From positions 1-26,405 of the forward strand of contig JBHHXT010000053.1 of NCBI GenBank assembly GCA_046757165.1: a DNA stretch of 26,405 bases, written 5' to 3'. The notes under the pieces were generated by a model. It did no database searches. It saw only the letters and a list, made by a program, of their open reading frames with translations, and had not been told where the DNA came from. The stretch is from a bacterium (GTDB taxonomy: Bacteria; Zhuqueibacterota; Zhuqueibacteria; Oceanimicrobiales; Oceanimicrobiaceae). This document shows positions 1 to 26,405 of the stretch, piece after piece. Position numbers and translations under genes: made by a program. Numbering within the stretch: position 1 is the stretch's first letter; every line of letters begins with the position of its first letter.

Positions 1-60
1 CACGAAATTGCACGAATTGACACGAATATTGACTCAGCGCGACAAATCCGCAATCCGTGG
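1..60. repeat. Short tandem REP-like repeat (CACGAA units, 10-nt period), truncated by window start
   Basis: CACGAA at 1, 11 and 21; same architecture as the CGCGAAT units at 13979/13989/13999. Confidence 0.55.
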
Positions 61-76
61 CTAAGAGATTACAGGG

Positions 77-592
77 ATGAAAACAAAAGACAAGGATGGC
101 ATGATGAGCTTCCTGAAGACACCCCAATGGAATTGGAAAAAAATTCTTCTTCTCAGCACAAGTCTGGTTCTCCTCTCGGCCACCGAGGTTCTGGCACAAG
201 GCAGGGGATTCGGACTGGGGATTATTCTCGGTGAGCCCACGGGCATCAGTGGCAAAAGGTGGCTTTCGGCGAACACGGCCTTCGATTTCGCCGCAGCCTG
301 GTCCCTGCGCGAGGACAATTCGTTGACCCTGCACGCCAACTATTTGAGCCACAACTTCCACTTGATCAAGGTTGACGCCGGCAGCCTGCCCTTCTACTAT
401 GGCATCGGTGGCCGCATCCGTTTTGATGATCATGATGACCGGTTTGGCATCCGCGTGCCGCTCGGGCTCAATTATCATTTCCGGGACATCACGCTGGATG
501 CTTTCCTGGAGGTGGTGCCGATTTTGGACCTCGCACCGGAGACTGAGTTTGACATCAATGCGGCGCTTGGTCTCAGGTACTTTTTCAGGTGA
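77..592 (+). CDS. Outer-membrane beta-barrel protein, DUF3996-like (true start may be ATG 101)
   Basis: Signal peptide ending VLA-Q, GFGLGIILGEPTGIS N-terminal motif, alternating beta strands, C-terminal GLRYFF; AAGGA SD precedes ATG 101. Confidence 0.8.
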   Translation: MKTKDKDGMMSFLKTPQWNWKKILLLSTSLVLLSATEVLAQGRGFGLGIILGEPTGISGKRWLSANTAFDFAAAWSLREDNSLTLHANYLSHNFHLIKVDAGSLPFYYGIGGRIRFDDHDDRFGIRVPLGLNYHFRDITLDAFLEVVPILDLAPETEFDINAALGLRYFFR

Positions 593-639
593 CCAGTCAG
601 GCAGATAGGCTGTAGGCTTTTGATACCTGACAAGCTATT

Positions 640-734
640 TTCTGTCATTTTTGGCAAGACATGAAAATTATTTCCCACAAAGATAGAGGTTTCACGCGAA
701 GGCGCAAAGGGATCGCAGAGAAAAACCTTTGCGT
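640..734. repeat. Dispersed ~95-bp palindromic repeat, copy 1 (inverted copy at 17077-17171)
   Basis: Reverse complement aligns to 17077-17171 with about 10 differences by eye; internal hairpin ACGCGAAGGCGCAAAGG...CCTTTGCGTCTTTGCGT. Confidence 0.85.
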
Positions 735-789
735 CTTTGCGTTCGCCTCTAATTGCTTGTTCAGGTAGGAATATGAAAGGCAGGACACA

Positions 790-2004
790 GTGCAATTCAC
801 CACAATCCAATTCAAAAATTCCCGCGGTGAAAATCTGGCCGCGCGTCTCGATCTGCCGGTCGGCGAACAGGCCCGCGCGTTCGTCTTGTTCGCCCACTGT
901 TTCACGTGCTCGAAAAATCTAAGCGCCGTGGCCAACATCAGCCGCGCGCTGAACCGGCAGGGGATCGCGGTCCTGCGTTTCGACTTCACCGGCCTCGGCG
1001 AAAGTGAAGGGACTTTTGCTGACACCAACTTTTCGTCAAATGTCGCAGATCTCATTTCGGCCGCGGAATTTCTCGAAACCGAATTCCAGGCGCCCGATGT
1101 CCTGGTCGGACATTCGCTCGGGGGCGCCGCAGTCCTGCAGGCCGCCGGCAACATCGCAAGCGTGCGCGCCGTCGCAACCATCGGGGCGCCGGCAGAGCCA
1201 TCGCACGTGCGCCACCTGCTGGTAAACTCGCAGGCACAGATCAAAGCCGAAGGCCAGGCACAGATCAAACTTGCCGGCCGCACCTTTACCATCAAGAAAC
1301 AATTTCTGGAAGACCTTGAACAGACCCGCATGCAGGCCACAATCGCAGCGTTGAAGAAACCCCTCCTGGTGCTGCACTCCCCGGTTGACAACACGGTCGG
1401 CATCGACAACGCAGGTGTGATTTTTCAGGCGGCGCGCCATCCCAAAAGTTTTGTCTCTTTAGACCACGCGGACCACTTGCTGACCGATGAGCGCGATTCA
1501 CGCTACGCCGGCTCCGTCATCGCGGCCTGGGCGGGCAGGTATCTCGGCGAACCCAAACCGCCCAAACGTGACCCGGGCGACAATCAGATTCTGGTTCGAA
1601 CCGGCAGGCAGGGTTACCAGACAGAAATCGACGCCAACGGCCACAGTCTGATTGCGGATGAGCCCGGGTCCGCGGGCGGAACTAATAGCGGGCCGACGCC
1701 GTACGACTTACTGGTATCTGCCCTCGGCACCTGTACCTCCATGACACTGCGCATGTATGCTGACCACAAAGGCTGGCCACTCGAGGGCATCGAAGTTCGC
1801 TTGCAGCATGAGAAGGTCCATGCCCGGGACTGCGAGACCTGCGAAACGCAAACAGGGAAAATCGACCGGATTGTGCGGGAAATTGTCTTGCATGGCCCCC
1901 TTGATCAAGCCCAGAAGGAACGGCTGTTGGAAATTGCCGACCGGTGTCCGGTGCATCGAACATTGCAGGCAGAGATACGGGTCGCCACCAGGCTAGCAGG
2001 CTAA
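790..2004 (+). CDS. Bifunctional alpha/beta hydrolase / OsmC-family protein
   Basis: AHCFTC, RFDFTGLGESEG, GHSLGG nucleophile elbow, ADHLL; C-terminal ADEP..GG...GPTPYDLL..LGTC and RCPVHRTL OsmC motifs; GTG start after CAGGA. Confidence 0.93.
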   Translation: MQFTTIQFKNSRGENLAARLDLPVGEQARAFVLFAHCFTCSKNLSAVANISRALNRQGIAVLRFDFTGLGESEGTFADTNFSSNVADLISAAEFLETEFQAPDVLVGHSLGGAAVLQAAGNIASVRAVATIGAPAEPSHVRHLLVNSQAQIKAEGQAQIKLAGRTFTIKKQFLEDLEQTRMQATIAALKKPLLVLHSPVDNTVGIDNAGVIFQAARHPKSFVSLDHADHLLTDERDSRYAGSVIAAWAGRYLGEPKPPKRDPGDNQILVRTGRQGYQTEIDANGHSLIADEPGSAGGTNSGPTPYDLLVSALGTCTSMTLRMYADHKGWPLEGIEVRLQHEKVHARDCETCETQTGKIDRIVREIVLHGPLDQAQKERLLEIADRCPVHRTLQAEIRVATRLAG

Positions 2005-2032
2005 TTTCTTTCGCAGACTTCGCTGCGAAAAA

Positions 2033-2126
2033 GTCATTTAGCGCTTCGCGCTGTCATTGGCCCTGCGGGCGTCATTTGGTCCTTGCCTGCTCAATGACAC
2101 CCGCAGGGCAAATGACAACAAATGAC
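2033..2126. repeat. GTCATT/AATGAC-family palindromic REP-like repeat, copy 1
   Basis: GTCATT at 2033, 2053, 2071 and AATGAC at 2093, 2111, 2121; long hairpin 2053-2116; related to 24873-24976. Confidence 0.7.
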
Positions 2127-2351
2127 GATTAATAAATCCATCGGTAGTTTCAAAAATTCTACGAAAAAATGAAAGAATAGCCTACGCGTTTATCAGGCAT
2201 GGCATTACCGGTAGCACTGTGCGACGAAGGCGAGACGGTTTTGACGCTGAAAGCGTCGTACAACACAGCATAAGTATCGTGAGTACAGCACTTGGACAGT
2301 ACAACGTCGATAAACCTTTGACACTACGAACCCATTCAAAAGGAAATAAGG

Positions 2352-5159
2352 ATGAAATTATTGACCTATTCGCTGAGCACCCTTTTGCTGACCCTGTCGT
2401 CCATGGCGACCACGCAAGAGAATTCCGCCCCGGACCAAAAGCTCCCTCTCGATCCCAACATCACCGTTGGCAGGCTCGAAAATGGGCTGACCTACTACAT
2501 CCGCGAGAACCACAAGCCTGAGGCCCGCGCCGAGCTGCGTCTGGTGGTCAACGCCGGCTCCGTGCTTGAAAACGATGACCAGCAGGGGTTGGCGCACTTT
2601 GTCGAGCACATGGCGTTCAACGGCACAGAAAACTTTGCCAAGCACGAAATCATCGACTACCTGGAATCCATCGGCATGCGCTTCGGGCCGGATATCAATG
2701 CCCGCACCAGCTTCGATGAAACCGTCTACATGTTGCAGGTGCCCACCGATGACGCGGAAATCGTCGAGACGGGATTTCAAATCTTGCAGGAATGGGCCTC
2801 CCATGTGAGCTTCGAGGAGGCGGAAATCGACAAAGAGCGCGGCGTGGTGGTGGAGGAATGGCGGCTTGGCCGCGGCGCCGGGGCGCGCATGCGGGACAAA
2901 CAGTTCCCGATCTTGTTCAAGGACTCGCGCTATGCCCAACGGCTGCCAATCGGCAAAAAGGAGATCCTGGAAAGCGCGCCGTATGATGCCCTGCTCCAGT
3001 TTTACCGGGATTGGTACCGGCCGGATTTGATGGCCGTCGTCGCTGTCGGAGATTTTGACAAAGCCTGGATTCAGTCGCTCATCGAGGAGCGGTTTTCCAC
3101 CATTCCGGCGGTGCAAGATAGTCGCCAGCGCGAGATGTTCCCGGTGCCCAATCACAAAGAGACGTTGTTTGCGCTTGCCTCCGACGTTGAAGCAACCCGT
3201 ACCAGTGTGGCCATCTATTACAAGAATGACGTCCAGGACGAAAGCACGGCCGGAGCGTACCGGCAGATGCTGGTCGAAAACATCTACAACGGCATGCTCA
3301 ACAACCGGCTCAACGAGCTTTTGCAACAGCCCGAGCCGCCGTTTCTGGCTGCTTTCTCCACCCAGGGCCGGTTTATCCGGACGAAAGAATTTTATGTGCT
3401 CAGCGCCTTCGTCAAGGAAAACGGCCTGCAGGCCGGGCTGGAAGCCATGCTCACAGAAGCGCTGAGGGTCAAACGGCACGGCTTTACGCGCACGGAGCTC
3501 GAGCGTGAGAAAACCGAGATGCTGCGCGGCATAGAACAAGCCTACAACGAACGCGACAAGACCGAATCAAGCCGCTATGCAGCGGAGTACATTCGTAACT
3601 TCCTGCAAGAAGAGCCCCTGCCGGGCATCGAAGCTGAATTCCAGCTCTACAAACAATTCCTGCCTGGCATCACGCTGGATGAAGTCAATGAGTTAGCCAA
3701 CAAGTGGATTCGCGACGACAACCGCGTGGTAACCGTCAGTACGCCGGAAAAGGAAGAAACCCCGCTGCCGAGCGAGCAAAGTCTGCTCACGGTGTTTGAA
3801 AAAGTCAATGGTCTGGCAATCGAGCCTTACGTCGACGCGGTGACCAACCAGCCGCTGGTCGCCAATCCGCCGACCCCTGGCACCATCATCCGGGAGAAAA
3901 CCATCCCCGAGCTTGGGGTCACGGAGTGGCAGTTGTCCAACGGCGTGCGGGTGGTCTTGAAGCCGACGGATTTCAAGAACGACGAACTCCTGTTCGACTC
4001 GTTCAGCCCGGGCGGCCACTCCCTGGTATCGGATGAAAACTACATTTCCGCCATTGCAGCCACGGCCATCATTGGCGAGGCCGGACTTGGCAATTTCGAT
4101 CAGATCGCGCTGCAAAAAAAGCTGGCGGGCAAGATCGTGAGTGTGTCCCCATCCATCGGAGAGCTGCAAGAAAGCATATCCGGTAGCGCCTCACCGCAGG
4201 ATCTCGAAACCATGTTCGAGCTCATCTACCTTTATTTCACCGCTCCGCGTAAGGATAGCACGGCGTACCTTTCCTTTCAAGCACGCATGAATGGCTTCAT
4301 CGAGAACCGGCATGCGAGCCCGGAGCAAGCCTACCGCGACACCATTCAGGTCACCATGTCCCGGCATCACTACCGCACGCGACCGTGGTCGAAAAAAGTG
4401 CTCGCAGAAATGGATCTGGAAAAGTCCTTCCGCATCTATCAAGATCGCTTTGCCGATGCCAGCGATTTCACCTTTTTGTTTGTTGGCAGTTTCGAGCTGG
4501 AGACCATGAAACCGCTGGTGGCGAAATACCTCGGCGGGCTACCGGCGGTGAATCGCAAAGAGGCATGGCGAGATATGGGCATCGACGCGCCAAAAGGCAT
4601 TGTCGAGAGAAAGGTCAAGAAAGGGCTCGAGCCCAAGAGCCAGGTCCGTCTTATTTTCACCGGCCCTTTCAAATGGAACCGCGAAAACCGCCACCGGCTG
4701 TTTTCCATGACTTCGGTTCTCCAGATCAAACTGCGGGAAATTCTGCGCGAGGATCTGAGCGGCACCTACGGCGTCGGTGTCTGGCCATCCGTTTCGCGCC
4801 ACCCGGATGAAGAGTACAGCATCAACATCGCGTTCGGCTGTGCACCAGAGCGGGTCGAGGAGCTCACCCAAACCGTCTTCGATCAAATTGACAGCTTGAA
4901 GACCCACGGCACCCGTAGCAAATACTTGAAAAAAGTGAAGAAGAAACAAACCCGCAAACGCCAGACCGACTTGAAGAAAAATGGTTTCTGGCTGCGCTCG
5001 CTGCGCGCCGCCTATTATCACGGCGGCGATCCAAAAACCATCCTGCAATTCGATGAGCTGGTGGACAGCCTGACGTTGAAGGATATTCGAAAGACTGCTG
5101 AGAAGTATTTCAACACCCGCAATTATGTCAAAGTGGTTTTGCTGCCTGAGGAATCTTAA
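2352..5159 (+). CDS. pqqL: M16 family zinc protease (PqqL-like, insulinase family), secreted
   Basis: GLAHFVEHMAFNGT inverted zinc motif HxxEH, NARTSFDETVY, second half LSNGVRVVLKPT and LRE..SGTYGV; signal peptide; AGGA SD. Confidence 0.93.
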   Translation: MKLLTYSLSTLLLTLSSMATTQENSAPDQKLPLDPNITVGRLENGLTYYIRENHKPEARAELRLVVNAGSVLENDDQQGLAHFVEHMAFNGTENFAKHEIIDYLESIGMRFGPDINARTSFDETVYMLQVPTDDAEIVETGFQILQEWASHVSFEEAEIDKERGVVVEEWRLGRGAGARMRDKQFPILFKDSRYAQRLPIGKKEILESAPYDALLQFYRDWYRPDLMAVVAVGDFDKAWIQSLIEERFSTIPAVQDSRQREMFPVPNHKETLFALASDVEATRTSVAIYYKNDVQDESTAGAYRQMLVENIYNGMLNNRLNELLQQPEPPFLAAFSTQGRFIRTKEFYVLSAFVKENGLQAGLEAMLTEALRVKRHGFTRTELEREKTEMLRGIEQAYNERDKTESSRYAAEYIRNFLQEEPLPGIEAEFQLYKQFLPGITLDEVNELANKWIRDDNRVVTVSTPEKEETPLPSEQSLLTVFEKVNGLAIEPYVDAVTNQPLVANPPTPGTIIREKTIPELGVTEWQLSNGVRVVLKPTDFKNDELLFDSFSPGGHSLVSDENYISAIAATAIIGEAGLGNFDQIALQKKLAGKIVSVSPSIGELQESISGSASPQDLETMFELIYLYFTAPRKDSTAYLSFQARMNGFIENRHASPEQAYRDTIQVTMSRHHYRTRPWSKKVLAEMDLEKSFRIYQDRFADASDFTFLFVGSFELETMKPLVAKYLGGLPAVNRKEAWRDMGIDAPKGIVERKVKKGLEPKSQVRLIFTGPFKWNRENRHRLFSMTSVLQIKLREILREDLSGTYGVGVWPSVSRHPDEEYSINIAFGCAPERVEELTQTVFDQIDSLKTHGTRSKYLKKVKKKQTRKRQTDLKKNGFWLRSLRAAYYHGGDPKTILQFDELVDSLTLKDIRKTAEKYFNTRNYVKVVLLPEES

Positions 5160-5162
5160 GAG

Positions 5163-5936
5163 ATGGTGAACACGTCGTCGATGAAATTCAAGGACCACTT
5201 TTCCGGGCAGGCCGGGGAGTACGCGACCTACCGTCCGACGTATCCGGCGGAGCTGTATGCCTATCTGGCGGCGCTCGCGCCACACCGGGAATTGGCCTGG
5301 GACTGCGCCACAGGCAACGGTCAGGCCGCCCTGGCGCTCGCCCCCCACTTTGCGCAAATCATCGCCACAGACGCCAGCCAGCAACAAATTCAAAACGCCA
5401 TACCTCATCCCGGGATCACCTACGAAGTCAGAAAGGCAGAAGACTCCGGGCGGGCGACAGGGTCATGTGATTTGATCACCGTGGCCCAGGCAGCACACTG
5501 GCTGGACCTGGAGCGCTTTTTTGCGGAATGCCAGCGTGTGCTCAAGCCCGGCGGTGTGCTCGCAATCTGGGGATACAATCTGCTGACGGTCGACCCCCTG
5601 ATCGACGAGATTCTGTGGACCTTTTATTCAGGAATTGTCGGGCCCTACTGGCCGCCAGAACGCAAGCTGCTCGAAGACAGGTATGCAACCCTGCCGTTCC
5701 CATTTGACGAGCTCCAGGCCCGGCCCTTCAAAATGACCTCGTTCTGGTGCCTCGCAGATTTGATTGGCTATTTGAACACCTGGTCTGCCACGCAGAGATT
5801 CGCCCGGCAAAACGGCACAAATCCGATTGCAAGAATCCAGGACAAACTCGCTGTCGTCTGGGGCACACCGGAGACGCAAAAGCGGATCGAGTGGCCGCTC
5901 GCTTTGAGAGTCGGGCGAGCCAAACCCGATGCCTGA
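5163..5936 (+). CDS. Class I SAM-dependent methyltransferase (alternative start 5181)
   Basis: KDHFS..A..YA.YRPTYP, AWDCATGNGQAA motif I, DLITVAQAAHW, RVLKPGG. Confidence 0.92.
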   Translation: MVNTSSMKFKDHFSGQAGEYATYRPTYPAELYAYLAALAPHRELAWDCATGNGQAALALAPHFAQIIATDASQQQIQNAIPHPGITYEVRKAEDSGRATGSCDLITVAQAAHWLDLERFFAECQRVLKPGGVLAIWGYNLLTVDPLIDEILWTFYSGIVGPYWPPERKLLEDRYATLPFPFDELQARPFKMTSFWCLADLIGYLNTWSATQRFARQNGTNPIARIQDKLAVVWGTPETQKRIEWPLALRVGRAKPDA

Positions 5937-6075
5937 ACCGAGCCAGCCCTGCCGAAGGCGTTGGATTGAACAACCTGAGGAGCATATAGGCCCCACGGGG
6001 GGGGGCATGGCTCCTTGCACCCAGGTCATTTTGCATTTTTCTTTTTGATTTTTCCATTCTGGTTCAAATACCCAA

Positions 6076-6624
6076 ATGTTAGACCCGATCCAGTTGATCG
6101 AGAAATACTACGATTGCAAATCCACCGTGTACCAAATCCTGCTGGTGCACAGCGAGATGGTTACCCAGAAGGCGCTGGCTCTGGCGGAGCGCGTGCCGCG
6201 TCTGGAGCCGGACGTAGAATTCATCCGCGAAGCCGCCATGCTGCACGACATTGGCATCTTTCTGACCCGGGCGCCGGAAATCGACTGCCATGGCGACCAG
6301 CCGTACATCATGCACGGCCCCCTGGGCAGGGAGCTGCTGGAGCGCGAGGGCCTGCCACGCCACGCGCTGGTCTGCGACCGGCACACGGGCGTGGGAATCA
6401 GCAAGGAGGACATCCTCCGCCAGGACCTGCCGCTGCCCCGGCGTGACATGCTGCCGGTGACGCTGGAGGAGAAAATCGTCTGCTTTGCGGATACCTTCTA
6501 CGGCAAGAATCCGCAAAAACTGCGCAAGGAGAGGCCAATCGAGAAGATAGAACAAAGGGTCACGCAATACGGCGGGGACAATCCGAAGAGACTGCAACAC
6601 TTTCTCGACCTTTTTGGAGTGTAA
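6076..6624 (+). CDS. HD/HDIG-domain metal-dependent phosphohydrolase
   Basis: HS..V, AAMLHDIG, YIMHG..G, RHTGVG, EEKIVCFADTFY. Confidence 0.9.
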   Translation: MLDPIQLIEKYYDCKSTVYQILLVHSEMVTQKALALAERVPRLEPDVEFIREAAMLHDIGIFLTRAPEIDCHGDQPYIMHGPLGRELLEREGLPRHALVCDRHTGVGISKEDILRQDLPLPRRDMLPVTLEEKIVCFADTFYGKNPQKLRKERPIEKIEQRVTQYGGDNPKRLQHFLDLFGV

Positions 6625-6773
6625 AGCCATCCTGAAATGGTGCCACCAGAATTCTGTTTACTCGATGACTGCGGAGCCGGAGGTCCACGTTTCCCCTTTG
6701 ACTTTTCACATTTCACAAAAATCTCGCACCTGATTGACACCGCCATCACCCCATCAACACACGAGGTCCAATC

Positions 6774-7310
6774 ATGCCGATCAAAGTCGCCATCCTGACG
6801 ATTTCCACGCGCGGGAGCGAGGGCAAACGCAAACAAGACAAAAGCGGAGACACCATTAAAAACATCATCCGCAAAATCGACGGCCAGGTCGCCGATTACA
6901 AGGTCATCCGCGATGATCAGGAACAGATCATGTGGGAATTGAAACGGTTGGCTGAAGTGGTCAAAGTCGACCTCGTGCTCACGACCGGGGGCACCGGACT
7001 TTCCCCGACGGATGTCACGCCGGAGGCGACCCTGGCTGTCATCGAGCGGCGCGTGCCCGGGCTCGAGGAGGCGATGCGCATGAGCGGCTTCCGCAAAACG
7101 CCGCATGCGCTGCTTTCGCGCGCGGTCGCAGGCACTTTGGAGAGAACATTGATCATCAACTTACCCGGCACTCCCAAAGGGGTGCAGGAGAATCTGGAAA
7201 CGATTCTGGAGACGATTCCGCATGCGGTCGAAGTGCTGCGCGGCGGCTTCATTGCAGACAAACAACACCAGTACAACCAACCAAACCCGGAACAAGAAAA
7301 TAAGATCTAA
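6774..7310 (+). CDS. mog: Molybdopterin adenylyltransferase, MogA/MoaB family
   Basis: VAILTIS, DKSG, LTTGGTGLSPTDVTPEAT, LSRAVAG, IINLPGTPKGV; GAGG SD. Confidence 0.92.
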   Translation: MPIKVAILTISTRGSEGKRKQDKSGDTIKNIIRKIDGQVADYKVIRDDQEQIMWELKRLAEVVKVDLVLTTGGTGLSPTDVTPEATLAVIERRVPGLEEAMRMSGFRKTPHALLSRAVAGTLERTLIINLPGTPKGVQENLETILETIPHAVEVLRGGFIADKQHQYNQPNPEQENKI

Positions 7311-7431
7311 AGGCGGAGTTCGCCAGGTTTACGCAAAGAGCGCCAATATCTCCCTTTGAAGGGAGACAGGTTTTCGCTCGTCCGGAGCGAAAAGCAGAGG
7401 GGTGTCTGCTACACACAAGAACAAATTATTG

Positions 7432-7460
7432 TTGACTTTTAGAGTTTTTTGTTTTAGATT
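7432..7460 (+). promoter_or_regulatory. Sigma70-like promoter P1 upstream of riboswitch
   Basis: TTGACT (7432-7437), 17-bp spacer, TAGATT (7455-7460); predicted start ~7467, just before the aptamer. Confidence 0.7.
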
Positions 7461-7469
7461 TGATGCGTT

Positions 7470-7544
7470 GTTCCGTGTAATTCCTCGTAATAGGGTCGAG
7501 GGAGTCTCCACCAACAAACCGTAAATTTGTTGTTACCGCGGAAC
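7470..7544 (+). promoter_or_regulatory. Purine-family riboswitch aptamer, probable 2'-deoxyguanosine-II (2'-dG-II) class
   Basis: P1 GUUCCGUG/CGCGGAAC, J1/2 UAA, P2 UUCCUCG/CGAGGGA with loop UAAUAGGGU, J2/3 GUCUCCAC, P3 CAACAAA/UUUGUUG with loop CCGUAAA, J3/1 UUAC; U47, C51, C74 plus 2-nt J3/1 insertion. Confidence 0.88.
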
Positions 7545-7582
7545 CCAGGCTCGTAGACAAACCACCAGGGTGGAGACTCCAA

Positions 7583-7660
7583 ATGATAATAATGACCACT
7601 CCCCCGAAATGGGACTTTCCTTATCATTGGATGTTCTTATTCAGTCAATGTCAATCTTAA
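7583..7660 (+). CDS. Putative 25-aa leader ORF (MIIMTTPPKWDFPYHWMFLFSQCQS) under riboswitch control
   Basis: ATG 7583 with GGTGGAG SD (7569-7575) inside the anti-aptamer strand; TAA 7658-7660; no recognisable homology. Confidence 0.3.
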   Translation: MIIMTTPPKWDFPYHWMFLFSQCQS

Positions 7661-7736
7661 TCAATCACACAGCGGACCACCCACAAGTACGGTGGTGTAC
7701 CAAAATAGGTCTGATTGCCTTAACAACACTTTGTTC

Positions 7737-7765
7737 TTGACAATCTTGTCTCAGTTTAGTAGATT
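7737..7765 (+). promoter_or_regulatory. Sigma70-like promoter P2 upstream of TonB-dependent receptor
   Basis: TTGACA (7737-7742), 17-bp spacer, TAGATT (7760-7765). Confidence 0.6.
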
Positions 7766-7976
7766 CCGGTTGAGGAAAAAGAGGGGGGAAGGGACTCCTG
7801 CCTAGAATAATTCGTTCGCCAGACACCACAAGAAGACCTTTAGAATACGAAATCATAGTATTTGGTTGAATTCCCGTACCTATTAATAATGTAAGGAGGT
7901 GATTTAGAAAATCTGTTGAGCCATATTTTGTTGTTGATTACTGTATGAGGGTAGTGCAAAAAAAGGAGGACTATTC

Positions 7977-10900
7977 ATGTCTAAGAAATCACTGTTTGCG
8001 GTATCATTGTGCCTGTTGGTACCAGCACTTGTGTTTGCGCAAGGTAGAACCACAGCCTCGTTAAACGGCATGGTGACGACCAAGTCGGGTGAACCGCTTG
8101 TTGGCGCAAACGTTGTCGCGGTACACGAACCTTCGGGTTCGACTTTTGGCGCAGCCACACGCTCCGATGGGCGTTTTAACATCTCTGGTGTTCGTGTTGG
8201 CGGACCTTATACTGTCACCGCCAGTTTCATCGGTTATCGAACCGCCAAGCAAGAGAACGTCAACCTGGCTTTAGCCCAGGATTTGAGAATCACTTTCAGT
8301 ATGGTCGAAGAAGCGCTCGAGCTGTCTGAGATCGTCACGGTGGCAGAAAGAGATGCGATTCTCACGGCCTCGAATACGGGAACGGCGACCCATGTCACCA
8401 CGGCTCAGATCGAACGTCTGCCAACCATTACGCGCACTATATCCGATTTTACACGGCTTACCCCGCAAGTATCCGGATCGGGCGGCAGCGGTGCCACCAG
8501 TGTCGCAGGCAAGAATAATCGGATGAACAATTTTCAGGTGGACGGCGCCGTGCTCAACGATGCGTTTGGGCTCAATGCCGACGGTTTACCCACAGGAGCC
8601 GCCCGCGCCCAGCCTATCAGTCTCGACGCCATCGCCGAGTTCAACGTGGAAATCGCCCCGTTTGACGTCCGTTCCGGTAGCTTTGCTGGCGGCCTGATCA
8701 ACGCCATTACCCGCAGTGGGACCAATCACTTTGAAGGCTCCGGTTACTTCTTCGGCCAGAACGACTCCTTTGTCGGAGAGCTCGATGACAACGAATTTGG
8801 CAATTTCGATGACTTCCAGGGCGGTTTTCGGTTTGGCGGCCCCCTGGTCAAAGACAAAGTCTTTTTCTTTGTCAATGGAGAGGTTAGACGCCGAGATTTT
8901 CCCATCGAAGCCGGTCTTCTCGGTTCCGGAAAAGCAAATGAATTTCCGATCTCAGATGCTGAGATGCAACAGATCATTCAGATTGCCAATGACGTTTATG
9001 GCTATAATCCAGGCGGCTTCGCTCCGTTTACAAACGAAACCAACGACCAGAAAATCTTCGCAAGGCTGGATGTTAATCTCTCACAAAATCACCGGCTCAC
9101 CATCCGGCACAGTTTTGTGGACGCCGAGCGCGATGACGGTATCGACCGCAACGCCCGCGAATATACGCTCGAGAGTAATCAGTTCAAGCGAGATAACCAA
9201 ACGAACTCAACGGTTCTGCAACTAAACAGCACGATTGGCAACAACATGGCCAACGAATTCAGGCTCGCGTACACAACGATTCGCGACAAGAGAACACCGC
9301 TGTTTGCCGCCGCGCCGGAATTCGAGTTGAATCTGGAAAGAGCGGGGGATGGAATTGGTGAAATAAGGTTTGGGGTAGAGCGTTTTTCCCAGGCCAATGC
9401 CCTGGATCAAAACACATTTGAATTCACGAACAATTTGCACTATTTCACGGGCGACCATACCATCACGGTCGGTACCCATAACGAATTCATCTCTTTTGAC
9501 AACCTCTTTATCCAGGATGCGTTTGGCGCCTACGAATTTGACGTCGAATTGGATGATCTCGCCAGCGGCGCGGATGACTTCTCCCAGAACCGCCCGTCGC
9601 GTTTTTTTCTGAGTCAATCTCGCGTTCCGGGCGTTGATAAACCGCGTGCAGACTGGAGTTATATCCAACTGGGTTTCTACGCTCAGGATGAATGGAAAGC
9701 GTCGCCCGAGTTGAACCTGACCTTTGGGCTGCGAGCCGATATTCCATTGATGCCGGATGACCCGCTCGACAACTCTCAATTCACGTCTGAGTTTGGCCGC
9801 AAAACTTCGGATGTCCCCAGTGGCAATATTCTTTGGTCGCCGCGCTTTGGGTTCAATTACGATTTATCCGAAGACCGCACAACTCAAATTCGAGGTGGTG
9901 CCGGGATGTTTGCGGGCCTGCCACCGGCTGTCTGGCTGTCAAACCAGTATAGCAACACCGGCGTCGACTTTGCCCGTGTTTTTCTGTCCGGCTCTTCCAT
10001 TGAGGGTATCCAGGCCTCGGCTGATCCAAACAACCAACCCAACGTTACAGGCGACATCCCGACTTCCGATATCGCGCTGACGGACGAGGACTTCAAGATG
10101 CCGCAGGTTTTGCGCGCCAACCTGGCCATCGATCATCAACTTCCCAACGGCCTGGTGGGCACGCTGGAATTCCTGTACTCGAAGAATATCAACGACGTTT
10201 TCTTCAGAAACCTCAACATGGGCGATCCCAACAATCCGGGTGCACGAATTGGAACCACGCCAGATGGCCGTTCGGATTACGGCAGCTCGCGCTTGAGCAA
10301 TAACTTCAACAGCGTTATCTTACTGGATAACACCACTGAAGGCCGTCAATTCTTTGTTACAGCGCGTATCAAAAAGCAGCTCAATCGTGGCCCGCTCAGA
10401 GGTCTGTTCGGCAGCCTGGCTTACACATTCAGCGATGCTACCGACATCAATAGTGGCCGCTCGAGCCGTGCTATTTCAAACTGGCGCTTCAACGAGACAA
10501 GTGACCCCAATGGTGAAAAAGCCGAGACCTCCGATTTTGAAGTCAAGCACCGTCTCGTCGGGGATCTCTCCTATAATCTCCAATACGGGCGTGGCTTCGG
10601 CACGACCTTCTCAGTCTTCTATGAAGGACGCTCCGGAAATGGCTTTAGCTATATGTATGATGGCAATGTCAATGGTGATGTGTTTACCTTTGACAACGAT
10701 CTTGCTTTTGTACCGGCCAGCCGAAGCGACGTTTCATCGCAGGTTTCAGACGAAGAGTGGCAAGAAATTGAAACCTTTATCAATTCAAGCTCTGCTCTGA
10801 AAGACGCACGCGGCAAAATATTTCCACGTAACTCCGCACGTGCGCCATGGCAAAACCGAATGGACCTGCGTATTGCCCAGCAAATTCCGAGTGTCCGGGG

Positions 10901-11159
10901 ACAGCGTTTCGAAATCACCCTTGACGTCATCAATTTTCTCAGTCTCATCAATGATGATTGGGGGAGAATTGAGTTTGTTCGATTCGATGCGCAAAACTTC
11001 CTCAACTTCCGCGGCTTCGACGATCAAAACAAACCCATCGTCGATTTGGATGTCCGCGACCGTAATAATGATAATATCGTGACGGAAGACGACGTGTTCC
11101 AGACGGCGGATTTCTCTTCCCGCTGGCAATTCCAGTTGGGCGTGCGTTATTCGTTCTAA
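7977..11159 (+). CDS. TonB-dependent receptor, Oar-like, with N-terminal carboxypeptidase regulatory-like domain
   Basis: Signal peptide, GEPLVGANV.AVHEPSG / GGPYTVT domain, plug NNFQVDGA.LND.FG and GG.INAITRSGTN.F.GS, YAQDEW, WSPRFGFNYD, C-terminal QLGVRYSF; AGGAGG SD. Confidence 0.95.
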   Translation: MSKKSLFAVSLCLLVPALVFAQGRTTASLNGMVTTKSGEPLVGANVVAVHEPSGSTFGAATRSDGRFNISGVRVGGPYTVTASFIGYRTAKQENVNLALAQDLRITFSMVEEALELSEIVTVAERDAILTASNTGTATHVTTAQIERLPTITRTISDFTRLTPQVSGSGGSGATSVAGKNNRMNNFQVDGAVLNDAFGLNADGLPTGAARAQPISLDAIAEFNVEIAPFDVRSGSFAGGLINAITRSGTNHFEGSGYFFGQNDSFVGELDDNEFGNFDDFQGGFRFGGPLVKDKVFFFVNGEVRRRDFPIEAGLLGSGKANEFPISDAEMQQIIQIANDVYGYNPGGFAPFTNETNDQKIFARLDVNLSQNHRLTIRHSFVDAERDDGIDRNAREYTLESNQFKRDNQTNSTVLQLNSTIGNNMANEFRLAYTTIRDKRTPLFAAAPEFELNLERAGDGIGEIRFGVERFSQANALDQNTFEFTNNLHYFTGDHTITVGTHNEFISFDNLFIQDAFGAYEFDVELDDLASGADDFSQNRPSRFFLSQSRVPGVDKPRADWSYIQLGFYAQDEWKASPELNLTFGLRADIPLMPDDPLDNSQFTSEFGRKTSDVPSGNILWSPRFGFNYDLSEDRTTQIRGGAGMFAGLPPAVWLSNQYSNTGVDFARVFLSGSSIEGIQASADPNNQPNVTGDIPTSDIALTDEDFKMPQVLRANLAIDHQLPNGLVGTLEFLYSKNINDVFFRNLNMGDPNNPGARIGTTPDGRSDYGSSRLSNNFNSVILLDNTTEGRQFFVTARIKKQLNRGPLRGLFGSLAYTFSDATDINSGRSSRAISNWRFNETSDPNGEKAETSDFEVKHRLVGDLSYNLQYGRGFGTTFSVFYEGRSGNGFSYMYDGNVNGDVFTFDNDLAFVPASRSDVSSQVSDEEWQEIETFINSSSALKDARGKIFPRNSARAPWQNRMDLRIAQQIPSVRGQRFEITLDVINFLSLINDDWGRIEFVRFDAQNFLNFRGFDDQNKPIVDLDVRDRNNDNIVTEDDVFQTADFSSRWQFQLGVRYSF

Positions 11160-11212
11160 CCCATTCGCCCTGAAGGAGCGGATGTTTTCTTTAGCACAAT
11201 AGTCTGTAACTC

Positions 11213-11248
11213 AAGGCCGATGCTCACGTCAGCATCGGCCTTTTTTTT
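11213..11248 (+). terminator. Rho-independent terminator after TonB-dependent receptor
   Basis: Stem AAGGCCGATGCT / AGCATCGGCCTT, 6-nt loop, ending in a T8 run (11241-11248). Confidence 0.88.
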
Positions 11249-11298
11249 GAACTTGGTGTTCGACCCGACAACGTGAACCAGCAACGAAAGCGTTTCTT

Positions 11299-12339
11299 AT
11301 GAAGACAAACAAGCGATGTGTCGTGGCATTCCTGCTTATGGTAGCGAGTTCCCTGCCTGCCAAAGACCTCGGCCTCATTCACTCCTACCTCATCCTGGGC
11401 GGCACGCAAGGCAACCAGATCGAACAGTTCAACGAACCCGATGCGGTCGCTTTCATGCGTGACGGCCGCTTGCTTGCGGGTGATACCGTCAACGGCCGGT
11501 TCAAGATGTACACCTTCTCCGAAACCACGCTCTCGATTGTCGCGGTGGGGAGTCCGGGCGGCGGCGATTGCCAGTTCGACAACAGTCTGGAGGTTGTGCT
11601 GGAGAGCGGCCGAGAAATCTACAACGAGGTTCAGGGGATCAGTTGCAATTCCAAAGACGAGATCTTTGTCGTCGACCAGGGCAATCGCAGGATTCTGGTG
11701 TTTGATGCCACGGGCACCTGCTTGCCCGAACGCACCATCGCACTCGAACCGATCCTGATCAAACCAGACCCGGAAAACGGCACAACCTACACCAGTATCC
11801 AAGGCCTGACCGTGGACGGCGAGGACAACCTTTACTTGACCGATACCGGCACGCGCACAGTTTACAAATTTCTCCCGGACGGCACCCTGGACCCCGAATT
11901 CGAGTTCCAGGCCAGACAGGGAACCGAATACATTCTCGACGATCCAGAATCCATGGTCATCCATCAGGACTGGCTGTACGTCGCCGATGAGGGACACCAT
12001 GTCATCAGAGTTTATGAGCGCAAATCTGGCAAGTTTACGGGCAAAACCATCGGCCATCCGGACTTGTTCGGCGCAGATGTCGAGGGTCTCGCCATTCACA
12101 ACTCCCATCTTTTCGCCTTGAACGAGGCCTCCGGCCAGGTGGTCATCTTTGACCTGAGAAAAAACGACCCATCTGTCGTGGCTCAATTTGGTCAAACAGG
12201 AGTGACCCCGGGACGATTTCTTTCGCCAGACGGCCTGGCCATCAGCCCGGACGGCAAATACCTGGCCGTCGCAGACCAGGGGAATTTCAGGATTCAGATT
12301 TTCCTGCTGGAAGAGATTGAGTCTAGATTGGGGCATTGA
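11299..12339 (+). CDS. Secreted NHL-repeat / six-bladed beta-propeller protein
   Basis: Signal peptide; repeats QFNEPDAVA, IFVVDQGNRRILVFD, LYLTDTG, LYVADEGHHVIRVY, FLSPDGLAISPDGKYLAVADQGNFRIQIF. Confidence 0.85.
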   Translation: MKTNKRCVVAFLLMVASSLPAKDLGLIHSYLILGGTQGNQIEQFNEPDAVAFMRDGRLLAGDTVNGRFKMYTFSETTLSIVAVGSPGGGDCQFDNSLEVVLESGREIYNEVQGISCNSKDEIFVVDQGNRRILVFDATGTCLPERTIALEPILIKPDPENGTTYTSIQGLTVDGEDNLYLTDTGTRTVYKFLPDGTLDPEFEFQARQGTEYILDDPESMVIHQDWLYVADEGHHVIRVYERKSGKFTGKTIGHPDLFGADVEGLAIHNSHLFALNEASGQVVIFDLRKNDPSVVAQFGQTGVTPGRFLSPDGLAISPDGKYLAVADQGNFRIQIFLLEEIESRLGH

Positions 12340-12369
12340 GGCTGTGTTTCATTGTTCTATTGCTGCTTC

Positions 12370-12402
12370 TTCCCTGTTCCTTGTTCCCTATTCCCTGCTC
12401 CC
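12370..12402. repeat. Heptanucleotide tandem repeat (TTCCCTG-like, ~4.7 units)
   Basis: TTCCCTG TTCCTTG TTCCCTA TTCCCTG CTCCC between convergent genes, overlapping the kinase stop codon. Confidence 0.7.
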
Positions 12403-13773
12403 GCTTACAACCTCGTGAATCTTGCGGCTCACTTCCTCCATCTCGAATGGTTTCTTCAAGACCTCGATGAACCCGTGCTGGCGGAAATCCTGCAGGACGG
12501 GATCATTCAAATACCCGCTCGAGACGATGGCCTTGACCTCCGGGTCAATTCTCTTCAAGGCCCGCAAGGTTTCCTTGCCTCCCTTCCCACCCGGCACGGT
12601 TAAGTCCACGATAATAGCGTCAAATCTGTTGCCGGAAGCGAAACTGTTTCGGTATATCTCGACGGCATCATCGCCGTCTTCCGCCACTTCGACCTCGTAG
12701 CCCAGCCGGGTCAGCATGGTCACCAGGCTGTTGCGGATGAATGGTTCATCGTCCATGATCAGAATCCGCCCGCTGCCGGTGGGGAGCGAACCCTTCGGCG
12801 CCCCGCGATTGGGCTGCTCAGCCGCCATCAGCCGGGTGGCGGGCAAATAACAGGTGACGGTCGTTCCGGAACCAACCTCAGATTGGACGATGATGAGGCC
12901 ATCGTGATTTTTGATAATCGCATAACTGGTCGACAGTCCCAGACCACTGCCATCCGGTTTGGTGGTGAAATACGGGTCGAAGATTTGCGCCAACTGCTCT
13001 TTTGGAATGCCATGTCCCTGATCTTGAAATGTCATTTGGACGTAATCGCCATCCTGCAACGGAAGATTCAGCTCGCCATTTACAACGACATTGGCGGCCG
13101 AAACCTCGAGGCGGCCGCCATCAGGCATGGCTTGCACGGCGTTGATGACGATGTTGGCGATGACCTGGCTGATCTGCACTTCGTCCACCTCGACTATCCA
13201 CAGGTCCTCGGACAGACACAAATCGCAGGTAACGTTTGAACCCCGCAACGTAAACTCGATGGTGTCGCGGATAAGCTGGCCAATCGACGTCGCTCTCTTG
13301 AGCGGCACACCGCGCTTTGAAAAGGTAAGCAATTGCTCGGTCAACTCTTTTGCTTGCAGACACGCATTCTGTGCTTCATTCAGAATCGCGTATTTGTCAT
13401 CATCTTCGGCCAGATCCATCTTCGCGGTAGAAATATTGATGAGAATGGCGGTCAAGATGTTGTTGAAATCATGCGCAATCCCGCCGGCCAGAACGCTGAC
13501 CGATTCCAGTTTTCCTGTATCCAAACGCTCCTGTTCAAACAGCAGGGGTTGGCTTTCCTGTGTGGCCGGGCCGGGGCGTTTTCTTTGTGCTAACTCACCT
13601 GCCGCCTCTGGCAGGAGATTGTTTTTCCGGAACCCCCTCGCCAGAGCACCCACGACAAGTGTCAAGACAACCCCCGCCATGAACGGCAGAATCCAGTCCC
13701 AATCAGGAGGATACAAACAAAGGAGAACGGGAGTGTCACACGACAGAAGGAAGGTGGTGGAAACCATAATCAT
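12388..13773 (-). CDS. Hybrid sensor histidine kinase / response regulator (CckA-like HisKA-HATPase-REC), start uncertain
   Basis: AGGIAHDFNNIL H-box, NIVINAVQAM N-box, DQGHGI, IFDPYFTTKPDGSGLGL, receiver ILIMDDE...IVDLTVPG...KKPF; one N-terminal hydrophobic helix. Confidence 0.92.
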   Translation of the reverse strand: MIMVSTTFLLSCDTPVLLCLYPPDWDWILPFMAGVVLTLVVGALARGFRKNNLLPEAAGELAQRKRPGPATQESQPLLFEQERLDTGKLESVSVLAGGIAHDFNNILTAILINISTAKMDLAEDDDKYAILNEAQNACLQAKELTEQLLTFSKRGVPLKRATSIGQLIRDTIEFTLRGSNVTCDLCLSEDLWIVEVDEVQISQVIANIVINAVQAMPDGGRLEVSAANVVVNGELNLPLQDGDYVQMTFQDQGHGIPKEQLAQIFDPYFTTKPDGSGLGLSTSYAIIKNHDGLIIVQSEVGSGTTVTCYLPATRLMAAEQPNRGAPKGSLPTGSGRILIMDDEPFIRNSLVTMLTRLGYEVEVAEDGDDAVEIYRNSFASGNRFDAIIVDLTVPGGKGGKETLRALKRIDPEVKAIVSSGYLNDPVLQDFRQHGFIEVLKKPFEMEEVSRKIHEVVSGSRE

Positions 13774-13840
13774 TCCCCACCCGGGTGGTTCACTCTTCCC
13801 ACCCGGTTCTCAGTCCACAATTTTCTCCCACAATCTCCTG

Positions 13841-13869
13841 AATGTAAAATCTGAACGCCTAAATGTCAA
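13841..13869 (-). promoter_or_regulatory. Sigma70-like promoter for the hybrid kinase
   Basis: Minus strand TTGACA (13869-13864), 17 bp, TACATT (13846-13841). Confidence 0.6.
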
Positions 13870-13891
13870 CGCATTTCCCGGCCCTTTTTGC

Positions 13892-13920
13892 TTGACAATG
13901 AAGCGAGCAAGCGCTAATTT
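13892..13920 (+). promoter_or_regulatory. Sigma70-like promoter for aldehyde dehydrogenase cluster
   Basis: TTGACA (13892-13897), 17 bp, TAATTT (13915-13920); back-to-back with the kinase promoter. Confidence 0.6.
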
Positions 13921-13975
13921 GAATTTTATTATTTCGGTGGCTCTCGGTGTGGTGAAACCGCAAAGCTTATCCTGT

Positions 13976-14057
13976 AACCGCGAATGGGCGCGAATGCACG
14001 CGAATAAAAAAATCAGGGCGAAAAAGAATTGGCGTGCATTCGGGTGAATTAGCAGGT
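13976..14057. repeat. REP-like imperfect palindrome (CGCGAAT units, 10-nt period)
   Basis: CGCGAAT at 13979, 13989, 13999 with degenerate inverted units ATTGGCG / ATTCGGG / ATTAGC downstream. Confidence 0.65.
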
Positions 14058-14135
14058 GGTCAAGAAGGGTCGTGGTGAAAAGTTTGCATTTTTGTGCAAA
14101 ACTCCATTTTAGAAAAAACTTATGAGATAGTAAGA

Positions 14136-15758
14136 ATGAGCGAATTGAACATGACTTTGGACAAAGACCTGCAAGCTATCCAGGAGGTTCGCAATCTCTG
14201 TGCACAAGCGAAGGCCGCGCAATTAACGTTCAAGGAGTTCAGCCAGGAAGAAGTTGACCGAGTGGTCTCGGCAATGGCGGCGGCGGGCTTCCAGGCGTCT
14301 GAAAAGCTGGCGCAACAGGCGGTGCGCGAAACGGGGTACGGCAATGTTCCGGACAAAATCAAGAAAAACCAGTTCGGTACCCGCGATGTTTACGAGTCCA
14401 TTCGCGATCTGCGCACGGTCGGAATCATCCGCGATGACCGCAAGAACAAGATGCTCGAAATTGCCGAGCCGATGGGAGTGGTGGCGGCCATCATTCCGAC
14501 CACCAACCCCACGTCAACCGCCATGTTCAAAATCTTGATTTCGCTGAAAGCGCGCAATGGCATCGTGATTTCACCCCATCCGCGGGCAACCAAATGCATC
14601 CGGGAAGCCACCAATATTTTGATCGACGCCGCGTTGGGGGCCGGGGCACCGGAGGGTTTGATTGGTGTCATCAGCACACCGACACTACAAGCCACACACG
14701 AGCTGATCAAACACCCCGCGGTCGACGTGATTCTTGCCACGGGGGGGACCGGGCTGGTCCGCGCGGCATACAGCGCCGGCAAGCCAGCCTATGGCGTCGG
14801 CCCGGGCAACGTCCCCGTCTATATCGACCGCTCCGCCGACTATCGAAAGGCGGTTTCCGACGTCGTCGCAGGCAAGACCTTTGACCATGGCACGCTGTGC
14901 TCCTCGGAGCAAGCTGTGGTCGTGGACGCCCCCCTGCAAAAACGCGTCAAGGAAGCGCTGAAGGCAGGAGGCGGATATTTTATGGCGCCGGAGGAAATTC
15001 AGAAGCTGGAAAAAGTCCTGCTCACCCCGAACTTCCTCGTCAATGCCGAGATGGTTGGCAAAGCGCCGAAGGTGCTGGCGCAGGCAGCCGGCTTCCCCAT
15101 TCCCGAAACCACCAGAGTCCTGATAGCCGAGCTGGCCGGGGTCGGGAAAACCTATCCCCTTTCTGCCGAAAAGCTCTCACCGACTCTGGTCTTCTATCAG
15201 GTCAGCGGCTGGGAAGAGGGCATCCGTCGCTCTGTCGAAGTCTTGAATTTCGGTGGACGCGGCCACACCGCGGCCATTCATGCCAAAGACGACCAGGTCA
15301 TCCGACAATTCGGGTTGCACGTGCCCGCCTACCGTGTGGTCGTGAACTCGCCGGCTTCCATCGGGGCCGTGGGCTACACCAACCAGCTCATGCCTTCGAT
15401 GACACTCGGCTGCGGCAGCTACGGCGGAAACATCACCTCCGACAACATCAGCGCACACCATTTGATGAACATCAAACGAGTCGCCTATGAAACCCTGCCT
15501 TACTCGGCGCCCAGGAATGGCACGACCTGGCGTCCGACCATTCGCCACGATTGGCAGAATCGCGAGGCGCCTTACATGAAGGCGCTCTCCTCCGAGGTCT
15601 CGAGGAAAGGCTCAGCCGCCAAGCCGGAGCAAGCCGCTCAGCCACCTACCGGACCCGCTCTCCCCGCTGAAAATGACGGGGGATACGGTTCATCCGGCAT
15701 GTCGGAAGCGGAGGTCGTGCAGGTGGTCGAGGCGTTTCTCAGGACCCGAGGCCAGTGA
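14136..15758 (+). CDS. CoA-acylating aldehyde dehydrogenase (EutE/PduP-like) with C-terminal encapsulation-peptide-like helix; start 14136 or 14151
   Basis: DKDLQAIQEVR, EPMGVVAAIIPTTNPTST, ILATGGTGLVRAAYSAGKPAYGVGPGN, FDHGTLCSSEQ catalytic Cys, EKLSP, PSMTLGCGSYGGNITSDN. Confidence 0.93.
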   Translation: MSELNMTLDKDLQAIQEVRNLCAQAKAAQLTFKEFSQEEVDRVVSAMAAAGFQASEKLAQQAVRETGYGNVPDKIKKNQFGTRDVYESIRDLRTVGIIRDDRKNKMLEIAEPMGVVAAIIPTTNPTSTAMFKILISLKARNGIVISPHPRATKCIREATNILIDAALGAGAPEGLIGVISTPTLQATHELIKHPAVDVILATGGTGLVRAAYSAGKPAYGVGPGNVPVYIDRSADYRKAVSDVVAGKTFDHGTLCSSEQAVVVDAPLQKRVKEALKAGGGYFMAPEEIQKLEKVLLTPNFLVNAEMVGKAPKVLAQAAGFPIPETTRVLIAELAGVGKTYPLSAEKLSPTLVFYQVSGWEEGIRRSVEVLNFGGRGHTAAIHAKDDQVIRQFGLHVPAYRVVVNSPASIGAVGYTNQLMPSMTLGCGSYGGNITSDNISAHHLMNIKRVAYETLPYSAPRNGTTWRPTIRHDWQNREAPYMKALSSEVSRKGSAAKPEQAAQPPTGPALPAENDGGYGSSGMSEAEVVQVVEAFLRTRGQ

Positions 15759-15799
15759 GCGAATTGAGACAAAATACCAACAAAATCCCAGAGCGGCCG

Positions 15800-15970
15800 A
15801 ACCGCAAATGAATGGAACACGGATTTGGTCTTGGATGAAAACCAAAGAATCAGGAGCCGAGAATAGATGGAACACGTATCTAACGGATTTAGCGGATCGG
15901 AACGGATTTGGACCTTGGATGCAGCCCCAATCCGTTCCGATCCGTTGAATCCGTGTCATGCGCGTTCTAT
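15800..15970. repeat. REP-like palindrome (ACGGAT/ATCCGT units)
   Basis: Hairpin ACGGATTTAGCGGATCGGAACGGATTTGG ... CCAATCCGTTCCGATCCGTTGAATCCGT (15883-15954), extra ACACGGAT unit upstream. Confidence 0.7.
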
Positions 15971-16007
15971 TTTCTTGCACGTTTTTGTAAACTTTATTGA
16001 TAATACC

Positions 16008-16148
16008 ATGGCAGATGAGGCGCTTCAAGAAACGCTTGCGTTGCTTAAAATCGTTTCTTTGACGGATGAAGATATCAAGAAGGGCGAGGTTTACAGCAAA
16101 GAAGAGGCGTTTGAGTTCATCTGGTCAGAGATTGGTAAAGGTTCTTGA
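16008..16148 (+). pseudogene. 46-aa ORF resembling the C-terminal half of a Phd/YefM-type antitoxin (probable remnant)
   Basis: LQETLALLKIVSLTDEDIKKGEVYSKEEAF matches from memory the QETLALLK.L..G..DI..G......E.F tail of Phd/YefM antitoxins; no N-terminal DNA-binding part and no toxin gene. Confidence 0.5.
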
Positions 16149-16178
16149 GAAGAAACTGAAAGCCCTGTTCCCTTGCAG

Positions 16179-16973
16179 ATGACTCGCAAACTCATCCCGG
16201 TTGGCGTCTCGAACCGCCACCTCCATATCTCTCAAAAAGACTTAGAACACCTCTTTGGCGCAGGCTCGCAGTTGCAGGTCTTGCGTGAGATTTCGCAAAA
16301 GGGCCAATTCGCCAGCCAGGAAGTGCTCGATGTGGTGGGCGCCAAAGGAAAGATCGAGCGCGTTCGAATCGTCGGGCCGGCGCGCGGGCAGACACAGTTG
16401 GAAATCTCACGCTCAGACGCGTACCGGCTGGGCGTGGACCCGCCTGTGCGCTACTCCGGCGATTTGGCGGGGACCCCCGGCGTCAAACTGGTTGGCCCGG
16501 CGGGCGAGCTGGAGCTGCCTGAAGGTGTCATCGTGCCACAGCGCCACATCCACATGAGCCCGCGCGATGCGCGCGAGTTTAGCGTCTGCGACCGGCAGCG
16601 CGTCTTTGTCGCGCCGGTGGAAAAGCACGCGCACGACCCCGGCTGCGAACCGCGCTCGACCATCTTCGGCAACGTTCTGATTCGTGTGGACGAAACGTTT
16701 GTGCTGGATTTCCACCTCGACCTCGATGAAGCAAACGCTGCCGGCCTCGAGACCGGAGACCATGTCTACATCGTTCGGCCGGATGCGAAAGCCCAGCCCG
16801 TGCGCAACCGCAGGCTGATCACCGAAAATGAGGTGCGGCAGGCGATCATGAATCATCGCAAGATCGTCGTCCCCGCGGGCGCGATCGTGACACCGGCGGC
16901 GCGCGATCTGGCCAAAGCGCATGATGTTTTTGAGGATGACACGGATCAAAGAACCACATGGAAACTTTCTTAA
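16179..16973 (+). CDS. pduL: Phosphate propanoyl/acetyltransferase PduL (PTAC) with C-terminal extra domain (alternative TTG start 16173)
   Basis: IPVGVSNRHLHIS, GQFAS, RVRIVGPARGQTQLEIS.SD, SGDLAGTPG, QRHIHMSP, FHLDLDEANAAGL. Confidence 0.93.
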   Translation: MTRKLIPVGVSNRHLHISQKDLEHLFGAGSQLQVLREISQKGQFASQEVLDVVGAKGKIERVRIVGPARGQTQLEISRSDAYRLGVDPPVRYSGDLAGTPGVKLVGPAGELELPEGVIVPQRHIHMSPRDAREFSVCDRQRVFVAPVEKHAHDPGCEPRSTIFGNVLIRVDETFVLDFHLDLDEANAAGLETGDHVYIVRPDAKAQPVRNRRLITENEVRQAIMNHRKIVVPAGAIVTPAARDLAKAHDVFEDDTDQRTTWKLS

Positions 16974-16989
16974 CCTGAATAATTCATTC

Positions 16990-17022
16990 AACGCAAAGGC
17001 GCGAAGAACGCAAAGAGAACGC
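16990..17022. repeat. ACGCAAAG-unit tandem repeat, same family as the 95-bp element
   Basis: ACGCAAAGGCGCGAAGAACGCAAAGAGAACGC. Confidence 0.55.
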
Positions 17023-17076
17023 TCAAGCCGGAACCAAAAAAAGAAAATCAAAACCGAATGCAAAGGCGCAATGAAC

Positions 17077-17171
17077 ACGCAAAGGTTTTTCTCTGCGATC
17101 CCTTCGCGTCTTTGCGTGAAACCTTTATCTTTTGGGATTTAATTTTCGTTTCTTGCCAAAAAATGACAGAA
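17077..17171. repeat. Dispersed ~95-bp palindromic repeat, copy 2 (inverted relative to 640-734)
   Basis: ACGCAAAGGTTTTTCTCTGCGATCCCTT...CTTGCCAAAAAATGACAGAA aligns with the reverse complement of 640-734. Confidence 0.85.
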
Positions 17172-17242
17172 GAAATCCGCGTGGGTCTTTTTATCCGTGC
17201 AGCGATCGCAAAACAAAACTTGATGGAATTCTTCCACAACAC

Positions 17243-18046
17243 ATGAACAGAGGCAGCTATCCGTTCAAGCTCCTGGCAAAGGGCCCGTTCACGCACCAGC
17301 AGGTTCAGGTCCGTTGGAATGGGCAGCCACGGCAGTATTCAGAATCTGTGCAAGCAGGAATAGATGACTACTGGCGCCGCGAGGTCGAGCAGAGTGCAAA
17401 ATCCGAATACCTGTTCAACGGTGATTTGTGTCGGCTTGCGAATTGGCAGGCTTCCGGGCAAGGCTTGACGCTCATCCTGGAGTACACCAACTACAAAGAG
17501 CTCCTTTACTCGAATTATGTGCGCGACCAACGTCCGAACCCGGCGGCAGACGGCTTTGTTTCAGCAGCTCTGGGCATCAGTTTGATTCTGGTCAGTCAGG
17601 ACCACCAGATAGTCCTGATAAGACGCACGGAGACGGTCGGGGAGAGCCCGGGGAAACTGGATGTCATCGGCGGCCATGTGGAGCCGTATGCTCACCAGGT
17701 TGCGGGTCGACCCGATCCCTTCCGGGCCATGCAGGCTGAATTAGCAGAAGAAGCTCATCTTTCTGTGGACAGCCACGCAGACCTTCTCTGCCTCGGCTTG
17801 CTGGTGACGACGCAGACGGAAAAGCCGGAATTGATCTTCTTGCTCAACAGCCGCACGAGCCTGAAGGAGATTCTCGCTGCAAGTGCCGCTCAGCCGTCGC
17901 CTGAAATAGCGGAGCTGCTATCCGTTGAAGACGACCAGGACACGTTACACGCACTGCTGCTCGCGAAAAAGGCGGCATTTAGCCCATCAGCGCTTGGGGC
18001 GCTCTGGCTCTACAAAGAAATGATGGAGAAGCTCAGTGAACGCTAA
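17243..18046 (+). CDS. NUDIX hydrolase, NUDT22-like
   Basis: LFNG..RL, LEYTNYKE, ALGIS..L.S.D..IVLIRR...VGE.PG.LD.IGGHVEP ... AELAEEA variant Nudix box, KPELIF; ATG 17243 chosen because the longer ORF starts inside a repeat. Confidence 0.8.
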   Translation: MNRGSYPFKLLAKGPFTHQQVQVRWNGQPRQYSESVQAGIDDYWRREVEQSAKSEYLFNGDLCRLANWQASGQGLTLILEYTNYKELLYSNYVRDQRPNPAADGFVSAALGISLILVSQDHQIVLIRRTETVGESPGKLDVIGGHVEPYAHQVAGRPDPFRAMQAELAEEAHLSVDSHADLLCLGLLVTTQTEKPELIFLLNSRTSLKEILAASAAQPSPEIAELLSVEDDQDTLHALLLAKKAAFSPSALGALWLYKEMMEKLSER

Positions 18047-19535
18047 GCCCGGAAGACATTTGTTGGCCCTGCATCTGCTCGCCCTTGCCCTGCTTACCGC
18101 TTGTGCTCCCCTGGGCCGGCTCGAGAAACCGGCAACGGCAGAGATCGACCTGCCAGAGCTTCAGCGCCGGATCGACACCATCCTGCAGGATTCCGTCCTG
18201 GCGCATTCGCGCGTGGGCATCAAAATCGTCTCCCTGGCATCCGGACAAACGGTCTACGAAAAAAACAGCCACCTGCTGTTCCACCCGGCTTCCAACATGA
18301 AACTGCTGACCACTGCCACCGCCCTGACTCGCCTCGGCACGAATTTTACCTTCAAGACCATCCTCTATGCCGATACAGCCGCTGTCTTTGATTCGGTGAT
18401 CGTGGGCAATCTTTACCTGAAAGGCTTCGCCGACCCGGAGCTCTCCCTTACTGATCTGGCATGGATGGCGCAACAGCTCAAAAAAAAAGGCATCCGAAGA
18501 ATTACCGGGGATCTCGTTTGCGATGACACGACCCTGGACGAGCTGTACCGGGGCGCAGGCTGGATGTGGGATGATGCCTCTTCCTGGTACTATGCGCCCA
18601 TCGGGGCTTTGACGGTCAACGACAACTGTGTCACCGTGGCCGTGAAGCCAGGAGCACGGGTCGGCGACAGCCTGCAGGTGCGGTTGGACCCGCCGACCGC
18701 GTACATGAAAGTTGCAAACCTGGGCCTGACGGTTGATTCGCTCGATACGATTCACATCAAAAAATTCAAGGTGCAACGGAAGTGGATAACGCCGGAGAAC
18801 ACCGTCGTCATTTCGGGCGGGCTCCCACCTGGCGCGAAAGAGCGGCGCTATGTTATCGACGTGGTCAACCCGACCCTGTTCACGGGGACGCTTTTCGCCG
18901 AAGCGCTGGAACGAGAGGCGATCGAATTGTCGGGGCAGATTGTGGCAGGGGAGCTTCCCGATACCAACGTTGTGCTGGTTACCCATCTATCGCAGCCGCT
19001 CGCTTCTGTTGTCAGGAACACCAACAAAATCAGCGACAATCTATCTGCGGAGCTGATTCTGAAAACGGTGGGGGCGGAACTGAAAGGCACGCCCGGAACC
19101 GCGAAAAAAGGCCTGGCCGTGGTCAAGGAATTTCTGCACGAAGCAGGGGTGGACACGACGGCGCTCTCCCTGGCGGACGGCTCCGGGAGCTCGCGCTATA
19201 ACCAGATCTCACCAGACCACATCATGAAAGTGTTGCAGGCCATGCACAAAGACTTTCGCCTTCAGGCCGAATTCAAAGCATCGCTCCCCATCGCCGGCGT
19301 CGATGGCACATTGCGGCACCGCATGAAAACCACGCCGGCGGAGGGCAAGCTGCGGGCCAAAACCGGCAACCTGCGCGGAGTTTCTGCCTTGTCGGGTTAC
19401 ACCACAACGGCCACCGGAGAGCTGCTGGCGTTTGCCATGATCATGGAGCACTTTGTGGCTCGAAACGCGCTCGTTAAGCAGGTTCAGGACAGGATCGGAT
19501 CGGTGATTTCTGGGATGGGTGACACAAGCAAGTAA
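18036..19535 (+). CDS. dacB: D-alanyl-D-alanine carboxypeptidase/endopeptidase (PBP4, peptidase S13), lipoprotein
   Basis: PASNMKLLT (SxxK), SDN (SxN), ADGSGSSR, AKTG (KTG); lipobox LTAC; overlaps the NUDIX stop. Confidence 0.95.
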   Translation: MNAKPGRHLLALHLLALALLTACAPLGRLEKPATAEIDLPELQRRIDTILQDSVLAHSRVGIKIVSLASGQTVYEKNSHLLFHPASNMKLLTTATALTRLGTNFTFKTILYADTAAVFDSVIVGNLYLKGFADPELSLTDLAWMAQQLKKKGIRRITGDLVCDDTTLDELYRGAGWMWDDASSWYYAPIGALTVNDNCVTVAVKPGARVGDSLQVRLDPPTAYMKVANLGLTVDSLDTIHIKKFKVQRKWITPENTVVISGGLPPGAKERRYVIDVVNPTLFTGTLFAEALEREAIELSGQIVAGELPDTNVVLVTHLSQPLASVVRNTNKISDNLSAELILKTVGAELKGTPGTAKKGLAVVKEFLHEAGVDTTALSLADGSGSSRYNQISPDHIMKVLQAMHKDFRLQAEFKASLPIAGVDGTLRHRMKTTPAEGKLRAKTGNLRGVSALSGYTTTATGELLAFAMIMEHFVARNALVKQVQDRIGSVISGMGDTSK

Positions 19536-19581
19536 ATTCAGGAAAACGTGCTGGACAGCAGGTTCGCTGACTCAATGCAAT

Positions 19582-19911
19582 TCACATAAAGAAGAAAATC
19601 TTAACGAAAATACTCCCCATCATACCGAGAAGCGCGATGAAAAGTGTCAGGGAAAGATTCTTAGCGCTTTGAATCTCCTGGCTTAATTCGCTGCGCAAGG
19701 ATTGCATCTCCTGGCGCAGTTCGTTTCCCAGGGCCTCCACCTTCGTATCCAATCGGTCAACTTTTTCGGCCAGATTCTTGACCTCGTTCTCAACAATCAG
19801 GATGCGGCCGGCGGGAGATTTCCGCACCGCCTCAACGTCCTCGATTCGCTGCGACAAATAGCGCTCGATGATTTCCTTGACTCTCTCTTCTGTTACCGGG
19901 CCGGAGGGCAT
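19582..19911 (-). CDS. Small coiled-coil protein with C-terminal transmembrane anchor (DUF1640/CCDC90-like architecture)
   Basis: Heptad-rich VENEVKNLAEKVDRLDTKVEALGNELRQEMQSLRSEL, then hydrophobic LSLTLFIALLGMMGSIFVKIFFFM; paralogous remnant at 21583-21832 supports coding status. Confidence 0.8.
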   Translation of the reverse strand: MPSGPVTEERVKEIIERYLSQRIEDVEAVRKSPAGRILIVENEVKNLAEKVDRLDTKVEALGNELRQEMQSLRSELSQEIQSAKNLSLTLFIALLGMMGSIFVKIFFFM

Positions 19912-20003
19912 CTTTCATCCAATTCTTCTTGTGCCGGGAAATACAAAACCAACCTCAATTTAGGGAACACCTGCTTTTTTGGCAACAAGAATTTGCGCAG
20001 CCT

Positions 20004-21542
20004 TCACTCCGAAAACGCCGCCTTCAGCAGCTCACTCTGCTTCTCAAACGCCGCGCGTGGATCGGCTGGCGTTTTCATCATGGCGATCTCCTGGCTCAAC
20101 AGACGGGCCAGATACATGGTGTGGCTGGCCTTTTGTTTCGATTCGCGTTTGTAGAGCGGGTGGTCTCGGTTGATGTAGATGATCTGTCCCTGGGTGAAGC
20201 ACTCGGGGTCATCTTCGCCGAAGTGGTCCAGACAGCAGGAGACCAGGTGGTCGCCGACAGAGATTTTGCGGATGACCGTGTTCGGGGTGAGCCGCTTGAC
20301 AACCGGAGCCTTCTCCTTAGCAGGCCCGGTCTCGTACGTCCCCTCGGCATCTGAGACGGTGTTTTCAGGCGTTAAACCGTCTGCTTCTTCCGAGGCAGGG
20401 AGGTCTCCATTCTCGCTCTCCGGGGTCATTTCTGCATCCTGCATCTCAGCTTCCGCCGGCCGGGCCTGGCCAGGCTCGCCGAGTGCGTCCGATTCCTCGC
20501 CAACTGGCAACAAGCCGGCTTCTATGAAATCCGGATGCCTGCCGAGGGCAAGCTGGATGCGCTCGATGGCTTCCTTGAGCGCCCGTTTGACCTTCTGCGT
20601 TTCCTTTTTGTCAGAGAGCCGGCCAACTTGCTGCTGCACCTCGCTCATGACCTTCTCCATGGCGGCCACAAAGGCTTCGTACTCGGGGGTGTCGACCCGG
20701 AAGCCGCTGCGATCGCTGGTGACCACCAGGAAATCCGCGTTGGCTTCGCCGCGGACGCGGGCGCCTTCTTTGCCCCAGGTCTGGATGCCGAAGTACTCCG
20801 TTTTCACCATCACGCCCTTGACGCGCACCCCAATCCCCATCTCTTTCGCCGCAGCCTGTGACGCCGGCACGAGCACGATCTCGCCGTGCACCGGGCCGAA
20901 AACCGTCCCTTCCAGAAACGGAAGACGGTGCCCTGGAATTCGGGCAAAGACAACGCGCTTGCCGTTGACATAAACAGCAAAGTTCTGTGCCTGAATCGGG
21001 ACGCTTTCCAGAATCTTTTGTCGAACCGTGTCCGGATCGAACGTGCGCGTCAGCCGCGACAACGTCACCGTGGTGCCATCGCCGCGCCGGGTGTCAGGTG
21101 CCAGAATTTCCATCGGCAAATCCCAGTGCTGGCTGCTCTGTGTCCAGATGTCTTTGTCAAAAGTTACCCTGGCGGCGAACTGTTTGCGTTGTGTGTAGAC
21201 TTCAAAGCGCTGGCACGCTGCCAGGCTCGCAAACTTGCCAATGCCAAACTGGCCGATACGGTCGCGTTTGTACACCGGAGACTTGCTTTTCTGTAACTTT
21301 TCAGGCGAGCCGATGTTGAAATACTGCTGCAACCCTTCGCCGTCCATCCCGGCACCGTCGTCCTCGACTTTGACCATGTCAGGGCGAATCGTCACTTTCA
21401 CGCGCGTGGCATCAGCATCATAGGCGTTGTTGACCAGCTCCCGGATCAGCTCAATGCTTTCGGTGTATAAACGTTCGCCCAGGGTGGTGATGTGACTCTT
21501 GTCCACTGTGATGGGAAGGGTGGTTTGGGATTTGACTTCCAT
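20004..21542 (-). CDS. GHKL (HSP90/MORC-like) ATPase, prokaryotic MORC-type
   Basis: IRELVNNAYDA, VEDDGAGM, IGQFGIGKFA, GTTVTL GHKL boxes; S5-like domain ending VRGEANADFLVVTSDRSGF; acidic linker; C-terminal IYINRDHPLY; start set at Met33 of the long ORF. Confidence 0.88.
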   Translation of the reverse strand: MEVKSQTTLPITVDKSHITTLGERLYTESIELIRELVNNAYDADATRVKVTIRPDMVKVEDDGAGMDGEGLQQYFNIGSPEKLQKSKSPVYKRDRIGQFGIGKFASLAACQRFEVYTQRKQFAARVTFDKDIWTQSSQHWDLPMEILAPDTRRGDGTTVTLSRLTRTFDPDTVRQKILESVPIQAQNFAVYVNGKRVVFARIPGHRLPFLEGTVFGPVHGEIVLVPASQAAAKEMGIGVRVKGVMVKTEYFGIQTWGKEGARVRGEANADFLVVTSDRSGFRVDTPEYEAFVAAMEKVMSEVQQQVGRLSDKKETQKVKRALKEAIERIQLALGRHPDFIEAGLLPVGEESDALGEPGQARPAEAEMQDAEMTPESENGDLPASEEADGLTPENTVSDAEGTYETGPAKEKAPVVKRLTPNTVIRKISVGDHLVSCCLDHFGEDDPECFTQGQIIYINRDHPLYKRESKQKASHTMYLARLLSQEIAMMKTPADPRAAFEKQSELLKAAFSE

Positions 21543-21582
21543 TGCAAAAAAAGGTTGGTTGTCCTTATTGGATTGTATGCTC

Positions 21583-21832
21583 TCACATAACAAAGAATAG
21601 CTTGACAAACATACTCCCAACGAGGCCCAGAATCGCAATAAGGAGCGTCACGGACAGAGTCTTCGAACTTTGGATTTCTTGCTTCAATTCTCTTCTCAGA
21701 ACGCCAATCTCAGATCTTATTTCTCTTACGTCGCCACTGAATCTATCTTATCATTAAATTAATGTTCTTGACTTCGTTTTCAATGATCAAAACCCTCCCC
21801 GCAGGCCCTTCGGTCAAGACTTCTTGTGCCAT
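21583..21832 (-). pseudogene. Frameshifted paralog of the 19582-19911 coiled-coil membrane protein
   Basis: ATG 21832 after GAGGGGAG gives MAQEVLTEGPAGRVLIIENEVKNI then stop at 21743; another frame gives EIRSEIGVLRRELKQEIQSSKTLSVTLLIAILGLVGSMFVKLFFVM* ending 21583. Confidence 0.82.
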
Positions 21833-22040
21833 CTATCTCCCCTCGTGATTCAGCGGGTCGCTAACCTCCTCTTCATCTGTTACAAATAAAGAAACCCAAG
21901 AACAAAAGTCAAAAGGATTCTTTCTAACTGTCCCCCCATTTTTGCGGACAGCTACTTCACGTCTGATCCAACACGGTTTGCAACTTCTGCGAAAGAATTA
22001 TTGGGAGTTAGCCGGTGAAAAGGATTATTCTTGGCACCCG

Positions 22041-23759
22041 TCAACCGAATTGCCTCGAATCCAGGAATCGACTCGAAACCGCAACAACGAACCCGATCAA
22101 CACGATCAAAAAGACGCTGTACGCCGCCGCTGAGCCGAGATTAAAGATTCGCAACTGCGAGATGATTTCAACGGAAATCGGCCGGTTGAAATAGTTGTAC
22201 AGCAAAATCGAAGAAACGAATTCACCCAACGCCAGGACGAACGCCAGCAGGGCGCCGGAGAGCACGCCCGGCGCAATCAGGGGCAAGATCACTTTTCGAA
22301 AAGCCAGCCACCAGCCGGCGCCGAGATTGCGGGCAGATTCTTCCAGAGAGGGCTCGAACCGTTCCAGCGCAGCGTAGGTGGAGCGAAACACCAGAGGCAG
22401 GTTGCGGATAAAGTAGGCCAATGGTAAAATCCAGAAAGACCCGACCAGTATTTGCCCGGCGGTGAGCAAACGGGGCTGATTGAACGTCAGAATCAGTGCA
22501 ATCGCCAGCACCGTGCCCGGGATCGCCCACGGCAGCATGGTCAAGACTTCCACGGCTTTCTTGCCGGGAAACTTCTTGCGGATCAGCAAATACGCCGCAC
22601 CGACGCCGAACAGAACATTGGCCACAGTGGCCAGCGTCGCCATCTTCAAGCTGTTGACAACCGGCTCCACCACCCGGGGATCTTGAAACAAGCGCGTGTA
22701 GTTTTCGACCGTGTACGCCGGAGGCAGCGTCTGCCAGGTCCAGGTACCATTCTTGACAAAGGAAATGAGAATCACCGTAACATGCGGCAAGATCAGCACC
22801 CCCACCCAGCAGATGCCCACGCCGGCCATGAACCATCGTGCGGCACCGCTGGTGATCGGTTTTGGCTGCCGGCGCACGCCTTTGCCGCCGCCGACATACT
22901 GTCTGCGCTCGGAATATTTCCTCAGAAGAATCAAGAACAGAATGGAAAGGCCCGCCAAAACCACGGATTGCGTCACTGCCAGGTCGAGATCGCCATTGAG
23001 CTTGCTATTGTAGATTTCGAGGCTCAGGACCCGGAAACCCCCGGCAAAGATGAACGGCGCGCTAAAAGAGGCCATCGAGGTCATGAACACCAGGAGCGAG
23101 GCCCCTCCTAACGCCGGGGTCATCATCGGGAGAATGACTTTTCGCAGCGCGAACCAGCGACTGGCTCCGAGATTGTAGGCCGCCTCCAGCATCGAGGGGT
23201 CCTGTTCGTTGAAAAACGCCGAGGCAAACAGGTAAAAATAAACATACATCGTGTAAACGTGCACGACAAGAATTGCTGCCACACCGTCGACAGAAAAGGG
23301 CACAGCCTCCAGTCCCAAAACCGCCTGAATCGCACGGGGCAAAATCCCGCTCTCCCCAAATAAGAACAGGAATGCCAGCACCCCCACCAGCGGAGGCATG
23401 ACAATCGGCAGGACAGCAATCGCGGAGAAAAACGTTTTGCCCGGGAAATCATAATGGCTGAAAAGATAGGCCAGAGGCACGCCCACGAGCGCGGAAAAAA
23501 GCACGGTGAGCAAAGAAATATAGACACTCCCCCACAACGCCTCCAGATTAGCGGAATGCTTGAAATCAAAAAAATCCAAATAGTTGGAAAAGGTCACCTG
23601 CCCGTTCCGGACAAAGCTCTGGTGCAAAATTTCAAGATGGGGATAAAGAACGTAGGCGACCAGGACAAAACCAATCGGCAGCAGCAGCACGAGCAGCGGG
23701 CCATATCTTTGCCAAAGGCGATAAATGTGGCATCTTTCGGGCCGCGAAGAATCAGGCAT
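22041..23759 (-). CDS. ABC transporter permease, FbpB/AfuB-type (two fused TM domains)
   Basis: Two EAA loops (DPSMLEAAYNLGAS; EPSLEESARNLGAG), ~12 TM helices; ATG 23759 overlaps the ATPase stop. Confidence 0.92.
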   Translation of the reverse strand: MPDSSRPERCHIYRLWQRYGPLLVLLLPIGFVLVAYVLYPHLEILHQSFVRNGQVTFSNYLDFFDFKHSANLEALWGSVYISLLTVLFSALVGVPLAYLFSHYDFPGKTFFSAIAVLPIVMPPLVGVLAFLFLFGESGILPRAIQAVLGLEAVPFSVDGVAAILVVHVYTMYVYFYLFASAFFNEQDPSMLEAAYNLGASRWFALRKVILPMMTPALGGASLLVFMTSMASFSAPFIFAGGFRVLSLEIYNSKLNGDLDLAVTQSVVLAGLSILFLILLRKYSERRQYVGGGKGVRRQPKPITSGAARWFMAGVGICWVGVLILPHVTVILISFVKNGTWTWQTLPPAYTVENYTRLFQDPRVVEPVVNSLKMATLATVANVLFGVGAAYLLIRKKFPGKKAVEVLTMLPWAIPGTVLAIALILTFNQPRLLTAGQILVGSFWILPLAYFIRNLPLVFRSTYAALERFEPSLEESARNLGAGWWLAFRKVILPLIAPGVLSGALLAFVLALGEFVSSILLYNYFNRPISVEIISQLRIFNLGSAAAYSVFLIVLIGFVVAVSSRFLDSRQFG

Positions 23760-24828
23760 TGGGCAACACTTGAATACGCTCAGGACTGACCCGCAAAAAG
23801 ACACGACTGCCGACCTCTCTGGCAAAAGCCGTTTGTGCCGCAAGACTCTTGACGCGCAGCTCGAGGCCGGCCACATCGACGACGTAATCGACGATAGAAC
23901 CAGAAAATTTCATGGCCCGGATGGTCGCCTGGAATTCATTGCTGGCATGGTGTGCCTCCGGCACAATCCGAATGGCTTCCGGTCTCAGGCTTACCGTCAC
24001 CGCCTCGCCCGTTTCAAACCGCCCGTTGGCATCTGGCGCCAAGAACAGCTTGAAGCCGGCGGAAAACGCCACGCCAGCTCTGCCCTTCTCCAGAATCGCC
24101 TTGCCGGCGAGCACATTCGAATTACCGACAAAGTTGGCGACAAACGCGTTCGCGGGGTGTTGGTAAATCTCTTCCGGCGTGCCGACCTGCTGGCAAACGC
24201 CCTGATTCATGATCGCGATTTTGTCGGACAGCGTCAACGCCTCTTCCTGGTCATGGGTCACGTAAATGGTGGTGATTCCCAGACGGCGTTGCAGGTTCTT
24301 GATCTCGTCGCGCGTTTCTTCCCGCAGTTTCGCGTCCAGATTGCTGAGCGGCTCATCGAGCAGCAGAGTCTCCGGCTCGATGACCACGGCGCGGGCCAGG
24401 GCAACACGCTGCTGCTGGCCGCCTGAGAGCTGGGTGACTCTTCTGCTGCCCAACCCCTGCAGGTCTACCAACTCCAGCGCCTTGCCCACACGGCGCTGGA
24501 TATCCGGTTTCAAAACCTTGCGCGCCAGCAGACCGAACGCAATATTCTCAGAAACCGTCATGTGCGGGAAAAGTGCGAAGTTTTGGAAGACCATGCCGGT
24601 TTTGCGAAGATTGGCTTTCAAGAAGGTGACCTCCCGGTCAGCCAGAAAAATCTGACCCGAGGTGGGAAACTCGAGACCGGCGACCATGCGCAGCGTGGTG
24701 GTTTTGCCGCAGCCGCTCGGGCCAAGGATGCTGAAGAATTCGCCTTGCTGGATTTCGAGGTCGAGGTCACGAACAGCAGTGACTCTGCCGAACTTCTTGT
24801 TGACGCTCTTTAGCTTGACGTTTGACAC
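23752..24828 (-). CDS. ABC transporter ATP-binding protein, FbpC/PotA-type
   Basis: GPSGCGKTT Walker A, VFQNFALFPHM, LSGGQQQRVALARA, LLLDEPLSNLD, VTHDQEEA, C-terminal TOBE-like domain. Confidence 0.95.
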   Translation of the reverse strand: MSNVKLKSVNKKFGRVTAVRDLDLEIQQGEFFSILGPSGCGKTTTLRMVAGLEFPTSGQIFLADREVTFLKANLRKTGMVFQNFALFPHMTVSENIAFGLLARKVLKPDIQRRVGKALELVDLQGLGSRRVTQLSGGQQQRVALARAVVIEPETLLLDEPLSNLDAKLREETRDEIKNLQRRLGITTIYVTHDQEEALTLSDKIAIMNQGVCQQVGTPEEIYQHPANAFVANFVGNSNVLAGKAILEKGRAGVAFSAGFKLFLAPDANGRFETGEAVTVSLRPEAIRIVPEAHHASNEFQATIRAMKFSGSIVDYVVDVAGLELRVKSLAAQTAFAREVGSRVFLRVSPERIQVLPNA

Positions 24829-24872
24829 GGTGTTATCGTATTGTTTCTGAACCTTTGCACAAGAAAATGGCT

Positions 24873-24976
24873 AATGACGCGAAGCGAATGACATGCCGCT
24901 CATTGGGTCATTGGGTCATTGGCCTTCGGCGTCATGGCCTTCGGTGTCATTTGCATCTGTCAATGACAGCGAAGCG
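24873..24976. repeat. GTCATT/AATGAC-family REP-like repeat, copy 2, inside ABC operon
   Basis: AATGACGCGAAGCG, GGGTCATT x2, GGCCTTCGG x2, CAATGACAGCGAAGCG (near reverse complement of 2042-2059). Confidence 0.7.
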
Positions 24977-26020
24977 TTAAGGACGAGACCCCCGCCCTCT
25001 AATATTCGCATCCCAGAACTTCATCCACTCTTTGGACTTCTGTGAAAAAACACGCCAGTCGATTTTCATGGCTTTGATCTTGGTTTCAGACATCCAGGCC
25101 GGGAGCGTTTCCTTCGGAATATCCTCCCGTGCCGGAATGCGGAAATACTTGTCGGCCAGGATCGCAAAGGCCTCCGGTGTGGTGATGAACTCATAAAACT
25201 TCTTCGCAAGCTGCGGGTGCTTGCAGTTCGCCACAACCGCCAACCCCTCGACGAGCACCGGGGTGCCACTCTTCGGAATGACGTAGTCGAACGGGTAGTC
25301 ATAGACCCGCTTCTGCAGTTCGATGTCCGGCATGTTCCAGAGCGTGACCAGCGCTTCTTGCCGCGCGATTTGCAGGTACATGAGCGTCGGATTGGCCGGG
25401 TACGACTTGGTGTTAGCGTCCAGTTTCAGCAGCCAGTCATAGCCGGCGTCGGGCGTGCCGGTCTCCTGGTAGAACCGCCAGATCATGGCCGAGTAGATGG
25501 CTCGCATGGTGCCAGACGCGAGCGGATTGCGGATGGCAATCTTGCCCTGCCATTTCGGCTGCAGCAGATCGTCCCAATCCTGTGGCGCCGTCTCCTGGCT
25601 CAGGACCTGGGAGTTGAAGGCGATCACTTCCGGCGTGAGGAAGGTGCCGTACCAGCGGTCCAGGCTGTCGTGCCGGGCGGGATCGATTTCACTCGCCCAG
25701 CTCGGTCGGTAGGGCTCGAGCAAGCCCTCGTCGGCAGCGTTCATGAAAAAAGAGGACGGCGCCCCCCACCAGAGATCCGCCTGCGGATTCGCCCGCTCCG
25801 AGCGAATGCGGTCGAGCACGTCCTGCGAGCCCATGTCGAGCCAGTGCACCTTGACGCCGGCATGGGCTTGCTCAAAGCGCCGGGCGAAGTCGTTGAGCAT
25901 TTCCTTGCCATGCGGCGAATAGACGACAATCCGCTGGTCAGCGGCTGTGCGGGCCGTTTCATCAGATGACTCACACGAAAACAGAAGCAGGGTCGCAACA
26001 AACAAAACGAATGATTTCAT
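24977..26020 (-). CDS. ABC transporter substrate-binding lipoprotein (Fe3+/thiamine/sugar-phosphate family)
   Basis: Lipobox LFSC, IVVYSPH, ERANPQADLWWGA, APQDWDDLL.PKW.GKI, NPLASGT, P.LAKKFYEF. Confidence 0.92.
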   Translation of the reverse strand: MKSFVLFVATLLLFSCESSDETARTAADQRIVVYSPHGKEMLNDFARRFEQAHAGVKVHWLDMGSQDVLDRIRSERANPQADLWWGAPSSFFMNAADEGLLEPYRPSWASEIDPARHDSLDRWYGTFLTPEVIAFNSQVLSQETAPQDWDDLLQPKWQGKIAIRNPLASGTMRAIYSAMIWRFYQETGTPDAGYDWLLKLDANTKSYPANPTLMYLQIARQEALVTLWNMPDIELQKRVYDYPFDYVIPKSGTPVLVEGLAVVANCKHPQLAKKFYEFITTPEAFAILADKYFRIPAREDIPKETLPAWMSETKIKAMKIDWRVFSQKSKEWMKFWDANIRGRGSRP

Positions 26021-26088
26021 AAGCCCGTTCGTTAAACTGTCGATTCAAATCAAAGTGTAGAAACGGTACGATGAGTTTTGGACGTGAG

Positions 26089-26117
26089 ATAATAAGGAAA
26101 GAAAAAGTAAAAGTCAA
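26089..26117 (-). promoter_or_regulatory. Sigma70-like promoter of ABC operon
   Basis: Minus strand TTGACT (26117-26112), 17 bp, TATTAT (26094-26089). Confidence 0.6.
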
Positions 26118-26203
26118 TTTCTTTGGGAGCGCGGAGCGCAGGGCCGGAAGCGGGAACGGAACGCCTCTTCCCCTCTCGCTCCTACGCTCTGCGTTCTTCC
26201 TCC

Positions 26204-26405
26204 CCTCTCGCTCCCATGCTCCGCGTGGGAGCGCCGGGGCCGGAGGGCACGCTCTGCGTGCAGTGGGAGCCGGAGCCGAGCCGCTCACCTTTACCTGGAC
26301 TTCACCCGCGCCAGCACCCCCTCGAAGGCATTGAACACAATCCGGGAGTGCCTCTCGCTCCCATGCTCCGCGTGGGAGCGCCGGGGCCGGAGGGCACGCT
26401 CTGCG
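26204..26405. repeat. Two identical >=55-bp direct repeats (26204-26258 and 26351-26405) with REP-like hairpin; second copy runs off the window
   Basis: CCTCTCGCTCCCATGCTCCGCGTGGGAGCGCCGGGGCCGGAGGGCACGCTCTGCG twice; hairpin CGCTCCCATG/CGTGGGAGCG; degenerate units at 26124-26195. Confidence 0.88.

Follow-up and report, generated by a model that had tools for sequence, protein, structure and literature searches.

Organization of the locus

The window, i.e., the whole 26,405-nt stretch of DNA analyzed here, carries a mog-like gene, a purine-type aptamer, a TonB-type outer-membrane receptor gene and a gene for an NHL β-propeller protein, in this order, followed on the opposite strand by a hybrid histidine kinase (Table 1). 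The DNA of positions 7300–8300 occurs in four listed runs of one hydrothermal-vent study, all of DNA and none of RNA.

Table 1. Features in and around the aptamer–receptor locus of the window.
Feature	Position	Strand	Evidence or remark
mog-like gene	6774–7310		upstream of the aptamer
Riboswitch promoter P1 (TTGACT, 17 nt, TAGATT), sigma-70-like	7432–7460	+	consensus scan, 9/12 matches
2'-dG-II-type aptamer	7470–7544	+	RF03165, 61.4 bits; minimum-energy fold is the proposed fold
Stem P1, 8 bp	7470–7477/7537–7544	+	direct reading
J1/2, UAA	7478–7480	+	direct reading
Stem P2, 7 bp	7481–7487/7497–7503	+	direct reading
L2, UAAUAGGGU	7488–7496	+	direct reading
J2/3, GUCUCCAC	7504–7511	+	C51 is C7509
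Stem P3, 7 bp	7512–7518/7526–7532	+	direct reading
L3, CCGUAAA	7519–7525	+	direct reading
J3/1, UUAC	7533–7536	+	C74-equivalent is C7536
Anti-aptamer segment, GGTGGAGACTCC	7569–7580	+	12-nt inverted repeat, 100% complementary
Candidate 25-codon leader ORF (MIIMTTPPKWDFPYHWMFLFSQCQS)	7583–7660	+	translation; ATG 7 nt past GGAG
Second promoter-like site P2 (TTGACA, 17 nt, TAGATT)	7737–7765	+	10/12 matches, better than the 7432–7460 site
Conserved AAGGAGGTGAT block in the receptor 5' leader	7893–7903	+	no conserved ORF after the block
TonB-type outer-membrane receptor, 1060 aa	7977–11159	+	GGAGG at 7965–7969; OMP_b-brl_4, CarboxypepD_reg
NHL six-bladed β-propeller protein, 346 aa, signal peptide	11299–12339	+	Pfam NHL 7.8e-15, Phytase-like 8.7e-08

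The aptamer belongs to the 2'-dG-II type

An earlier note on this DNA, made from the letters alone, had described a complete purine aptamer and suggested comparing Rfam models at the site. With cmscan, the 2dG-II model (RF03165) matched exactly the 75 nt of the aptamer over model positions 1–71 of 71, scoring 61.4 bits where the gathering score is 60 (E = 1.5e-13 within the window and 8.4e-15 over the 6.09-Mb genome, in which it is the sole significant copy). Three bases inserted in L2 relative to the model keep the score only 1.4 bits above the cut-off. The Purine model (RF00167) also passed its cut-off of 37, over positions 7453–7558, with 46.5 bits, i.e., 14.9 bits lower than 2dG-II. The 2dG-I model (RF01510) gave no match at the site at E ≤ 10 in a whole-genome scan; its sole match in the genome at this threshold lies away from the aptamer (C301, 17.6 bits).

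Folded alone with RNAfold, the 75 nt adopt the proposed three-way junction as the minimum-energy structure (−22.2 kcal/mol, z = −2.4), and 2 of 200 shuffled controls were equally stable. The stems drawn by the earlier note are thus borne out by cmscan and RNAfold alike. L2 and L3 are complementary, as the purine-type fold requires. In an alignment of 61 distinct related aptamers, 19 of the 22 pairs vary on both sides, and 91.1% of the cells are paired where shuffles reach 73.5%; because the model guided the alignment, these statistics lean towards structure.

The hallmarks of the class, as given in the available part of Matyjasik and Batey (2019, PMC6847200), are U22/C51/C74, a two-base insertion in J3/1 with an invariant first U, and a G–C junction-proximal pair in stem P1. 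All of them are present in the window: U7478, C7509 and C7536, the insertion UU with the invariant U as its first base, and G7477–C7537 in place of A–U, together with U75, A77 and C78. Direct reading also bears out the C at 7509, the C at 7536 and the UUAC junction reported by the earlier note. One detail of that note needs rewording: it listed U47 as a class feature, and the window does have U at both 47 and 22, but the wording in the available part of PMC6847200 is U22/C51/C74.

Compared with the class member env1, as far as it is described in the available part of PMC6847200, the window aptamer shares the three-way junction, U22, C50, C51, A52, a J3/1 insertion that begins with U and is followed by A and C, the G–C pair closing P1 and the 7-bp P3. 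Its L2 is three bases longer than in the class model, and it has U47 and C48 where env1 has C47 and C48. With guanine and adenine riboswitches (RF00167), it has in common the fold, the loop–loop scheme and a score above the Purine cut-off, whereas it differs in having C51 instead of U, four bases instead of two in J3/1, and G–C instead of A–U closing P1. Judged by sequence and predicted fold, the aptamer is very probably a true 2'-dG-II member, i.e., a further representative of a known class, placed in a new gene context.

Distribution among relatives and in metagenomes

RF03165 matches were found in 4 of the 61 genomes sampled, namely that of the window and 3 of 20 others in its own family, with none among the 40 outside it. 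A phylum-wide sample gave matches in 4 of 151 genomes (that of the window and 3 of 17 others in its own family; 0 of 133 in 24 other families). The four further genomic copies, two in G004 and one each in G014 and G010, scored 50.3–57.8 bits, under the Rfam cut-off, and the window copy has the highest score of the five. These five copies have a mean column identity of 90% and share the same promoter, L2 and P3. Sister aptamers of the family also occur on metagenome contigs L121 and L153. A pattern specific to the clade matched no metagenome contig and was replaced by a broader one.

A model of the five copies was applied to 79 metagenome loci obtained in one degenerate pattern scan. It recovered 71 further aptamers in 70 of the loci, 8 of these aptamers being exact duplicates of another entry, flank included; the 9 loci without a match at E ≤ 1 were treated as chance pattern matches. 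According to the available part of McCown et al. (PMC5473149), the class comprised 12 examples in 2017, all metagenomic. The statement of the earlier note that the class has few known members therefore fits the 2017 count, but the 71 model-confirmed aptamers from a single scan make the class much larger in the present data. The window differs from the metagenomic reads that were the only source of the class in that 2017 description (PMC5473149, available part) in that its host is represented by an assembled genome. With a copy in a near-complete genome that has relatives, the host lineage, promoter, expression platform and regulon can be read.

Ligand specificity

The five genomic copies differ at position 51 and in J3/1 (Table 2).

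Table 2. Specificity-related positions and model scores of the five genomic copies.
Copy	Position 51	J3/1	2dG-II (bits)	Purine (bits)
Window	C	UUAC	61.4	46.5
G004a	C	UCAC	57.8	40.7
G010	C	UCAC	50.3	45.9
G004b (before the orthologous receptor)	U	CCAC	54.6	55.3
G014	U	UCAC	53.5	56.2

Within the family, U51 is found in the sister copies G004b, G014 and L121, and among the 71 metagenomic aptamers in two (L121 and L108), although the scan pattern permitted C or U. The G004b copy also lacks the invariant U of the J3/1 insertion. Given U51, CC in J3/1 and nearly equal Purine and 2dG-II scores in this copy, the ligand may not be strictly 2'-dG. Tables 1 and 2 of PMC6847200, the available part of that source, give an 18-fold loss in 2'-dG affinity for the env1 C51U mutant and a 2.6- to 180-fold selectivity of class members for 2'-dG over guanosine. 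Considering the toggling of position 51 and this range, the signal is best termed a deoxynucleoside or nucleoside of guanine that stems from nucleic-acid breakdown.

The same data would suit an aptamer that senses a different or broader purine signal, such as guanosine, guanine or more than one guanine compound, and not 2'-dG in particular: the two U51 copies of the five score slightly higher on the Purine model and lead like operon types, and the selectivity range and the 18-fold cost of C51U reported in the available tables of PMC6847200 agree with such a signal. The window copy itself, however, has C51, U75, A77, C78 and the G–C pair and stands 14.9 bits above Purine, so that for this copy a broader ligand seems unlikely and strict 2'-dG specificity likely. 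As a side reading, the copies with U51 plus insertion may represent a natural intermediate between guanine and 2'-dG specificity. Near-identical natural aptamers with C51 or U51 offer a ready-made test of nucleoside versus nucleobase specificity.

Promoter and expression platform

A TTGACT −35 box, a 17-nt spacer and a TAnnnT −10 box were read directly before all seven clade aptamers (the window, L009, L010, L011, L012, L121 and L153). Given the promoter site of the window (Table 1), the transcription start that the earlier note had predicted about 3 nt upstream of the aptamer is plausible.

Downstream of the aptamer, the anti-aptamer segment pairs perfectly with positions 7501–7512, which comprise the 3' end of stem P2, J2/3 and the first base of P3. 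The energy of this duplex (−25.1 kcal/mol) was matched by 0 of 500 shuffles. When positions 7470–7590 were folded, the anti-aptamer helix was the minimum (−31.3 kcal/mol), and the fold with the aptamer enforced was 3.4 kcal/mol higher (−27.9 kcal/mol), a gap that ligand binding could cover. The anti-aptamer contains a Shine–Dalgarno-like GGAG (7572–7575), and the candidate leader ORF, which may be translated, begins shortly after it. The encoded peptide is not conserved in the relatives compared, and by our own estimate chance alone would place a start codon within about 10 nt in roughly one of two cases. As modeled, the layout of aptamer, anti-aptamer with GGAG, and ORF resembles a translational ON switch. 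A separate idea, that the leader is a remnant of the 713-aa gene led by other copies, was rejected, tblastn having returned only insignificant minus-strand matches.

To what extent this arrangement is shared was assessed in six clade members (the window, L009, L010, L011, L012 and L121). Duplex folding of the whole aptamer against the downstream 120 nt was uninformative, and a test restricted to J2/3 was used instead. The anti-aptamer was significant in two of the six, the window and L009; in L010 and L011 it was not significant, 74 and 103 of 500 shuffles, respectively, being equally good, and the J2/3 duplex test found none in L012 and L121. On metagenome contig L135, the J2/3–P3 sequence ATCCACCTCC pairs with GGAGGTGGAT, which is placed immediately upstream of the ATG that opens a 338-aa ORF; this class member thus shares the design of the window and its ON logic. 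Among the GC-rich class members, the majority possess a terminator with a 5' arm overlapping the 3' strand of stem P1, an arrangement that likewise corresponds to ON logic. No terminator-like site was found on the plus strand of the window between 7250 and 8050, and hence none between aptamer and receptor.

The opposite direction, in which the ligand lowers receptor expression as feedback repression of uptake, has precedents. To our knowledge, riboswitches in front of TonB receptors are OFF switches; the cobalamin riboswitch in the leader of btuB, a TonB-dependent receptor gene, is such a switch and responds to a ligand derived from the cargo. In contrast, the logic here would be ON, and the ligand would arise when the cargo is broken down. 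Since folding predicts that GGAG is hidden in the ligand-free structure and freed when the aptamer is formed, and since terminators that compete with P1, or concealed ribosome sites, suggest ON logic in other class members, an OFF switch is improbable.

It might also be asked whether the aptamer has lost its function in this genome and is now a relic in decay. It is a single genomic copy that barely exceeds the Rfam cut-off, and the nuclease-type operon led by its relatives was not found in the same genome. Yet the junction hallmarks, the 8-bp stem P1, the promoter and the perfect 12-nt anti-aptamer are all intact, and the score exceeds those of the other family copies; we consider a relic highly improbable.

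The receptor and its own promoter

The next long gene downstream was taken by the earlier note for a TonB-dependent receptor, and the Pfam scan points to a receptor of TonB type, with a CarboxypepD_reg domain (1.9e-20) and an outer-membrane barrel (OMP_b-brl_4, 7.2e-58). The SusC/RagA N-terminal match remained below the cut-off, and no Plug family was detected at E ≤ 0.001; residues 1–292 are 28% identical to the N-terminus of the G010 receptor, whose Plug match covers residues 132–226. The closest relatives (65–78% identity) come from MAGs labeled Calditrichaceae or candidate division KSB1, and relatives at 35–41% identity from Ignavibacteriales, Parabacteroides and Balneolaceae. A gene for a type I phosphodiesterase/nucleotide pyrophosphatase comes next in 4 of the 14 distant relatives tested. 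The NHL protein, whose Atlas look-alikes are generic NHL/lactonase propellers, is a possible operon partner of the receptor; in G004 and G005, too, its ortholog is encoded after the receptor.

The 432-nt leader between the aptamer and the receptor start codon, a feature that sets the window apart from the 2'-dG-II class together with the aptamer's own promoter, contains the second promoter-like site. A TTGAC(A/T/C)–17–TAnnnT element, equidistant from the start codon and followed by a purine-rich stretch, occurs in all seven orthologous receptor leaders (the window, L010 and L014–L018). Direct reading located the AAGGAGGTGAT block in the window, L010, L016, L017 and L018 and a variant, AAAGGAGGTGAA, in L014; it was not seen in L015. 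The aptamer, in turn, precedes the receptor in two of the seven leaders (the window and G004) and is absent from the other five. Therefore, the receptor possesses its own promoter, to which some genomes have added the riboswitch module, and the switch is at most an added input.

A search for the same aptamer before orthologous receptors, suggested by the earlier note, accordingly had a divided outcome: besides the two positive leaders and the five without it, none of 80 receptor-relative loci contained the aptamer (five-copy model, E ≤ 1), and no purine-type RNA was found in the 19 of these loci scanned with Rfam at the gathering threshold.

Gene contexts of sister aptamers

In G014, G010, the first copy of G004 and contig L153, the aptamer leads genes for proteins of ~713 aa, ~945 aa and ~480 aa. 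The first has a weak T9SS tail, and the second combines a lamin-tail domain (LTD) with a T9SS sorting domain and also shows a match to ExeM/NucH that stays below threshold. The operons of G010 and G004 also encode a ~955-aa TonB receptor with a Plug domain, which is the fourth gene of the aptamer-led operon in G010.

G004 contains both types of units. On one strand, it carries mog, panB, panE, panC, panD, aptamer 1, genes for proteins of 715, 945 and 509 aa, a 954-aa receptor, a PorV-like protein and a 378-aa NHL protein. An exo-endo-phosphatase-family (EEP) nuclease with a T9SS tail follows on the other strand, and then aptamer 2, the 1064-aa ortholog of the window receptor and the 352-aa ortholog of the NHL protein; a hybrid kinase is encoded on the opposite strand. 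The aptamer 2–receptor unit lies ~7 kb from aptamer 1, so that the window's unit is physically joined to nuclease-type genes in G004. Same-strand aptamer–receptor–NHL units thus occur in two genera (G000 and G004), and the spacer between the aptamer and promoter P2 is not conserved between the window and G004. In G011 and G001, which have mog, panBECD and NHL, the receptor is absent and NHL follows panD. The layouts of G004, the window, G011 and G001 indicate that aptamer-led units occupy one variable site.

Among the metagenomic members, 43 loci had a first downstream ORF that was scanned (85 of 123 candidate ORFs, near-duplicates and small ORFs being omitted). This ORF was of nuclease type or carried an LTD in 13 of the 43: Endonuclease I in four loci, LTD/PKD/T9SS in three, Barnase-type RNase and Metallo-beta-lactamase in two each, and PLD and Exo-endo-phosphatase in one each. 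In about 17 loci, the first ORF encodes a ~295-aa protein of no assigned family. A TonB-receptor family was found in 0 of the 85 ORFs tested after metagenomic aptamers.

The typical context of the class, a secreted nuclease directly downstream, is replaced in the window by the TonB-type receptor gene; gene context is no part of the class definition. On the gene contexts of the class, PMC12342879 speaks of 'phosphate transport'. In the genome of the window, Endonuclease I was not found, the 945-aa LTD protein had no ortholog beyond its secretion tail, and none of the 18 LTD matches lies near the switch.

Does the switch control the receptor?

We hypothesize the following mechanism. The host would be a KSB1/Calditrichota-like bacterium from a hydrothermal vent, carrying a functional 2'-dG-II riboswitch transcribed from its own sigma-70-type promoter at 7432–7460. 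Without ligand, positions 7501–7512 would pair with 7569–7580, breaking the aptamer and hiding GGAG. Upon binding of 2'-deoxyguanosine or a close guanine nucleoside, the aptamer would close and release 7569–7580; the freed GGAG would make the leader ORF at 7583–7660 translatable, and the transcript would continue. With no intrinsic terminator in its path, it would pass promoter P2 and enter the receptor gene, possibly extending into the NHL gene as well. In this way, a substrate-induced ON input would be added to the basal promoter of the receptor, whose cargo would be products released when extracellular DNA is broken down. For the whole chain, i.e., aptamer, ON switch, read-through into the receptor and cargo from DNA breakdown, we estimate a probability of roughly 0.55.

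Control of the receptor by the switch, implied in the earlier note, is plausible from the position and strand of the two elements, an order that is kept in the G004 island, and from the missing terminator. It is weakened by the receptor's own promoter, conserved in all seven leaders including the five without an aptamer, and by an expression platform that addresses a small ORF.

The weakening points would fit a self-contained riboswitch, which would control no more than a short transcript or the 25-codon ORF, or would serve as a small regulatory RNA, with the receptor expressed solely from P2. P2 is present irrespective of the aptamer, the anti-aptamer and GGAG stand directly before the small ORF, some 400 nt from the receptor start, and the aptamer–P2 spacer differs between the window and G004. 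Still, a terminator-like site that would end such a transcript before the receptor is missing, the small ORF is not conserved, the order and strand of aptamer and receptor are kept in two genera, and the other clade copies clearly lead long operons. A self-contained unit is therefore, in our view, not the likely reading, and read-through into the receptor is preferred.

The cargo suggested by the earlier note, deoxynucleosides or DNA fragments, finds indirect support in the G004 island, the nuclease contexts of the metagenomic members and the phosphodiesterase neighbors of the distant receptor relatives. A more far-reaching proposal is tentative and rather doubtful in its entirety: the promoter–aptamer cassette might mark a variable 'DNA-scavenging island' between mog/panBECD and the NHL gene in this family, with the Oar-like receptor as a TonB-dependent importer of DNA breakdown products, induced by 2'-dG through an ON switch that has a leader ORF with a concealed ribosome site and whose transcript reads through the basal promoter.

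Comparison with DNA-uptake systems and significance

TonB-dependent DNA import has precedents in DdbC–DdbD of Bacteroides thetaiotaomicron and in the Riemerella transformation system (Sharan et al. 2025, PMC12478041, available part). In the same part of that source, ddbABCDEF is described as a DNA-utilization locus, with DdbC as the TonB-dependent transporter and DdbD as its partner. The G004 island follows the same logic as this locus (PMC12478041, as available). The window differs in that no DUF5689 partner or nuclease gene was found among the 17 window ORFs scanned, and in its riboswitch, none being mentioned for ddbABCDEF in the available part of PMC12478041.

In the literature searched, no paper joining 'dG-II' with 'TonB' was found; the 2017 class description lay outside this search, and an earlier mention of a receptor there is possible. 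A search on KSB1, Calditrichota, Balneolaceae and Ignavibacteria gave no 'dG-II' among the matches listed, and one combining deoxyguanosine riboswitch, extracellular DNA and nuclease found nothing related.

Together, the regulon ties a sensor of DNA breakdown products to a TonB-type receptor and, in relatives, to secreted nuclease-type proteins, and its link to the receptor fits the import of DNA through a TonB-dependent transporter in Bacteroidales, as reported in the available part of PMC12478041. This suggests, in a concrete and testable form, what an orphan receptor family may take up. If the more far-reaching proposal given above is true, TonB-dependent uptake would for the first time be linked to a riboswitch that senses a nucleoside, and a substrate class would be named for this orphan receptor subfamily.

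Aptamer variants and downstream genes

Four natural aptamers combine U51 with the J3/1 insertion typical of the 2'-deoxyguanosine-II (2dG-II) class. Two belong to relatives from the same bacterial family, G004 (the copy preceding the orthologous receptor) and G014, and for these, the two that were scored, the Purine and 2dG-II models returned similar values. Such aptamers may represent intermediates in ligand specificity.

Among GC-rich metagenomic 2dG-II aptamers, the commonest first downstream gene encodes a protein of ~295 aa, found in the three tabulated loci and in ~14 similar metagenome loci. Relaxing the Pfam threshold to E 0.5 still assigned the protein to no family, and it is often followed by genes for FtsX-like proteins and M23 and S41 peptidases; we regard it as a candidate new secreted nuclease. 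In more distant receptor relatives (loci L027, L028, L035 and L039, from Ignavibacteriales, Parabacteroides goldsteinii and Balneolaceae hosts), the gene directly 3' of the receptor encodes a type I phosphodiesterase/nucleotide pyrophosphatase (PF01663, E 1e-80 to 1e-92).

Elements flanking the riboswitch

A AAGGAGGTGAT-type block, presumably complementary to the 16S rRNA 3' end, is present ~80 nt upstream of the receptor start in six of the seven orthologous receptor leaders (the window, L010, L014, L016, L017 and L018). Comparison of these leaders revealed no conserved ORF downstream of it, and the block may serve as a standby site for ribosomes or in some other leader function. In the relative G010, direct reading identified a strong promoter-like site 3' of the aptamer; since the window likewise has a promoter-like site after its aptamer, this layout may recur in the lineage.

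Table. Coordinates of the features described
Feature	Location	Strand	Remarks
~295-aa protein gene	L165:6097-6993		first after 2dG-II aptamer
~295-aa protein gene	L123:6128-7006		first after 2dG-II aptamer
~295-aa protein gene	L149:1666-2616		first after 2dG-II aptamer
U51 aptamer with J3/1 insertion	G004:C30:192225-192299		L010
U51 aptamer with J3/1 insertion	G014:C94:14317-14391		L011
U51 aptamer with J3/1 insertion	L121:2598-2672
U51 aptamer with J3/1 insertion	L108:5166-5236
AAGGAGGTGAT-type block	window 7893-7903		~80 nt upstream of receptor start
Promoter-like site	L012:1052-1080 (G010)		TTGACA-17-TAAATT; ~17 nt 3' of aptamer
whalefall-1 RNA match	window 7346-7406	+	sub-threshold, 28.4 bits (cut-off 37)

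Genome-wide whalefall-1 matches and putative secreted proteins

The whalefall-1 match of the window falls in the interval separating mog from the riboswitch promoter. At E<=1, the same genome contains 22 whalefall-1 matches, of which 16 exceed the cut-off; they lie on contigs C105, C210, C370, C54, C473 and others. Several are located at the ends of contigs, which is where a multi-copy repeat that interrupts assembly would be expected.

In this genome, at least 136 ORFs on many contigs carry a T9SS C-terminal sorting domain resembling that of G004 proteins, and 18 LTD matches fall within about nine large ORFs, which together point to a very large complement of secreted and surface proteins.

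Follow-up and report, generated by a model that had tools for sequence, protein, structure and literature searches.

The question raised by this locus is what a 2'-deoxyguanosine (2'-dG)-type riboswitch regulates when no real gene stands at the start codon behind it. In the window, that is, the whole 26,405-nt stretch of contig JBHHXT010000053.1 that was analysed, a riboswitch aptamer is followed by a Shine-Dalgarno (SD)-like strand, an upstream ORF (uORF) of 25 codons, a second promoter motif and a gene for an outer-membrane receptor (Table 1). We tentatively propose that the riboswitch adds an inducible ON tier to receptor expression through uORF translation and Rho polarity, and we hold with the same reserve that a 2'-dG-II riboswitch here retains a translational ON platform without a real gene at its start codon.

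Table 1. Features of the riboswitch leader and its neighbouring genes, in window positions.
Feature	Positions	Strand	Remarks
mog/moaB-type gene	6774-7310	+	upstream synteny marker; in relatives, lies 5' of the receptor or of the DNA-scavenging operon
Promoter P1 motif, TTGACT-17-TAGATT	7432-7460	+	feeds the riboswitch; transcription start expected near 7467
2'-dG-II riboswitch aptamer	7470-7544	+	Rfam RF03165, 61.4 bits, E 1.5e-13
Anti-aptamer target strand GGAGTCTCCACC	7501-7512	+	3' end of helix P2, J2/3 and first base of helix P3; predicted anti-SD
Long imperfect hairpin	7568-7642	+	predicted with locked aptamer; would recapture SD and ATG; includes stem 7578-7631; weakly supported
Anti-aptamer strand with SD-like GGTGGAG	7569-7580	+	12/12 complementary to 7501-7512
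25-codon upstream ORF	7583-7660	+	non-conserved peptide; probable landing strip for ribosomes
C>G stretch, candidate Rho loading site	7596-7673	+	C minus G = 12 in 78 nt; modest
Promoter P2 motif, TTGACA-17-TAGATT	7737-7765	+	receptor's own; 3' of the whole switch
Conserved AGGAGGTGAT without start codon at SD distance	7894-7903	+	receptor 5' UTR
Receptor, 1060-aa outer-membrane beta-barrel	7977-11159	+	PF25183 and carboxypeptidase-regulatory-like domain
NHL beta-propeller protein	11299-12339	+	probable second gene of receptor operon; same order in G004

The covariance-model score of the aptamer, 61.4 bits, lies above the gathering cut-off of 60 bits, and the match is the sole copy found in the genome. 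All of the ligand-contacting (first-shell) nucleotides are present (U22, C51 and C78, corresponding to T7478, C7509 and C7536), as is the two-nucleotide J3/1 insertion (T7533 and T7534) before A77-C78, and the junction-proximal pair of the P1 helix, G21-C79 (G7477-C7537), is invariant in all eight aligned sequences. The three helices covary across eight sequences, with 90.3% of the cells paired and 9 of the 22 pairs changed on both sides. By these sequence features, which the accessible text of PMC6847200 gives as defining for 2'-dG-II, together with the same three-way junction, the element is a member of the known class; its predicted ligand is 2'-dG, possibly also guanosine, and we infer that it is bound. 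Compared with the class, the locus differs in its KSB1 host, in that the start codon 3' of the aptamer opens no real gene, and in a U20.G80 wobble (7476/7538) in place of the U-A seen at every other tabulated locus (28), so that G80 is unique among the 29. This second pair of the P1 helix is conserved family-wide but is not class-defining. In the accessible text of PMC6847200, disrupting the U20-A80 contact in the xpt riboswitch had a very modest effect, and the C51U change in env1 lowered the affinity for 2'-dG 18-fold. The aptamers of four other loci (L003, L005, L010 and L100) carry U51, like guanine riboswitches, yet have the 2'-dG-II J3/1 insertion and G21-C79, and may be ligand-shifted variants. 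A sigma-70-type promoter motif lies 5' of the aptamer, and TTGACT precedes the aptamer in all six KSB1 loci, at the same spacing in five.

The class had been known from 12 metagenomic members in the accessible text of PMC5473149 and had been studied as an aptamer, and the available portion of PMC12342879 states that it works through transcription termination. Our literature search, which lay outside the founding Weinberg 2017 paper and its supplements, returned no worked-out 2'-dG-II expression platform and nothing on riboswitches in KSB1.

The preliminary description had claimed that 12 nt around the ligand-binding J2/3 are exactly complementary to a downstream strand, and the segments at 7501-7512 and 7569-7580 are indeed exact reverse complements; the former comprises the last 3 nt of helix P2, all of J2/3 (7504-7511) and the first nucleotide of helix P3. 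Within 7311-7980 no other perfect inverted match is as long (12 bp against 10 bp for the next), the duplex energy of this one, -26.5 kcal/mol, is equalled by none of 1000 dinucleotide shuffles of the following 200 nt (p 0.001), and in the centroid fold it is the sole helix besides P3. Together with its counterpart at locus G004a of a relative, it is the strongest such helix among 31 loci. The placing of GGTGGAG (7569-7575) 7 nt ahead of ATG 7583, of a 25-codon ORF whose TAA ends at 7660, and of the receptor start some 390 nt further on (ATG 7977, 394 nt past ATG 7583) also proved accurate. The SD energy of the GGTGGAG strand, -6.7 kcal/mol, is stronger than that of 78% of the starts in a crude first-ATG set (n = 2602); these energies were computed with a generic anti-SD sequence, as the 16S 3' end was unrecognised in the assembly.

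Folding predicts a ligand-dependent SD/anti-SD switch on the uORF in this genome and in G004a. In the ligand-free ensemble, the anti-aptamer strand is 93-97% paired to the aptamer in transcripts ending at +112 to +165, and once the aptamer core is withdrawn the unpaired fraction of the SD window rises from 0.16 to 0.44 here and from 0.08 to 0.70 in G004a. The opening is missing in G014 and in the metagenome locus L010, and it is reversed in G004b, where the SD closes. The earlier claim that the SD is sequestered without ligand and freed by it is thus predicted by folding for two loci but not for these three. On secondary structure alone, transcripts ending at +112 to +125 favour pairing of the strand with the aptamer by 5.5-5.8 kcal/mol; hence, switching must be kinetic, with the ligand binding during synthesis of the 25-nt linker.

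Locking the aptamer leaves the SD strand only approximately 40% unpaired, and the 7568-7642 hairpin later recaptures it. A long hairpin that begins at the purine strand appears in this genome, G004a, G004b and G014 when the aptamer is locked, and once its downstream arm is transcribed the gap between the two states narrows to 2.0-2.4 kcal/mol here and to 0.8-1.5 kcal/mol in G004a. These folds, and the first rank of the self pairing among 24 permutations, would suit a translation-free ON switch in which the purine strand exchanges J2/3 for a pyrimidine-rich arm, the hairpin hides the Rho site and the ORF is incidental. We consider this improbable, since the hairpin energies match those of shuffles (z 0.4 to -1.3; p 0.30 here), equally good pairing is found at 38% of ordinary gene-like starts, and the RNAalifold consensus is just -0.65 kcal/mol. 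A conserved downstream hairpin, no stabler than shuffles or ordinary gene starts, was rejected on these grounds, and the hairpin is treated as secondary. The further stem that had been drawn over the start codon does occur at 7578-7589/7621-7631 but is imperfect: it has a bulged A and at most 8 bp in an unbroken run, and its -10.9 kcal/mol is not beyond chance (p 0.30).

That the hairpin forms solely in the aptamer-locked state could also fit an OFF switch or interference, in which the ligand-freed 7568-7642 hairpin pauses or terminates transcription, or read-through from promoter P1 occludes promoter P2. Termination is the mode stated for the class in the available portion of PMC12342879, and uORF translation promotes Rho termination in mgtA/corA according to the accessible part of PMC12360218. 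No U-tract terminator lies behind the hairpin here, however, terminator-like sites in relatives occur only far downstream, in two of the four loci scanned and at chance level, and the genes associated with the riboswitch are catabolic nucleases, so that such an arrangement is very improbable.

Four of the 21 family genomes carry the riboswitch, at 5 loci in all; a search of the remaining 104 class genomes gave no copy, and the metagenome scan gave a single locus, on one contig. No KSB1 copies past the 5 loci in 4 of the 125 class genomes were found; a pattern search of 167 phylum genomes and a custom model run on the 21 family genomes gave none extra, and the custom model found no decayed copies in 12 loci. 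One additional 1-mismatch match among the 167 phylum genomes (L053) resembles no aptamer and was dropped, and the 12 genome-pattern matches comprised 4 KSB1 loci already known, one Balneola riboswitch and 7 matches dropped for lack of an Rfam match.

A GTRRAG-type purine strand lies 22-31 nt past the aptamer in five of the six KSB1 loci. Among the five relative loci, the complementarity to the aptamer is kept in one, degraded in three and absent in one, so that its conservation in homologous leaders, on which the earlier proposal hung, holds in part. In G004a the strand forms 12 pairs with the same target, including two G-U (p 0.002), and a compensatory change from G-C to A-U is seen, in which an aptamer G to A is matched by a strand C to T. 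The helix is not beyond chance in G014, L010 and G004b, where it is degraded (p 0.49-0.72), or with G010 included (p up to 0.78). G010 has no anti-aptamer strand; a strong promoter motif (L004:1593-1621) stands directly behind the aptamer in its place, which suggests that the riboswitch there has been bypassed by a new promoter. A start codon follows each of the five strands within 5-13 nt (ATG in four, TTG in one) and opens ORFs of 25, 35, 17, 17 and 79 codons whose peptides have no sequence similarity. As to conservation of the leader ORF, an SD-like strand with a start and at least 17 codons thus recurs in four other KSB1 loci. In shuffles, the chance of a start with at least 17 codons is 0.24, 0.15 and 0.22 for the three independent relatives, jointly ~0.008; the length threshold was set once the data were known. 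G014 lacks a usable SD (-0.9 kcal/mol), and the SD spacing of G004a is 13 nt.

The position of these starts becomes meaningful beside the Balneolales outgroup, where the riboswitch occurs in 20 of the 151 genomes searched, plus two more loci. In all 25 genomic Balneolales loci (L061-L083, L100 and L101) the riboswitch stands immediately before a nuclease-type gene: each locus has an ORF of 300 codons or more whose start lies 34-59 nt past C79. Of the four ORFs checked, three encode endonuclease I and one an EEP nuclease; the others have N-termini in common with these four. The short ORFs of KSB1 start 46, 49, 51, 53 and 53 nt after C79 in five of six loci, with the main genes starting 127-607 nt after it. 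The distances match, and the SD and ATG 7583 therefore occupy the regulated-start position of the class, at which, as the preliminary description had suggested looking for, the Balneolales loci carry a full gene. Most Balneolales loci have an SD-like run between C79 and the start, and at least three platform layouts are seen: candidate J2/3-SD pairing, a GGTCGCC/SD stem competing with an extended P1 helix, and an anti-P1 strand. Balneolales J2/3-SD helices have just 4-6 bp. GCCTCC is accompanied by GGAGG in four loci and GCTTCC by GGAAG in four, with L070 and L081 as misfits, and self pairing exceeds permuted pairing at p 0.02, uncorrected for kinship. Of the late-found loci, L100 fits this covariation and L101 breaks it. 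The SD opening gains more than 0.1 in 8 of the 25 loci and loses more than 0.1 in one.

No Pfam family is found in the 25-aa peptide, and tblastn with the uORF peptides gave nothing beyond self in the genome or the relative loci, 23 from Balneolales included; an origin of the ORF as the remnant of a nuclease signal peptide was rejected on that search. The peptide is not conserved, so that a role as a leader peptide is not supported. For a functional product, be it a small protein or a sensing leader peptide, it may be said that the close loci G014 and L010 agree in frame and length (17 codons each), and that a His at codon 15 of their peptides is also found here, but the lengths of 25, 35, 17, 17 and 79 aa, the missing similarity and the empty tblastn and Pfam searches make it extremely improbable. 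The alternative offered earlier, an ORF left over from a gene that this genome has lost, is unlikely, since the short-ORF layout recurs across the family. Loss of a downstream operon, by comparison, is a live possibility.

The receptor would have to be reached from the uORF across an untranslated gap of 316 nt, from the ORF stop to ATG 7977. No plus-strand intrinsic terminator (GC-rich hairpin with U tract) was found in 7250-8050, so that any termination must be of the Rho type. The preliminary description had envisaged indirect control through leader-peptide translation affecting termination; its SD/leader-ORF ON logic is supported, but the non-conserved peptide and the missing intrinsic terminator count against the form in which it was put. 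A rho gene is present (710 bits), and with it two elements of a Rho relay, the factor and a leader without an intrinsic terminator, are found. A second rho-like gene (G000:C222:847-1929, 411 bits, below the cut-off) exists besides the canonical one. The C-minus-G value seen here is reached by 18% of 498 background leaders, and the best 78-nt excess ranks in the top 4-18% of these leaders in all six KSB1 loci, including G010, where the skew is present though the strand and the ORF are not. Rho polarity would be the most economical relay and is the likely one. The uORF has no stop-start overlap with the main gene and no conserved peptide, the features of the mycobacterial relays.

In the mechanism that we favour, the transcript from promoter P1 would fold the aptamer first. 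Without ligand, the GGTGGAGACTCC strand would invade helix P2 and J2/3 once it is made, burying the SD of the 25-codon ORF, and the untranslated, C>G-skewed RNA would then let Rho stop transcription ahead of the receptor gene. If 2'-dG bound in time, J2/3 would be locked, a ribosome could load at ATG 7583 and shield the C>G stretch, and the transcripts would continue through promoter P2 into the receptor-NHL operon. The peptide sequence would be irrelevant to this relay, and with promoter P2 downstream the switch would constitute an inducible tier above riboswitch-independent expression.

The closest known systems are the riboswitch-uORF-Rho switches of M. tuberculosis, which are OFF switches. 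In the case of pe20, the Mbox-rv1805A leader has, in the accessible text of PMC12810186, a riboswitch SD/anti-SD platform, a small uORF and Rho coupling such as are proposed here; it turns OFF with Mg2+ and its ORF is highly conserved, whereas the present one is predicted to be ON, with J2/3 as the anti-SD and no conserved peptide. In ppe2, according to the available part of PMC11260477, a B12 riboswitch acts on uPPE2, which relays to the main gene, as proposed here, but that switch is OFF, and its relay is termination-reinitiation at an AUGA overlap, a route that the 316-nt gap rules out here. E. coli mntP (Mn2+, ON) and thiM/thiC join a translational riboswitch to a Rho-polarity output (accessible portions of PMC12360218 and PMC5499598); there the SD belongs to the main gene, and here to a decoy ORF. 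In tnaC, speFL and cruR, the last preceding a putative copper importer, a uORF ribosome likewise shields a Rho site (accessible part of PMC12360218), but the ligand is sensed via the nascent peptide, whereas here sensing would fall to an RNA aptamer, and the peptide lacks conservation. In the literature searched, the founding 2'-dG-II paper aside, we found no purine-family ON switch that acts on a non-conserved decoy ORF. If confirmed, the locus would be an ON-type purine-family counterpart of the mycobacterial relays and a worked example of a translational switch becoming a polarity switch.

The genes controlled elsewhere fit the ON logic, being nucleases and a DNA-scavenging operon. Nuclease genes downstream of 2'-dG-II are reported in the accessible text of PMC8872408, as they are found in relatives here. 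In G004, G010 and G014, the riboswitch heads an operon beside EEP nucleases that encodes a 714-aa exported protein, a lamin-tail/ExeM-like protein, a lipoprotein, a TonB-dependent receptor, a PorV-like protein and an NHL protein. Bacteroides ddbABCDEF (PMC12478041) is a functional analogue of this riboswitch-controlled nuclease and outer-membrane transporter operon; the accessible main text of that paper does not use the word 'riboswitch', and the corresponding operon was not found in the present genome. The 714-aa lead gene occurs in 11 of 20 relatives, three of these with the riboswitch. In two others (L089 and L090, from G001 and G011), CACGCCGTGTA, ~40 nt past the promoter of the 714-aa gene, resembles the first aptamer bases and is a possible scar of riboswitch loss; a custom model returned nothing significant in that region.

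The promoter P2 motif is found in 10 of the 11 closest receptor homologues with upstream DNA, at -240 to -269 in nine of these, and with this conserved promoter motif 3' of the switch, expression of the receptor does not depend on the riboswitch; the riboswitch itself is absent from the available DNA of nine of the eleven (one with just 383 nt upstream) and present only here and in G004. An orphaned switch is thus conceivable: the DNA-scavenging operon would have been lost, the receptor would be transcribed from promoter P2, and the switch would have little or no effect. In this 99.98% complete assembly, the 714-aa lead gene was not found at E<=1e-60, and the operon partners, EEP nuclease and panB/panC gave no orthologue-level match. 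Furthermore, mog stands directly 5' of the operon in G002 and G006, a block mog-pan-riboswitch-operon-receptor exists in G004, and mog, the operon and this receptor adjoin in several relatives, so that a deletion could have stranded the switch. The conservation of promoter P2, the solitary G80 among the 29 tabulated aptamers and the apparently bypassed riboswitch of G010 point the same way. Against this, the ligand-contacting nucleotides, promoter P1 and the perfect 12-bp helix are all intact, the effect of U20-A80 disruption in xpt was very modest in the accessible text of PMC6847200, and in G004 a second riboswitch copy precedes the same receptor while the operon copy is kept. On balance, we regard a stranded switch as unlikely. 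Were it true, a perfect switch helix could outlive its operon, and riboswitch-gene association would be misleading when a second promoter intervenes.

The receptor of G004 lies in a different branch of the receptor tree, grouping with those of G003 and G008, while the present one groups with that of G007. The riboswitch-bearing receptors are therefore not sisters, which implies two arrivals or several losses. The sister orthologue in G007 (L097:5522-8615) is split into three ORFs. Returning to the inducible tier, a wider version of the proposal seems to us somewhat unlikely: a translational ON riboswitch, with J2/3 as its anti-SD, would have been repurposed as a long-range transcriptional switch, its SD and start kept as a sequence-free decoy ORF after the nuclease gene was replaced, and the cassette of promoter, aptamer and decoy ORF would have been placed before the same receptor in two KSB1 branches, marking this widespread receptor family as an importer of nucleosides or DNA fragments. 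Among the 31 genomic 2'-dG-II loci, the regulated start lies 34-59 nt behind the aptamer, and in the KSB1 branch a short non-conserved ORF stands there. The receptor, which has 4274 homologues, has no match among PDB sequences, and the names of its homologues are uninformative as to cargo; its earlier description as a catabolic uptake gene is putative. Confirmation would offer an initial hint of what this abundant and uncharacterised family transports.

The receptor 5' UTR has conserved features of its own. AGGAGG stands at -83 to -115 before the receptor ATG in nine of eleven homologues, with a mismatch in one more, and the genome holds 65 non-coding AGGAGGTG sites, 32 without a nearby start. 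The start-less copy at 7894-7903 is possibly a standby site, and we take it to resemble the stabilising STAB-SD of Bacillus; an explanation through RNase J was dropped, as no RNase J scores above the cut-off in the genome. GAGGGTAG at 7947-7954, ~30 nt before the receptor ATG, is exact in three homologues and nearly matched in others, and a purine-rich GAGGGAAAGGGA-like run at ~7781-7800, directly after promoter P2, recurs in receptor leaders; both are candidate conserved 5' UTR motifs. Dispersed repeats occupy 7313-7346 (about ten similar copies in the genome) and 7347-7418 (two close copies). Further downstream, at 14094-16973, genes for an aldehyde dehydrogenase and a PduL-type phosphate propanoyltransferase, presumably as in microcompartment pathways, follow the same order as in G004.
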